Assembly: GCF_025370715.1 (NCBI RefSeq)
Contig: NZ_JAMXEY010000002.1
Reading direction: 5' to 3' (one strand)
Length of the DNA: 64,000 nucleotides
Source: Laspinema olomoucense D3d
GTDB taxonomy: Bacteria; Cyanobacteriota; Cyanobacteriia; Cyanobacteriales; Laspinemataceae
The translations under genes and the position numbers were made by a program. Below the pieces are notes generated by a model. That model saw only the letters and a program-made list of their open reading frames with translations. It was not told where the DNA came from and searched no databases. This document shows, in pieces, positions 1-64,000 of this stretch (within the stretch, counting starts at the first letter, position 1; every line of letters begins with the position of its first letter).

Positions 1-1144
1 CTAACAGTGACCCGGCTGCTGTCTCCCGTCCAATCGTTCTCCAGGCTTTTCCTTCCCCAATTGCATTGATATTTAATCCGCGAATCACCACGGTGGAGGA
101 CTGTGCACCCACATTCCCCCCGGTATCAATTAATAAGGGAATAAAAGCCGCCAGTGCGACCACTTGTTCGAGGATATCTTCTCGGGCGCGAATCACGGCT
201 GAGGTTGCTGTATTTGTAATTAATAAAATCAACAACCAAACCACACGCTTTCGCGCCACGGTGAATATATTGGTTTGAAAATAGTTTTCTTTGCCGCTTG
301 CCACCCCACCGAGGGCATAAATATCTTTTGTGGTTTCGGCTTCCACCACATCCATGACATCATCCACGGTGATAATGCCCACGAGACGTTGTTCGCTATC
401 GACAACGGGCAAGGCTAGAAAATCATAGCGTTGAATTAATCGCGCTGCTTCCTTGCGATCGGTTTCCGTGGAAACAAAGACGGGTTCTCGCCGGGTAATT
501 TCTGATAGAAGTTGTTCCGGGTCCGAGACGACTAAATCCCGCAGGGAAATCGTGCCCCTTAAGTGCCGAGAGGCATCGGTAACGTAAAGATAATAAATGA
601 TTTCACTGACATGGGCTAACTTTCTAATTCGGTCTAAGGCTTGTGTCACGGTCATATTTTCTTTGACCGCGATATACTGCGGGGTCATCATTCTCCCGGC
701 GCTGTCTGGGGGATAGCCTAACAGCAAGGAGGTGGTTTGACGTTCCTGGGGACTGAGTTGTTCAAGGATGCGCTTGACCACTTTGGCGGGTAATTCATCA
801 AACAAGCGGGCGCGATCATCTGGGGACATTTTACCGACAATATCTAAAACATCCTGGCGTTTAAATTCTTCGATTAAGGCATATTGAATACTAGAGTCGA
901 GATATTCATAGACTTCGATCGCCTCTTCTTTTGACAACAAGCGAAAGGCGATCGCTTGCATGGTTTCGGGTAATCCTTCAATCGCTTCGGCGATATCTGG
1001 CGGTTGCACCGGAACTAGCAAGGCTTTAGCACCTTTGAGGTTATTTTGTTCGAGTAATGCCTGCAATTGCGATCGCACCAGTTCCCGCAATTCTTCTCGG
1101 CTTGTCCGCTGGACGGACGGCAATTCAGTATTATTATCATTCAT
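1..1144 (-). CDS. mgtE: Magnesium transporter MgtE (N-terminal MgtE-N + CBS pair + start of TM domain); partial, runs off left edge of window
   Basis: Reverse-strand translation from ATG at 1144: MNDNNTELPSVQRTSREELRELV...KALLVPVQPPDIAEAIEGL...CBS-pair region...LLITNTATSAVI. Typical MgtE domain order. No stop before position 1. Confidence 0.85.
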   Translation of the reverse strand, partial: MNDNNTELPSVQRTSREELRELVRSQLQALLEQNNLKGAKALLVPVQPPDIAEAIEGLPETMQAIAFRLLSKEEAIEVYEYLDSSIQYALIEEFKRQDVLDIVGKMSPDDRARLFDELPAKVVKRILEQLSPQERQTTSLLLGYPPDSAGRMMTPQYIAVKENMTVTQALDRIRKLAHVSEIIYYLYVTDASRHLRGTISLRDLVVSDPEQLLSEITRREPVFVSTETDRKEAARLIQRYDFLALPVVDSEQRLVGIITVDDVMDVVEAETTKDIYALGGVASGKENYFQTNIFTVARKRVVWLLILLITNTATSAVIRAREDILEQVVALAAFIPLLIDTGGNVGAQSSTVVIRGLNINAIGEGKAWRTIGRETAAGSLL

Positions 1145-1713
1145 AAGCCACTCTCTAATCGGTTCTCTATTTCCGAGTGTGGTTGGGGGGTGTTTTCCCC
1201 AAGCGATCGGGTCTAATGCAGCAGAAATCGGGCAACAAAATCTCGGGTTTGTTGCGATCGCTGTTGCAGAATTCCCATTCATGATAGTCCCAAGCGCATC
1301 TAGTCCGCGATTGACCAATGGTTTGATTTCCATTGGCGATCGCGACCCCAAATACTAACCGAAATCAGTAACAAGGACTTTAAATTTGCATCCGGAATTG
1401 GGTTAAGCTACCTGTTGGTTAGCCTAACCTTCACTCTTCCTTTAAATCTTTAAGCGATCGGTAATTCATGATTCATCTCCATTCCTAACATGACCGCCCT
1501 CTTACCCGGGGGTCACGAGATGAACCAGAAAACTCGCAGGTGGAGTCACACTAGGTCATTTCACTGACTAGACCGCCCGGTTGTGGAGAAACGGTCGAGG
1601 TTCATCTAAAGGCTCGTCAGCCATTGAGTCTGCCTGAGTAATCGTTGCAATACAACTACTACCAGAGCTTTCCACTTGAGTATTCCTTACTTGTTTAAGT
1701 TGCATTTAAGACC

Positions 1714-1750
1714 GGGAAGTTCAGAGAGTTCTGAAAGCCCTTTTTTTTTA
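1714..1750 (+). terminator. Intrinsic-terminator-like hairpin (GGG..TTCAGA-gagt-TCTGAA..CCC) followed by T9 on the plus strand; no plus-strand gene upstream
   Basis: Read directly: gggaagttcagagagttctgaaagccc then ttttttttt. A second T-run follows at about 1786-1800. Confidence 0.4.
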
Positions 1751-1940
1751 TACCACTCTTCAGAAAACAGGTCAAGCTTTTTTGGCTTTTTTTTACGGCC
1801 CAGGTTTTCCCTTGTTCCCATTGGGTCAGCAGTGGGGTAGAGATTGCCCCTACTTCTGACCCTTTGCTGAATTTTAAAACTCCCCCCAAAACCGCCTTAC
1901 CTCTCTTTTGAAAAGGGGTAAATTCCCGAAGAAAATTGCT

Positions 1941-3587
1941 CTAATTGGGATGAATTTTTTCGCCGATATCTGAGTTGGATACCACCAAAACGGGAACACG
2001 ACTCCCCCGTAAAACCCCTTGAAAAATCGACCCTACTGCCGCCCCTTCTCCATCGGTGTTAGGGCATTTTCCCACTACAATGGCGGTAACCGGATGCGCT
2101 TGCGACCAGGCCAAAATTGTCTCTACTGCTGCACCTTTTTGGGTAACCAACTGATGGCGAATATCCGCTAAAACTTCCTGACTCATCTCCTGAATTGCTT
2201 GAATTTCCCCTAAATTTTCTTCGGAAAACACATACAAAACAATCGCCTCTCCATGACTACGGCGAGCTAAATCTGCTGTTTGTTTCAATACTGCCATAGC
2301 CCTGGGGGAACTCTCCACCACGGCCAAAAATAGAGTCCGACCCTCAACGGCCACTTTTGTTGGGTCTACTGCTCCTTTTTTAAGCAATTTTGGAGCAAAA
2401 GTGGGAATCGCCCAAGCCCCCAAAGGAGCGGTCACTAAAATTGCCCAGGCGGCAACGGCTAAAATAATTTCACCCCCTTCAATGCTGTATGCTAAAGGTA
2501 ACGCACCCAAGGCCGCTTGTACGGTTGCTTTTGCTGAATTTCCGGGCAATAGAAACAGTTTTTCTTGCCAATTCCAATTACTTCCTAGGGTAGAAAGTGT
2601 CCACCCCAGGGTTCTCCCGATTAATAAACCCACGGCTAAAATAGTCAAACTCGGTAAGAACATTTCTCCCAAAACTTGTAACTGAATACTGGCTCCCATT
2701 AACACAAATAAAACAAGTTCTGCCACAATCCACAGGGTATTAAATCCATTGCGGAGTTGGCGGGCCAGGGGTGCATCCAGTTCGATTAAAAAGAATCCCA
2801 TCGACATCACTGCTAAATACCCAGAAAAGTAAGGGAATTCGCCAGCAGCAATCACGGCAAAGGCGGCTAAGACTGAGGTAATTAAAACATCGTGGATGGG
2901 ATTTTTACTCCAGCTTTGCCGTTCGAGGAGGGAGACTAATAATTGGGCAGCTAAATAACCGGCAAGGGTTCCTAAAACTACCTGCAAAATCGCCTGCAAG
3001 GGAAGTAAAACCAGTGGATGTAAGGCCAGACCCAAGAGGCGAATTTCCGGCGCTGTTTCGCCTTGTTGGAGGAAATTTAACAGTAAACTGAAGACGAGTA
3101 AGAGTACAACATCGGAAAGGGCAGACCCGGTTAAAATGGCATCGGGAATACCTTTTTTGACGCCCCAACCCAATCGTTTGAGACGCAACATTCCCGGGAC
3201 AATGACGGCGGGAGATTCGGGGGAAATAATGCAACCGAGGAGTAACCCGGTTAAGAGGTCAAATTGGAAGAGAAACATCGCAGCAATGGCGATCGCCCCG
3301 GTTTCCAGGATAGCGGGTAAAATGCCCAATCGCAGGGCCACGCTTCCCTGTTGCGCCAACTTGTCGCGATCGAGTCCGAGTCCCGCTTTCATCAGGATAA
3401 TCATCACCGCCAGGGTCCTTAAATCATCGGCAGCGGCGAGAATTCCCGGTTCTAGGCGATTTCCCCCTTCCGGACCGAGGATGATTCCGACCAAAATCAT
3501 GCCAATGAGCGGGGGTGCACCGAGGCGACGGGCGAATTGACCCGCAAAAAAGCCCATGCCTAAGATCCAAATTGTACTGATTAACAT
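1941..3587 (-). CDS. Cation:proton (Na+/H+) antiporter of CPA family with C-terminal universal stress protein (UspA) domain
   Basis: 548 aa ORF. N-terminal two thirds are polytopic membrane (GMILVGIILGP... typical Na_H_Exchanger). C-terminal about 140 aa has the Usp fold signature (IVLYVF...VVGKCPNTDGEGAAVGSIFQGVLRGSRVPVLVV). Confidence 0.85.
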   Translation of the reverse strand: MLISTIWILGMGFFAGQFARRLGAPPLIGMILVGIILGPEGGNRLEPGILAAADDLRTLAVMIILMKAGLGLDRDKLAQQGSVALRLGILPAILETGAIAIAAMFLFQFDLLTGLLLGCIISPESPAVIVPGMLRLKRLGWGVKKGIPDAILTGSALSDVVLLLVFSLLLNFLQQGETAPEIRLLGLALHPLVLLPLQAILQVVLGTLAGYLAAQLLVSLLERQSWSKNPIHDVLITSVLAAFAVIAAGEFPYFSGYLAVMSMGFFLIELDAPLARQLRNGFNTLWIVAELVLFVLMGASIQLQVLGEMFLPSLTILAVGLLIGRTLGWTLSTLGSNWNWQEKLFLLPGNSAKATVQAALGALPLAYSIEGGEIILAVAAWAILVTAPLGAWAIPTFAPKLLKKGAVDPTKVAVEGRTLFLAVVESSPRAMAVLKQTADLARRSHGEAIVLYVFSEENLGEIQAIQEMSQEVLADIRHQLVTQKGAAVETILAWSQAHPVTAIVVGKCPNTDGEGAAVGSIFQGVLRGSRVPVLVVSNSDIGEKIHPN

Positions 3588-3940
3588 TGCTCATGCTCCT
3601 GAACAGGTGTAGAGTGGCTGGTCCAGGAGTCGATTGATGCGATCGCCCTACCTCCCGGCATTCAGCCCGGACAGGTAGGAGCCATCAGCCCTTCAGCCCC
3701 CCATCGGGATCGCTGAATCGGCGGTTATGGCGAGCTCCATCGCCTTCAATCTTAAATCAGCACTTAATATAGCATGAATTTCTGTAAGAATCCATAGATT
3801 GACTCATTTTTTTATGGGACAGAATCACTCAAAAATCATCCCCCTGCTGCCAGAATATCTTTCTGGAGGTAGAATCCACGGGAGGATTAAGTTTTGTAAA
3901 ATTCAGAGCATAACGAGGGAATTTTACAGGAGTTTTTTTC

Positions 3941-5638
3941 ATGTCCCAGTACGATGTGATTATAATTGGAGCCGGTCATAATGGCTTAGTGTGTGCTGCG
4001 TACCTTTTAAAGGCGGGTAAAAGTGTTTTACTTTTAGAAAAACGCTCAGTTCCCGGGGGTGCAGCAACCACGGAAGAATCTTTACCCGAAGAAGCACCGG
4101 GGTTTAAATTTAACCTCTGTGCGATTGACCATGAATTTATCCATCTGGGGCCAGTGGTGGAAGAATTAGAACTCGAAAAATACGGATTAGAGTATCTGTA
4201 TTGCGATCCGGTCGTCTTTTGTCCGCAACCGGATGGGAAATACTTCCTCGGACATAAATCCGTAGACAAAACCTGTAGTGAGATTGCCCGCTATAGTGAG
4301 CGCGACGCCCAGAAATATGGAGAATTTGTCCACTATTGGCAGCGAGTTCTCAATGCAATAACCCCCATTTTTAACGCCCCGCCTAAATCCATTATCGATA
4401 TCACCGGCAATTATAATTTTGATAAAATTAAAGACCTTCTGTCTTTACTGGGAACCCCCGATAAAATCCTAGATTTTGCCCGAACCATGCTCAGTAGTCC
4501 TCAAGATATGTTAGAGGAATGGTTTGATACAGAAGTCGTCAAAGCACCCTTAGCTAGACTCGCCGCCGAAATGAGCATTCCTCCCTCACAAAAGGGGATG
4601 TCTGTGGGTGCAATTATGATGGCAATGCGCCATCACCCTGGTATGGCAAGACCCCGAGGAGGCACCGGCGCACTCACTCAAGCATTAGTGAATCGAGTTA
4701 CCAGTCTCGGCGGTGAAATTCTGTGCGATCGCGGTGTTGAACGAATTTTAGTGGATAATGGTCGCGCCGTCGGCGTCCGCGTGGATGGAGGACAAGAATA
4801 CCGCGCCAAAGAAGGGGTTATTTCTAATATTGATGCCAAACGAGTCTTTTTGGATCTGCTTGATCCAGGAGAGGTTAACGCCGCCGACCCCAACTTACGC
4901 GATCGCGTAGATCGCCGCATTGTTAACAACAATGAAAGCATTCTCAAGCTGGATTGCGCCCTCTCAGAAGTGCCCCGATTTGAAGCCTATAATCACCAAG
5001 ATGAGTATTTAATTGGCTCGGTCGTTATTGCCGATTCCGTTCATCATGTGGAAGAAGGTCATAGTCTCTGTCAACTCGGGAAGATTCCTGATGAAAATCC
5101 CTCCCTCTATGCCGTCGTTCCCACCGTTCTTGACCCCTCAATGGCCCCGGAAGGAAAGCATACCCTCTGGGTGGAATTCTTCGCCCCTTATCAGATTCAT
5201 GGTGCAGAAGGAACCGGACAAAATGGTACCGGATGGACCGATGAACTCAAAAACAAAGTGGCCGATCGCCTGATTGATAAACTGTCCGATTATGCCCCGA
5301 ATCTCAAAAATTCAATTATTGCGCGCCGGGTAGAAAGTCCAGCGGAACTGAGCGCTCGCCTCGGGTCTTATAAGGGAAATCATTACCATATTGACATGAC
5401 CTTAGACCAGATGATTTTCTTCCGCCCCCTGCCCGAAATTGCCAACTACAAAACCCCCATTGATGGGTTATTTTTAACTGGGGCTGGTACTCATCCCGGT
5501 GGTTCAATTTCCGGAATGCCCGGACGGAACTGCGCCCGCGTATTCTTATTCCAACAGCAACCCATGAGCCAAGCCTTAAAAGATGCGACCAATTCGGTCA
5601 AATCGATGGCCAGTTCTGTGTTTAATTTGTCCAGTTAA
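3941..5638 (+). CDS. FAD-dependent oxidoreductase of phytoene desaturase / carotenoid isomerase (CrtI/CrtISO) family
   Basis: 565 aa. N-terminal dinucleotide-binding motif DVIIIGAGHNGLVCAAYL. Length and C-terminal motifs fit the CrtI-like amine-oxidase superfamily. AGGAG RBS 11 nt upstream. Confidence 0.8.
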   Translation: MSQYDVIIIGAGHNGLVCAAYLLKAGKSVLLLEKRSVPGGAATTEESLPEEAPGFKFNLCAIDHEFIHLGPVVEELELEKYGLEYLYCDPVVFCPQPDGKYFLGHKSVDKTCSEIARYSERDAQKYGEFVHYWQRVLNAITPIFNAPPKSIIDITGNYNFDKIKDLLSLLGTPDKILDFARTMLSSPQDMLEEWFDTEVVKAPLARLAAEMSIPPSQKGMSVGAIMMAMRHHPGMARPRGGTGALTQALVNRVTSLGGEILCDRGVERILVDNGRAVGVRVDGGQEYRAKEGVISNIDAKRVFLDLLDPGEVNAADPNLRDRVDRRIVNNNESILKLDCALSEVPRFEAYNHQDEYLIGSVVIADSVHHVEEGHSLCQLGKIPDENPSLYAVVPTVLDPSMAPEGKHTLWVEFFAPYQIHGAEGTGQNGTGWTDELKNKVADRLIDKLSDYAPNLKNSIIARRVESPAELSARLGSYKGNHYHIDMTLDQMIFFRPLPEIANYKTPIDGLFLTGAGTHPGGSISGMPGRNCARVFLFQQQPMSQALKDATNSVKSMASSVFNLSS

Positions 5639-5795
5639 TGCGGATTAATTGTTGAGTTCAAGATTTTCTGGACGAATCTAAAGACTTAACCAATACCCGG
5701 CTTTACCCGTCTAATGTGCTGATAAAGAGCTTGATTAAATCTCCGGTATCCTCCCCAAGACAGTGGGGAGGACTATGGCATCTCATTTTATTAAG

Positions 5796-5826
5796 AAACC
5801 ATAAACCGGAAGGTTTATGGTTTTTT
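5796..5826 (+). terminator. Rho-independent terminator downstream of the CrtI-family gene
   Basis: Perfect 12-bp stem aaaccataaacc / ggtttatggttt with ggaa loop, immediately followed by tttttt. An additional 8-bp hairpin (cctcccca...tggggagg) lies at about 5745-5768. Confidence 0.65.
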
Positions 5827-5960
5827 AGTGAAATCCTATTTAATCCACAAATCGAAAGCATGATTTCTGGAGTTAGGGAGATAATTATTTATCTCAATTG
5901 GTGGCTGGTTACGCTAATTATTTGTTGCTTTCATCGATTAATAAAATAGGAGCGATCGCT

Positions 5961-7214
5961 TTGATAGACGTTTACATTTTCAATTTGCTGGCTATCGGTT
6001 TGTTACTGCTCTCAGTAACGGTATTTTCGGGGTGGATTAAGCGGTTGCCGCTTTCTTATGCCCTGATTTATTTAGTTGTTGGTATTTTCATGGGTCCTTA
6101 TGGAATCCGATTAATTATGGTGCGCCCAGATGCCAATTTTCTGGAGCGATTGAGTGAATTAGTCGTAATTATTTCCTTGTTTAGTTGTGGGCTAAAAATG
6201 AATCGCCCGCTTAAGTTGTGGGCTTGGCAGACCACAGCCCGATTAATTGGATTTTTGATGCCAATTTCTATTGTAGCGCTCGCAGTGGTCGGGCGCTTAT
6301 TTTTGGGCTTGGATTGGGGGGCGGCGATTTTACTCGGGGCAATTCTTGCTCCCACCGACCCGGTTTTGGCATCAGAAGTGCAACTGTCCCATGTTGAAGA
6401 TAAAGATGAACTGCGCTTTGGCTTAACCTCTGAAGGGGGTTTAAATGATGCCTTGGCTTTTCCCTTTGTTTATTTTGGGTTATATGCATTAAAAGATAGC
6501 AATGTCAATAACTGGATTTATCAGTGGTTAGTGATTGATTTAATTTGGGCGATCGCCGCTGGTATCGGCATGGGGATTTTCGTAGCGTTGGCCATTGTTT
6601 GGATCGAAAAACAATTGAATCGCGCTCGTCCCGTAGATGAACTCATGCAAGATTTTATTGCATTGAGTACCATTTTACTGGCCTATTCCCTAACAGAAGT
6701 GATTAATGGATATGGGTTTCTCGCGGTATTTGTTGCCGGAGTAACAGTCCGCAGAAGCTACAGCCGCGATTCAGAACGAACCGAGTCTCAACTGAGATTA
6801 ACGGAACGGGTGGAAAAACTCCTAGAGGTGGTAACTATCTTGTTAGTCGGTTCTCTGCTGAGAATAGAACCGAGTTTACAGTTTGCTGGCGATGCGTTAA
6901 TTGTCGCGGGATTTTTGTTGTTTATCATTCGTCCCCTGGGAACTTGGATTAGTACCATTGGCTCCAATTTTCATCGTTCAAAACGGTTATTGATGGGGTG
7001 GTTTGGAATTCGGGGTGTAGGGTCAATCTATTATCTCACTTATGCGATGGGCAAAGGCTTAGAAGGAGAAACTGGGGAAAAAATCGCTTGGATTGTTTTT
7101 CTAACCCTCATAATTTCGGCGATTGTGCATGGAATTAGTGCGACTCCGTTGATGAATTGGTATGAGTCGAAGGTCGAGAAAAGAAAGGTCACCCTCCGGG
7201 GCGATCTCCTCTGA
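5961..7214 (+). CDS. Na+/H+ exchanger family (CPA1) cation:proton antiporter
   Basis: Polytopic membrane protein with the Na_H_Exchanger core (ILLGAILAPTDPVLASEV...). The longest ORF starts at 5898. An in-frame TTG at 5961 preceded by TAGGAG (8-nt spacing) is the more likely start. Confidence 0.8.
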   Translation: MIDVYIFNLLAIGLLLLSVTVFSGWIKRLPLSYALIYLVVGIFMGPYGIRLIMVRPDANFLERLSELVVIISLFSCGLKMNRPLKLWAWQTTARLIGFLMPISIVALAVVGRLFLGLDWGAAILLGAILAPTDPVLASEVQLSHVEDKDELRFGLTSEGGLNDALAFPFVYFGLYALKDSNVNNWIYQWLVIDLIWAIAAGIGMGIFVALAIVWIEKQLNRARPVDELMQDFIALSTILLAYSLTEVINGYGFLAVFVAGVTVRRSYSRDSERTESQLRLTERVEKLLEVVTILLVGSLLRIEPSLQFAGDALIVAGFLLFIIRPLGTWISTIGSNFHRSKRLLMGWFGIRGVGSIYYLTYAMGKGLEGETGEKIAWIVFLTLIISAIVHGISATPLMNWYESKVEKRKVTLRGDLL

Positions 7215-7508
7215 TCCAGCAAATCTTCCCTCCCTGGAGGATGTTCTATAGCTGCCCTAAATTTAGGGCAGCTATTTTTGTAAAAACGTGATATTGAAGC
7301 AATCAATCCTCTACTCGAAGGCAAATTTAGGGCACAATTACTCAAGGGTTGGGCGAGGGTGGCGCTTGATCCCCTGGTGTTGGGGAAGTTCGGCCCAAAT
7401 CCAATCCAGAACCCCTTCTGTACTCAGTCCCTGGCGATCCTTCTTCGTATAGATGCCAGATTTGTAGAAAAATGTTGCAATAAAGGTATTGTTACGGATT
7501 AAAGACCC

Positions 7509-8615
7509 ATGACCCAACGAGTTTTGATTATTGGCGGACGGGGACGGATCGGCAGCAGCATTGCCCAAGATTTGCTCGCCCATACCGATGCAAAAATTAC
7601 GGTAACGGGACGGGACACGACACCGGGAAAATCGGTGGATGAGACCCTGGGCGATCGCGTGCAGTTTCGGGCGGTACATTTAGACGATCGCGCCGAGTTG
7701 GAACAGGCGATCGCCGAAAGCGATCTCGTCATCCATAGTGCTGGACCCTTCCATCACCGCGATGCCCGAGTCCTCCAACTCTGCATCGATCGTGGCGTCA
7801 ACTATACCGATGTTAGCGATAGTCGAGGATTCACCCGTAGGGCGCTGGCATTGCAAGACTCCGCAGAAAAAGCAGGCGTAACCGCCATTATTAATACCGG
7901 CATTTTTCCCGGAATTTCTAATAGTATGGTTCGCCAAGGAGTCGAACAACTTCAAGAAGCCGATCGCATCCATTTAAGCTATGTTGTCGGTGGGTCAGGA
8001 GGTGCGGGAGTCACGGTCATGCGCACCACCTTTTTAGGCTTACAAAACCCCTTTGATGCGTGGATTGATGGGGAATGGAAGCAGGTGAAACCCTATACCG
8101 ATCGCGAAACCATCGAATTTCCTCCACCCTACGGCAAGGTCGGAGTTTACTGGTTTGATATGCCTGAAGCCTTCACCTTACCCGACTCCTTCCCGGTCAA
8201 AACTGCTATTACCAAATTTGGCACTTCCCCAGATTTGTACAACCATTTAACCTGGATGGTGGCTAATTTATGGCCTTCCGCCGCCCTGAAAAATTCTGCC
8301 GTAGTGGAGTTTTTATCCCAAGTTAGCTACCGCATGACGGGAGTTACCGACAAATTTAGCGGGACCGGAGTGGCAGTGCGATCGGAAGTTAACGGACGAA
8401 ACGCCGAGGGAAAACCCGCCACCTTTTGTAGTGCGGTAGTTCATAACAGCGCCGCTGTTGCCACCGGAATCGGCACCGGGACGATCGCCGAACTGATGCT
8501 GAAAGGAAAACTCACCAAACCTGGGGTATGGCCCGTAGAACAAGCCTTATCCACTCCGTTGTTTGAATCAATTATGACAACTCGGGGAATCGAGATAGCT
8601 CATCATTGGTTGTAA
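7509..8615 (+). CDS. Saccharopine dehydrogenase family NAD(P)-binding protein
   Basis: 368 aa. N-terminal Rossmann motif VLIIGGRGRIGSSIAQDL. Overall pattern matches the Sacchrp_dh NADP-binding plus C-terminal domain. Confidence 0.8.
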   Translation: MTQRVLIIGGRGRIGSSIAQDLLAHTDAKITVTGRDTTPGKSVDETLGDRVQFRAVHLDDRAELEQAIAESDLVIHSAGPFHHRDARVLQLCIDRGVNYTDVSDSRGFTRRALALQDSAEKAGVTAIINTGIFPGISNSMVRQGVEQLQEADRIHLSYVVGGSGGAGVTVMRTTFLGLQNPFDAWIDGEWKQVKPYTDRETIEFPPPYGKVGVYWFDMPEAFTLPDSFPVKTAITKFGTSPDLYNHLTWMVANLWPSAALKNSAVVEFLSQVSYRMTGVTDKFSGTGVAVRSEVNGRNAEGKPATFCSAVVHNSAAVATGIGTGTIAELMLKGKLTKPGVWPVEQALSTPLFESIMTTRGIEIAHHWL

Positions 8616-8647
8616 GCTGTCTCTATCTATCTTAGCCCGGATTAATC

Positions 8648-10135
8648 ATGCACACTTGCCTGAATTATATTGATGGTCACTGGTTGCCCCCCGCCTCTGG
8701 GGAAACAATGGAAAGTCGCAATCCCGCCCACTGGCGCGAACTGGTTGCCACCTTTGGGCGATCGGGCGATATTGATATAGAAATGGCCGTGACTGCCGCC
8801 CGCCATGCCTATCGCACTTGGCGACGAGTTCCGGCACCTGAACGGGCCGAATTTTTATACCGCTTCGGGGAATTATTGCGCGATCGCAAAGCCGAACTCG
8901 CCTATTTAATGAGCCAAGAAATGGGAAAACCCCTGACTGAAGCCAATGGAGATGTCCAAGAAGGCATTGACTGCGCCTTTTATTATGCCGGAGAAGGTCG
9001 CCGTTTGTTCGGGCAAACCACAACTTCGGAAATGGATAATAAATTTGCCATGACTGTGCGAATGCCGATCGGCGTCTGTGGTTTAATCACCCCTTGGAAC
9101 TTTCCCATTGCCATTCCCTGTTGGAAAGCAATGCCTGCCTTAGTCTGCGGCAATACCATCGTCCTGAAACCGTCGGAAGATACTCCGGCGGTGACTCACT
9201 TGCTGTTTGAAGTTTTCCATGATGCCGGATTTCCCCCGGGTGTCGTTAACCTGGTGCATGGGTTGGGAGAAGAAGCGGGAAAAGCCTTGGTAGAACATCG
9301 TGACGTCAATTTAATTTCATTAACCGGGTCCTCACAAACCGGCGCAGAAGTGGCGGCAATCTGCGCCAAACAGCACAAGCGGGTTTGTTTAGAACTGGGA
9401 GGAAAAAATGCCCAGGTGGTGATGGAAGATGCAGATTTAGAATTAGCCTTGGAAGGCGCAATCTGGGGCGCTTTTGGCACGAGTGGGCAACGGTGCACCG
9501 CTACCAGTCGCCTCCTGCTGCATCGAGATATTAAGGATAAGTTTACCAAAATGCTGCTTGATCGCACTCGGGAACTCCGTTTGGGTCCCGGAACAGACCC
9601 CCATACCGACATCGGGCCGATTGTCAATGCCACACAACTGAATACGATTGAAGAGTATATCGATGTCGCACATCAAGAGGGAGCGAAGATTTTAATCGGT
9701 GGCAATCGCACAACTGCCGGAACCCTCACGGGAGGATTCTTTTTTGAGCCAACTATCCTGGATGAGGTAACGCCCAATATGCGGGTCGCGCGGGAAGAGA
9801 TTTTTGGTCCGGTGGTGGCGTTGATAGAAATTTCTTCCTTTGAGGAGGCGATCGCCATTCTCAATGATACCTCCTACGGTTTATCTTCCTCGGTTTATAC
9901 TCGCGATGTGAATCGGGCGTTTCAAGCCATACGGGATATTGAAGCCGGAATCACTTATATTAACGGTCCTACCATTGGTGCCGAGGTCCATTTACCCTTT
10001 GGAGGCGTCAAACAAACCGGCAACGGACATCGTGAGGCGGGGGCAGCGGCCCTGGATGTGTTTACGGAATGGAAAACCGTCTATGTAGACTTTTCCGGAC
10101 GCTTACAGCGGGCGCAAATCGACAATCGCGGGTGA
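8648..10135 (+). CDS. NAD(P)+-dependent aldehyde dehydrogenase
   Basis: 495 aa. ALDH family hallmarks: catalytic Cys context ([11 protein letters not shown]), Glu motif (LELGGKNA), glycine motif GSSQTG. Confidence 0.9.
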
Positions 10136-10291
10136 TTGGATGGGAGATAACTCCCGGATGAGTCGGGGAGGAGAATCAAATCAGAACAATTCTGTCCCGG
10201 ACCGATTTGGCCTACAAATGGGCTATGATGACTTCTGGGCTAAGTGCCTTTTGAATCATTCGTTTTTGAACTCAAAACCGTAGGAGTAACG

Positions 10292-10873
10292 ATGTCTAAT
10301 CCCCCCAAAATTCTCGCTTTTGCCGGAAGCGCTCGCGAAGCGTCATTTAATAAAAAACTCGTGCAAATTGCGGCCAATGGCGCGAGAAAAGCCGGTGCAG
10401 AGGTCACTTATATTGACCTGCGAGATTTTCCCATGCCTCTGTTTGACCAAGACTTAGAAGCAGCAGAAGGAATGCCACCCTATGCGCAGGAGTTGAAATC
10501 TCTATTCTTTACTCACCAAGGCTTGTTGATTGCTTCTCCGGAGTATAATAGCACCATTAGTCCCCTGCTCAAAAATGCGATCGACTGGGTATCTCGTCCT
10601 GCTCCGGGGGAACCCATGCTGGCAGCTTTTTCAGGCAAACTCGTGGGAATTATGAGTACCTCTCCGGGTGGTTTGGGGGGATTACGGGGTTTAGCTCAAC
10701 TGCGCGAAATCCTGGCGAATATTAGTATGGTTGTGGTACCCAATCAAATAGCCATTCCTCAAGCATTTGAAGCCTTTACGGAATCGGGAACATTAAACGA
10801 CCCCCAAAAGCAAGAAGCGGTGGAAAATATCGGTGCAACAGTAGCACAAATGTTAACCAAATTAAACGCTTAA
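10292..10873 (+). CDS. NAD(P)H-dependent FMN reductase (flavodoxin-like fold)
   Basis: MSNPPKILAFAGSAREASFNKKL... typical FMN_red N-terminus. ATG at 10292 has a GGAG RBS. The longer ORF from 10244 is less likely. Confidence 0.8.
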   Translation: MSNPPKILAFAGSAREASFNKKLVQIAANGARKAGAEVTYIDLRDFPMPLFDQDLEAAEGMPPYAQELKSLFFTHQGLLIASPEYNSTISPLLKNAIDWVSRPAPGEPMLAAFSGKLVGIMSTSPGGLGGLRGLAQLREILANISMVVVPNQIAIPQAFEAFTESGTLNDPQKQEAVENIGATVAQMLTKLNA

Positions 10874-10947
10874 GTTGATAAAAACCCGCGTATCAAAACC
10901 GGATTCATCTCTCCGATTGAATCTAGTTTTGATACCTGGATTGGGGA

Positions 10948-13293
10948 TTAAAGTTCAATAATTTTTCTAATTAAGCGTAATAAATCGCGGGTTTTATAGG
11001 GTTTGGATAAATAGCTTGGGGAACTATTTTCTCCCGATTCTGAGAAGGGAAGATTGCTGACGAGTCCGCTCACGGCTATAATTTTAACCGAGGGATTAAT
11101 TTTTTGGAGTGCTTTTAAAGTGAGCGCTCCATCCATTAATGGCATCATCATATCCAGAATTACCACAGCAATTTCTGAGGACCGTTGACTGTAGAGAGAA
11201 ATGGCCTCCATACCATCAGCGGCAGTTAAAACTTTATAGCCAAATTTTTGCAGGAGAGCTTGGGCAATTTCGCAGATGGCGACTTCATCATCTACGACTA
11301 AAATTAACTCACCTGCTCCAAAAGGGAGTTCGGTGGGTTCTGAAATGAGAGCTTGAGTTCCCTGAATTGCAGGCAAATACACGGTAAAGGCGGTGCCTTT
11401 ACCCACTTGGCTAGAAACCAATAAAAACCCGCCATGATTTTTAACGATACCTCGAACTGTCGGCAATCCTAATCCTGTGCCTTTTCCTAATCCTTTTGTG
11501 GTAAAAAAAGGTTCAAATAATCGCTCTAAAATTTCGGGAGGGATGCCGGTTCCGGTATCTCTAACCGTGAGTTTAATATAAGAGCCAACTTTAGCCTCGG
11601 GGTCTAGGATTAAGTCGGATTTGGTGAGGATGATATTTTGCGCTTCAATGGATAAAATGCCGCCGTTTGGCATGGCATCGCGAGCATTGACGGACAAATT
11701 CATCAGGATTTGATGGAGATGAGTTGGGTCCCCAGAAATTAACCAGAGTTTGGGGTCGATCGCCGTGGAAATTTCAATGGATTTGGGAAAGGTTTCGCGG
11801 GCGATCGCCGTAATTTCATCAATTAGGTGTTTGAGTTGGAGCAGGGCGCGATCGCCATCTAACCCTTTAGCAAATGAAAGCACTTGTTTGAGGAGGTCCG
11901 CGCCGCGCAAGGTATTAATTTCCAGCATAGAAATTAAGCGCATTTGCTGGGCGTTTAACGGGAACATTTGGAGCAGTTGCACCGCCCCTAAAATGGGGGT
12001 AAGAATGTTGTTCAAATCATGGGCAATGCCACTAGCTAAGGTTCCGATACTTTCCAGGCGTTGTGCGCGCAAAAACTGGGCTTCAAGCTGTTTTTTCTCG
12101 GTAATATCCGTATTCACGGAGAGGATGGAATAGGGCCGATCGCGCTCGTCTCGGACCAGGGTCTGGCGACTGGCAACGGTGATGGATTTACCCCCTTTGG
12201 TGATTTGTTCTAACTCTCCATGCCATTCGCCCGTTGTGAGGACCGTTTGCTCGATGCGGTTGAGTTCTTTGGCGCTTTTAACATCAAAGAGATGACTGCT
12301 GGTTTGGGCGATCGCTTCCTGGCGGGTCCATCCGTATAATTTTTCTGCCCCTTTATTCCAAAATAGAATATTTTGCTCAAGGTCTTTGACCCAAATTGCA
12401 TCGGTGGCAACGTCCAGGAGAGCTGCCTGCTGGCGCACCTGTTCTTCGGCGCGTTTACGCTCAGTGATATCATATAACGCCCCAACAATTTCTTCACCCT
12501 GCTTCTCTCCCTTGCAAATCAGCTTCATTTCATCCCGCACCCATCGATAGCTGCCGTCGGGATACTGGAACCGATACTCACTCAGGGAATAACCCGTCTG
12601 GTACAACTGTTTGAGGCTGGAGAATAGCTCCGGTGTATCATCCGGATGAATGCGATCGCGCCAAAACGAAGAGTCCCCTAAAATTTCTTCCGGTCGATAT
12701 CCCAAATGTTCGAGAATATTCTCACTCACAAAGGTGGGACAATAGGGGTGATCAGGGGGGCAGGTATAAATCACCGCTGGACTAGAGGACAACAAGTATT
12801 GAAGCTGGGTTTGGGTAGCCATCAGCGCTGATTCAGTCCGTTTTAATTCTTTAATTTGATGTTGGAGTTCTGACTCCCGCAGGACCCGTTCTGTGACATC
12901 TTCAATGGTGGCGATCGTGCCAATCACCTGGGATGCTTCTACAATGGGAGCAATTTTCGCACTTTGTAGCATATAAGGCACTCCCTTATAAACATCCCCC
13001 GGGAGCATCGGTAACAAAAACCCATGTAAGCGCTGAGAGAGGAGGGCGACTTGTCCCGCTAGAGCTTGGTAAAAAAATCGATCTAATCGCCGGTGCTTTA
13101 ATTCCGGATAAATTTCGAGTAAATTTCTACCCACCACCCGATTCACATTCAACCCACTATAAAGTTCCAGCCAATGATTCCAACTTTGGATATTCAACTC
13201 TGCATCGGTCGTAAATATCCCTCGGTCTGCTAAGTCATTGACCCAATGAAGGAGATCCTGATCAGAAGTGGGAGGGTCGGTGAAACTGCTCAT
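10948..13293 (-). CDS. Hybrid sensor histidine kinase: PAS/PAC domains - HisKA - HATPase_c - C-terminal receiver
   Basis: 781 aa. PAS-like segments (DITERKRAEEQVRQQ linker). H-box region ESIGTLASGIAHDLNNIL. ATP-binding G-boxes (GTGLGLPTVRGIV). Receiver ILVVDDEVAI...ILDMMMP. Confidence 0.85.
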   Translation of the reverse strand: MSSFTDPPTSDQDLLHWVNDLADRGIFTTDAELNIQSWNHWLELYSGLNVNRVVGRNLLEIYPELKHRRLDRFFYQALAGQVALLSQRLHGFLLPMLPGDVYKGVPYMLQSAKIAPIVEASQVIGTIATIEDVTERVLRESELQHQIKELKRTESALMATQTQLQYLLSSSPAVIYTCPPDHPYCPTFVSENILEHLGYRPEEILGDSSFWRDRIHPDDTPELFSSLKQLYQTGYSLSEYRFQYPDGSYRWVRDEMKLICKGEKQGEEIVGALYDITERKRAEEQVRQQAALLDVATDAIWVKDLEQNILFWNKGAEKLYGWTRQEAIAQTSSHLFDVKSAKELNRIEQTVLTTGEWHGELEQITKGGKSITVASRQTLVRDERDRPYSILSVNTDITEKKQLEAQFLRAQRLESIGTLASGIAHDLNNILTPILGAVQLLQMFPLNAQQMRLISMLEINTLRGADLLKQVLSFAKGLDGDRALLQLKHLIDEITAIARETFPKSIEISTAIDPKLWLISGDPTHLHQILMNLSVNARDAMPNGGILSIEAQNIILTKSDLILDPEAKVGSYIKLTVRDTGTGIPPEILERLFEPFFTTKGLGKGTGLGLPTVRGIVKNHGGFLLVSSQVGKGTAFTVYLPAIQGTQALISEPTELPFGAGELILVVDDEVAICEIAQALLQKFGYKVLTAADGMEAISLYSQRSSEIAVVILDMMMPLMDGALTLKALQKINPSVKIIAVSGLVSNLPFSESGENSSPSYLSKPYKTRDLLRLIRKIIEL

Positions 13294-13330
13294 TTTACTA
13301 AGCCCTTGTTGACAGCTAACTATTACTCCA

Positions 13331-13975
13331 TTATGAAGAAAAAGAAACGTTATGGGGTTCTATTTCCGCCTTGGCCCAGGTATCAATTTCTTCAAGTAAT
13401 TTTTCTAAAGAAACCACACTCAATACCATCACTAAATACCCCTGAATTGAATTTTCCTTCATCCGAAACCCGGTATAAACCACCATTGCATAACGCATTT
13501 CCGCCTTACCAATGCTCAGAGAATGCAGTAACCCATCTAAGGCTTCTAAATGTAAACGAGGAACGGAAAAGGAGATTTGCATTTGTAACAAATTCCCGAA
13601 AACGCTCAGACAGGCGTTGAGTAAAATATTGCCAATTTCCGTCAGCACTTCTGCCGCCGAGGCATCGAGGCGATCGCGATGGAGAGCCTGTTCAGGAGTC
13701 ACTAACTCCGTCAGTTGCACCGCGCCGTCATAATTCAACAATAACAGGGCATTTCCCGAAACCCGTCCAGTAAAAATTTGCTGGACCGTGGCAATTTCCC
13801 CTTTAATAAACGTACCCAGTTTAGCGCTGAGTTCTTCAATGGGGTGAAGGGAAACCTGGGGAACCTCTAGTAAAACCCGATGACCTGTCAGTTCCGAGAG
13901 AGCCGCAGCCGTACGCGCGAAACCCATATTCAGCAGTTCGCTTAAGGCATCCTGTTGGGCTTCTGTCAGCTTCAT
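13331..13975 (-). CDS. CheC-like chemotaxis phosphatase family protein
   Basis: 214 aa. N-terminal DALSELLNMGFARTAAALSELTG matches the CheC/CheX ELxN(I/M)GxGxAAxALS motif. 4-nt overlap (ATGA) with the upstream CheY-like gene indicates one operon. Confidence 0.65.
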   Translation of the reverse strand: MKLTEAQQDALSELLNMGFARTAAALSELTGHRVLLEVPQVSLHPIEELSAKLGTFIKGEIATVQQIFTGRVSGNALLLLNYDGAVQLTELVTPEQALHRDRLDASAAEVLTEIGNILLNACLSVFGNLLQMQISFSVPRLHLEALDGLLHSLSIGKAEMRYAMVVYTGFRMKENSIQGYLVMVLSVVSLEKLLEEIDTWAKAEIEPHNVSFSS

Positions 13976-14382
13976 CCTACCCCTCCCGGGATTCCTTTGA
14001 GGACCTGATTTACAGTATCCAGAACCGCCTCGGGATTATAGGGTTTAGTCAGATAACCCATTGCTCCGGCTGCCATCACAGAAGTCCGGGTCAGTTCTTG
14101 CAGGTCAGCAGTCGCCATGACGATGCGGGCGCGATCGTCGAAGGCGCGTAATTTTTCGAGCACTTCGGTTCCCTGCATATCTGGCATGGCTATATCCAGT
14201 AAAACAAGATCGGGTTTCTCTATATAGTAACTCTCAATGCCCATCAATCCATCTTTGGCCTCAATAATCAAGTGGCCTTCAGTCTGGAGGATGCGTCGCA
14301 AGATTCCCCGGGAAAGGGTAGAGTCATCAACAATCAAAATTTTTGCCATTGCCTTGCGTCCTGGTATCGGATTGGCAGTCAA
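13972..14382 (-). CDS. CheY-like single-domain response regulator
   Basis: Receiver domain (ILIVDDS...DLVLLDIAMPDMQG...YLTKP). Alternative start MAKILIVDD at 14349. Confidence 0.85.
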   Translation of the reverse strand: MTANPIPGRKAMAKILIVDDSTLSRGILRRILQTEGHLIIEAKDGLMGIESYYIEKPDLVLLDIAMPDMQGTEVLEKLRAFDDRARIVMATADLQELTRTSVMAAGAMGYLTKPYNPEAVLDTVNQVLKGIPGGVG

Positions 14383-14508
14383 GCTCTAACCCTGGATTGA
14401 GGGAACTCACTTTAGAGTGGGTCCGCTTCATTTCCGCCCCAATTTGTTCATGCCCTGATCTTAACTCTGAATGGGAAGGGTGGATAGCGGTATCTTCAAA
14501 GTTCTCTT

Positions 14509-17500
14509 TCACAGGGTCGAGGCTAATTGAGCGAGGACTTTAGCTAATTGGGCCGGTTCTACAGGTTTAGAGAGGTGTTTTTGAAAGCCTGCTAGGAGGG
14601 ATTGGGCACGGTCCTCCTCCGAGGCAAATGCCGTCAGGGCGATCGCCGGAATATGACTGTTGCTGTCACCTTCATGCTGCCGGATTTGGTGAATTAAGTG
14701 ATATCCGTCTTCTCCAGGCATTCCAATATCGCTGACTAAAACATCAAATTTGAATTGGTCCATCAGGGCGATCGCCTGGGAAACCGAAGTCACAACCCGA
14801 ACCCGCACCCCATAATCTGTCAGCATCGCTTCCATTAAGTCTCCTGTATCCGGGTCGTCATCCACCACCAACACCTGTAACCCATCCAGGGCCCACAGTT
14901 CACTCGACACACTGTCTTCCCGGGAACAGGAAGTCTCATCGCCCTCGTCTTGTGGCGGTTTTGGCAGAATGGGTAACTGGACAATCAAGGTGGCTCCTTG
15001 GCCTTCGCCCTCACTCAAAGCCTCGACCTGGCCCCCGTGGAGTTCCACTAGATGACGGACGATGGTCAATCCCAAGCCTAATCCACCATAGGCGCGAGTT
15101 GTAGAACTATCCGCTTGGCGGAATCCGTCAAAAATATGGGGGAGAAAGTCTGGATTGATGCCAATTCCCGTATCCTGTACCTGGAGGGTAATAAAGGAAT
15201 CCGTCTGGGCGATCGCCACGGAAACTGAGCCTCCGCTAGGAGTAAACTTGACCGCATTAGACAATAAATTCCAAGCCACTTGCTGCAAGCGATCGCTATC
15301 TCCCGAAACCAAGGCGATCGCCGGGTCAAAGTTGAAATCAATATGAATTCCCTTAGCTTCAGCCGTGGGAAGCATCGTATCCAGGGCAGCTTCCACAAGA
15401 GGAATTAAATTAACGGGACGCAGTTGTAAGCGAATTTTACCGCGAATGATCCGGGAAACATCCAGGATATCCTCGATCAGATTAACCTGTTGTTTGGCAT
15501 TGCGCTCGATGGTTTCTAATGCTTTTATCTTCGTGGTTTCATTGAGCTGGCGAGTGCGAAGCAACTGGGTCCAGCCCAGAATCGAATTGAGGGGCGTGCG
15601 AAGTTCATGGGAAACAATCGATAAAAACTCATCCTTGATTTGATTGGCTTTAACTAATTCTTCCGACTGTTGCTGCTGGAGGATGAGCGCTGCTTCCAGT
15701 TCGCGCTTATGGAAAGCCAGTTCCGAGGCGAGGACTTCTACATCAGAGCTTTGAGAGGTTAACTCCTGCTGTAACAAATCCCGCACCCGTTTAATGGAGA
15801 TCGCATTCCCCACCCGCGCCCGCAGTTCTTCCACAGAAAAGGGTTTCATCAGATAATCTTGCACCCCTTCGCGCAATAACTGTACCCGCAAATCATCATC
15901 ATCTTTCGCCGTCAACATGATAATGGAAACATTGGCGAAATCGGGATTGCTGCGTAATAAAGACACCAGGCGATCGCCCCCTATTTCTGGCATCATCACA
16001 TCACTGATGATTAAATCCGGATTGAGGGTGAGTGCCTGTTCCAATCCTTGTTCCCCGTTAAACGCTGTAGCAATTTGATAGTCCCGTCCCAAGATATCGC
16101 AGACAAAGCGATTCATTTCCGGGTTGTCTTCGACAATTAAAACCAGGGGTCGAGGGTCATTCGGGACCAGAATCCGGGGAGATGTCTCCACTTCTAGCTT
16201 CAGTTCCGCGATCGCTGCTTCTGCCAGATCATCCCACAGGGAAGATTCTGAAGCCGTCTTGGGGATATCTGGCAAAACCTCCATCGGAAGCTGGACGGTA
16301 AACATCGCCCCGCCTAGGGGTGCATCCGCAACCGTAATAGTCCCCTGATGAAGTTCTACAAATTCCTTGACAATCGCCAACCCCAACCCAGTCCCGCCAA
16401 AGCGACGGGTGCTCCCTCCTTCAATTTGGCTAAACCGCTCAAAGATGGTTTCCCGCCGTTCCTGGGGGACCCCTGGACCACTATCTTGGATGGCGATCGT
16501 CACCGGCTTATTCTCCCCCTCGGCTAGAGAGAGAGAACAGTCAATTTTGCCACCCGGGGGGGTGAACTTAAACGCATTGGAGAGTAAGTTTAAAACCACC
16601 CGCTCGATTTTTTGGCGGTCCAATTGGGTCCCCAAGGACTCCGGAGTCTGGACGGTTAAGTTAATCTCCCGTTCAAAGGCTAATGCATCAAAGTTCGCCG
16701 CTACTTGGCGGATCAAACTGGCTAAGTCCAGAGGAACTGCTGCGAGTTCCATTTTGCCAGCTTCTAGCTTAGAGATATCCAGGAGATCATTAACCTGTTT
16801 GAGCAGCATTCGGGCATTGCGTTCGATTACGAGCAAGTCCCGGCGTTGTTCGTCCAAAAGTTGGCGATCGCCGATCAACTTCTGAGTCGGACCTAAAATC
16901 AACGCCAGGGGGGTCCGCAATTCGTGACTGACATTGGCGAAAAATTGGCTTTTGAGTTCATCCAGTTGCTTAAGTTGACGATACAGCGCTTGCAGTTCTT
17001 GGTTTGCCCGTTCCAGATTCAAGCGGCGTTCTTCAGACATCTGAGCCGAGTCCAATAATTTTAACGCTCTGGGGATTAACGGGGGTAAAGAAATTGCTGT
17101 GGTAACTGAGGCGAGGGCAGTGAGCAATTTGACATTTCCTGATAACCAGTAGGTGGGATTCCACAAGGTCCATACCGCTAGAAAATGGGTCATGCTACAA
17201 GCGATGATAAAGGCACCGAAGGCCAAAAACATCCAATGAAAGGGGATATTGCGCCGCGCTTTATAAACGAAATAAGCAAGGCTGGTGGATATAGCAACAT
17301 AGGATATCCCAATCAGGCTATCTGAGGTAATATGAAGCCAGACTAAGGAGGGCTTCCACAGATAACAATGGCCGTGGGGGATAAAACCCTCCTTGGCGAA
17401 GAGATTCCTCAGCAGGTCGGGCCATAGCAGGAGAGTTAAGAGGGCCAGGAAGCTTAATATTATACCCCTCCCTAATAAGATTTTTTGGGGCTGGCTACTG

Positions 17501-17580
17501 TGGGTTTGGGGGGATTTTGTTAATCCTTGTCCCTCAGCCTCTGGATGGAAAGTTGCCAGATTAAAATTAGATTGTTTCAT
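14509..17580 (-). CDS. Large hybrid sensor kinase: N-terminal multi-TM sensor - HisKA/HATPase - REC - second HisKA/HATPase - second REC
   Basis: 1023 aa. Two H-boxes (FANVSHELRTPLALILG and FLSIVSHELRTPLNSILG), two ATPase G-boxes (GGTGLGLAIVKEFVE, GGLGLGLTIVRHLVE), two receiver domains (LVLIVEDNPEM..., LQVLVVDDDPDTG...). About 190 aa hydrophobic N-terminus. Confidence 0.85.
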   Translation of the reverse strand: MKQSNFNLATFHPEAEGQGLTKSPQTHSSQPQKILLGRGIILSFLALLTLLLWPDLLRNLFAKEGFIPHGHCYLWKPSLVWLHITSDSLIGISYVAISTSLAYFVYKARRNIPFHWMFLAFGAFIIACSMTHFLAVWTLWNPTYWLSGNVKLLTALASVTTAISLPPLIPRALKLLDSAQMSEERRLNLERANQELQALYRQLKQLDELKSQFFANVSHELRTPLALILGPTQKLIGDRQLLDEQRRDLLVIERNARMLLKQVNDLLDISKLEAGKMELAAVPLDLASLIRQVAANFDALAFEREINLTVQTPESLGTQLDRQKIERVVLNLLSNAFKFTPPGGKIDCSLSLAEGENKPVTIAIQDSGPGVPQERRETIFERFSQIEGGSTRRFGGTGLGLAIVKEFVELHQGTITVADAPLGGAMFTVQLPMEVLPDIPKTASESSLWDDLAEAAIAELKLEVETSPRILVPNDPRPLVLIVEDNPEMNRFVCDILGRDYQIATAFNGEQGLEQALTLNPDLIISDVMMPEIGGDRLVSLLRSNPDFANVSIIMLTAKDDDDLRVQLLREGVQDYLMKPFSVEELRARVGNAISIKRVRDLLQQELTSQSSDVEVLASELAFHKRELEAALILQQQQSEELVKANQIKDEFLSIVSHELRTPLNSILGWTQLLRTRQLNETTKIKALETIERNAKQQVNLIEDILDVSRIIRGKIRLQLRPVNLIPLVEAALDTMLPTAEAKGIHIDFNFDPAIALVSGDSDRLQQVAWNLLSNAVKFTPSGGSVSVAIAQTDSFITLQVQDTGIGINPDFLPHIFDGFRQADSSTTRAYGGLGLGLTIVRHLVELHGGQVEALSEGEGQGATLIVQLPILPKPPQDEGDETSCSREDSVSSELWALDGLQVLVVDDDPDTGDLMEAMLTDYGVRVRVVTSVSQAIALMDQFKFDVLVSDIGMPGEDGYHLIHQIRQHEGDSNSHIPAIALTAFASEEDRAQSLLAGFQKHLSKPVEPAQLAKVLAQLASTL

Positions 17581-17838
17581 AAGGGGTTAATTCATTAACA
17601 TCAGGAATTTTTTTCCGAAGCGTGTTCGGAATTGAGAAGGGTTAAATTTATGGAGTCTGATCTCCCATAAATTATCTTCCACACTCAAACCGTAGGGATC
17701 GGTTTTAATTCTGAGTAAATTGGGAGAGGCTAATTTTAAGAAAATAGGGGTCCGGCAAACCGTGCTTCCCTCAGTTCAATTCTAGCCTTGAAACATTCAG
17801 AACTTCTCAGTATCAAGCGTAAATCGGAAATTCGGGGA

Positions 17839-20800
17839 TTAGATTAAGCCGGTTTGTTGGGCGATTTCGGCGAGGGCAGTTGCTAATTTCAAGGGTTCCA
17901 CAGGTTTAGCAACATGAAGATGAAATCCGGCTAAAAGGGCCTGTTGACGATCTTCTTCCCGAGCGAAAGCGGTCAAGGCGATCGCTGGAATGGGCTTAGA
18001 GTATCCTGCCTCGCGCTGGCGAATTTTGCGGATCAAACCATAGCCGTCTTCATCGGGCATTCCGATATCGGAAATCAAGATATCATGACGCGATCGCTCG
18101 GTGGCGGCTAGGGCTTCGGCAGCAGATAAAACCACCGTCGTCTGTACTCCATATTCCGCTAGGACTTGAGCAATTAGCTCTCCCGTATCGCGATCGTCAT
18201 CCACCACCAGCACCTGTAAACCGGCGAGGTTAAAGGAGTGGTTCCCCATTGTTTTTTTGTCCCAAGTCAGGGAATCGGGATCCAAAAGAAGGTTCTGGGA
18301 GACCCCGATAGGGAGGGCCACGGTAAAGGTTGAACCTGTGTCTTCTCCCTGGCTGAAGGCATGGACGGTTCCCCCATGCAGTTCGACCAAATAGCGCACA
18401 ATGGTTAAGCCCAGACCGAGACCCCCGTGGGTGCGGGTGGAGGAACTGTTGGCTTGGCGAAAGCCCTCAAAGACGTGAGGCAGGAAGTCCGGACTAATTC
18501 CCATCCCCGTATCCTGCACCCGAAACTCCATGTAATCGCCCACCCGCTCGATCGCCACCGTCACCCGTCCGCCATTGGGGGTGAATTTTACGGCATTGGA
18601 GAGCAGATTCCAGACCACTTGATGGAGGCGGCTACTATCCCCTAAAATGGGCTGTCCGTTTGAGTTGAACTGGGTGTGGATTTCAATGGATTTGGCTTCC
18701 GCTGCCGGAGTCAGGGTGGCGATCGCTTGTTCCACCAGAGTTTCCAAATACAACGGAACTCGGGTCAGGCGAATCTTCCCGCGCACAATCCGGGAGACAT
18801 CGAGGATATCATCAATCAGGTTCACCTGATGCTTAGCATTCCGTTCGATGGTTTCCAGGGCTTTTTGTTGCGTCTCTTCCTTCAGGGTGCGAGAACGGAG
18901 CAATTGCGCCCAGCCGAGAATGGAATTCAGGGGAGTTCGCAATTCATGAGAGACGATCGCCAAAAATTCATCCTTGAGTCGGTTGGCTTTTTCGGCGCGA
19001 TCGCGGGCTTGTTCCTGGGCCTCATAGAGGTTGGCCCGGTCAATGGCCAGGGCCACGCGATCGGCCACCAGTTGCAGCAAATAGACATCTTCTGCCATGA
19101 ATTCTCGCGGCGACTCGGTACTGATATGGATCACCCCGAGTACCCGGTCTTGTAAGAGCATCGGTGCGCCCATAATTGACTCTATTTTTTTGTGTCGGAA
19201 CAGGGGACTAATCACTTGAGTATGAGCATCGCGCTCAATCCGCATCGGTTGCCGAGTCTGGGCAATTTTTCCCGCGAACCCTAGGCCCATCGGGATCGGG
19301 ATACTGGTTGAGAGGGGTTCGTCTAAATCTAAGCCTTTTGTGGCGGTAACGATCAGGGCCGTTCCCTCTTCGTTGACCAATAAAATTACCGCCGCATCCA
19401 CTTGTAAGACAGCGGTGAGGCGATCGAGCAACTCTTCGAGCAGATCATGGAGAGACAAAGGGGCGATCGCCACATCCACAATCGCTTGTAACCGATGCAC
19501 CATAGTCGTCGCCCGTTCTGACAAAATTCGGGCCGCTTTCTCCCGTTCCAACAACTCCATGCGCTCTTGCTGTGCCTGCTTGCGTTCGTGAATGTCCGTA
19601 TTTGTCCCAAACCACTTGACAATCTCCCCCTGAGAATCTCGCATCGGCACCGCCAATCCCAGATGCCAGCGGTAAGCGCCATCGCAACCCCGACGCATCC
19701 GCGCTTCAATTTCATAAGGTTGTCCGTTTTCCAAGCAAACGGTCCACTTGTCGCGACATTCGGCCAAGTCGTCGGGATGCACGATAGGCTCCCATCCCCA
19801 GCCTAAAAGTTCCGTCGGGCTCAAGCCGGTGTACTCACTCCAGCGGTGACTCAGGTAATCTAGGGTCCCATCCGGGAGGGCGGTCCAGACCATTTGCGGA
19901 ATCGCTTCACTCAGGAATCGATAATACTGCTCGCTGGCTTCAGCTTGCGTTCGGGCGGCTTGTTCCAGTTGCAAGAGTTGAATCCGTTCCGCTTCCGCCT
20001 CTTTGAGGGGGGTAATATCGATCGCCGACCCGATGAACCCGAGTAAATTGCCCTCGGGACTTAACCGGGGAACCCCAGTTTCTAGCATCCACCGATAGGC
20101 TCCATCGGCTCGTTGTAGGCGGTATTCTTGGGTAAAGGGTTGGCTTGCCTTCACTGCTTGTTGGTAACTCAAGACGCACTGGACCTGCTCCTCGGGATGG
20201 ATCCGGTCCCGATGGTTGAGGCCAGGGTCTGCTTCTAGTAATGCCCCAATGAAGTTTAATCCCCACTTATTTAAAAAGGTCCATTGTCCCTGGCAATCGG
20301 CTACCCACAACAGCACCGGGGCCGTATCTGCCATATCCCTGAACCGTTTTTCACTATCGCGCAAGGCTTCCTCGGCCTGTTTCCGTTGGGTAATATCGTA
20401 GCGGATGGCCAAATATTGGAAGGGCTTTCCATGACTATCTAAAAACGGTACAATTACCGTATCCACCCAATAATACGTCCCATCTTTGGCCCTATTCTTA
20501 ATTTCTCCTCGCCACACTTCCCCCCGCGCAATGGTCCGCCAGAGATTGAAAAAAAATTCTTTAGAATGATAGTTTGAATTGACCAACCGATGGTTTTGTC
20601 CAATCAATTCTGTTTGGGAATATTTAGAAATTTCCAGAAATTTTTCGTTAACATATTGAATTGTTCCTTTAGCATCAGTGGTGACAACAATCGCTGATTT
20701 ATCTAACGCAAATTGGAAATCGGATAATTCTTTCAAGGTTTGTTGGAGGTCGGCTTCTGCCCGTTTGCGATCGCTGATGTCCCGCACTGATGCCATCCAT

Positions 20801-21945
20801 CCTGAGTGACCCAAATAGAGTGTCGGTTGAATAACTGCTTCTAGGATCACCGTTGTCCCATCTTTTTTGATCCCCATCACTTCCGATGCTCCCTCCTGTG
20901 TCCATCGGCAGTCGTCCAACATTAACTCGGCTGTCTCCTCGGTAAAAATATAGGCTAAGGGCCTTCCTACCAGTTCGTCCGGGTCATATCCAAATATCTT
21001 TTCCAAGGAGGGATTTACGGCAATCATGCGATCGCCCTGATAAAATAAAATCCCTTCCACTGTCGATTCAGCGAGGGTTTTAAACCGTTGTTCACTAGCT
21101 CTGAGCGCCGCCTCTGCCTGCTTGCTTTGGGTGATATCCCGGCTAATTTTAGAGAAGCCGTAAAGATTACCTTGGTTATCGTATAAAGGCGTAATTACTT
21201 CATGGACCCAAAAGCGGGTTCCGTCCTTTCGCCGTCGTTCTCCTTCTTGTTCCAACCGTCCCCGTTCTACTGCCTGTTTTAAGTCTCGTTCCGGTTGACC
21301 TTGGGCCACTGCTTCGGGGGGATAAAAGCAGGAAAAATGTTGTCCAATAATTTCCTCGGCTGCATAGCCTTTGAGGTGTTTTGCTCCCAGATTCCAGCTA
21401 TTTACTCGTCCATCGGGCCCAAGCATATAAAGCCCATAATCTTCGATGCCCTCTACCAACAACTGAAACTGTTGTTCGCTTCGCCGAAAAGATTCAAGAT
21501 GTCTTTGAGCGATTCTGGCACTTTGGGCGCACTGTTCTTTCTTTTGTTGCAATGAACCGATGGCGATCGCAATTGCCGAACCTTCCAGCAGAAATAAAAT
21601 TAACCGGAATGTTTGGCCCGGACTGCTTTCTATTTGGGGATAAAGCGGAGATAAAAATAAGTAACTGCTGGCTAATCCAGCCCCCAGGGTGGCCATCAGT
21701 CCCGCTTTCGTACCCCCAAACCAGGCACTAGCCATAATCGCTGCAAAATACACCAAAAATGGGCTTTCCCGTAAGATTAAGGGTGCTAGGGCGCTTTTAA
21801 CCGCCGTGGCGAGGGTGACACTGATGAGGGCAATGCCCAGTGGGTGCAGGAATTGTAGCAATGGCCTTGAATGCTGGTTTCTGGGATAGCAAAGCTGAGG
21901 CAGTTTGCTAAACAGACGCAGGAGGACAGATGGACTGATTTTCAT
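17839..21945 (-). CDS. Giant hybrid sensor kinase: DUF4118-like membrane N-terminus - multiple PAS/PAC - GAF - HisKA - HATPase_c - REC
   Basis: 1368 aa. N-terminus YFAAIMASAWFGGTKAGLMATLGAGLASSYLFLSP resembles DUF4118. At least four PAS/PAC blocks. GAF region. H-box FLAIVSHELRTPLNSILGWAQLL. G-box GGLGLGLTIVRYLVELHGG. C-terminal receiver LQVLVVDDDRDTG. The C-terminal module is paralogous to the second half of the preceding kinase. Confidence 0.85.
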   Translation of the reverse strand: MKISPSVLLRLFSKLPQLCYPRNQHSRPLLQFLHPLGIALISVTLATAVKSALAPLILRESPFLVYFAAIMASAWFGGTKAGLMATLGAGLASSYLFLSPLYPQIESSPGQTFRLILFLLEGSAIAIAIGSLQQKKEQCAQSARIAQRHLESFRRSEQQFQLLVEGIEDYGLYMLGPDGRVNSWNLGAKHLKGYAAEEIIGQHFSCFYPPEAVAQGQPERDLKQAVERGRLEQEGERRRKDGTRFWVHEVITPLYDNQGNLYGFSKISRDITQSKQAEAALRASEQRFKTLAESTVEGILFYQGDRMIAVNPSLEKIFGYDPDELVGRPLAYIFTEETAELMLDDCRWTQEGASEVMGIKKDGTTVILEAVIQPTLYLGHSGWMASVRDISDRKRAEADLQQTLKELSDFQFALDKSAIVVTTDAKGTIQYVNEKFLEISKYSQTELIGQNHRLVNSNYHSKEFFFNLWRTIARGEVWRGEIKNRAKDGTYYWVDTVIVPFLDSHGKPFQYLAIRYDITQRKQAEEALRDSEKRFRDMADTAPVLLWVADCQGQWTFLNKWGLNFIGALLEADPGLNHRDRIHPEEQVQCVLSYQQAVKASQPFTQEYRLQRADGAYRWMLETGVPRLSPEGNLLGFIGSAIDITPLKEAEAERIQLLQLEQAARTQAEASEQYYRFLSEAIPQMVWTALPDGTLDYLSHRWSEYTGLSPTELLGWGWEPIVHPDDLAECRDKWTVCLENGQPYEIEARMRRGCDGAYRWHLGLAVPMRDSQGEIVKWFGTNTDIHERKQAQQERMELLEREKAARILSERATTMVHRLQAIVDVAIAPLSLHDLLEELLDRLTAVLQVDAAVILLVNEEGTALIVTATKGLDLDEPLSTSIPIPMGLGFAGKIAQTRQPMRIERDAHTQVISPLFRHKKIESIMGAPMLLQDRVLGVIHISTESPREFMAEDVYLLQLVADRVALAIDRANLYEAQEQARDRAEKANRLKDEFLAIVSHELRTPLNSILGWAQLLRSRTLKEETQQKALETIERNAKHQVNLIDDILDVSRIVRGKIRLTRVPLYLETLVEQAIATLTPAAEAKSIEIHTQFNSNGQPILGDSSRLHQVVWNLLSNAVKFTPNGGRVTVAIERVGDYMEFRVQDTGMGISPDFLPHVFEGFRQANSSSTRTHGGLGLGLTIVRYLVELHGGTVHAFSQGEDTGSTFTVALPIGVSQNLLLDPDSLTWDKKTMGNHSFNLAGLQVLVVDDDRDTGELIAQVLAEYGVQTTVVLSAAEALAATERSRHDILISDIGMPDEDGYGLIRKIRQREAGYSKPIPAIALTAFAREEDRQQALLAGFHLHVAKPVEPLKLATALAEIAQQTGLI

Positions 21946-22305
21946 TATGATTCAGAGGAGTCTGGATCTTGGGGATGGCACTTTCAAGGCGGGAACAGGA
22001 GAACGTTAAGAAACCACTTCATCATAAAGAGAGGTGCTTTTTTCCTTTTTTTGTGCTAAGCCCAGGTTCCGATTTAACCTCAGCCTCTTTTTCGTTCTAT
22101 TCCTACCATTTTAGAATTTGGACTTGATTTCTGGGGAAAAAACCGATAAAACCCACTTAACCCGGATTTTTCAAGTAAATATACTTAGTTTGACTCTTTC
22201 TATTTTCTCCTTTAATTGCTGTGAAGTCAACTCCAATTGCTACCCGGTCAACTGTAATTACATTAGAATTTCGTCGAGTAGGCATTAGTAAATCCCAAGA
22301 GTGGA

Positions 22306-23625
22306 ATGGCGATGGATGAAATTTTAACGGCCCAATCCTTACCTCGGAGGCCCCATCTGGTCACCCCCTTACCGGGACCCCGCGCCCAAGAACTGGTCCA
22401 GCGCGATCGCGCCGTCACCTCTCCCTCCTATACCCGGGGATACCCCCTAGTCGTAGCCCGAGGAGAGGGCTGCTCGATCCAGGATGTGGATGGCAATGTC
22501 TTCCTTGACTTTACCGCAGGCATCGCCGTAACCGCCACAGGACACGCTCATCCCCAGGTGGTGCAAGCCATTCAAGCTCAGGCAGCCCAGTTGCTACATA
22601 TGTCGGGGACCGATTTTTACTATGAACCAATGGTGGAACTGGCGGAACAGTTGGTAAAACTTGCCCCATTTCCCGCCGGTGCCAAGGTCTTTTTCAGCAA
22701 TTCCGGGGCGGAATCCAACGAAGGGGCGCTCAAATTAGCCCGCTATGCTACGGGTAAGTCTCAGATTGTGGCTTTTCTGGGGGCTTTCCACGGGCGCACC
22801 TTCGGCGCGATGTCCCTCACGGGTTCAAAGGCGGTGCAACGTCAAGGATTTGGGCCATTATTACCCGGAATCACCCATATTCCCTACGGCACTCATGCCA
22901 GCTTAGATTACCTGGAGTTTCAACTGTTTAAGACGGTGTTACCCCCGGAGGAACTGGCGGCGATCATAGTTGAACCGATTCAAGGGGAGGGGGGATATTT
23001 GGTTCCAGAAGATGGATTCCTCGCCCGAATTCGCGAGATTTGCAGCCGCCATCACTGTTTGATGGTGGTGGATGAAGTACAATCGGGCATGGGTCGCACG
23101 GGCAAGTTGTTCGCGGTGGAACATTGGAATGTTATGCCCGATATCATTACCCTGGCGAAAGGGATTGCCAGTGGATTACCCCTGGGGGCAATTCTCGCTC
23201 GTCCGGAATTGATGACCTGGCCCCCGGGTTCTCACGCTACTACCTTTGGCGGGAATCCGGTTGCTTGTGCCGCAGCTAATGCGACGTTACAGGTCCTCAC
23301 GCAAGGGGCGATCGCCAATGCCACTCAGATGGGGGAGTTATTACAGGAGGGGTTGAGGAAATTAGCCATACCCTATCCCCAACTCTCACAACCGCGAGGG
23401 AAGGGGTTAATGGTGGCGGTGGATTTACTGGATAAATCCGGTGGTTTTGACCCGTCCTTACGCGATCGCGCGATCGATGAGGCATTCTATCACGGACTTT
23501 TACTGCTGGGTTGTGGCAAATCTGCGATCCGCTTTTGTCCCCCTTTGGTGGTTGATGCTGAACAAATTCAGGTGGCGTTAGAGATTCTCGATGCCTGTTT
23601 CGCCAAACTGTTTGCCACACTCTAA
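22306..23625 (+). CDS. Class-III PLP-dependent aminotransferase (acetylornithine/GABA/omega-amino acid aminotransferase family)
   Basis: 439 aa. Motifs [44 protein letters not shown] (Schiff-base Lys context) are diagnostic of aminotran_3. Confidence 0.85.
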
Positions 23626-23778
23626 CGCCTTGGGGTTGCTGCATAGGGTTACAGGGACAAGAAACAGGGTTTCTTAACCACAATGTTGGGGATTACTGAG
23701 ATCTTGCACCCGTTGCAACAACCGGCGGGGGTTTAAACGATTGGCGGTGTTTATCTCACAATTCCTGGAGGGATTCCG

Positions 23779-24741
23779 ATGAAACAAGCATTAGTCGCCC
23801 AAGCGCTATGGCATCAACTCTGGCTAGACTACAGTCACCGTGTTCCCTACGCCCGAATTTATGAGGGGGTCATCTCGGAAGCGGGGGGAACTGTTGCGAA
23901 TGATCATATCGCCTTTCGGTCCCTGGCCCTCTCTATTGAAACGGCGATCGGAACGGTAAATTTAGGCATTCGTCACCTGGAACAGGTTCTCGATGGGTTG
24001 GGTTATGTGCAAATGGGACAGTTAGCTTTTCCTACCCAACACCTCTATGCGCGTCACTATCGCCATCCACAACAGGACGAGTTTGATTTGCCGAAACTGT
24101 TTATCAGTGAGTTAATTGTGGATCAGTTGCCGCCGGAGGTGCGATCGCATCTGGAAGAGACGGTACAGTGGGGTTTAGATATAGAGGGACTATTAGAGTG
24201 CCAGTCTGCTATTACAGACTTAAGGGCGATCGATTCTCACCCCACAGAACCTCACATTTTGGCCCAGCGACTCAAATGTCTGTTTGTTCGTCCCTGGATG
24301 CCTCCGTTGCGATCGCACCTGGAAACAGTCAATGCCGTGAGTCAGTATGGGGCCTGGGTCTTGCTGCATGGCTATGCCGTCAACCATTTTACCGGCTATG
24401 TGAACCGCCAAAATACCCCCGCCTACCCAGATATCGAAACCACTGCGCAAGCACTTCGCAATCGAGGGGTTCCCATGAAAGCTGAGATTGAAGGAAGTGC
24501 TCAAGTCGGGTTACGTCAAACTGCAACCCAGGCGATACAGGAATCTGTCACTATCCGCAGTCGGCCCGAGGGTCCTTTTGTGCAAATTCCTTGGACTTAT
24601 GCCTATTATGAAATTGCCCAACGATTTGCGATCGCACCCACCCCGGGACATCCTGAACTCTTTCAAGGGTTCCTAGGCCCCAACGCCGCCCAACTCTTTG
24701 AAATGACCCGTTCCCAGGGAACCATCACCCCTCGGGGGTAG
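23779..24741 (+). CDS. DUF1338 (YdcJ/HglS-like, VOC-superfamily) protein; possible 2-oxoadipate dioxygenase/decarboxylase
   Basis: 320 aa. Pattern W..LW.DY...VPYARIY....NDHIAFRS ... second His-containing block ... FISELIVDQL recalled as characteristic of DUF1338. Assignment from memory of the family, not a search. Confidence 0.5.
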   Translation: MKQALVAQALWHQLWLDYSHRVPYARIYEGVISEAGGTVANDHIAFRSLALSIETAIGTVNLGIRHLEQVLDGLGYVQMGQLAFPTQHLYARHYRHPQQDEFDLPKLFISELIVDQLPPEVRSHLEETVQWGLDIEGLLECQSAITDLRAIDSHPTEPHILAQRLKCLFVRPWMPPLRSHLETVNAVSQYGAWVLLHGYAVNHFTGYVNRQNTPAYPDIETTAQALRNRGVPMKAEIEGSAQVGLRQTATQAIQESVTIRSRPEGPFVQIPWTYAYYEIAQRFAIAPTPGHPELFQGFLGPNAAQLFEMTRSQGTITPRG

Positions 24742-25241
24742 CTTTGTAAAATTTTTGCATAAATTCGGTTAACGGTAACTTTCAATACAGTTTTGCCCTG
24801 TGGCTTTTGCTAAAAATTATTAAATAGAAAGCATTACAGAACTAAAAACTGTTGCTAACGGTAAAGGAGAGAACTTAATCCTTGATTGGATTCTGATTTG
24901 AATTGACGAATTTAAACCTGGATTCAAAAGAATTGAGTCAACCTCGGAGTGGTTCTGTTTCTAAGTTTCACGTTCAATGCTTAGAAACAGTTGTTGGTTA
25001 CACGGCGGGATAAAAGCCCGAAAGATAATAGCAGGTTTCCTGTTACTATCTTTCGGGCTATTTGTTTCGCTATTCTCCTTGTTTGTAGTAACCACTTTAT
25101 ACGGAATCCGGTTTTTAAAGGTCTGCAAAAACCCGCAGGCTGAAGCCTGGGGCTATACGGACAAAGCCCGCCTGCGCGGGCTCAAGAAAAAACGACTTTT
25201 GACAACCGGATTTGGTAGAATGGGTAAGTCCTACCATTTGT

Positions 25242-26975
25242 TTAAAATAGAAAATATCGCTGGGCCAAGGGCAACACTTGGGCGGGTTCACAGGTGAGTA
25301 ATTGACCATCCGCCCAAACTTGATAGGTTTCTGGATCGACTTCAATATAGGGCAGGGTCTCATTTAATTTCATATCCCGTTTCCCGATTTTCCGCGTGTC
25401 CGAAACGGCGATCGCCTGTTTTCGCAATCCTAACTGAGTTGGTATTTCTAACTCCAATGCCGCTTGGGAGACAAAGGTAAAAGATGTCGCCGTCCGCGAC
25501 CCTCCAAAACTGGCAAACATGGGCTGAGAATGGATGGGTTGCGGAGTAGGAATACTGGCATTAGCATCTCCCATTTGGGCGTAGGCGATCGCCCCGCCTT
25601 TGAGGACGAGTTCCGGTTTCACCCCAAAAAATGCCGGACGCCATAAACATAAATCCGCCAGTTTGCCTTCTTCAATCGACCCCACATAATTAGCAATCCC
25701 GTGGGTAATTGCGGGATTAATTGTATATTTAGCAATATAACGCCGCGCCCGGAAATTATCATGTTCTGTGGTACTGGGAATCGCATCTTTCCGGTCATCC
25801 GGAGACAAAAACCCCCGTTGTACCTTCATTTTATGGGCGGTTTGCCAAGTGCGAATGATGGTTTCTCCCACCCGTCCCATTGCCTGAGAATCAGAGGAAA
25901 TCATACTAAACGCCCCGAGGTCATGTAAAATATCCTCGGCAGCAATGGTTTCCCGGCGGATGCGGGATTCTGCAAAAGCGACATCTTCTGGGATACTGCG
26001 ATCGAGGTGATGGCACACCATCAGCATATCCAGATGTTCTTCTAACGTATTGACTGTATAAGGTCGGGTCGGATTGGTGGAAGAGGGCAGCACATTTTTT
26101 TGTCCGCAAACCTTGATAATATCCGGGGCGTGTCCTCCGCCCGCCCCTTCCGTATGGTAAGTATGAATAGTGCGGTCTTTAAAGGCGGCGATGGTTTGTT
26201 CTACAAATCCAGCTTCATTGAGAGTATCGGTATGGATAGCAACTTGCACATCATATTCATCAGCAACGGTTAGGCAAGTATCGATCGCCGCTGGAGTTGT
26301 TCCCCAGTCTTCGTGCAATTTTAATCCGATTGCGCCCGCGAGAACCTGTTCCACGAGGGCGCGGGGTCTGCTGCTGTTGCCTTTTCCCAGAAACCCCAAA
26401 TTCACCGGGAAGGCATCGGCAGCTTGTAACATCCGGTGAATGTTCCAAGGTCCGGGGGTACAAGTGGTAGCATTTGTCCCGGTAGCGGGTCCGGTTCCCC
26501 CGCCTAACATGGTGGTAATTCCCGAGGCGATCGCCACCTCAATTTGTTGGGGACAAATAAAGTGAATATGGGCGTCAATTCCCCCGGCTGTGAGAATCAT
26601 CCCCTCCCCGGCGATCGCCTCGGTTCCTGGACCAATAATAATATCAACATCATCTTGGATATAAGGATTTCCGGCCTTTCCAATTTTAAATATTTTGCCA
26701 TCCCTGATTCCTACATCGGCTTTCACGACTCCCCACCAATCGAGAATCACCGCATTGGTAATTACTAAATCTACCGCCCCGCTATCATTAGCAATGGGGG
26801 ATTGTCCCATGCCATCGCGGATGACTTTTCCCCCGCCAAATTTCACTTCATCGCCGTAGGTGGTAAAGTCTTGTTCAACTTCAATAAATAATTCTGTATC
26901 TGCTAACCGGATGCGATCGCCCACCGTTGGGCCGTAGGTTTCCGCATAAGCGCGGCGGTCCATTTTATAACTCAT
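25242..26975 (-). CDS. ureC: Urease alpha subunit
   Basis: 577 aa starting [27 protein letters not shown], with nickel-centre His clusters ([35 protein letters not shown], carbamylated-Lys region) exactly as in UreC. Confidence 0.95.
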
Positions 26976-27235
26976 TGATGTTCCCTCACTCCATTCTCGC
27001 CCATCATTTCAGGGTTCCAATTAGTTTATCCCATTTAAGGGAGAATTAAACAGGCATTAGTACGCTTGATAACAGCCTGGAGTAAAACAGGGGAATAAAG
27101 CTACCCAAATTCCCAGGAATCGATGACATCAACCGGGCGATCGAGACGCAGATTTCAGAGTAAACACCCCACACCCTTGAGGGTGGGGGTGTGGGTCAAC
27201 CTCCGAAAATCCGATGGGTATCCGTCCTAATCGGG

Positions 27236-29260
27236 TTAATTCCAGTTCCCAATTAGAGTAAACGCCGACCAAAAATAAGGGTGAGATAGGTTCGGCGTTT
27301 TTTGTTCTACCAATTCCGGTGGGAGGGGGACGGTTTTGCCATTAGAGAGAACTAACATCCCATTTTCTAGGCGCACCTCTCCCCTTAACAGCGCCAGTTG
27401 GGTTTGCCGTAAAGCTTCGGCTTTCAGTGGTTTTTCCCCTAATTGGGAATAAAATTCACTCATTAATCCCAGAGTGCCTGCATCGCTAACATACCAGAAA
27501 CTGGCTAAGGATGCCTTAGCCCCAGAAAGCACCGCTAACCCCGCAAATCCTAACTCCGCCTCGGTATCTCCTACTGCCGTCCGACAAGCACTTAGGGTTA
27601 AGAGTTCAATGGGAGGATTTTGCGAGGTATTCCACCCGAGTTCCGTGGCTAACTCTCGAATTCGGTTGAGTCCGACTCGGCCATCGTAAAACGTGATATA
27701 AGAGTTATCCAAATTTCCCCCTTGAAATTCCGCATGAGTTGCCAAATGGATAATTCCAAATTGTTTTTCCTGGTTAATTTGTCGGAAATTAGCGGCAGTG
27801 AATTGTTCATTCAAAAAAACAATTCCCTTCCAGGGTTCGCTCACAATATTTTGCAACTCACTAGGTACCGCAGGCAGAGGATTGAGGTTTTCAAAAATAG
27901 CAGAACCCATCGCTAACACTTCTCGGTTGCGGATATCGGAATAGGTGACATCAGTTAAGCCAAAACTGGGGACTAAAGCAACGGCATATTTTTCTATTAA
28001 AAACTGTTCGCCATCATGTAATGCCGCCAGGGGAAGGGTTCTCAACCCAGAATCCATCGAAAAAACTAAGGTTTCAATCCCATTAGCTTTCAATTGTGCT
28101 TCCATTGGAGCAATCAAGGACTGATAGAGTTGTTGGGCGATCGGTAAGTAACTCTGACTGTTTATTCTTCTGGGATTAGTCAGTTCTGCTCGCAAGTTTT
28201 GCACCTGTGCAATCAGCTCTTCCCGAGAGATATTTGGCACGGTTTGGCGAACAGCTACCTCACTCGTTCTCTCAATCAGTCCTTGGGCTAAATCCGCCGA
28301 AGCCACTAAGTCTGAACTGCCCCCGGCTACTCTAAAATTCTGGGGGAAAATCATCACCAGTTCTAATTGCTCTGCTAAGGCTGAGACATAAATAAATGCA
28401 CTCTTATTGTCAGTTTCTTGCCACAAATCATACAATTTTTGGGCAATTTCATCGGGAGTCGCCGTTTCCCCCAATAACTCCACCGCTAGATAATTGCTAA
28501 ACTCCATTGCCTGAAATTCTTCCAACATTTGAACCGCCACCCCAACATCAGCAACGGCTAACTGAGTTTCATAACCCGGGCGATCGACTTCTTGGTCCGA
28601 TAGGGGAGTCATGGGTTGTGCCTCTTCCGTTGTGCTATCACCCCCTTCGAGAATCTGACCCTCTATCGGATTGGTACTTTCTGTGGTGGGGTCCGGTTCT
28701 GGATTATTCTCACCCACCGTTGGAGGAACTTCCTCCTCACGGGGAACCTGGGGATTCTCCGGGATGACAACCGGGGCGCTGGGTTCGGGCGCTTGAGTGT
28801 TAATTGGTTCAAGGGTTTGAATGGGAATCGGTGCTGGCACTTCCCCTGGGCTGTTAACAGGGATTACTGGGCTATCCCCAGGTGTTTCTGTGGGAGTCTC
28901 TGTGGGAGTTTCTGTGGGAGTTTCTGTGGGAGTTTCTGTGGGAGTCTCTGTGGGAGTTTCTGTGGGAGTTTCTGTGGGAGTTTCTGTGGGAGTTTCTGTG
29001 GGAGTTTCTGTGGGAGTTTCTAAAGGGAGTATATCTCCGCTTGGTATAATTGCAGGAGGCTCTTCCACTGGCGGTTCTTCCACAGGAGGCTCTTCTACAG
29101 GGGGTTCTTCTACAGGGGGTTCTTCTACAGGTAATACCGGCTCTGGAGTGAGGGGTCCTGTGATATCCGACTGGTTTGTCTGGGTGATGGCAGGATCAGC
29201 AGCGATCGCCACCAATGTCATAGCCAAAACTAATTTCATCCATCCCTTAAACAATTTCAT
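27236..29260 (-). CDS. Secreted CHAT-domain (caspase-like) protein with signal peptide and Pro/Glu/Thr repeat linkers
   Basis: 674 aa. Signal peptide MKLFKGWMKLVLAMTLVAIAA. Linkers (PVEEP)x5 and (TPTE)x12. C-terminal CHAT signature (HLATHAEF...LLTLSACRTAVG...). Confidence 0.8.
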   Translation of the reverse strand: MKLFKGWMKLVLAMTLVAIAADPAITQTNQSDITGPLTPEPVLPVEEPPVEEPPVEEPPVEEPPVEEPPAIIPSGDILPLETPTETPTETPTETPTETPTETPTETPTETPTETPTETPTETPTETPGDSPVIPVNSPGEVPAPIPIQTLEPINTQAPEPSAPVVIPENPQVPREEEVPPTVGENNPEPDPTTESTNPIEGQILEGGDSTTEEAQPMTPLSDQEVDRPGYETQLAVADVGVAVQMLEEFQAMEFSNYLAVELLGETATPDEIAQKLYDLWQETDNKSAFIYVSALAEQLELVMIFPQNFRVAGGSSDLVASADLAQGLIERTSEVAVRQTVPNISREELIAQVQNLRAELTNPRRINSQSYLPIAQQLYQSLIAPMEAQLKANGIETLVFSMDSGLRTLPLAALHDGEQFLIEKYAVALVPSFGLTDVTYSDIRNREVLAMGSAIFENLNPLPAVPSELQNIVSEPWKGIVFLNEQFTAANFRQINQEKQFGIIHLATHAEFQGGNLDNSYITFYDGRVGLNRIRELATELGWNTSQNPPIELLTLSACRTAVGDTEAELGFAGLAVLSGAKASLASFWYVSDAGTLGLMSEFYSQLGEKPLKAEALRQTQLALLRGEVRLENGMLVLSNGKTVPLPPELVEQKTPNLSHPYFWSAFTLIGNWN
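28885..29028. repeat. Tandem 12-nt repeats (tgggagtttctg / tgggagtctctg, about 12 copies) encoding (TPTE)n on the minus strand
   Basis: Directly visible periodicity. Produces artefactual plus-strand ORFs (CGSF)n. Confidence 0.85.
29055..29130. repeat. Tandem 15-nt repeats (ggttcttctacaggg-type, about 5 copies) encoding (PVEEP)n on the minus strand
   Basis: Directly visible periodicity adjacent to the 12-nt array. Confidence 0.75.
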
Positions 29261-29290
29261 TGTGAGAATCCTTCTCTAAATAAGCCTGTA

Positions 29291-30349
29291 CTACAACCGA
29301 TCAAATGTAAACCCATAACCAATCCCCAGAATAAACCGAGTGCCATCTCCAGCACTTCCGGTGATGTCCGTAATCGCGGGAGAAATCACCAAAGGAATAT
29401 TCCGAAACGGCACCAGGGAAACCCCCAAAGTGAGGTCCTGACCCGTCCATTCGGCGATCGCACTCACGGGAGGTGCAACCCTTACTGCCACTGAGCCAAA
29501 CAGCCCTACAGTCCCCTCTCCCGCCTGGATATCCGACTCAGAGCGGTATTGTCCACCCCCGACCCCCAGGGTCAGATACAATTGGCTCCAAAGGTTCTCG
29601 GGGTCATCCAAAACAAACCGTTTCGTCACCACGCCATACCCAGAGGTCCCGCCATCGGTTTCTCCCCAAGTGAGCGCTCCTTGTACCCCTGCCGCAATGC
29701 CAAAATCATTGGGCAATTGTCGGTGCAATTTTAAGCTGACACTGCCATCCTCGAAGGCATCACCCCATAAATCCGTTACCGTTATACCAACAGTTAAGCC
29801 AATATTTTCCCGAGGATTTCCAAACCCGATGCCGAATCCACCAACCCCATCGCTAGTATCCGTAAACCGAGTTCGTTCCTGTAAACCTAGTCCAAATCCC
29901 GCACTTCCCCAACCCGCACCATAACCGGAGGGAGTCATCACCGTAATCGCCGGAGAAGCCAAATAGGGTTTGCTTTGAGTGGTAAGATCCATGCGAGGAC
30001 GAAACGGGATGCGTTCGGGAATGAAGGGTTGTTCCCCCGGGGTCCCCCGATGTAAGGGAGTCCCTTGGCGGGGGGTCGTTCCCTCCGGTGTTGTGGAGGG
30101 TTCCCCTTGGGCGATCTCACCTTGGGGGTGAACCGTCCCCTCCCCGGCATCCGGTTTAGGAAAAAGGACCTCAGTGCGATCGCCCGGAAGGGGTTGGAAA
30201 AATAAAGGCTCCAGATTAGCAGCATTAGCAGCAAATTCCAGCTTTTCCCCGAACCCTTCTGCTTGCCAGGGTTCTACCTCGCCCGCTTGGGCGACATCAG
30301 GGGGGAATAAAATCCCGAGGAGCAGTAATTCAACGATCATACATTTCAT
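29291..30349 (-). CDS. Secreted Gly/Thr-rich putative outer-membrane beta-barrel protein with Pro-rich N-terminal linker
   Basis: 352 aa. Signal peptide MKCMIVELLLLGILFPPDVAQA. Alternating hydrophobic/Gly pattern typical of beta-strands. Family not recognised. Confidence 0.5.
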   Translation of the reverse strand: MKCMIVELLLLGILFPPDVAQAGEVEPWQAEGFGEKLEFAANAANLEPLFFQPLPGDRTEVLFPKPDAGEGTVHPQGEIAQGEPSTTPEGTTPRQGTPLHRGTPGEQPFIPERIPFRPRMDLTTQSKPYLASPAITVMTPSGYGAGWGSAGFGLGLQERTRFTDTSDGVGGFGIGFGNPRENIGLTVGITVTDLWGDAFEDGSVSLKLHRQLPNDFGIAAGVQGALTWGETDGGTSGYGVVTKRFVLDDPENLWSQLYLTLGVGGGQYRSESDIQAGEGTVGLFGSVAVRVAPPVSAIAEWTGQDLTLGVSLVPFRNIPLVISPAITDITGSAGDGTRFILGIGYGFTFDRL

Positions 30350-30679
30350 TAGTGGCGAGGCTAAACAATAAATACCCCTGGGAGGATTGTACCCTTTCTG
30401 CTCCGCAAAATCACATTTTCCTTTCCCCCCAGGGAGAACTATGACCTTTCAACTTTATCGATGGCAATCACTCTAGTCGAAAATACTTACCGCTGTTTTC
30501 TCACCTCAGTTTTAAGCGTAACAGCGATCGTAGCACTCCGCAGTCAAGCGATCGCCGTCATCCATTGGCGGTGTTTTATCACCTAAAGAACGGGCGATCC
30601 AAATCACCCCATCCTGGCAATCCTTGTTTATAGTAGAACTATCCTATTACCTATTCTCTCTGGAGAGAATATTTAAAAC

Positions 30680-40374: not shown

Positions 40375-40857
40375 TCATTCTTTCAAAAAATTCATTAAAA
40401 ATTTTTTGGAATGGTGAGCCATGCCAATGAAAGTAATCATCGGGATTGCTAAACCCGCTAAGAAAATCGCAATCGAGCTTAAAAATACTGCAAAAGATGG
40501 GCTTTTAAGCATCATTAAAGAGACCCAAGTTGCTCTTCCCGCAGTTATTAGCCATATTCCAAAAAAAATCATAACCCCTGGATGAATTTTAATTTGGATA
40601 TCGATTTGACTCCCGCTATTATGTTCCCTAATCTGGCCATCAAGTACCGGGAAAAAAGACTCACGATAGCGATCGGAACTGAGATGGTAGATAATTTTTG
40701 AAATTTGAAAAGAGTCTTGATGGATTTTTCCGCGATAGAGTGGAGTGATACTTTTCTCCCCTATCTGATAGTCTGTGTCCACAATTCCCATTAATTTTTC
40801 CCGAACTTGGTAGGGTTTTAGTGGGCTTTGAATAGTAACTTTTTGATAAGTCAACAT
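40375..40857 (-). CDS. Paralog 2 (more divergent) of the same small membrane protein family
   Basis: 160 aa. Same architecture (YRGKIHQDSFQISKIIYH...FPVLDGQIREH..., two C-terminal TM helices). Confidence 0.55.
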   Translation of the reverse strand: MLTYQKVTIQSPLKPYQVREKLMGIVDTDYQIGEKSITPLYRGKIHQDSFQISKIIYHLSSDRYRESFFPVLDGQIREHNSGSQIDIQIKIHPGVMIFFGIWLITAGRATWVSLMMLKSPSFAVFLSSIAIFLAGLAIPMITFIGMAHHSKKFLMNFLKE

Positions 40858-40943
40858 TTTTTAATTTTCACCACTATGTTGTAAAAGTATTTACAGCTTT
40901 TTTAGTCATAGAGGCATACAATTTTGCCTCTATCACTCTTAAA

Positions 40944-41429
40944 TTAAAAATTTTCACTCCCTTGAAACAATTCCATCAAAAACTGTTTAGACTTCTTAGC
41001 TTCCGGGATAAATCCAATCAAGGGTAACACTAAACCAAAAATGAACATTCCCACAGGCATTAAGAACAAAGGGTGAAATTCTTCAAACAGGACCGCTAAA
41101 AACATCAAGGCAGCTTGTCCAACTATACCCAGCCAAACGCACATAAAAATCAAAACAGCCCGGTGCAGTTTCATTTGAATTTCGATTTTACTGCCTTTAG
41201 CTTGGGCGTGAATTCGCCCCTCAATCTGGGGTAAAAAAGAATTGCGATAGGAAATGATTCGAGAAATTTTGAAAGAATGTTCACCGATTTGTCCCTGGTA
41301 GGGTTTTTCCGGCCTTTTCCACCGCACCGGGACCCATTGAGGGGGAGGTTCCACAACTGCTATTAATTTTTCCTGGACTTCATGGGGACTGAGATAAGTG
41401 GTCATTGTAAACCTTTGAAAGGGAAACAT
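40944..41429 (-). CDS. Paralog 3 of the same small membrane protein family
   Basis: 161 aa, MFPFQRFTMTTYLSPHEVQEKL...QGQIGEHSFKISRIISYRNSFLPQIEGRI... Confidence 0.55.
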   Translation of the reverse strand: MFPFQRFTMTTYLSPHEVQEKLIAVVEPPPQWVPVRWKRPEKPYQGQIGEHSFKISRIISYRNSFLPQIEGRIHAQAKGSKIEIQMKLHRAVLIFMCVWLGIVGQAALMFLAVLFEEFHPLFLMPVGMFIFGLVLPLIGFIPEAKKSKQFLMELFQGSENF

Positions 41430-41544
41430 ACGTTCACCTCTAGTGGGTTAGTGCTACAATTATGCCATAACTTAGAGCCATTAATACCCAATCCGGTTGT
41501 GATAGGTCTATAAATACCCCACCCGATCGGGTGCGGGTATTTAT

Positions 41545-43338
41545 TTAGTCCAAGCCCCTATCTTCCAGCATCCCCCGGAATTTGTGTTTGCGGGCGTGGA
41601 TTTGTAGCAATTCTTGACGATAAGTTTTCCAGCGGGTCCACTGCTCTTTTTGAATATAAGCTGCCCGCACTTTTTTCAACCAGTCGATCGCCTGATTATA
41701 GAATTCAGATTTTTTGCGATCTAAAATCGATTCCGCAAGGGGTTGCGCCGTTTCAATCACCCAGTCTGGACGGTGTTTAATCGCCGCATCCATGACCCGA
41801 TGCACCAACTCTATCTCATAGGAACCAAAGCCTTCTACGGCGGCGATCGCCTCATCAATTAACCCTTCACTTAGGAAAATATCTACTTTAACCTCAGTTT
41901 TGTTCCAAATTTTATGTTCCCTCAGAGAATTTAATAAATTGGGCTGGTATTTGAACCAATTTTCACCGGCTAATTCTTTTATTTTAAAATAATCACTCGA
42001 AGTGGGGTTATCGTAAAAAGCGGATTTTCTCGCCTCCAGTTCTACCTCAGTATTTCCTAATTCTTGAGCTAAATCAGCGGTCCAACTTGCAAGTTTATAT
42101 TGGGAATCTCCCCGTAATTTCAACCCCATTCCCCCGACTTCCAGGGCTTGGTTGACTTTCCCATTACTGCGTAAGGTTTGACCCAGGGATAACGCTTCTT
42201 CCATTGTTTTCATTTGGTTCCGGGCGGCTTCCATTGCTTCCGTAGTTCGTCCTAAACTGCCCAACATGGTAAGATATTGTTTGATTTTGCCTTGGGCTTT
42301 AGCCAGGTTCAAATACTCCTGATATCGCTCTTGCCGATCCAGAATTTTTAAGCGAATTAATACCAAATCCGGGAAAGCATTGGGGGAAGAATTTTCCGCT
42401 ATTCCTGGTTCGGATAGGGTTCCTTGGAGGGCTTGTACCAAATGCGGTTCATCCCATCCTTCGCTGAGGGATTCTAAGCTGAGGGGAAATTCGGTACTCC
42501 ACTCCTCTTGGAGGATTTTTAAGCGCGATCGCCACTGTTCCACTTCACGGGAACTGAGGGATTCGCTGAGAATCGCTTCGGCGATCGCCTCATCCACTGC
42601 TGTGACAATTTCATCGGACTCAATCCCATACTGTTCCACCCGGTCCCAATCGGCTGCACAAGCTGAAGCAATGGCTTCTAACACGATTAAAGCATTATAA
42701 CTTTCCCCAATTTCTATTAATCCTTGAATATTATCAATTAAATCTAACAACTCCTCGGTTACCGGGTCATCTTCACCGTCTAAGCTTTCAAAATACCGCA
42801 TCCCTTCATATAAAATATCCCGCGCCTGCTGACGAAAAGGAGCCGGATTGATAGGGGAAGGACGCTGATTATGGGGTGATTCTATTGGACTATTTATTTC
42901 ATTATTTAAGGTAATGTAATAGTCAATTTCATCAATAATTTCGGGTCTTTGTTTAACTAACTCTTGCACTAGACCTTGGATTTGGGCCCGGTTGAGCTGA
43001 GCGAGCAATTGCTCCAAAGTCGGACGCTCTTGAATAGTTTCTGGTTGCCGCATTACCACCAATAAGGTAGCGACAATATGTTCACACCATTCAGACTTAT
43101 CATCAGCACAAGAACAGGTCGCCGAGGTCAAACAGCCCGGGTCAAACCCCACCCGAACCCGATAGGGTTGGTCTGCATTATCCATCACTTCGGCATTGAG
43201 TAAATTGCCTCGCCGAGTCACGGAGGTTACATTGCCCGCTTCATAATCCGACTGGCCTTTGCTAAACAATGCAGGGGCAGATTTCTGGCGAATGAGGCGA
43301 TCGGTCAAGTCAGGAGTTTTAGACATAAAGCAATCCAA
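41545..43338 (-). CDS. SWIM zinc-finger domain protein, otherwise all-alpha, unknown function
   Basis: 597 aa. N-terminal CSCADDKSEWCEHIVATLL fits CxC-Xn-CxH SWIM. Remainder helical with no enzymatic motif. Confidence 0.7.
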   Translation of the reverse strand: MDCFMSKTPDLTDRLIRQKSAPALFSKGQSDYEAGNVTSVTRRGNLLNAEVMDNADQPYRVRVGFDPGCLTSATCSCADDKSEWCEHIVATLLVVMRQPETIQERPTLEQLLAQLNRAQIQGLVQELVKQRPEIIDEIDYYITLNNEINSPIESPHNQRPSPINPAPFRQQARDILYEGMRYFESLDGEDDPVTEELLDLIDNIQGLIEIGESYNALIVLEAIASACAADWDRVEQYGIESDEIVTAVDEAIAEAILSESLSSREVEQWRSRLKILQEEWSTEFPLSLESLSEGWDEPHLVQALQGTLSEPGIAENSSPNAFPDLVLIRLKILDRQERYQEYLNLAKAQGKIKQYLTMLGSLGRTTEAMEAARNQMKTMEEALSLGQTLRSNGKVNQALEVGGMGLKLRGDSQYKLASWTADLAQELGNTEVELEARKSAFYDNPTSSDYFKIKELAGENWFKYQPNLLNSLREHKIWNKTEVKVDIFLSEGLIDEAIAAVEGFGSYEIELVHRVMDAAIKHRPDWVIETAQPLAESILDRKKSEFYNQAIDWLKKVRAAYIQKEQWTRWKTYRQELLQIHARKHKFRGMLEDRGLD

Positions 43339-43494
43339 TCTGATAGAAAATAGAGAAATTGACGGGTTGTTAAAGAATCAAGATAGCGTATCCTCATCCG
43401 TTTACAAAACAGGAATCGCCATTTTCTCTAATTCCTATCATATCCAGGGATGCTCTAACTCGCAAGACTCATTTACAGATATTCACAACTACTA

Positions 43495-46173
43495 TTATTC
43501 AATGGGTTGACACTCAGGCGATCGCAACCCGGGAAAAGAAACGCTTCCCTCGGGTATCGCCGCCATTAACTCAATTGTTCCTTGCGCATTCCGTCGCCAA
43601 GCAGTCGCTTCCTGGAGTGGGGAAGACGGATTTGTAGAGGAAGGGGTGCGACGGCGAGGAGGTTCAACGGTAACCGTTTCCCCCTCTAAATCTTGGAAAA
43701 AGTTGCGTAAATCATGCCAAATCGGTTGGGTTTGGAGGGGTTGAGTCGGGTCCGTGGGTAATCCTCCTCGTCCCGAAATGGTAAAAGAATTCTCATCGGA
43801 TAAGGCACAACCCACAAAGTTATTATCCCTCGCTTGACCCAGCATTTCGGGTAATTCTACTAATCCCGTGGAGGGATTAACATCAGGGGTATTAATTGTG
43901 ACACTGCCGCTAAACTCCGCCCCGAGTTCGGAGGTGGCGGTAATATCACTTTGTGGCGTGAGTTCTGTGCGAAAATTAGTCCCCAAGATGCCTTGGGCGG
44001 CGATCGCCACGCGACCCCCAAAACTGGCGCTGGAATTCGCTGTAATATCACTATTCTCTACGGCAACTAACGTATCTGTAGCGATCGCAATATTCCCTCC
44101 CGTCCCACTCCCACTAGCATTTGTGGTAATTCCCCCTTGGTTCCACAACTGGATATCCCGAGATTCAATAAAGATATTCGCTTGATCCCCTTGGACTGTT
44201 TCTGCGGCGATCGCAGCATTGTTAACCACAATCTGCCGCCCCACAATTTCAATATTCCCGGCGATTCCCGTCTTCTCACTACTGGCGGAAATGATGGCGC
44301 GATCGCCTAAAATTAACTGTCCCGTCTGCAAGCGCATCGTCCCCGCATTCCCCGTCTCTGTAGAAGCAGCAAAAATTCCTGTAGGAAATAGGATTCCAGA
44401 CTCATCCGGGAAGAAAAATCCCCCCTCTATTGCCGGAACTGCACCGGATAAAACAATCGCCTCAGTTGCCAAAATCTCCAAATTTCCCCCATCTCCAGCG
44501 CCAAATGTACCCACACTAATCTGTGCGCCATCCCGCAAAATTAACCTCGGGGTTTCAATCCGTAAATTATCTCCATTCCCTTCTCCCAAAGTATCACTAA
44601 AAACAATCACCGGATTGCCAACGCGATCGACTCCCCCAAATTCCATCACTTCCGTTGCCTGCAAAAGCACAGGACCACCATCCCCCGCCTCAAAGGTGGT
44701 ACTACCCACATTCGCCCCATTCAGAATCCGTAATACTGCCGTCTCAATCTCTAAACTTCCCGCATTTCCCATTGCCTCCGGGTCTACGGTACTTTCCGCC
44801 CCTGTGGGCCTTAGCACATCGTTACTGGAATTCAATCCATCAAAAACCACCGACTCCAAGGCGCGAATTACCAGGGGTGCACCATTCCCCTGACCCCGGG
44901 TTCCCGTGATCATGCCTGCCCCATCTTTGACCAACACAGAACCCGCCTGAATCTCAATGCCGCCTGCATTTCCGACCCCTTCGGGTGCTACATCTGCCGA
45001 GGCGATGGTGATGAAATCTTCTCTCCCCTGTCCATCGAATACCACGGACTCGCGGGCGGTAATTTGCAGTTTACCGCCATCCCCTTCCCCGGATGTGCTA
45101 GTAGAAATTATCGCACTTGTGGCGGAAAAGGTGGTAGTATTCAAAGTGATGTTACCGCCATCGCCAACCCCCTTGGGTTGGACTTCATTGGTGATCGCAC
45201 TCTCTCCAGTCAGCAGAATATTTCTCCGGGCGTCAATATCGATATTTCCTGCTTGTACACCGGGTTCTCCTGACCCTGGCGCAATCCCCCCGCGAATCTC
45301 AGACTGCCCTGAAATCAGCAGATTCTCGACTTGAATGGCGATACTTCCACCCCCTGCACCGGCCACATCCACTCGCGCCCCATTCGTGAGATGGAGTGGC
45401 GATCGCTCGACGGTTTCCGGCAGTTTGAGTGCGTTTCCCCCTGGTAATTCCACCACTCCTGCCTCGGAGATTCCCCCCAAAGTCACAGTTCCACCGGGAA
45501 CCCGTAATTGTCCCCCCTCCAGGGTAATCTCACCCCCAACTAGGGTTAAGGTTTGATTCGGCAGCACAGTTAGAACCGAATCCCTCACAAAAATGCTCTC
45601 GGGATTGGGTCCATATTGTAACCCGATGGGGACATTAATGCTCAAAATAGGGGATGAATCAGGGTTTGTGGCGCTAAAGGCGCGATCGTCAGGAAATAAC
45701 ACACTGTGGGCGGTACTCCCGACAAAAGAACCGCCTAGATTCAGGGTGGCATTCGGTCCGAAGGCAATGCCACTGGGATTAATTAAAAATAAATTCGCGC
45801 TGCCATTAGCGGCGATCGCCCCATCAATTTGGGACAGTTTGCCTCCGGTAATGCGAGTAATAATATTAGCGATAGTGGTGGAATTATTAAAAAGTGCAGC
45901 AGTTCCCGTCGGGATAGAAAATTCCTGGAAACTATGGAACAAATTACTACCGGCAGCAGTTCCCCCCTCAATCGTGAGGGTATTGCCGTTGATCTGAACC
46001 CCCGAAGGATTCGGAAGGGTATTATCCGGTATAACCTGCGCCTGGAGGGATTTGTGTCCTAACCCTCCGTCCAAAAATAGCAAGGCACTCATCAAGCTAA
46101 AAATAGATAGATAATAATGACCCCAATACATCACGGTTTGGCAACTCCTGACTCTACTATTTTTCTTGATCAT
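43495..46173 (-). CDS. Two-partner-secretion (TpsA-type) exoprotein: filamentous haemagglutinin N-terminal (TPS) domain + long beta-helical repeat body
   Basis: 892 aa. Signal peptide. TPS domain (NTLTIEGGTAAGSNLFHSFQEFSIPTGTAALFNN...ANLFLINPSGIAFGPNA). Then about 600 aa of Gly/Asn/Thr-rich beta-helix repeats. Confidence 0.85.
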   Translation of the reverse strand: MIKKNSRVRSCQTVMYWGHYYLSIFSLMSALLFLDGGLGHKSLQAQVIPDNTLPNPSGVQINGNTLTIEGGTAAGSNLFHSFQEFSIPTGTAALFNNSTTIANIITRITGGKLSQIDGAIAANGSANLFLINPSGIAFGPNATLNLGGSFVGSTAHSVLFPDDRAFSATNPDSSPILSINVPIGLQYGPNPESIFVRDSVLTVLPNQTLTLVGGEITLEGGQLRVPGGTVTLGGISEAGVVELPGGNALKLPETVERSPLHLTNGARVDVAGAGGGSIAIQVENLLISGQSEIRGGIAPGSGEPGVQAGNIDIDARRNILLTGESAITNEVQPKGVGDGGNITLNTTTFSATSAIISTSTSGEGDGGKLQITARESVVFDGQGREDFITIASADVAPEGVGNAGGIEIQAGSVLVKDGAGMITGTRGQGNGAPLVIRALESVVFDGLNSSNDVLRPTGAESTVDPEAMGNAGSLEIETAVLRILNGANVGSTTFEAGDGGPVLLQATEVMEFGGVDRVGNPVIVFSDTLGEGNGDNLRIETPRLILRDGAQISVGTFGAGDGGNLEILATEAIVLSGAVPAIEGGFFFPDESGILFPTGIFAASTETGNAGTMRLQTGQLILGDRAIISASSEKTGIAGNIEIVGRQIVVNNAAIAAETVQGDQANIFIESRDIQLWNQGGITTNASGSGTGGNIAIATDTLVAVENSDITANSSASFGGRVAIAAQGILGTNFRTELTPQSDITATSELGAEFSGSVTINTPDVNPSTGLVELPEMLGQARDNNFVGCALSDENSFTISGRGGLPTDPTQPLQTQPIWHDLRNFFQDLEGETVTVEPPRRRTPSSTNPSSPLQEATAWRRNAQGTIELMAAIPEGSVSFPGLRSPECQPIE

Positions 46174-46547
46174 TACAGAAACTCCAGGTTAATCCCGGAT
46201 AGGCGGCACTTCGGTGAAAGCAGAGGGGGCGTTTCTATGATTTATCCCAGAGTTGTAGAGCATTTTCTGCGGGAGATCGGTCCTATTAATTAAAGGGAAT
46301 AATGGCGATCGCCTAGAGTAAGGGTTTTGTCATTCTCCCTTGAACTCGGATTTCCCCTCACCTATCTCAGTCGGGTATCCGGCGCGACTCTTCCCCAGGA
46401 CAGATGTCAGTTCTTACTCTAGTATTATAGCGTGGAATGCGTATTCCAAAAACCGCCGTACCCGTTATCACGGAATCCGGGCAGTTCTTGAGGTTTACTC
46501 TTTTATATTAAGGGGTCGATCTACCTGCTTAAATCGGTAGAATCCAA

Positions 46548-47804
46548 TTGACTGAGGTTTTAGAGTTGATGATTAACTTAACCCATATTCTCACCCTCCT
46601 ATCCATCGTGAGTCTGATCGGGGTCGCCAGTTGTACCGCCCCCTCCGGCACATTGCTAGAAAATAGCACCACCGGACCCGGAAACCGGCCCCAGGAACAG
46701 GCCCAAGGGGTTCCCACTCCCAGTCGTGAGGCCGCTTGCATCCTCGTAGAAAATGGGTTTGGTCCCCAAGGTCAAGTCAATGTTCGGGTAGAAGAGGTGG
46801 TGAATGGGCTCGATGTTCCCTGGGGGATTGGGTTTTTGCCCAATGGGGATATGCTGGTAACGGAACGACCCGGACGGGTGCGATTGGTCCAAAACGGTCA
46901 ACTGCGGCCCGAAGCAGTCGCCAATATTACGGTTACGGCGCGGGGGGAGGGGGGACTGCTGGGAATTGCCATGCATCCGGATTTTGCCACTAATCGATTC
47001 TTTTATATTTATAATACTGTCGATACGACCAATGACTCATCAGTCAACCGGGTTGAACGATGGCAACTTGCCCCCGATGGATTAAATGCCAGTCGCGATC
47101 GCGTGATATTGGACAATATTCCCGTCGCACAATACCACAATGGCGGACGGATTCGCTTTGGACCCGATGGAATGCTGTATATTGGCACAGGAGATGCCCG
47201 CGAACCCGACTTATCCCAAGATGTCAGCAGTCTCGCCGGTAAAATTCTCCGGGTCACCCCCGAGGGCGATGTACCCCCGGATAATCCATTTCCGGGTAAT
47301 CCGGTCTATATTCTGGGTATTCGCAATACTCAAGGATTTGATTGGGTGAATGAGACAACGTTGCAAGTCACGGATCATGGACCCAGTGGGGAATTAGGCA
47401 GACGAGGCCATGATAAACTGAGTGTCGCACAAGCGGGGGATAATCTGGGGTGGCCGACCCTGGAACGCTGTGAATCACAGACGGGATTAGTCACCCCTTC
47501 TCTCGTCTGGCGAGAGGCATTACCTCCGGGAGGTGCGGCCATTTATACAGGAACGGCGATTCCGGAATGGCAAGGGAATTTAATCATTGCTTCTCTGCGA
47601 TCGGAACATTTGCAGCGGGTGGTTTTTGACCCCCAATCTCCCCAACAAGTGCAACAGCATGAAGTGTATTTGCAAGGGGAGTACGGACGACTCCGAGAGG
47701 CGATCATGGGACCCGATGGTGAACTTTATATCACCACCAGCAATTGTGATGGTCGCGGCGGTTGTCCGCCAGATGGTGATAAAATACTTCGGATCACTCG
47801 CTAA
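46548..47804 (+). CDS. PQQ-dependent soluble glucose/sorbosone dehydrogenase family beta-propeller protein (lipoprotein)
   Basis: 418 aa. Lipobox (LIGVASC). GSDH-family motifs (PWGIGFLPNGDMLVTER, GGLLGIAMHPDF, HNGGRIRFGPDGMLYI, DHGPSG). Confidence 0.8.
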   Translation: MTEVLELMINLTHILTLLSIVSLIGVASCTAPSGTLLENSTTGPGNRPQEQAQGVPTPSREAACILVENGFGPQGQVNVRVEEVVNGLDVPWGIGFLPNGDMLVTERPGRVRLVQNGQLRPEAVANITVTARGEGGLLGIAMHPDFATNRFFYIYNTVDTTNDSSVNRVERWQLAPDGLNASRDRVILDNIPVAQYHNGGRIRFGPDGMLYIGTGDAREPDLSQDVSSLAGKILRVTPEGDVPPDNPFPGNPVYILGIRNTQGFDWVNETTLQVTDHGPSGELGRRGHDKLSVAQAGDNLGWPTLERCESQTGLVTPSLVWREALPPGGAAIYTGTAIPEWQGNLIIASLRSEHLQRVVFDPQSPQQVQQHEVYLQGEYGRLREAIMGPDGELYITTSNCDGRGGCPPDGDKILRITR

Positions 47805-47841
47805 AGTTTAATCAGATTCATCAAGTGGAGATTCTATTACC

Positions 47842-48609
47842 ATGACAAATAAGAAAAAATGGCGTTTTGGTTCAGTTTTGATGGGATTTATGGCAGTCTT
47901 CCTGCTGATTGCTTGTCAGGGAATGAGCCAAACTAACCTGTCTCAAACTCCACCAACGACCCCCACTCCTGGAAACGAAGTGAGCGCTTCTCCGGCTGAA
48001 TTACCCCCATTGCCTTACCCCTATAATGCCCTAGAACCCCATATTGATGCTCAGACGATGGAGTTACATCATGATAAGCATCATGCCAGTTACGTTAGTA
48101 ATTTAAACAAGGCATTAGAAAATAATTCCAATCTGCAAAACCAAAGCGTTGAGGCATTAATTCGCAATTTAAATCAAGTGCCAGAAAATATCCGCACAGC
48201 CGTTAGAAATAATGGCGGAGGTCACGTCAATCATTCCATGTTCTGGGAAATTATGAGTCCCAATGGCGGGGGAGAACCCACCGGCGCGATCGCTCAAGCC
48301 ATTAACAAAACTTTTGGCAGTTTTAAGACCTTCCAAGAGCAATTTAATCAAGCAGGAACCAGTCAATTTGGCAGTGGGTGGGTTTGGTTAGTTCGCAATG
48401 CTCAAGGCCAACTAGAAATTACCAGTACCCCGAATCAAGATAGTCCCCTCATGAATGGACAATATCCCATCATGGGGAATGATGTCTGGGAACACGCCTA
48501 TTACTTGAACTACCAAAATCAGCGGGGGGAATATTTAAAAAATTGGTGGAATGTCGTCAATTGGGAAGAAGTGAACCGACGCTTTGAACGCGCTTCTCAA
48601 GCTAGTTAA
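47842..48609 (+). CDS. sodA: Mn/Fe superoxide dismutase with N-terminal membrane anchor/signal
   Basis: 255 aa. [28 protein letters not shown]...[11 protein letters not shown]...DVWEHAYYL: canonical Fe/Mn-SOD metal ligands. Hydrophobic N-terminal segment. Confidence 0.9.
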
Positions 48610-48785
48610 TTCCTTACCAACCACTCTCTCAAACCCAAAGATTTTAACGGTTGTGTTAGCAACTCGATAGAGTGGGTCAGTAATTTTAAAACCTAACACA
48701 TCCATTCCATTCCATTCCAGCGGTTCAGTGGTAATGCGCTGAACCCTCATCCGGTTCCCTCGTTTATAACTTACCTAATTTTAAA

Positions 48786-50957
48786 ATGAAAGTCACTGTA
48801 GAACCTCCTTTTTTAACCATTAATCATGGCAGCATATTTATGGTGTCCGAACTGGACGGACAAATTCAATGCGACAAGTTTCAAGGAATTTTTGCTGATG
48901 ATACCCGGTTTTTAAGTGAATATGCCTGTTTTATAGACAATACGTCCTGGATGCGGCTCACCTCGTCAGTCACGCGCTATTATGCCAGCAAAATTTATTT
49001 AACTAATCCCGCCATTTCCAGCCAAAATGGAGAAATTGCTAAAGGCGCGCTATCCTTAACCATCGCTCGGACTGCCGAACATGGAATTCATGAAGACCTA
49101 GATATTACCAATCATAGCCTCAAAGCCGTAAAGTTTCATTTGGATTTAGAGATTAATTCCGATTTTGCGGATATTTTTGAAGTCCAATCCGGGGAATTCG
49201 TGCGGCGGGGTCAAATTGAAACCGACTGGGATAAAAAAGAGTATAAACTTCGCCATACTTATAATAATGGAGATTTTTATCGATGCATGATCGCCCATTG
49301 GAATAACCTGACATCACCCCCGCATTATGCGAATGGTCGAGTTACCTTTCAAATTGAATTAGAAGCGGGTGCAAGTTGGCACGCTTGCTGTTGCTATACC
49401 CTGATTGATAACGAACACTGCCACAAACCCATTTCTTTGTGCTATGACGAAGCCATCAAATCCGATGTAAATACCGAATTGCAACAGTTGCAGCGGCAGT
49501 GGCAGGATGTCTGCACAACGATCGCCACCTCAAACGAGGATCTCAAGCGACTGTACTGCCAGAGTCTCGAAGACATGAGTGCGATGCGCCTCTATGACTA
49601 CGATATGGCTCCCGATGTGTGGCTACCCGCAGCAGGAGTTCCCAAATATGTGGCGCTATTTGGTCGCGATAGCTTAACTGCCAGCTTGCAAAATCAGATT
49701 ATTCATCCCGGGTTTGCCCGAGGTGCACTCCAAAAATTAGGGCAGTTTCAAGCGAAGGAATATAGTGACTGGCAGGATGCACAACCGGGAAAAATCCTCC
49801 ATGAACTGCGTCAGGGGGAGTTGGTTTACTTGAAAAAAAGTCCGCGATCGCCTTATTACGGTGCAGCGGATACCACCCCTCTCTATACAATCGTCCTTCA
49901 CGAAACTTGGAAATGGTTAGGAGATGACTCTCTCTTGAAAGATTACCGCGATGTCGCCCTCCGCTGTTTGGACTGGATCGATCGCTATGGTGATCTCGAT
50001 GGGGATGGCTTCCAGGAATATCAAGTGCGCTCAGAAAAAGGCATCGAAAACCAATGCTGGAAAGACTCCGGAGATTCAATCGTCTATCCCGATGGATCAC
50101 AAGTCAAATCCCCAAAAGCCCTGTGTGAACTCCAAGGCTATGTCTTTGATGCTTGGATGCGGATGGCGGAAGTCTTTGCGGCACTCGGTGAGAAGGATAG
50201 CGCCACCGAATTACAAGGCAAAGCCGAAAAACTGCGAGTGCAATTTGAGGAACGCTTTTGGTGTGAAGACTTGGGATTTTATGCCTTAACCCTAGATCCA
50301 GATAAACAGCCGGTAGGCTCGATCGCCTCAAATCCGGGTCATTGCCTCTGGAGTGGCATCGTCAGTCCAGAACGCGCTCAACGGGTGGTTAAACGGCTGC
50401 TAGAACCCGATATGTCCAGTGGTTGGGGAATTCGCACCTTGTCCTCAAATCATCCCTCTTTTAACCCCTTTTCCTATCATCTCGGGTCCGTCTGGCCCCA
50501 TGATAACGGCATCATTGCCCTCGGCTTCAAACGCTATGGCTTCCATGAAGCCGTTGCAAGTGTAGCAGCGGATATTTTCGAGACAGCCAGCCATTTCGCC
50601 TGCTATCGGGTTCCCGAAGTCTATGCCGGGACAAAACGCCAGATAGGAGCATTTCCCGTCCCCTATATTGAAGCAAATATACCCCAAGCTTGGGCTGCCG
50701 GTTCCGTCTTCCACCTAATCCAGGCCCTATTGGGATTACAAGCGAATGCACCCCAAGGGTGCTTATATGTTGATCCCTATTTGCCCAATTGGTTACCCGA
50801 CTTGACCCTGTACGGTTTAGAGGTGGGGGATTCCTCCATAGACTTACGGTTTTGGCGCGAAGGCGATCGCACTTGCTGGGATGCCTCGGTCCGTAGTGGC
50901 ACCATTTCGGTCCAGCAAAAAGCATGGCAACCTTGGGCGATCCCTGTATCGGTATAG
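48786..50957 (+). CDS. Amylo-alpha-1,6-glucosidase family protein (bacterial/archaeal-type glycogen debranching enzyme, GDE_N + GDE_C)
   Basis: 723 aa. N-terminal GDE_N_bis-like beta-domain and C-terminal (alpha/alpha)6 barrel (GYHLGSVWPHDNGIIALGFKRYG). Confidence 0.8.
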   Translation: MKVTVEPPFLTINHGSIFMVSELDGQIQCDKFQGIFADDTRFLSEYACFIDNTSWMRLTSSVTRYYASKIYLTNPAISSQNGEIAKGALSLTIARTAEHGIHEDLDITNHSLKAVKFHLDLEINSDFADIFEVQSGEFVRRGQIETDWDKKEYKLRHTYNNGDFYRCMIAHWNNLTSPPHYANGRVTFQIELEAGASWHACCCYTLIDNEHCHKPISLCYDEAIKSDVNTELQQLQRQWQDVCTTIATSNEDLKRLYCQSLEDMSAMRLYDYDMAPDVWLPAAGVPKYVALFGRDSLTASLQNQIIHPGFARGALQKLGQFQAKEYSDWQDAQPGKILHELRQGELVYLKKSPRSPYYGAADTTPLYTIVLHETWKWLGDDSLLKDYRDVALRCLDWIDRYGDLDGDGFQEYQVRSEKGIENQCWKDSGDSIVYPDGSQVKSPKALCELQGYVFDAWMRMAEVFAALGEKDSATELQGKAEKLRVQFEERFWCEDLGFYALTLDPDKQPVGSIASNPGHCLWSGIVSPERAQRVVKRLLEPDMSSGWGIRTLSSNHPSFNPFSYHLGSVWPHDNGIIALGFKRYGFHEAVASVAADIFETASHFACYRVPEVYAGTKRQIGAFPVPYIEANIPQAWAAGSVFHLIQALLGLQANAPQGCLYVDPYLPNWLPDLTLYGLEVGDSSIDLRFWREGDRTCWDASVRSGTISVQQKAWQPWAIPVSV

Positions 50958-51094
50958 TCATCCCAACTCCTAAGCTAGATCAACCCCAGGCGGAAAACCT
51001 GTGGGTTGATTATCTATCTTAATCGTCTCTATTCTTCTAAAACTTAGTATAAAATATTGCTTTTGAAGGGCGCTCATCCTCAATTAATCGCACT

Positions 51095-51733
51095 TTACAG
51101 AATTTCTTCACCGCCACATAACAACAAAATTGTATTAATAAACGCCTTGAGTTCTGAACAAACCTCGATAGACTCCATCAAATCGTTTTCCTCTAAAATC
51201 TTTAAACCATCCCGAGTTTTACTATAACTTCTGGGGGATTTGCCTTGCTCAAAAATTTCTTGAATATGTTTCGAGGGCGGTTTCTGATGATTCACTTTCT
51301 CCGGATTGCCGCTAGGAACAGATTTATTATGTTTGGCTAACTTTTGAATGGTCGGCCAAAACGGTAAAAGCCATGCCTCAAAATCATGTTGTGCAGCGTG
51401 GGGATAAAAGTTAGGATTGTTTCCTACCCATTCTTTCATTTTTTGTTTAGCATCGGCTGCATTTTTAAAATCCTCGGTTCCAGTATAAACGTCGGTTAAG
51501 GCAATCACTGCATCATAAGCATCCTTGCCACTCAGCAGCTTTTCTACGTCACTTTTAAGTTTGTCTTTTTTCGGAATCCGTCCATGATAAGGTTTTGGCT
51601 GTAATTTAGGCATTTTTCCTGGTAAACGGGAATTCAGAAAGCGCCGCAAACTCGGTATCAAGGCTTTTTCAGTTGCGCCTTCAACTAAAATAGCAATTTT
51701 CACGATCGCCCTCCGATGATATTCATCGCCCAC
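51095..51733 (-). CDS. DUF4276 (Toprim-like) protein, partner of the upstream AAA ATPase
   Basis: 212 aa. N-terminal IAILVEGATEKALIP matches the VEGxTE opening of DUF4276/OLD-type Toprim. Overlaps the ATPase gene by about 34 nt. Confidence 0.6.
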   Translation of the reverse strand: MGDEYHRRAIVKIAILVEGATEKALIPSLRRFLNSRLPGKMPKLQPKPYHGRIPKKDKLKSDVEKLLSGKDAYDAVIALTDVYTGTEDFKNAADAKQKMKEWVGNNPNFYPHAAQHDFEAWLLPFWPTIQKLAKHNKSVPSGNPEKVNHQKPPSKHIQEIFEQGKSPRSYSKTRDGLKILEENDLMESIEVCSELKAFINTILLLCGGEEIL

Positions 51734-52845
51734 AGTTCATCTAAACTATACTCTTCCAACCATTTCTCTAAATCTAAAGAATCCGCCCAAGTCATGGTTG
51801 TGGAACCCTCTTCATCTGCATCGCATACCAGCACTTCGTCTGGTTGCAAAAATCGGATCAGGCGATCAGAATGGGTGGCAACAATCAGTTGAGTTCGTTT
51901 CGATGCTTCTCGCATCACATCCACCAGCAATCGCAACAATTCTGGATGCAAGCTGACTTCCGGTTCATCGATAAGCGTTACAGCAGTTAAATTCGGACTT
52001 TGCAGTAGGGTGACTAACCACAAAAACCGCACCGTCCCCTCGGAAAGTTGATGCATATAAAGGGGATGCGAAAAATTTTTCTCCTTCCAAGTCAATGCCA
52101 ATGTGCCTGCTGCTACTGGGGGAAAACTCAAGCGTTCAAAACTAGGAAAGGCAGCAGACAAAGTATCGCTTATCAGTTCAAATCGATCCGGGTCTGTTTC
52201 CCGTAAATTATAAAGGCAGGAAACTAAATCTTCCCCCCGATTTCCGGGTAAAGTTGCCGGACGCATCGCTTGCGGTAATCGCACGGGGCTGGTAGGCGAT
52301 AAATTCAATTCCCAAGCTCGATAAAAGCTACAGGAGGCTAATTGCTTCCGCACTGCTTCCGCTTCTTGGTACATTTTAGGAACTTGTGAAAGCGAGGTTT
52401 CTAACGGATTATGTTCCCAATTTGGACGGACCGGAACCTGATTGTCATTAGCAAAATATTGAACATCTAAACCGCTGGAATTTATGTAAGTAAACAAGAA
52501 AGGCGATCTAGTAAGAGATTCCTGCTCTATTTCATAAAATTGTTGGCCTTTAATGTCTAATTTTAAAAAATAGTTAAACTGTCCATATTTTTCTAAATAA
52601 GCTGACCGGACCACGCGCAAATTATCAGCCTGATCTCGCGTCAATATATCACTCAAGCCCCCAAATTCAGAAATTTTTGACTGTAACTGACCTTTTGCAG
52701 ATTCTGATAACAGGGAGAACATTTCCAAAAAAGATGTCTTCCCGACTCCGTTGGCCCCGATGATGACCGTTAAAGGTCTCATTTCGACTTGGACTGTGCG
52801 TAAGCGACGGAATCCATAAATCTCTATTTTTTCAAAACCATTCAT
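51700..52845 (-). CDS. AAA_21/ABC-type (OLD-like, SMC-fold) ATPase
   Basis: 381 aa. Walker A GANGVGKTSFLE near N-terminus. Distal Walker B/D-loop LIDEPEVSLHPELL and H-loop VATHSDRLI. Confidence 0.8.
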   Translation of the reverse strand: MNGFEKIEIYGFRRLRTVQVEMRPLTVIIGANGVGKTSFLEMFSLLSESAKGQLQSKISEFGGLSDILTRDQADNLRVVRSAYLEKYGQFNYFLKLDIKGQQFYEIEQESLTRSPFLFTYINSSGLDVQYFANDNQVPVRPNWEHNPLETSLSQVPKMYQEAEAVRKQLASCSFYRAWELNLSPTSPVRLPQAMRPATLPGNRGEDLVSCLYNLRETDPDRFELISDTLSAAFPSFERLSFPPVAAGTLALTWKEKNFSHPLYMHQLSEGTVRFLWLVTLLQSPNLTAVTLIDEPEVSLHPELLRLLVDVMREASKRTQLIVATHSDRLIRFLQPDEVLVCDADEEGSTTMTWADSLDLEKWLEEYSLDELWAMNIIGGRS

Positions 52846-53121
52846 AATAGGTTTGTTGTTGGGTCATGTTTAAGATCAGTTCTACATTGGTAAAATTATA
52901 CCACATTCATCGGGTTGTTGTAAAATTTTTATTTTTTTGTAAAGAGTGGCAGGAGGTTGACAAAATTTGGTCCGATTAATTTAGATGGTTAACCCCTTGA
53001 TTTAGGCCCGATCGCCCCCTTACTATCTCCTCAATTCTCCCATACTGAATACCAAATCTCTGTACCTCCCTAGTGAAAATTCACTCTACAATTATAAGAA
53101 ACCTATAGGACGATCGCAGAA

Positions 53122-54525
53122 ATGTTTCAAGCAACCCGCCGACGGTTAGCGATTTGGTATGCGGCACTCACAGCAGTGTTGCTGCTGGTGTTTGCTACGG
53201 GATTTTATGTGTATGTGCGGAGTACCTTAATCGATCGCATTGATGACACCCTCAAGCACGTTGTGGAAGTGGTGGAACGCTCGCTGGCGATCGATGAAAA
53301 CCCCAACACCGGCCAATATACCGTAAATGTTGTCGCCAGTTTCCGCAACAATGCTAAAACCGTCGAAGATGACCATATCGATTTAGAATGGTTTAGTCCC
53401 ACTGGGGAATTATTGTGGTCTACCCTTTGGGAACCTTTAAAAATTCCCCTGCACCCGAAAAAAAATGGGGAAACGGTACAACTGTCGGGAGGACAACTCC
53501 TGCGCCAATTCACCGATCGCGTAGAAATTGGACGGCAAGTGGTAGGATATTTGCGAGTCAGTCATCCCTGGTTTGAAGTGACCAAACCGATTCGGCAATT
53601 AATTATTGATTTAAGTTTGGGAACCTCCCTCATGGCAATTGCCATTAGTGCGATCGCCTGGTTACTGTCAGGATTAGCCATGAAACCTGTGCGGGATTCT
53701 TACCAGCGTCTCAAACAGTTTACCTCCGATGCCTCCCATGAACTCAGAAACCCGATCGCCACGATTCAAACAAATGTGCAAGTAGCCCTTGCGGACCCGG
53801 AATTAGATTCACCAATCCATCGCCAGCAATTACAGCTAGTCGAACGCTTGACGCGCCGTATGGGACGATTGGTGGATGATTTGCTCTTTTTAGCGCGACA
53901 AGATAGCGGCATAGTGAAAGTGAGGAAACAACCTGTGCCAATGGATGCCTTATTGATGGAAGTAATGGAGGAACAAGAGGCGATCGCCGCCGAAAAAGGC
54001 ATTGAATTAGTATTAGAAATTATTGATCCGCCCGATAGGGGCAATCACGCCCTCTCCCCCCTTATGGATCCAGAAACTGAACCGGGACTGGATTTTACCA
54101 TCCCCGGAGATTGGGACCAACTGGCGCGACTGTTTACGAATTTAGTCAGTAATGGATTGCAATACACCGCGAAAGGGGGCCAAATTGCCATCACCTTAGA
54201 ATGTAGCGGGGTGAGCAATCGCCCGAGTGCCAATAGCGGTGTCCAAGTTACGGTGAAAGATAGCGGAATCGGCATTCCGGCAGAGTCGGTGCCTCATATT
54301 TTTGATCGCTTTTATCGAGTGGACCCGGCGCGGAGTCATGAACCTCACCAGTCGCCGGAATGGGGTTCTACGGGGTCTGGATTGGGACTGGCGATCGTCC
54401 GGGCGATCGTGGAAAATCATCACGGTTGGATTCGGGTAGACAGTCAGCTTAATCTCGGCACTACCGTTAGCGTTATCCTTCCGCTCTCCAAACCCGACCC
54501 AGAAAAACCGCATCCCGAGGCATAA
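53122..54525 (+). CDS. Two-TM sensor histidine kinase (HisKA + HATPase_c), no cognate regulator adjacent
   Basis: 467 aa. H-box FTSDASHELRNPIATI. G-boxes GSGLGLAIVRAIVENHHG. Confidence 0.85.
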   Translation: MFQATRRRLAIWYAALTAVLLLVFATGFYVYVRSTLIDRIDDTLKHVVEVVERSLAIDENPNTGQYTVNVVASFRNNAKTVEDDHIDLEWFSPTGELLWSTLWEPLKIPLHPKKNGETVQLSGGQLLRQFTDRVEIGRQVVGYLRVSHPWFEVTKPIRQLIIDLSLGTSLMAIAISAIAWLLSGLAMKPVRDSYQRLKQFTSDASHELRNPIATIQTNVQVALADPELDSPIHRQQLQLVERLTRRMGRLVDDLLFLARQDSGIVKVRKQPVPMDALLMEVMEEQEAIAAEKGIELVLEIIDPPDRGNHALSPLMDPETEPGLDFTIPGDWDQLARLFTNLVSNGLQYTAKGGQIAITLECSGVSNRPSANSGVQVTVKDSGIGIPAESVPHIFDRFYRVDPARSHEPHQSPEWGSTGSGLGLAIVRAIVENHHGWIRVDSQLNLGTTVSVILPLSKPDPEKPHPEA

Positions 54526-54590
54526 AATAGCAAAGGACAGAGCGAATCTGAAGGATATAATCGCTCTGATTCCCCTGCGATGTTTCTTTG

Positions 54591-55004
54591 CTAAACTTCG
54601 ATTTGTGACTGCCCCGTGCAGATTGCACAGGAGCATCCCAGTGCATCTCGGATCGGGTCACTTCCGGATCCCTGAGCAATTAAAGCCCCCTGATGGCGGA
54701 TTTCCGGACTCATCCATACCGATGCTAAGTTGCCGGAAACTTGAGACAGCAGACTCGGATGTAGGGGAATGGCGATCGCCCCGGATGGAGCAATTTGCGT
54801 CACCTGAGCCACAGGTTGGCTCAGATTAGCCATCCCCAAGAAAGGTTGCGCCGCAGCGAGGATGGAAGTAATCGCTAACGTTAACGCTAAACTGAGGGCC
54901 GGAGCAAGTTTAAATCGAATCATAAGTTCTGCTTGTGCAAGTGGAGTGTCTTGAGTTGGGATGATGTTTAAGCTGGCCATTTGTTCCTTCCACGATAGCA
55001 TCAA
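54591..55004 (-). CDS. Hypothetical small protein
   Basis: ORF only. Hydrophobic central segment. No homology recognised. Confidence 0.3.
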   Translation of the reverse strand: MMLSWKEQMASLNIIPTQDTPLAQAELMIRFKLAPALSLALTLAITSILAAAQPFLGMANLSQPVAQVTQIAPSGAIAIPLHPSLLSQVSGNLASVWMSPEIRHQGALIAQGSGSDPIRDALGCSCAICTGQSQIEV

Positions 55005-55092
55005 ACCCTCCGGAGTGACTACCCTGTACCTGCCTCTCTATGTGGCCCGGATCCCCCTTGCCCCGTTGAATATTTAGCCGTTGCCACCCCGG

Positions 55093-55752
55093 TTATCTTG
55101 GACGATAAGATCCAGGAATTTTTTTGGCCAACCCTTGGGCAAATTCTTTCTCGAACTCAAAGGCTTCTACTTCTAATTTATTATTTCTGTAGATTTCTCC
55201 GGCTTTTTTATATTCTTTAAAATAGTGATAGCCAAAATTTCCTAAGCTGCCGAGTTGTTCGTGCTGCTGGCAGTGGATTAGTTCGTGGGAGAGCAGGACC
55301 AGTTGCTCGAAGTCCTGTTCTTTCATCTCCTTCTTAATATAAATGGTGTTTCCATAAACTTGAGCGTTGGATTCACCCACATTAATTTTGAAACTTGCCG
55401 CTACCCAATCTTCCATTAAAGTAGCATTATAAACCACTTTCACCCGATCCACTAAATCGCCAAAATGGGGGCGTAAATATTGTTTTTGAGTCTCAGTTAA
55501 AGCTTGCGGTTCAGCATTATTGGAACTCATCACTTCTGCGGCTGCTTGATAAGCCACCGCTCCAAATTGACCCCAAGCTTCTTCAGGCATTTCTTTAGGA
55601 ACTTGTCCCCGGCAAATCTGGCCTCCGAGGGTTTGGGCATCTGGGCAAGTGTGGCTTTCTGGATTAATCATGGGATTACTGAAGGCTCCGAAACCCACGG
55701 TTACGAATCCCAGACAAGCACCAATTAAGTTGACTTTACGGGAGGTGAGCAT
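55093..55752 (-). CDS. DUF4157-like HExxH zinc-metallopeptidase-motif protein with N-terminal signal/TM segment
   Basis: 219 aa. FGDLVDRVKVVYNA...YGNTIYIKKE...LVLLSHELIHCQQHE matches the DUF4157 core (FGxDLSxVRVH...GxxIxF...LLAHELTHVxQ). Confidence 0.55.
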   Translation of the reverse strand: MLTSRKVNLIGACLGFVTVGFGAFSNPMINPESHTCPDAQTLGGQICRGQVPKEMPEEAWGQFGAVAYQAAAEVMSSNNAEPQALTETQKQYLRPHFGDLVDRVKVVYNATLMEDWVAASFKINVGESNAQVYGNTIYIKKEMKEQDFEQLVLLSHELIHCQQHEQLGSLGNFGYHYFKEYKKAGEIYRNNKLEVEAFEFEKEFAQGLAKKIPGSYRPR

Positions 55753-56816
55753 AACCTGAATACTGAACTTCTCTAGGGTTATTCTTGGCGGACTTTGACG
55801 CTCCCGGAACTCTGGTTCTTATCACGGTTAACCCCCTCTAAAATTTGCCAGATTAAAAGCGCCGGTCTTGAATATTTAAGCCGAGATCGCCGGGGTAAAA
55901 GTTCCCTAAATAGGGGGGAATAGTCTAGGATGCGTGGGGAGCGATCGCCCTTGGAAATAGTTTACCCGGTTTTTCATTGAAAATTGATCCGTTTTTTGGC
56001 TGGGTTCCCCCAGGTTTCCCAAATGAAATTCCAGATATCTCACCGAGGATCAAGTCCTACCACTTACCAGTTCGATGCAGTTGCCGGGAAATTTTCTCGG
56101 CTCTTGCCCAAGAATTGACTCGGTTTGGACGCTTCAATTCCTCGGAGGGCAGCGGATCCCTTAAAGGGTGGGGTTTGAATCTCACCCACCGGAAGGAATG
56201 CCTCTGGGCTTCTATTTTTTGGGCTTTAAGAGCTTGCTCTCTTCGGCGGTTAAAACATCCTCAGGGGGTTGACATTGTTGATCGATTTACCCCGTAGAGA
56301 TATCCCATCCCACTGCTCCAAAAAAGTAATTTTGGCTACAATTGACCGTTAATTCCATCGGGCGATCGCTTTTACTGTCCCCTCTTTTAACTATATTTCT
56401 AGGCAAATTTACCCTATTTAGATTACCCGACATTCTCTGCATTCTAACCCTCGCCCGAGGCAATCAAGGGTGAACGGTAATCGGTTCATGGAATCCCTGT
56501 AGGCTTATAAGTTACCTCCCCTGCTTTCCTCCCCAGAGAATCTCGTCTAAGAAAGCTGCCTTTACCGGCCGGTTAAGGCTCAAATTTGAACAACTTTGGA
56601 CCTCATCCAACCCGGTTGATAGGGATTGGCTACAGGTCTACAATCGAGGTCATAACTCAGTAGGTTGCAATCAACCTTCAATGCAGGCGCTGTCCCCTAA
56701 AGTTAATATTTCATGTCTAATCCCTGGCTCTCGGTTTTGGGGGTTCAAGTCAATTCAAAAATGTTCACAGCCGATTATTTTAACAGTCAACCGAGCAAAT
56801 TCCTACCCCAAAGATT

Positions 56817-56846
56817 GCCCTGACTCAGGCATTTTTGAGTCAGGGC
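56817..56846. repeat. Perfect 11-bp inverted repeat (gccctgactca-N8-tgagtcagggc) inside a 1.3-kb ORF-free region
   Basis: Read from sequence. Confidence 0.7.
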
Positions 56847-57043
56847 CGGGGTCCTTGCGCTGGCTTGGGACTGGAGAGAAACCCAGCAGCGCCTTTAACT
56901 AACACCCAATAACGACTCCCATCGTTATACCAACCTGAAAAAACGACTCAAGTCATACTCCTCAACTGAAACTTGTACAGACTCCGGGGTTCTTGCTCCG
57001 AAATCGGAGCATTCTTGAGCTCTCCCATAAGTTCCTGCTGGGG

Positions 57044-58111
57044 TTAACGACACCGCGCTGTTTTGCCATCGGGTAAAATAGCGTCACAAATTGTCCCTTG
57101 GGTAAAATCTACATTCTCAATCCCAATCTGAGTGAGATCCGCCCCTCGCAGATTAGTGCCGGTGAGTTCGACATTGCGGAAGGTGGCACCCGTGAGGATT
57201 GCCCCCTCTAGGTCCGCACCCGAGAGAATCGTCCCCTCTAAGCTGGCTCCCTGAAGCTGGACATTTCTGAGCTGGGTATTAATCAAAATCGCTTCATTGA
57301 GAATAACCCCATGCATATCCGCATCTAATAAATCAGCACCGGAGAGGTCCGCCTGGGTTAACAAGGCCCCTCGTAAGTTACTGGTGCTGAGGTTAGCATT
57401 TCTGAGACTGGCTCCTTGCATCTGTGCCCCTTGCAGGAACGCTTGCCGCGCACTGGCTCCACTGAGATTGGCACTATTGAGGATGGCCCCACTGAGGTTG
57501 GCATTGTTGAGGGTCACCCCGAAGAGTTCGGCACCTGTGAGATTGCTCCCCTGGAGTTGAGCACCATTGAGGTTCGCTTGCTCAATGTAGATGCGGCTGA
57601 GATCTGTCCCGCTTAAATTGGCTTCGGACAAGTCTGCATTCGCTAGGTTAATTAAAAATAAAACTGCACCCACGAGCTGACTCTGAGATAAATTCGCCTC
57701 AGTGAGGTTGACTCCGGTTAGATTGGCCCCTCGAAGATTGACTTTGTGTAAGTTGGCCCCCGTGAAGTTGGCCCCAGTCAGATTGGCCCCTCTCAAATCG
57801 GACCCTTGGAAATTGGCATTCGTTAGGTTAGAACCGCTCAGATCGGCACCGGTGAGGTCGGTATTACTCAGGTTGGCATCGGTCAGAATACAGGCTTGGC
57901 ACTGATTGGTTTGCATCAAGCGCATCACCCCGGCAGAATCTTGCGATCGCCCCGGAATAGCTAGGCAAACCACAGCTAACACAATGATAAAAACTCCCAT
58001 CCATCGGTAAATTTGCCCTATTCGTAAACTCAATTTGTTGTTTTTGATGATTCGTGGATTTGCCATTCGTGGGGCCACCTCTGGAGTCCCGTAGAAAATC
58101 TTAATGCTCAC
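57044..58111 (-). CDS. Membrane-anchored pentapeptide-repeat protein
   Basis: 355 aa. N-terminal TM helix, then about 50 consecutive A(D/N)LSG-type pentapeptides (ANLSNTDLTGADLSGSNLTNANFQGSDLRGANLTGANF...). Confidence 0.85.
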   Translation of the reverse strand: MSIKIFYGTPEVAPRMANPRIIKNNKLSLRIGQIYRWMGVFIIVLAVVCLAIPGRSQDSAGVMRLMQTNQCQACILTDANLSNTDLTGADLSGSNLTNANFQGSDLRGANLTGANFTGANLHKVNLRGANLTGVNLTEANLSQSQLVGAVLFLINLANADLSEANLSGTDLSRIYIEQANLNGAQLQGSNLTGAELFGVTLNNANLSGAILNSANLSGASARQAFLQGAQMQGASLRNANLSTSNLRGALLTQADLSGADLLDADMHGVILNEAILINTQLRNVQLQGASLEGTILSGADLEGAILTGATFRNVELTGTNLRGADLTQIGIENVDFTQGTICDAILPDGKTARCR

Positions 58112-58248
58112 CAGAGGGTGATTCTAATCGATGTCTGACCCTGTAGCACCCTATCTGCTCCTAGTCTATCCCCTGGGATGTAAGGGGTCAGTGGGTGAAG
58201 ATTTTTCCAGTCCCAGGGGAGGGGAAAATCGCTAGAGTCCCTCTGATT

Positions 58249-59178
58249 TTATCGATCGCCGGGTTTAAGTCGAAAAATATAGACGAATTTTCGGCGATCT
58301 GCCGGGATAATTTTCTTTAAAATTCCCTCGACTTCGGCTTTGGTCCCACCGCTGGCGATCGGCATTTCTTCAAACAGGGCAATCCAGCCCTTTTTTATCC
58401 CTATTTCTCGCCAGCGTGCCTGATAAATTTCGGCGTACAACCGCCCCATTTCTTGGTAATAGGTAACTTTTAAATCTACACTTTTTTGGACTAATTCTTG
58501 TATTTGAACTTCATAAGTTTTTCGATTCTCTTCACTCTGTAGATAAAATTTTAGGAGTTCGCCGTGGCTCAGAGGGCTGAGTTGATGATCGGGCTGAGGT
58601 GCTGGGGGTGGTTCCGCTGCTGCAACTTCCGTCAAGGAGGCGATAATTCCAAATTTTTCAACGGCATGATGATAGGTTTCACTCAGACTCCCTTTAATGC
58701 TTAAACCTAAATAAAAGGGATAGGGTTGTAAGGTTCCATCATAGATAATTTTGTTTTTAAAGGGTAAGAGTACCGTTTCCACCATCACCGGCAAAACACT
58801 CCCCACCAGTTCGGGAAAGGGACAATCCAGGGCTAACACGCCGTAGGCTTTACTGGGAGGGCGATCGGCAATTAACACCGCATAATTTTGGTGATAACTA
58901 TAAATATAAAATCTTCCCGAAATAAAATTGTGCCAACTGGAAACAATTTGCAGTAAATCTGGAGCAATTTTCAGGGGGTTTTCTTCGGCAAATAAATCAA
59001 AGAGGTAGGGATGAGTATAGAGTTGCTGGCGGAGTTCATTAACCTGTAACGGCGTCAGTTCTGACATTTCCTCTGAACCACAGCATCCGGCAAAAAGACC
59101 AAATTTTTGATTAACATAAATTAAGATGGAATAGTATAGATGGTAAAATAAATCAATATCTGAATCGGCTAATTGCAT
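58249..59178 (-). CDS. Hypothetical protein (309 aa), unknown family
   Basis: Long ORF with normal codon usage. No recognisable motif. Confidence 0.5.
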   Translation of the reverse strand: MQLADSDIDLFYHLYYSILIYVNQKFGLFAGCCGSEEMSELTPLQVNELRQQLYTHPYLFDLFAEENPLKIAPDLLQIVSSWHNFISGRFYIYSYHQNYAVLIADRPPSKAYGVLALDCPFPELVGSVLPVMVETVLLPFKNKIIYDGTLQPYPFYLGLSIKGSLSETYHHAVEKFGIIASLTEVAAAEPPPAPQPDHQLSPLSHGELLKFYLQSEENRKTYEVQIQELVQKSVDLKVTYYQEMGRLYAEIYQARWREIGIKKGWIALFEEMPIASGGTKAEVEGILKKIIPADRRKFVYIFRLKPGDR

Positions 59179-59502
59179 AATAGAACCCCTCGATTTTATC
59201 CTGGGTGGCTTCTTTCTTTTACTATAGCCCGCCTATCCTGCTTCAGAAACTCTCGGTTGAGGATTAGGGCCCACAGAAGTAGGAACAACCTGTAATGCTA
59301 AATTTCCCGTCAACACCGGATCTCTACCTCTGGTCTTCCCCCCAGACGCGGGAGATAGCAGGTCTAAATCATTCTGACCCTAAAATTAATCCGGTGGAGC
59401 ATTTTACTCCCTACTACAGCAAGATGCTGCCCCACCGGAGTGGAATTGGAGAATTCCTACAAGACTGGCGATAGACAGCGGCGCAGAAAATTTTTTCCCT
59501 CT

Positions 59503-59531
59503 CTTGACAAGGGTGTAACATGGATGTATTA
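59503..59531 (+). promoter_or_regulatory. Near-consensus sigma70-type promoter (TTGACA-17 nt-TATTAT) about 500 nt upstream of the next plus-strand CDS
   Basis: Read from sequence: tcTTGACAagggtgtaacatggatgTATTATgtg. Confidence 0.4.
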
Positions 59532-60037
59532 TGTGAGTAGCAAAAGCGTAAATTTTTAAATTGCCATAAATTTGAAATGGGGGCGATCGCCTTGCTTATA
59601 GAAGTCTACGCTGACCGTGTTTGCTCCAGACATCAGTTTCCATCGAAAGCTACGCGATCGCCATGCTGCCAATGGATGACTCGGACCAAAGGAATCTATC
59701 AGAATTCTCAGGAGGAGACCCAGGGAATGGGAAGAATCACTCAAACGGCTCACCCAGGTCATTGACTCAGCGATCGCCCCTATTTTTGTTAACATCCTAT
59801 TCGTAGGTACTTTATGAAAAAAATCATCTTCATTTCAGAACTTTGGCCTCACCAATCTGGTACCAATGTAAGGAAATAATTACTTGAATCAACAGAAAAT
59901 AAGCGTCCCCGGTTATTTATGTGATAAATCCAAATGTTTTCTAAGGGCCGCTTTCAATAAAGCGTTAATTTTTCCCAGGCATTACAGCCTTAGTGCAAAC
60001 TTTCAGTTCAGTTAGGCGAGCAAAACTCACTTAAATT

Positions 60038-61264
60038 ATGGCATTCAGTAACTTTGACCACGGAAACGAGCTTCGCGATCGCAACCCCACCCAAGATCGG
60101 GGATTGCTGGGAGCGGGTTGGCGACCCTTATCCCGGGACTTTGATTGGAGTTATTTTTTCCATCTCGCCTCTAAAGACCCCTGGGAATTAGCCCACAAAA
60201 CCTTAGATTTTAGTAGTGATATTGCCGATGCGTTAGGGCGTCAAAATTTTACGTGGTGGGCGAATATTTTAAATGTATTTTCGGAATACACCCGAGGCGA
60301 TTTTAATGAGTTTTGGGATTACATTACTCCCCCACCGGCGGGACCCAATTGTCTCAGCGCAGATATGATCACGGCAGAAACCCCCGTTGTTCAATTCGTC
60401 AGCCGGGACAGCATCCCGATTGATTACGTCCTCAAACGCCTCCAAGAGATTACCGTTTGCAAAGTCCTGGACCTTTTAGGTCGTCCCGATTTGATTACCC
60501 AATATTACCTAGAACGGTATTTTTATTATCCCATCGAGCGGTTTTCCACTTGGGAGCGCATTCAAACAATGGGGATCGTTTATGCCTATTGGAAAAAACA
60601 GAACATTTGGCTACAAATCGACCCCCTGGGGCGCATTCAAAATACGGGCCGCAACCAATTTCAATATACGCTGATCGCCGATGATTTGCGATCGCTGATT
60701 AACAAAGCCACCTACAATCTAGCAGTCATGCTCAGTGGCTATCAAAGCCGTGTGGGTCAAGTTCAGAGCGAGTTTCCGATTCGCACCTTTCCTGCTGATA
60801 TTCAAGGCTTTAGCGATCGCGTCCAAGAGGCCATCTTTACCCAACCTCAACTCGCCGTCCTGGTTCATGGCGCACCAGGAACAGGCAAAACAGCTTGGAC
60901 CCAAGCCGTTGCCAAAGAAATTCTAGTTCCCTTGGGATATGTGATTTTTATTCTGGACCATGATGCCGTAGAAAATTTCGTTCCCCCCAGTTATTTAGAA
61001 AAAATTTGCATCATTATTAATGAAGCAGATAACCTCGCCCAAGACCGGGGAAGCGAAGCGGCCCAACACAGTAATAAAACTGAACATATCCTCAGCTTAC
61101 TCGATGGCACTTTATATCAAAGTGTCTTAGAGCCCGAGGGGATTAATGCTCAACAAAAGCTGGTGTTTTTAATGACTTGTAACACCACCGAACGATTAGA
61201 TCCGGCTGTATTACGCAAAGGACGGATTGATTTAATCTATGAATTTGTAACTCAATTTGTTTAA
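60038..61264 (+). CDS. Classic-AAA-domain ATPase with about 260-aa unknown N-terminal domain
   Basis: 408 aa. Walker A GAPGTGKT, Walker B IIINEAD, sensor-2-like RKGRIDL. Confidence 0.75.
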   Translation: MAFSNFDHGNELRDRNPTQDRGLLGAGWRPLSRDFDWSYFFHLASKDPWELAHKTLDFSSDIADALGRQNFTWWANILNVFSEYTRGDFNEFWDYITPPPAGPNCLSADMITAETPVVQFVSRDSIPIDYVLKRLQEITVCKVLDLLGRPDLITQYYLERYFYYPIERFSTWERIQTMGIVYAYWKKQNIWLQIDPLGRIQNTGRNQFQYTLIADDLRSLINKATYNLAVMLSGYQSRVGQVQSEFPIRTFPADIQGFSDRVQEAIFTQPQLAVLVHGAPGTGKTAWTQAVAKEILVPLGYVIFILDHDAVENFVPPSYLEKICIIINEADNLAQDRGSEAAQHSNKTEHILSLLDGTLYQSVLEPEGINAQQKLVFLMTCNTTERLDPAVLRKGRIDLIYEFVTQFV

Positions 61265-61294
61265 GGAATTTTACGGGAATGATAAAATGAAAAA

Positions 61295-61328
61295 GTGGGG
61301 CGATCGGCCCCACTTCTTCTACATTTTT
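61295..61328. terminator. Bidirectional intrinsic terminator between convergent genes
   Basis: Hairpin gtggggc-gatcg-gccccac flanked by aaaa upstream and ttcttctacattttt downstream, so it functions on both strands. Confidence 0.55.
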
Positions 61329-61368
61329 AGAATAAAAACCAGTTTCCGGTTACGTCTTATCGAGTTAC

Positions 61369-61842
61369 TTATTCTTTGGGAGAAACCTCGATATCAGGAT
61401 TCGTGCAAAAATCTATGGCAGTCGCCATGCCTTCTGTCCCATCTTCACTGCGAGTAAAGACATCATAGAGACACGGGTCTCCATCTTTCCAGTCTTCATC
61501 GGCCCACTCAAATTGATCCTTACCCCCCGGTTCGATGGGCTCGACTAGGATACTGTCGCCCCATGCGGTCTCGTCAGTATCATCGACATAAAGTTCGGTA
61601 ATCGGGCTACCTGTATTATTAGTAACCGTAAATTGATATTGAGCGCTGCTCTCCTCAGTCTCCTCTTGAGCACTGCTCTCCTCAGTCTCCTCAGCTTCCT
61701 CAGCGCGGACGACTGTAGTAGTCACCAGAGGTAGGCATAATGCCAACCCAATGAGCAGAGAACGGAAGGACAGATTAACCATAAAGTTTGAGTTCATTAT
61801 ACACCCTCCTTGAGGGCCTACTGAAAATGTGTTAAATGACAT
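61369..61842 (-). CDS. Small secreted acidic protein, unknown function
   Basis: Signal peptide (likely true start MNSNFMVNLSF... at 61797), Glu/Asp-rich mature region with EETEESSAQ duplicated. Confidence 0.45.
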   Translation of the reverse strand: MSFNTFSVGPQGGCIMNSNFMVNLSFRSLLIGLALCLPLVTTTVVRAEEAEETEESSAQEETEESSAQYQFTVTNNTGSPITELYVDDTDETAWGDSILVEPIEPGGKDQFEWADEDWKDGDPCLYDVFTRSEDGTEGMATAIDFCTNPDIEVSPKE

Positions 61843-62098
61843 TCTATCATTCCTTTTCCATTTGTCAATCCCCTTTTCTAAAAAACAGTCAGGCTGGAAA
61901 GAAAGGATTTGGATCCTGCCCTCAGCTAAAAGCCAAAATCAGAAATGCCCCAAAGTGTGCTTCGCAATACTTTTCCACAGAAATATTATTCCAGGAACAC
62001 CCAGGAGGCTATCGGGGAACTATAATTTCTGTAGAACTTCAATAATTTTTTTATCCCTTTCTCAGGTTTTTACTTATTAACGGAATTCAAAAAAATTA

Positions 62099-62647
62099 AT
62101 GAGCCAAAATTCTCAATTAATTAAAATTAGTAAATATCTCAGCTATCACTTGCGACACCATCCCGAGGAAATCGGATTAGAACTGGAACCCGGGGGCTGG
62201 GTTGCGGTGGAAGCCTTATTAGCAGCAGCACAAGCTCACCAGTACCCCATCACCCGATCGCAACTGGATTTAGTCGTAGAAACGAACAATAAACAGCGCT
62301 TTTCCTTCGATTCCACCGGCACTCGCATTCGGGCGAATCAAGGGCATAGTATTCCGATAGATTTGCAACTCAAACCCCGTTGTCCGCCGGATATCCTCTA
62401 TCATGGCACGAGAGATCAAGCGGTTGAGTCAATTCTGGCCCAGGGATTACAAAAAAAAGCCCGCCATCATGTTCATTTATCTCCCGATATTGACACCGCC
62501 AGACAGGTGGGAATGCGTCACGGTAAACCTGTGGTATTCATCATTAAAGCTGCCGAAATGTACCAAAATGGCCATTTATTTTACTGTTCCGATAATGGAG
62601 TTTGGCTGGTGGATGAAGTTCCGCCAGAATATCTGGTTTTGGCCTAA
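62099..62647 (+). CDS. kptA: RNA 2'-phosphotransferase Tpt1/KptA family
   Basis: 182 aa. LSYHLRHHPEEIGL...RIRANQGHS...YHGT...HVHLS, conserved Tpt1 R-H-R-R tetrad context. Confidence 0.8.
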   Translation: MSQNSQLIKISKYLSYHLRHHPEEIGLELEPGGWVAVEALLAAAQAHQYPITRSQLDLVVETNNKQRFSFDSTGTRIRANQGHSIPIDLQLKPRCPPDILYHGTRDQAVESILAQGLQKKARHHVHLSPDIDTARQVGMRHGKPVVFIIKAAEMYQNGHLFYCSDNGVWLVDEVPPEYLVLA

Positions 62648-62760
62648 ACCGAACTTCAATGAAATAGATAGAGGAGTGGGAGCGTCTCGCTCCCTAACAT
62701 CTGCTGAAATTAGCCAGAATTCAGGGGAAAATTAGGGAAATTAGTTTTGGAGAAAAGCCT

Positions 62761-63615
62761 ATGAAAAATATTCGTCATCTCCTTAAAGAATTGGCGGCTC
62801 AAGAGTCTGATTTGCCGGGAAAACAGTTTCTCGCGCCAGCGGTCCAGGGGGGACGAGTCAGACTGCGAATGTCGGGGATAATTTATACCTTTGAGATTGA
62901 GCCCAGAGGGTTTGAAGGTTGGGGAATTTTTAAGGCGACTGCCCCTGGAAAAGCCCAGCTAATGGAACCCGCAGCGTTCCTACAAATTGCCCAATATTTA
63001 GAGCAATTTCCCCAGGCGCGGTTGTGGCTAACTTACCCGCTGCGTGGTCAAACTTGGTTAGCTTATCCCATGAATGAATCAGACTGGCGTCAGCGCACGG
63101 GAACGGTCAAACCCGTAGTCGTTCATTTAGTAGGAGAAGGGGGAAAGTTTGAACCCGTTGTGGTGCGTTGGGATGGCAAAAATGGCTGGTTTGAAGCCTG
63201 CGATCGCCGTGCCGACCCACTACCTACGGAACAGCTTAGAACCGAGTTAAAGCGCTTAACCCACCCCAAAAACTTGAGTTTTAAAGGACTGACTCCAGAA
63301 ATGCGCACGGTTTACGAACAAGTCGCCACCAAAATGGCAAAATTTAATCCCAATTGGCAGCACTACCAGGATGAAAAACGGTTACAAGCGGCGCTGAAAA
63401 TGGGCGGAGGCGAGTTACAGAGCTTTCAGGAAAGTGGTGATGAATATTGGACTGTTCACTGGACTACCCGGACTGGGGAACAGCATACTTCAGCGATTTG
63501 TAAACAAGATCTAACCGTGTTCAGTTCTGGAATTTGCTTGAGCGGACGGGACCGCGATTTTGATTTACAATCCCTGATCGGGGTAATTGAAAATCAGGAT
63601 GAATGGTTTGATTGA
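62761..63615 (+). CDS. Hypothetical protein (284 aa)
   Basis: ORF only. Trp-rich. No motif recognised. Confidence 0.45.
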   Translation: MKNIRHLLKELAAQESDLPGKQFLAPAVQGGRVRLRMSGIIYTFEIEPRGFEGWGIFKATAPGKAQLMEPAAFLQIAQYLEQFPQARLWLTYPLRGQTWLAYPMNESDWRQRTGTVKPVVVHLVGEGGKFEPVVVRWDGKNGWFEACDRRADPLPTEQLRTELKRLTHPKNLSFKGLTPEMRTVYEQVATKMAKFNPNWQHYQDEKRLQAALKMGGGELQSFQESGDEYWTVHWTTRTGEQHTSAICKQDLTVFSSGICLSGRDRDFDLQSLIGVIENQDEWFD

Positions 63616-63697
63616 TTTTTTCACCTGTTTTTTGCTGTAATTAATCAGAAAAATGTCGATTTATTTTCATGAACAACTCTATAGAACGCCGGAAGTC

Positions 63698-64000
63698 ATG
63701 GGGAAACTTCAGGAATTTCCGGTGACAATTTGTGGGGCGGGTGCTTTGGGTGCGAATCTGACTGAAAGTTTAGCTCGCAGTGGCTTACAACGGCTCTCGG
63801 TGATTGATCGCGATCGCATTGAGGAGCGCAATCTTTCCACCCAGCCTTACTATCGTTCAGATATTGGCGCATTTAAAGCCAAAATTTTAGCCAACAGTCT
63901 CTATCGCGCCGTCGGGATTAAACTGGATATCCAAACTAAAGAATTGACTCCCGAAAATGCCAGTAAACTTATCGCGAGTCAAACTGCCTTAGTTATCGAT
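63698..64000 (+). CDS. ThiF/MoeB/HesA-family E1-like adenylyltransferase; partial, runs off right edge
   Basis: MGKLQEFPVTICGAGALGANLTESLARSGLQRLSVIDRDRIEERNLSTQPYY... nucleotide-binding Rossmann of E1-like enzymes. Confidence 0.7.
   Translation, partial: MGKLQEFPVTICGAGALGANLTESLARSGLQRLSVIDRDRIEERNLSTQPYYRSDIGAFKAKILANSLYRAVGIKLDIQTKELTPENASKLIASQTALVID

Follow-up and report, generated by a model that had tools for sequence, protein, structure and literature searches.

Pairing of a predicted 12-stranded outer-membrane barrel with an exported CHAT protease in cyanobacteria: a candidate miniature export or anchoring device

What connects a secreted caspase-like protease with the small, apparently outer-membrane protein that is encoded directly beside it? 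The question is raised by two minus-strand genes of Laspinema olomoucense D3d, located in a 64-kb window (the whole stretch of DNA that was analysed). Both open reading frames, for 674 and 352 aa, were confirmed, with a separation of 30 nt and a shared reading frame (Table 1). A sequence-only reading of the window had placed the 352-aa protein downstream of the protease and co-oriented with it; the orientation stands, but since both genes lie on the minus strand the 352-aa barrel gene is upstream (5′) and is here gene 1, the CHAT gene being gene 2. No terminator was found in a scan of the spacer between them. The promoter scan of the region returned 2 sites against 4.3 expected by chance, so that the match upstream of the barrel gene is a candidate only. 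Most matches of the terminator scan were the repeat array described below, and both scans yielded weak candidates only. The locus is flanked by ureC and the gene of an MVP homolog, among housekeeping genes; horizontal transfer was considered and rejected, a GC anomaly being absent.

Table 1. Features of the two-gene locus in window coordinates.
Feature	Residues	Position	Strand	Remarks
Weak sigma-70-like promoter candidate upstream of barrel gene		30438..30467	-	TTGCCA-18-CATAGT, 9/12 matches
Gene 1, predicted outer-membrane protein, 352 aa		29291..30349	-	12-stranded beta-barrel and N-terminal tail
Predicted signal peptide, barrel protein	~1-22	30284..30349	-	MKCMIVELLLLGILFPPDVAQA, then G; sequence features
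Variable acidic, Pro-rich tail	23-97	30059..30283	-	inferred periplasmic
Conserved pre-barrel segment	98-148	29906..30058	-	
Subfamily motif F109-x-P-x-R-I-P115 (FxPxRIP)	109-115	30002..30025	-	within pre-barrel segment
12-stranded beta-barrel domain	149-348	29306..29905	-	AF2 model
Intergenic spacer, 30 nt		29261..29290	-	Shine-Dalgarno-like GAAGGA
Gene 2, predicted exported CHAT protease (clan CD, caspase-like), 674 aa		27236..29260	-	
Predicted signal peptide, CHAT protein	~1-21	29198..29260	-	sequence features
Mature N-terminal 'handle' motif	22-40	29141..29197	-	...ITQTNQSDITGPLTPE
Hypervariable acidic P/T/E linker	41-225	28586..29140	-	AF2 pLDDT <50
(PVEEP)x5 repeat	44-68	29057..29131	-	15-nt unit
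(ETPT)x11 + ETP (x11.75) repeat	81-127	28880..29020	-	12-nt unit
Conserved catalytic module	226-674	27239..28585	-	Pfam CHAT 27245..28144
His509 codon	509	27734-27736	-	
Cys559 codon	559	27584-27586	-	
Weak terminator-like hairpin candidate past CHAT stop codon		27167..27182	-	5 pairs, T-poor tail

The gene 2 product matched Pfam CHAT (PF12770) over residues 373-672 (E=9.2e-64, 216 bits against a cut-off of 24, profile positions 2-289 of 289). The signal peptides of both proteins were predicted from sequence features only, each having a basic n-region, a hydrophobic h-region and an AxA-like site; that of the CHAT protein has a layout common to all orthologs, and its residues 2-20 are helical in the AF2 model; the CHAT domain with predicted signal peptide that had been read from the sequence holds. 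A Foldseek search with the AF2 model identified a caspase/separase-like fold, with matches to Csx29 (2.8e-14), separase (5e-09), DdvA (7e-08), SAVED-CHAT (9e-07) and gingipain (6e-04). In this model H509 comes after strand 503-507 and C559 after strand 553-557, each at the C-terminal end of its strand (pLDDT >90), and Cys559 is the sole cysteine of the protein. Both residues were invariant in a 40-sequence alignment and conserved at 97% or more in a 63-sequence alignment of the window protein and 62 barrel-adjacent orthologs, so the pseudo-protease that loss of this dyad would have implied is not what was found. Because purifying selection holds the His and the Cys, catalysis can be argued for, and the CHAT protein looks like an active, extracytoplasmic cysteine protease.

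At the mature N-terminus lies the handle, with the family consensus Q[ST]GN[QM]SD[IV]TxPxPxE; in the 63-sequence alignment Q27 and S31 were conserved at 97% or more, and D32 and P36 at 90% or more. The linker that follows spans 15-978 aa across orthologs, the catalytic module being steady at 420-460 aa. Ortholog linkers are 26.5% acidic and 2.5% basic, without Cys or Trp; their repeat units differ by lineage, close relatives differ in units and copy numbers, and independent perfect tandem peptide repeats occur in 20 of the 63 proteins. The linker appears from these alignments to behave as a spacer, and its range of lengths and the differences between close relatives support the length-variable stalk suggested earlier. 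In the window, Tandem Repeats Finder reported a 12-nt unit (11.5 copies at 28884-29021, 96% matches, score 262), the strongest tandem repeat in the 64 kb, and a 15-nt unit (5.3 copies at 29053-29131). Nine of the 11 full 12-nt units are identical and the other two are off by one synonymous base; the 15-nt units vary at synonymous sites. The peptide repeat first given as (PVEEP)5 was recovered as such, whereas that given as (TPTE)12 is genuine in its unit but has to be recounted as (ETPT)x11.75, and the two nucleotide ranges assigned to the repeats stand once their order, which had been reversed with respect to the unit sizes, is corrected.

The barrel domain of the gene 1 product was modelled by AF2 as a closed antiparallel barrel with an even number of strands, 12. 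A C-terminal aromatic beta-signal was found in the family, whose consensus ends in ...GYxFSF and 109 of whose 150 representatives end in Phe; the window protein ends in FTFDRL, that is, the beta-signal with a 3-residue extension. Its predicted signal peptide has an n/h/c layout with the site AQA/G and a start common to close relatives, and residues 4-14 are helical in the model. The 352-aa protein had been described as having a signal peptide, a Pro-rich spacer and a beta-strand pattern, with a soluble periplasmic protein as the contrary outcome; sequence features and the 12-strand model agree with the description, and a barrel topology was obtained. Tails of homologs (residues 23-97) could not be aligned with one another, and in some paralogs and orthologs this position is occupied by SLH domains, which bind peptidoglycan: SLH repeats lie N-terminal to the barrel in 14 of the top 150 family representatives, and SLH-bearing barrels include that of L081, which is of the Microcoleus type and is paired with an orthologous CHAT protein. 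In the pre-barrel segment F109 was conserved at 90% or more and P111 and P115 were invariant in the homolog alignment. Of 80 CHAT-type loci, 77 have the FxPxRIP motif and the remaining 3 have near variants of it, against only about 19-25 of the 150 barrel-family representatives. The barrel core is conserved throughout the family, whereas the tail motif, by this distribution, belongs to the subfamily paired with CHAT. In single-protein AF2 models the barrel tail and the CHAT handle are both disordered.

With 1112 clusters at 50% identity the barrel family is a large one, and it is confined to cyanobacteria. A search found 984 homologs, and all 120 of those listed are named 'hypothetical protein', none with a Pfam domain. 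Pfam gave no match for 30 family members at E up to 1, no NCBIfam family matched the window barrel protein, no PDB sequence matched the barrel at E up to 10, and a PDB sequence-profile search of the barrel and CHAT families returned nothing meaningful. Distant barrel paralogs sit in polysaccharide-export clusters.

Adjacency of the two genes was scored in species-level genomes with at least 1.5 kb downstream of the barrel gene. A CHAT ortholog was the next gene on the same strand at 63 of these 65 loci, at a median gap of 30 nt, and the handle was present in all barrel-adjacent CHAT orthologs; the loci are not phylogenetically independent, so such co-occurrence counts overstate the significance. 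The syntenic loci span Laspinema/Oscillatoria, Microcoleus-like cyanobacteria, Nostocales, Pleurocapsales, Spirulina, Stenomitos/Halomicronema and Prochloron. Barrels without an adjacent CHAT gene occur at L042 and L047. In an independent metagenome scan seeded with CHAT, a barrel was found upstream in 8 of 8 motif-bearing loci with upstream sequence (one motif being degenerate), and about 60 paralogous CHAT loci had neither handle nor barrel. Likewise, a GNWN-type CHAT copy without the handle motif (L101) has no barrel, and a motif-less CHAT paralog (L077) is not barrel-adjacent. The handle is restricted to barrel-paired CHAT proteins. With synteny across several orders and the co-occurrence of handle and barrel, the suggestion that the 352-aa protein is the outer-membrane partner or anchor of the protease has gained strong support. 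No natural barrel-CHAT fusion was found among the top 150 family representatives. An ortholog search seeded from Nostocales returned matches, all 'hypothetical protein', from Calothrix, Tolypothrix, Aulosira, Anabaena cylindrica, PCC 7108 and Dolichospermum; none was named PCC 7120, N. punctiforme or Synechocystis. Literature searches covering exported CHAT proteins, exoproteomes and TPS-CHAT gave no account of the module. A COP23 gene lies 50-600 nt upstream in 35 mostly Pleurocapsales loci, beside other lineage-specific synteny (UbiD); the window lacks it, as do other orders, and it was rejected as a third component, its presence being taken as lineage synteny. COP23 recurs at L082.

The closest CHAT paralogs, 40-60% identical (best segment) to window residues ~223-673, have neither the handle motif nor the barrel. 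An N-terminal TPS secretion domain (PF05860) was found in all five of the closest paralogs scanned with Pfam, and at a sixth locus (L161) a TPS-domain ORF lies just upstream of the CHAT ORF, with a ShlB/POTRA_2 TpsB gene beside them. By their TPS domains these closest scanned paralogs would be built for export across the outer membrane, and as predicted from sequence they show the same N-to-C logic as the window protein, with a secretion determinant, a spacer and the CHAT module. The likeness to type Vb two-partner secretion thus covers the ~450-aa CHAT module, 40-60% identical in the best segment, the layout of signal peptide, N-terminal secretion determinant, spacer and CHAT, and, at L161, a dedicated outer-membrane barrel encoded beside the cargo. 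By contrast, the window CHAT protein has a 15-aa motif in the place of a TPS domain (Pfam), its partner barrel has 12 strands, no POTRA and no Omp85/ShlB Pfam match, and the barrel gene precedes the cargo gene, with little space between them. Of the features that define type Vb, the locus accordingly shares the adjacency of cargo and transporter genes (63/65); a TPS domain and an Omp85-type barrel with POTRA are absent.

The pairing looks like a miniature two-partner export or anchoring device, previously undescribed. We propose, at somewhat under an even chance, that the barrel is the dedicated outer-membrane partner of the protease, which it exports or anchors via the handle, the two forming one envelope module. 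Gene 1 would provide a 12-stranded outer-membrane barrel whose N-terminal FxPxRIP tail faces the periplasm, and gene 2 a Sec-exported CHAT cysteine protease composed of the 15-aa handle, a disordered acidic P/T/E spacer and a 450-aa catalytic module. The putative physical contact would consist in recognition of the handle by the barrel at the periplasmic face of the outer membrane; the barrel would then thread the acidic spacer and the protease outwards or hold the spacer in its pore. The protease would act at the cell surface, presumably on substrates there, from a stalk of freely evolving length, and slippage of the 12- and 15-nt repeats would tune the stalk length only. Such a module would resemble type V secretion in miniature, with two genes in the order of a divided inverse autotransporter and a logic like that of TpsA/TpsB. 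Against export it counts that a pre-folded 12-strand pore is narrow, and we know of no 12-strand barrel that exports a separately encoded 450-aa globular domain. Moreover, the subfamily-specific barrel element is the tail, inferred to be periplasmic, so that periplasmic docking fits equally well, and with the SLH domains and polysaccharide-export clusters of its relatives the barrel could be a generic outer-membrane anchor or pore.

It is rather doubtful, though conceivable, that the pair represents a new two-component class of outer-membrane export or display, in which a non-Omp85-like 12-strand barrel of cyanobacteria, with a short recognition tail in the periplasm, translocates and/or retains a separate enzyme. 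Here the barrel would recognise a 15-residue N-terminal signal and the acidic disordered spacer would be threaded through the pore, making the class a 'split inverse autotransporter' or minimal type V-like pathway; barrels of the same family may export polysaccharide.

Read as one, the window genes have the part order of inverse autotransporters (type Ve: intimin, invasin), namely a signal peptide, a periplasmic and sometimes peptidoglycan-binding N-terminal region, a 12-strand barrel, a linker and a C-terminal passenger. They differ from type Ve in that barrel and passenger are separate polypeptides, each with its own predicted signal peptide, in having no sequence similarity, and in having a CHAT protease as passenger in place of Ig-like or lectin adhesin domains. 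Proteases often serve as passengers in type Va systems (NalP, Hbp/SPATE, EstA), where, unlike here, the passenger is covalently joined to the barrel; the single polypeptide that characterises types Va and Ve is replaced in the window by two ORFs with a stop codon between them. FapF, the Pseudomonas amyloid secretion channel, likewise has a 12-strand barrel with an N-terminal periplasmic extension beside a separately encoded secreted substrate. FapF substrates, however, are unfolded amyloid subunits, no fap genes lie near the window locus, and neither FapF nor the beta-domains of NalP, Hbp/SPATE and EstA are related in sequence to the window barrel; both the sequence family and the fap operon context of a FapF-type exporter are thus lacking. 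Cyanobacterial SLH outer-membrane proteins, which tether outer membrane and peptidoglycan, resemble those family members with SLH N-terminal to the barrel; they differ from the window copy, which has no SLH domain and whose 12-strand barrel is unrelated to any Pfam family, the OprB-type porin domain included. With DdvA, Csx29 (Craspase) and separase the protease shares the CHAT fold and the His/Cys dyad, and the CHAT domain of DdvA is able to work outside the cytoplasm on a flexible linker (PMC11506125). The window protein differs from all three in having no Pfam TPR match, transmembrane anchor, sigma-factor partner or CRISPR context. A role in anti-phage defence was rejected: the only PADLOC match, 'REase_II' on residues 79-156, is a low-complexity artefact of the TPTE repeat. 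A predicted exported protein with housekeeping neighbours does not resemble the defence systems compared (Craspase, CBASS SAVED-CHAT, gasdermin activators).

The main rival reading makes the barrel a mere outer-membrane anchor. Its periplasmic tail would bind the CHAT handle and keep the protease suspended on the periplasmic side of the outer membrane by a flexible acidic leash; the protease would cut periplasmic, peptidoglycan-associated or outer-membrane-tether proteins, and might cut its own linker for self-release. We regard this as unlikely but well worth weighing, since the barrel element specific to the CHAT subfamily lies in the N-terminal tail, which the SLH domains in the tails of the ortholog L081 and of paralogs place in the periplasm, and since an almost unconstrained linker length (15-978 aa) is as expected of a leash. 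A precedent is DdvA, also a structural match of the window CHAT, whose periplasmic TPR-CHAT domain sits on a flexible linker that it is proposed to cleave (PMC11506125). Against such a tether stand the TPS domains, serving outer-membrane export, of the closest scanned CHAT paralogs, and as an anchor a dedicated 12-strand barrel is costlier than a lipid. Furthermore, repeat linkers that are long, acidic and PT-rich usually belong to extracellular proteins and are seldom found in soluble proteins of the periplasm.

Co-transcription could also exist without physical coupling. In that case the barrel would be a small channel, for peptides or acidic oligosaccharides for instance, or a structural protein that keeps the outer membrane intact, co-regulated with an exported protease. 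This reading is improbable: the barrel-core residues are indeed conserved in paralogs that lie beside polysaccharide-export genes, or beside a trypsin-like protease and COP23, and L042 and L047 have the barrel alone, but handle and barrel-tail motifs that occur only in paired loci would go unexplained, as would the near-universal 30-nt spacing across orders. We consider it very improbable that the CHAT protein is not a processive protease but a sensor, scaffold or single-turnover self-processing module, as signalling CHAT/caspase-like domains often are. In favour of such a role, CHAT proteases such as Csx29, separase and DdvA stay inactive until they receive a trigger, and the dyad is misaligned in the DdvA structure (PMC11506125); against it, neither the dyad nor the motifs around it vary across orders. 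Least credible of all is a phase- or antigen-variable contingency locus with repeat instability as its main biological point. The near-identical 12-nt units indicate recent expansion and, like the different units and copy numbers of close relatives, speak for it; both unit lengths, 12 and 15 nt, are nevertheless divisible by 3, so that slippage alters length but keeps the reading frame and on/off switching is impossible, and many orthologs function with a non-repetitive linker of 15-50 aa.

How cyanobacteria export proteins across their outer membrane is little understood. Should the barrel indeed be the exporter or anchor of the protease, one barrel and a 15-aa tag would make a very small and genetically simple device for export and display, of interest to secretion biology and possibly to surface display in cyanobacterial biotechnology. 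If the periplasmic tether is true, the module would define an outer-membrane-tethered periplasmic CHAT protease; under either reading the barrel family, which has no Pfam model, deserves one. To our knowledge, no proteases have been assigned to surface remodelling, filament breakage or cell-cell interactions in filamentous and baeocyte-forming cyanobacteria. The proposed module, if true, would mean that these organisms have a caspase-like protease at their cell envelope.

The interval is filled by two minus-strand ORFs separated by a gap of 30 nt, in which a Shine-Dalgarno-like GAAGGA was present and a scan for terminators returned none. The sequence-only reading had placed the gene for the 352-aa protein (the barrel) downstream of the CHAT gene; because both run towards lower coordinates, it is in fact the first of the two. 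The ORFs (27236..30349, minus strand) share a reading frame, with start codons 1089 nt apart and two in-frame stops between them (that of the barrel gene and another within the intergenic spacer); this is probably coincidence, and is worth keeping in mind given the 'split inverse autotransporter' layout. Surrounding genes (ureC, an HGLS-family gene and a major-vault-protein homolog) are unrelated to the pair, and the GC content of the region is unremarkable.

Coordinates of features in the window and in homologous loci (L-numbers, from genome or metagenome scans)
Location	Feature	Position	Strand	Remarks
Window	352-aa barrel gene	29291..30349	-	ORF; first of pair
Window	674-aa CHAT gene	27236..29260	-	ORF; second of pair
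Window	12-nt tandem repeat, 11.5 copies	28884-29021		Tandem Repeats Finder, 96% matches, score 262
Window	15-nt tandem repeat, 5.3 copies	29053-29131		Tandem Repeats Finder
Window	Major Vault Protein homolog, full-length, 882 aa	30680..33328	+	Pfam
Window	355-aa ORF	57044..58111	-	Contains both 30-nt repeats
Window	Imperfect 30-nt tandem repeats	57454-57512; 57707-57792		Tandem Repeats Finder, scores 90 and 75
L101	GNWN-type CHAT copy	2955..4832	+
L077	Second exported CHAT paralog	2404..3804	-
L082	COP23, Trypsin_2-TPR protease, SLH-barrel paralog, in that order	160-4738
L018	COP23-family gene (PF14218)	2830-3345
L084	Distant barrel paralog	5001-7274
L085	Distant barrel paralog	3343-5616
L086	Distant barrel paralog	5001-7532

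One genome per species was scanned with the barrel, giving 267 relatives, and the best 80 of the 267 loci were kept. A CHAT ortholog directly followed the barrel gene, in the same orientation, in 63 of the 65 loci with at least 1.5 kb of downstream sequence (median gap in syntenic loci, 30 nt), the barrel standing alone in L042 and L047. This operon-like pairing extends across orders, the loci including Laspinema/Oscillatoria, Symploca, Microseira, Microcoleus, Calothrix, Nostoc, Anabaena, Dolichospermum, many Pleurocapsales, Spirulina, Stenomitos, Halomicronema, Prochloron and Aphanothece. No other neighbour was conserved beyond a single order in the kept loci; the two genes form a conserved two-gene module. 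The vault-protein homolog (Vault repeats, E=2.6e-67; MVP_shoulder, 2.3e-55; also Vault_2, Vault_3 and Vault_4), transcribed divergently from the barrel gene, is of a kind that to our knowledge is uncommon in bacteria; since 7 of the 80 loci (e.g. L001) have an 883-aa homolog at this position, the adjacency is probably lineage synteny. In about 35 loci, mostly from Pleurocapsales (e.g. L018), the barrel gene is closely preceded by a gene for a secreted COP23-family protein.

The CHAT protein matched Pfam CHAT over residues 373-672 (E=9e-64) and was modelled with AlphaFold2 using a 40-sequence alignment. Residues 2-20 were modelled as a signal-peptide helix, residues 21-219 as disordered, and residues 226-674 with pLDDT above 90 except in the loop 312-332. 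The top Foldseek match in the PDB was Csx29/TPR-CHAT of Craspase (E about 3e-14), others being separase, the periplasmic TPR-CHAT of the DdvA anti-sigma factor, SAVED-CHAT, gingipain and caspase-4. His509 and Cys559, which follow strands 503-507 and 553-557 of the model and whose codons were checked, are invariant in the 40 sequences and at least 97% conserved among the window protein and 62 orthologs from genomes. The dyad, whose loss would in the sequence-only reading have marked a pseudo-protease, is therefore intact, and the protein is predicted to be an active exported enzyme. Cys559 is its sole cysteine, as would be expected of a thiol enzyme in an oxidising compartment.

The 352-aa protein matched no family in Pfam or NCBIfam, and sequence relatives sought in the PDB were none. 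Its 984 homologs, named ones all cyanobacterial or uncultured, were always called 'hypothetical protein' among the matches listed, and none of the named matches came from PCC 7120, N. punctiforme or Synechocystis; identity across orders was 50-60% over the C-terminal 250 residues. Likely carriers include Oscillatoria acuminata PCC 6304, Stanieria cyanosphaera PCC 7437, Anabaena cylindrica PCC 7122, Anabaena sp. PCC 7108 and Allocoleopsis PCC 7113, matches having been seen at species level. Most homologs finish with ...GYxFSF, the aromatic signature that outer-membrane proteins bear at the C-terminus, and the window protein runs three residues beyond it. The proteins listed against it, with the figure given for each, were FapF (17.0), the COG4313 channel (16.6), KdgM (16.5), NanC (15.4), NalP (14.9), Hbp (14.8), EstA, AIDA-I and LpxR (14.2-13.7) and intimin (13.4), all of them 12-stranded outer-membrane barrels. 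These proteins point to a 12-strand barrel of the outer membrane, in keeping with the location first proposed for it, and speak against a soluble periplasmic protein.

A profile search over 1.84 billion representatives gave 1112 clusters, 583 of them with E no higher than 1e-30. In the 150 best matches (232-843 aa; 109 ending in Phe) the barrel was C-terminal and the N-terminal extension variable; because 14 of the 150 carry SLH peptidoglycan-binding repeats in this extension, it is likely to be periplasmic. The gene after one such SLH-bearing barrel, in L081 (Microcoleus-like), encodes a CHAT ortholog that has the N-terminal motif described below. Charged and glycine-rich loop residues are conserved across the whole family (including Q157, R161, D167, K207, H209, D232, R269, W301-G-Q-D-L, D328, A333-G-D-G and R338-F339), while the pre-barrel motif F-x-P-x-R-[IV]-P, found in 77 of the 80 loci and as close variants in the other three, occurs in only about 19-25 of the 150 representatives and is essentially confined to the CHAT-paired subfamily. 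Partner specificity therefore most likely sits in the periplasmic tail of the barrel.

A further motif (the handle), Q-[ST]-G-N-[QM]-S-D-[IV]-T-x-P-x-P-x-E, directly follows the signal peptide in every barrel-adjacent CHAT ortholog. In Nostocales orthologs (L017, L022, L053, L056 and L064) it is duplicated in tandem, for example as NQSD...PQEI then xxSDVTGPDPQE, a pattern to be expected if selection for avidity acts on a short binding peptide. When metagenome contigs were scanned reciprocally from the CHAT alignment, 80 loci came back, in two classes. Among proteins ending in GNWN, the window's type, a barrel lay upstream in 8 of the 8 with a handle (one motif being degenerate) and upstream sequence, and about 60 proteins ending in G[SN]PW had neither handle nor barrel; although these counts are not phylogenetically independent, the association is clean. 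The exported GNWN copy at L101 lacks handle, acidic spacer and adjacent barrel, with about 170 aa of globular sequence where the handle would be, and the paralog at L077 likewise has no handle or acidic spacer and is not barrel-adjacent.

The G[SN]PW-class paralogs are 40-60% identical (best segment) to window residues about 223-673, and all five scanned with Pfam had an N-terminal two-partner secretion (TPS) domain (PF05860) and a C-terminal CHAT domain. At L161 an ORF with the TPS domain is immediately upstream of the CHAT ORF and a ShlB/POTRA_2 TpsB transporter gene is beside both. Given these domains and this gene, the nearest examined relatives of the catalytic module are two-partner secretion cargo. 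TPS-CHAT exoproteins of 817-1904 aa were seen in metagenome loci L096, L097, L104, L115, L130 and L161; such proteins would account for some cyanobacterial CHAT proteins having earlier been annotated as 'filamentous hemagglutinin outer membrane protein', and nothing on TPS-CHAT cargo was found in the literature searched.

Between handle and catalytic module lies an acidic spacer that evolves freely, ranging from 15 to 978 residues (median 121) in barrel-adjacent orthologs, with the module steady at 420-460 residues. Pooled spacers are 18% E, 14% T, 13% P and 9% D (acidic 26.5%, basic 2.5%), and Cys and Trp are absent. In the window the 15-nt array encodes (PVEEP)5 (residues 44-68) and the 12-nt array, the strongest repeat of the whole window, encodes (ETPT)11 plus ETP (residues 81-127). 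Nine of the 11 full 12-nt copies are identical and two have one synonymous change, while the 15-nt units diverge at synonymous sites, so that the (ETPT) array looks recent and the (PVEEP) array older. At least three perfect tandem peptide copies occur in 20 of 63 aligned proteins, the unit differing in each. Among close relatives arrays differ in unit and number: (PEEPL)4, a TP run and about nine TPxE in L006; about six PVDPV-type units (five perfect) and about 10 TPT[ED] in L001; no first array and TPTD-type units in L004 and L007 (12 and 10 perfect copies); (TP)n in L008; (STTEPPL)n in L010; and (ATQEG)n with (GEGPPPDDF)n in L009. These differences support the linker of variable length by slippage that had been proposed, although slippage alters only its length, since the units are multiples of three.

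In two-partner secretion an outer-membrane barrel carries cargo across the outer membrane. The paralogs share with the window protein the N-to-C order of secretion determinant, spacer and CHAT, and a short motif and small barrel would in its case stand in for the TPS domain and TpsB. The strongest argument for a window protein that likewise crosses the outer membrane, or is displayed there, is that the closest paralogs examined are cargo of this kind. We infer, at a little short of an even chance, that the barrel would recognise the handle in the periplasm and then export the protease or retain it at the surface, its polyanionic spacer lying in the pore. Such a system would amount to a counterpart of type V secretion made of two genes; in inverse autotransporters the parts come in the same order, a periplasmic region (sometimes peptidoglycan-binding) being followed by a 12-strand barrel, then a linker and finally a passenger.

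The main rival, which we consider less likely, is that the barrel tethers the protease in the periplasm. It draws on the probable periplasmic position of the CHAT-specific element of the barrel and on the precedent of DdvA, whose CHAT domain sits in the periplasm on a flexible linker that it may itself cut (PMC11506125); the secreted paralogs point the other way. Less weight was given to mere co-regulation with a small channel, against which stands the co-occurrence of cargo motif, tail motif and gene adjacency, to a non-catalytic CHAT domain, against which stands the conserved dyad, and to a repeat-driven contingency locus, against which stand the in-frame units of the arrays.

Barrel paralogs have other neighbours. 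That at L082 adjoins a Trypsin_2-TPR protease and a COP23 gene; a family barrel beside an exported protease of another class is a hint that barrel-plus-protease pairing is a wider theme. Distant paralogs with long low-complexity or SLH N-terminal extensions lie in polysaccharide-export clusters with Wzz/Wzc-like genes, accompanied by a Wzm/Wzt ABC pair and glycosyltransferases (L084, L085) or an SLH-Poly_export-SLBB protein (L086), and exopolysaccharide export in cyanobacteria may likewise draw its outer-membrane pore or anchor from this family.

No description of a barrel-CHAT module was found in the literature searched. Structurally, both components are of familiar kinds, one a CHAT protease and the other a 12-strand outer-membrane protein, and the nearest paralogs examined are unremarkable cargo of two-partner secretion, so the pair is not categorically new. 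That it constitutes a genuinely new minimal pathway of outer-membrane export or display is less likely than not; as a lead, it is solid and testable.

Follow-up and report, generated by a model that had tools for sequence, protein, structure and literature searches.

Two adjacent genes on the minus strand of Laspinema olomoucense D3d raise the question of which known system, if any, they represent, and whether they may act against phages. They lie in a 64,000-nt stretch of contig NZ_JAMXEY010000002.1, referred to here as the window. An earlier note, made from the DNA letters alone, had read them as a putative OLD/AbiL/PARIS-like antiphage module that was probably acquired horizontally. We examined this reading at the levels of gene structure, protein family, genomic context and evolution.

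Structure of the gene pair

The ORF call confirmed a co-oriented minus-strand pair, A and B, that fills positions 51095–52845 (Table 1). The two are separate ORFs, each with its own start and stop codon. The earlier note had given an overlap of about 34 nt and a length of 212 aa for B; both values arose because the longest ORF was taken, and both have to be revised. The B homologues are 198–204 aa long with the N-terminus MKIAILVEG, and the nearest of them, from L. olomoucense (99% identity), is annotated with 202 aa. The most likely start of B is therefore the GTG at 51703. For the pair as a whole the closest named relative is also L. olomoucense (97–99% identity). Look-ups by exact sequence, made for A and for this nearest B homologue, gave no record.

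The GTG start of B (51703–51701) overlaps the TGA stop of A (51702–51700) by four nucleotides, GTGA, and is preceded at a distance of 6 nt by a GGAGG (51714–51710) inside the 3′ end of A. Three further genomes of the Laspinema clade show the identical GTGA junction, and at eight more loci, in other cyanobacteria, in Acidobacteria and in Ca. Ozemobacter, the overlap is again 4 nt long, with either GTGA or ATGA. A and B are thus adjacent and intact with a 4-nt overlap in 12/12 loci examined. As read from the junction, B is translationally coupled to A through this overlap. The pairwise identities of A and B also co-vary (r = 0.61, 36 non-redundant pairs).

Table 1. Features of the A/B locus, with positions in the window.
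Feature	Position	Strand	Description
Promoter-like site	52895–52924	-	TTTACA, 18-nt spacer, TG-extended TATAAT; ~50 nt upstream of the ATG of A
Gene A	51700–52845	-	381-aa ABC-type (SMC/RecF-like) ATPase, HEC-01A type (from profiles)
A/B translational-coupling junction	51700–51714	-	Read from sequence
Gene B	51095–51703	-	202-aa DUF4276 protein, HEC-01B type (from profiles)
G+C-rich hairpin	50980–51009		Between the convergent ends of B and the upstream glycoside-hydrolase-like gene

The promoter-like site agrees with the consensus at 11 of 12 positions and has a TG preceding the -10 box; this is a consensus match only, and the region as a whole has no more promoter-like sites than shuffled sequences do. 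The three sister genomes share both the TGGTA(T/A)AAT box and the proximal leader. At the other end of the pair, the hairpin forms a stem of ~12 pairs in the fold of 50958–51100, with a z of only -2.0 for the whole 143 nt. A terminator scan downstream of B called none, and the hairpin lacks a T-run, so that it might at most be tentatively regarded as a bidirectional terminator.

Gene A encodes a predicted ABC ATPase

The Walker A and distal motifs of an SMC-fold, OLD-like ATPase that the earlier note had seen in A are indeed there: a Walker A (GANGVGKT, residues 30–37, G30–T37), a signature motif (LSEGT, residues 267–271), a Walker B (LIDEPE, residues 291–296) followed by a D-loop (SLHP), and an H-loop (ATHS, residues 323–326, with H325). 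Q154 is the probable Q-loop. When 34 homologues were aligned, these motif columns were invariant or nearly so.

A matches Pfam AAA_21 (2.8e-38; residues 25–330, profile positions 1–303 of 304) and AAA_15 (8e-23). It also matches the PADLOC profile HEC-01A PDLC04175 over nearly its full length (4.9e-73, 244 bits; residues 4–380 of A, profile positions 6–361 of 363), together with nine additional HEC-01A profiles. The solved structures matched by sequence are PtuA, OLD, GajA and AriA. AlphaFold2 gave only a poor model for A (pLDDT 53.5, pTM 0.52), so the architecture of A is read from sequence profiles only. These profiles clearly indicate a compact ABC (SMC/RecF-like) ATPase. The insert of A, which would be the sensing surface, has column identities of 0.72–0.87 compared with 0.84–0.89 for the ATPase core. 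No hypervariable region is seen in A.

Gene B encodes a DUF4276 protein with a predicted Toprim fold

B opens with KIAILVEGATE, and the earlier assignment of this VEGxTE signature to DUF4276 was borne out by a strong Pfam match across the whole profile (3.8e-32). The PADLOC profile HEC-01B PDLC04188 is matched with 3.4e-18 and 64 bits (residues 7–203 of the 212-aa ORF, profile positions 9–224 of 230). DUF4276 has been placed in the Toprim superfamily (PMC12065111). The predicted structure of B is confident and shows an OLD-like Toprim α/β fold with a helical region after it, and two independent structure searches gave C-terminal regions of OLD proteins as the top matches. In this model the DUF4276 protein B shares its Toprim-plus-helical fold with the OLD-family nucleases. 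Profile searches of B against PDB sequences returned nothing meaningful, so the link to OLD consists of the fold and a short local match to Pfam OLD-like_TOPRIM, which spans the EGxTE segment.

Residues E8, G9, E12, D71 and C182 are invariant in the B family, and the nearly invariant ones include E109, W111, E135 and K162. Among 37 members with 30–60% identity, the conserved Glu positions after strand 1 (E8 and E12) are invariant, and the acidic set E8, E12, D71 and E109 is invariant or nearly so. The canonical Toprim DxD after strand 3 is absent in B, which has D71-V-Y instead, invariant only at D71; the third position is variable or gapped across the wider family. DUF4276 domains linked to Menshen carry the DxD (PMC12065111), and the B clade departs from that description because D-V-Y replaces it. 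With the DxD missing, the catalytic competence of B is something that we infer.

Relation to known defence systems

By its profile matches the cassette belongs to HEC-01, a candidate phage-defence family catalogued in PADLOC. HEC-01 (Hma-embedded candidate 01, PADLOC-DB v2) is an ABC ATPase and TOPRIM candidate found inside Hma systems (Payne et al., 10.1101/2024.01.29.577857). The pair shares with it the adjacent, co-oriented genes for an ATPase of the ABC type plus a TOPRIM-like protein, both of which match the HEC-01 profiles in full length. It differs in its setting, since the family was defined from copies embedded in Hma/MADS whereas the copy in the window is a solitary unit between housekeeping genes and has neither a methyltransferase nor a helicase as partner. 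A HEC-01 representative tested by its discoverers in E. coli MG1655 gave no protection against any phage tried (10.1101/2024.01.29.577857), while one HEC-01 from a cold seep gave E. coli B protection from one or more of the phages T4, T5 and T7 (10.1101/2024.09.26.614923).

The same arrangement, an ATPase of the AAA_15/21 type and then a DUF4276 protein, is seen in Mad3-Mad4 of MADS, the methylation-associated defence system, in Pseudomonas aeruginosa. Full MADS resistance depends on both, and deletion of mad3 or mad4 lowers it (10.1101/2023.03.30.534895). Yet A scores only 89.9 bits against the NCBIfam model MAD3 NF047739 (cut-off 420), over residues 201–374 in its C-terminal half, and 79 bits against PADLOC mad3, again partially. 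The other mad genes, including the methyltransferase, are absent near the pair, where a superoxide dismutase (SOD), a GDE-like hydrolase and a histidine kinase are found instead.

PARIS combines the ABC ATPase AriA with the Toprim nuclease AriB. AriB is a DUF4435 protein of ~300 aa, whereas B is a DUF4276 protein of 202 aa, without a DUF4435 match in Pfam (E ≤ 0.1) and without AriB among its PADLOC profile matches. AriA is ~460 aa long with extra arms. AriA profiles match A with 117 and 86 bits (compared with 244 for HEC-01A), the best of them having the length and match coordinates of a generic AAA_21, and phmmer of A against the solved AriA gave an E of 0.0028. PARIS is also frequent on phage satellites and prophages, whereas the window family was not found in phage, plasmid and viral collections, and the pore residues are poorly conserved in PARIS while the insert of A is nearly as conserved as its core.

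In OLD proteins (P2 Old and the class 2 proteins of B. pseudomallei and X. campestris) and in GajA of Gabija the ATPase and Toprim parts are fused, unlike the two genes seen here, and B has D-V-Y where a DxD is expected. There is no GajB UvrD-like helicase adjacent, and the GajA profile matches to A are partial (66.8 bits). AbiL (AbiLi ATPase and AbiLii) and the RloA/RloB-type pairs resemble the window pair in combining an ABC ATPase with a small Toprim-superfamily protein. Their matches are weak (AbiLi 89 bits; AbiLii 13.5 bits, E 0.02; Pfam RloB 16.8 bits) and far below the HEC-01 and DUF4276 scores, with RloB under the Pfam gathering threshold of 31.5 bits. What stands of the earlier reading is thus a split ABC-ATPase/Toprim pair in the OLD/PARIS/AbiL/MADS supergroup; the family itself is HEC-01 and not PARIS or AbiL.

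Genomic context and composition

The neighbours of the pair encode the SOD, the GDE-like hydrolase, the divergently oriented histidine kinase (53122–54525), a pentapeptide-repeat protein and proteins without a family. No strong PADLOC match was found within 10 kb of the pair, and the neighbourhood is not a defence island. It contains no integrase or transposase, and a search for flanking att-like, terminal, direct or inverted repeats gave only short matches at chance level.

The GC content of the pair is 0.421 compared with 0.480 for the window, which is the 4th percentile among segments as long as the pair. The GC3 values of A (0.41) and B (0.35) compare with 0.478 ± 0.046 for the long ORFs, which places B 2.8 SD below the mean. 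The low GC of the pair is real but moderate. The flanks had been described as conspicuously AT-rich, yet the flanking spacers have a GC of 0.39 and 0.37 and fall inside the 0.28–0.52 spanned by the other spacers that were examined in the 36–64 kb part. The scarcity of HIP1 sites was correctly noticed, in that none occurs between 50871 and 53649 and this gap of 2787 nt is the largest in the window. It is nevertheless at chance level, as 71% of random placements of the 102 sites have a largest gap of this size or more (P about 0.71). The window has three other HIP1 gaps of 2.3–2.5 kb, and in the 36–64 kb part seven further genes are without a HIP1 site. On these statistics we rejected a depletion of HIP1 as a sign of foreign origin.

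Distribution and evolution

The pair occupies the same locus in three other species of the Laspinema clade (L. palackyanum D2a, Oscillatoria sp. HE19RPO and the MAG MFD01721). Across the four species A and B have a dS of 0.27–0.41 and a dN/dS of 0.09–0.13, which are indistinguishable from those of the flanking SOD, GDE-like, kinase and P219 genes. Two cyanobacteria that are more distant have an orthologous histidine kinase (61–63% identity) beside the pair or 3.9 kb from it, which suggests that kinase and pair have long been inherited together vertically. In the Laspinema lineage the cassette is thus an old, stably inherited chromosomal resident under purifying selection.

Across the cyanobacterial orders the identity of the pair is 63–81%. 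It is a stand-alone cassette in several unrelated neighbourhoods, and its context differs in most genera rather than being one universal housekeeping context. Such a universal context and the lack of a Toprim/DUF4276 match for the 212-aa protein were the two outcomes that the earlier note had named as refuting its reading, and neither was observed. The B copies of Acidobacteria are 65–73% identical to cyanobacterial B, whereas the adjacent GDE-like gene is only 36% identical, and the GC of the cassette is below that of its flanks in every host checked. Because of the unrelated contexts, the 68% identical copies in Acidobacteria and the GC below the flanks, we conclude that the cassette moves over deep time. 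No homologues were found on plasmids (72,556), phages (50,697) or IMG/VR contigs.

Proposed function

We consider it fairly probable that the two genes form a HEC-01-type operon complete in itself, made up of an ATPase sensor and a Toprim nuclease effector, and an old resident of its chromosome. An antiphage function of the window pair is suggested by analogy with related systems. By analogy with OLD, Gabija, PARIS and Mad3-Mad4, A would dimerise or oligomerise on ATP and serve as sensor and regulator, and B would be a metal-dependent nuclease effector. Its predicted active site would comprise E8 and E12 (the ExxxE of VEGxTE) together with D71, where strand 3 ends, and E109, which follows strand 4. 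A is predicted to interact with B, either keeping it inactive or recruiting it. Upon an infection-associated cue, B might then cut nucleic acid, either DNA as OLD and GajA do or tRNA as AriB does, and phage replication would be stopped directly or by abortive infection. Several observations run against a defence model, namely the negative HEC-01 test by the discoverers, the missing DxD, the lack of a defence island and of copies on mobile elements, and the conserved insert in A.

Alternative explanations

A somewhat unlikely alternative is that the pair is a domesticated or housekeeping module for genome maintenance or RNA processing and not an immune system in filamentous cyanobacteria. It would account for the position that four species of the Laspinema clade share, where dS and dN/dS are as in the flanking genes, the kinase kept nearby in two more distant cyanobacteria, the high identity across orders and the ATPase without a hypervariable region. 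The lack of copies on plasmids, phages and viral contigs, the position outside a defence island and the negative defence test of one HEC-01 member fit it as well. Such strong purifying selection is, however, also usual in defence genes, and the neighbourhood differs in most genera. The similarity between phyla is far above that of the neighbour gene and the GC is below the host flanks in every host, both of which point to an accessory gene that moves horizontally. Relatives are moreover part of MADS/Hma immune operons and required there for resistance, and one HEC-01 is protective. In a more specific form, which we regard as unlikely, the cyanobacterial HEC-01 clade would be non-immune: a machine of ABC ATPase and Toprim nuclease, domesticated to act on a conserved target in the cell through a non-canonical, single-Asp Toprim site. 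Surveillance or repair of the multi-copy chromosome and processing of stable RNA are examples of such targets. This form leans on the 63–81% identity between cyanobacterial orders, the one locus kept since before the Laspinema species split, the lack of mobile-element copies and the lack of a variable sensing surface.

The pair could also be a selfish, toxin-antitoxin-like addiction module in which a toxic nuclease B is checked by A and loss of the module kills the cell, with no antiphage benefit. That the genes are tightly coupled in translation, the gene of the putative inhibitor coming first, and that the two-gene unit stands alone among unrelated genes would suit such a module. So would the names in use, as the AAA_21 Pfam has historically been labelled 'putative AbiEii toxin' and depositors name the PARIS ATPase 'AriA antitoxin', and the toxin-antitoxin genes near the pair in some hosts (TacA at locus L028; Zeta and ParE toxins at L001). 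We nevertheless find it quite improbable. Addiction modules are common on plasmids, yet no copy of the pair was found there; the analysis gave no support for toxicity of B; and a useful gene would be just as likely to persist vertically for so long with a low dN/dS, as both A and B do. One module could serve addiction and abortive-infection defence at once, which makes this explanation in part a sub-case of the HEC-01-type operon favoured above. A recently acquired islet marked by AT-rich, HIP1-poor DNA, as the earlier note proposed, is highly improbable and already contradicted. The low GC of the pair, the GC3 of B and the HIP1-free interval speak for it, but recent acquisition is unsupported because the HIP1 gap is at chance level, the spacer GC is ordinary, the locus is shared with the three related genomes and the synonymous divergence equals that of the flanks; notable flanking repeats, an integrase or a transposase were also not found. 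Finally, some database records name homologues of A 'ABC transporter ATP-binding protein', and ABC-transporter genes neighbour the pair at three other loci (L001, L028 and L033). That A is the ATP-binding subunit of a transporter is nonetheless contradicted by its domain architecture and can be given almost no credence. Pfam ABC_tran matches with only 25.2 bits over residues 19–57, in the Walker A region, whereas AAA_21, AAA_15 and HEC-01A match in full length; ~230 residues separate the Walker A from the signature motif; and the obligate partner is a Toprim-fold protein, with no permease adjacent in the window.

Significance

HEC-01 has a catalogue entry but no described mechanism, and its two published tests disagree. 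A compact, highly conserved clade with a confidently modelled effector would be well suited to biochemistry. The housekeeping-like evolution of the pair also calls for caution in reading 'AT-rich, HIP1-poor' DNA as a sign of recent transfer. A non-immune role, if true, would be more interesting. If the antiphage reading is right, the pair would represent a clean, minimal (381 + 202 aa) ABC-ATPase and Toprim defence logic in a filamentous cyanobacterium, a group in which few defence systems have been tested and in which phages matter for the ecology of blooms and mats.

Membership of the Pair in HEC-01

The minus-strand region 51095–52845 is occupied by two ORFs of the same orientation. ORF calling and homologue alignment agree that both genes described in the earlier note are real, motifs included. 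The upstream gene, A, has the complete ABC-ATPase motif set, and every motif, including the Walker A and ATHS motifs reported earlier, lies in invariant or near-invariant columns among 34 homologues. A matches Pfam AAA_21 over its full length (2.8e-38) and also AAA_15. In PADLOC-DB its top match by far is HEC-01A, the ATPase of a candidate phage-defence family (4.9e-73; A residues 4–380, profile positions 6–361 of 363), and AriA, AbiLi, mad3, GajA and PtuA all rank below it. The solved structures that match A by sequence are the ABC ATPases PtuA, OLD, GajA and AriA. A structure model of A had low confidence (pLDDT 53.5) and was set aside.

The downstream gene, B, matches the entire Pfam DUF4276 profile (3.8e-32) and PADLOC HEC-01B over its full length (3.4e-18). 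Among Pfam and PADLOC profiles, RloB, OLD-like_TOPRIM and AbiLii gave marginal matches only, and DUF4435/AriB gave none. No solved structure was detectable for B by sequence. An AlphaFold2 model built with 35 homologues as input was confident (pLDDT 91.3, pTM 0.88); it shows a C-terminal helical region after four strands that alternate with helices. All of its top five Foldseek matches were OLD C-terminal regions (E 6e-5 to 3.5e-4), so the model shows an OLD-type Toprim fold, and the ATPase plus Toprim architecture proposed in the earlier note holds. In a library-wide HMMER search, B had 425 related cluster representatives at E ≤ 0.001. Across 37 full-length members (30–60% identity), E8, G9, E12, D71 and C182 are invariant and E109, W111, E135 and K162 nearly so. 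Both the ExxxE following strand 1 and the Asp that closes strand 3 are consistent with a Toprim metal site. In place of the canonical DxD, B has D-V-Y, unlike DUF4276 as described in PMC12065111.

Several known systems combine an ABC ATPase with a Toprim protein; AbiL and MADS3-4 have been grouped with OLD, Gabija and PARIS (PMC11464382). The pair lacks the DUF4435/AriB of PARIS and the AbiLii of AbiL, the families suggested earlier, and also the GajB of Gabija. It differs from fused OLD nucleases in being two genes and in lacking DxD. A falls far below the cut-off of the NCBIfam MAD3 equivalog (89.9 bits against 420), and no MADS operon surrounds the pair. ABC transporter identity for A was also considered and rejected, as the pair lacks a defining feature of those systems. 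By every testable feature the pair is HEC-01, sharing with it an ABC ATPase together with its TOPRIM-like partner, each of which matches HEC-01 profiles.

Features of the pair, its neighbourhood and related loci
Feature	Position	Strand	Details
A	51700–52845	-	381 aa
Walker A	A residues 30–37		GANGVGKT
Signature	A residues 267–271		LSEGT
Walker B	A residues 291–296		LIDEPE
D-loop	A		SLHP
H-loop	A residues 323–326		ATHS
Gly-Gly codons (G378-G379)	51709–51714	-	GGAGGG
B	51095–51703	-	likely GTG start
Promoter-like element	52924–52895	-	TTTACA-N18-TGgTATAAT; extended -10 box conserved in sister genomes
Orphan histidine kinase	53122–54525	+	divergent from A
Three tandem ORFs	39707–41429	-	163, 160, 161 aa
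Two genes upstream of these ORFs	41545–46173		597 aa; 892 aa, TPS domain
Conserved ORF	55093–55752	-	219 aa
Conserved ORF	58249–59178	-	309 aa
Extra gene, L. palackyanum D2a (L003)	14269–15678	-	469 aa, SBBP repeat
Kinase break, MAG MFD01721.bin.1.50 (L005)	15495–15498		out of frame
Kinase orthologue, L029	4265–5623	-	61–63% identity
Kinase orthologue, L030	524–1945	-	61–63% identity
Transporter-flanked locus, L033	3774–9007
Transporter-flanked locus, L001	5904–9578
Transporter-flanked locus, L028	7838–9646

The A–B Junction

Taken as the longest ORF, B would have 212 aa and overlap A by 34 nt, as in the earlier note. Both values need correcting, because a GTG at 51703 shares 4 nt (GTGA) with the TGA stop of A and has a GGAGG 6 nt ahead of it, because homologues have 198–204 aa and begin with MKIAILVEG (the closest, from Laspinema olomoucense with 99% identity, is annotated at 202 aa), and because a 4-nt overlap, GTGA or ATGA, occurs in 12/12 loci examined. 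The GTG is therefore the likely start of B. The codons of an invariant Gly-Gly near the A C-terminus double as the Shine-Dalgarno sequence of B. In Nostoc and Sphaerospermopsis these codons are GGTGGT despite the poorer ribosome-binding match, so the Gly-Gly is conserved as protein. Translational coupling of A and B is thus a conserved feature.

Inheritance and Distribution

The earlier note took the AT-rich, HIP1-poor surroundings as a sign of horizontal transfer. HIP1 (GCGATCGC) has 102 sites in the window, against a chance expectation of <1, which marks the source as cyanobacterial. The pair falls within the widest HIP1-free stretch (2787 nt). In 71% of random placements of 102 sites the longest gap reaches or exceeds this length, three further gaps of 2.3–2.5 kb occur in the window, and seven other genes at 36–64 kb are HIP1-free. 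The spacers flanking the pair (GC 0.39 and 0.37) fall inside the 0.28–0.52 range of the other spacers examined there. Neither feature is thus distinctive. The pair's own composition is moderately rich in AT (GC 0.421 against 0.480, 4th percentile among windows of equal size; GC3 0.41 in A, 0.35 in B, reference 0.478 ± 0.046).

Sister genomes of Laspinema-clade species (L. palackyanum D2a, Oscillatoria sp. HE19RPO and one MAG) were retrieved via the flanking glycoside-hydrolase-like (GDE-like) gene. All three have the gene order SOD, GDE-like, B, A, histidine kinase and 219-aa ORF, with A and B 90–94% identical to those of the window. Pairwise dS (0.27–0.41) and dN/dS (0.09–0.13 for A, 0.11–0.13 for B) match those of four flanking genes, and none of the three genomes has an empty site. 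The pair was therefore in place before these species split and shows purifying selection of ordinary strength, and recent transfer is not upheld.

In L. palackyanum D2a an extra gene with a beta-propeller repeat match separates A from the kinase, widening the spacer to 1742 nt from the usual ~276 nt and leaving the A proximal promoter region in place; this spacer, next to the pair, has therefore seen genes gained or lost within the genus. In MAG MFD01721.bin.1.50 the alignment of the kinase orthologue breaks into two abutting pieces, probably through a frameshift or sequencing error. Two less closely related cyanobacteria carry full-length kinase orthologues divergent from the pair; an orthologue adjoins the pair in Oscillatoria sp. 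SIO1A7 and lies 3.9 kb off in another cyanobacterial metagenome contig. Ancient synteny or a regulatory link might account for this proximity.

Elsewhere the pair is a stand-alone two-gene unit among unrelated neighbours, in Nostoc, Microcoleus, Sphaerospermopsis, an Oscillatoriaceae metagenome bin, Acidobacteria and Ca. Ozemobacter. B is 65–73% identical between Acidobacteria and cyanobacteria and 63–81% between cyanobacterial orders, against 36% for the GDE-like protein and its Acidobacteria homologues. Cassette GC is below that of the flanks in every host checked (Nostoc 0.38 against 0.42, Ozemobacter 0.54 against 0.68). Taken together, these contexts, identities and compositions indicate horizontal movement in the long term and, in the short term, stable vertical inheritance. 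A and B co-occur strictly, are intact at all loci and co-vary in identity (r = 0.61, 36 non-redundant pairs). A tblastn search of 72,556 plasmids and 50,697 phages yielded no relative of B, nor did a scan of IMG/VR.

ABC-transporter parts immediately flank the pair in three other hosts. In one of them (L033) a membrane-fusion-protein gene and a MacB/FtsX permease gene enclose it on the same strand, at a position where one might look for a transporter ATPase gene. These neighbours may reflect chance or a favoured insertion context, and may explain why homologues are named ABC transporter ATP-binding protein.

Other Genes in the Window

The surroundings of the pair in the window do not form a defence island, and neither an integrase or transposase nor any meaningful flanking repeat was found there. 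Three tandem ORFs have the lowest GC of the stretch examined (0.37–0.41), zero HIP1 sites, very AT-rich spacers (0.28–0.30) and no family in Pfam or PADLOC. Immediately upstream of them are genes for a protein with no Pfam family and a two-partner-secretion exoprotein. The three ORFs could be toxin or immunity-type cassettes. The conserved 219-aa and 309-aa ORFs (GC 0.43 and 0.42, no HIP1) likewise fall outside Pfam and PADLOC families; of the two, the 219-aa protein is syntenic in 4/4 Laspinema-clade genomes and carries HELIH, an HExxH zinc-metallopeptidase-type signature.

Possible Function

HEC-01 was defined as an ABC ATPase and TOPRIM pair embedded in Hma systems, and the representative tested by Payne et al. 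gave no protection in E. coli (10.1101/2024.01.29.577857), whereas a later study reports a cold-seep HEC-01 that shielded E. coli B from one or more of the phages T4, T5 and T7 (10.1101/2024.09.26.614923). This conflicting record weakens a defence reading. So do its absence from the mobile elements searched, a stability like that of housekeeping genes and the want of a variable surface for sensing in A, where conservation of the insert is 0.72–0.87 against 0.84–0.89 for the core. The main rival, a housekeeping or domesticated role for the pair, appears unlikely, and an addiction module is a minor one. In MADS, Mad3 (ATPase) and Mad4 (DUF4276) are accessory, yet full resistance requires them, and the methylase gene mad5 can be deleted only alongside mad2 or mad3 (10.1101/2023.03.30.534895).

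For a defence role, analogy with OLD, Gabija, PARIS and Mad3-Mad4 suggests that A would be an ATP-dependent sensor and regulator that binds B, and B a putative metal-dependent nuclease, released or activated by an infection cue, whose target may be DNA or tRNA. HEC-01 is already catalogued as a candidate family of uncharacterised mechanism, to which the pair adds a new member.
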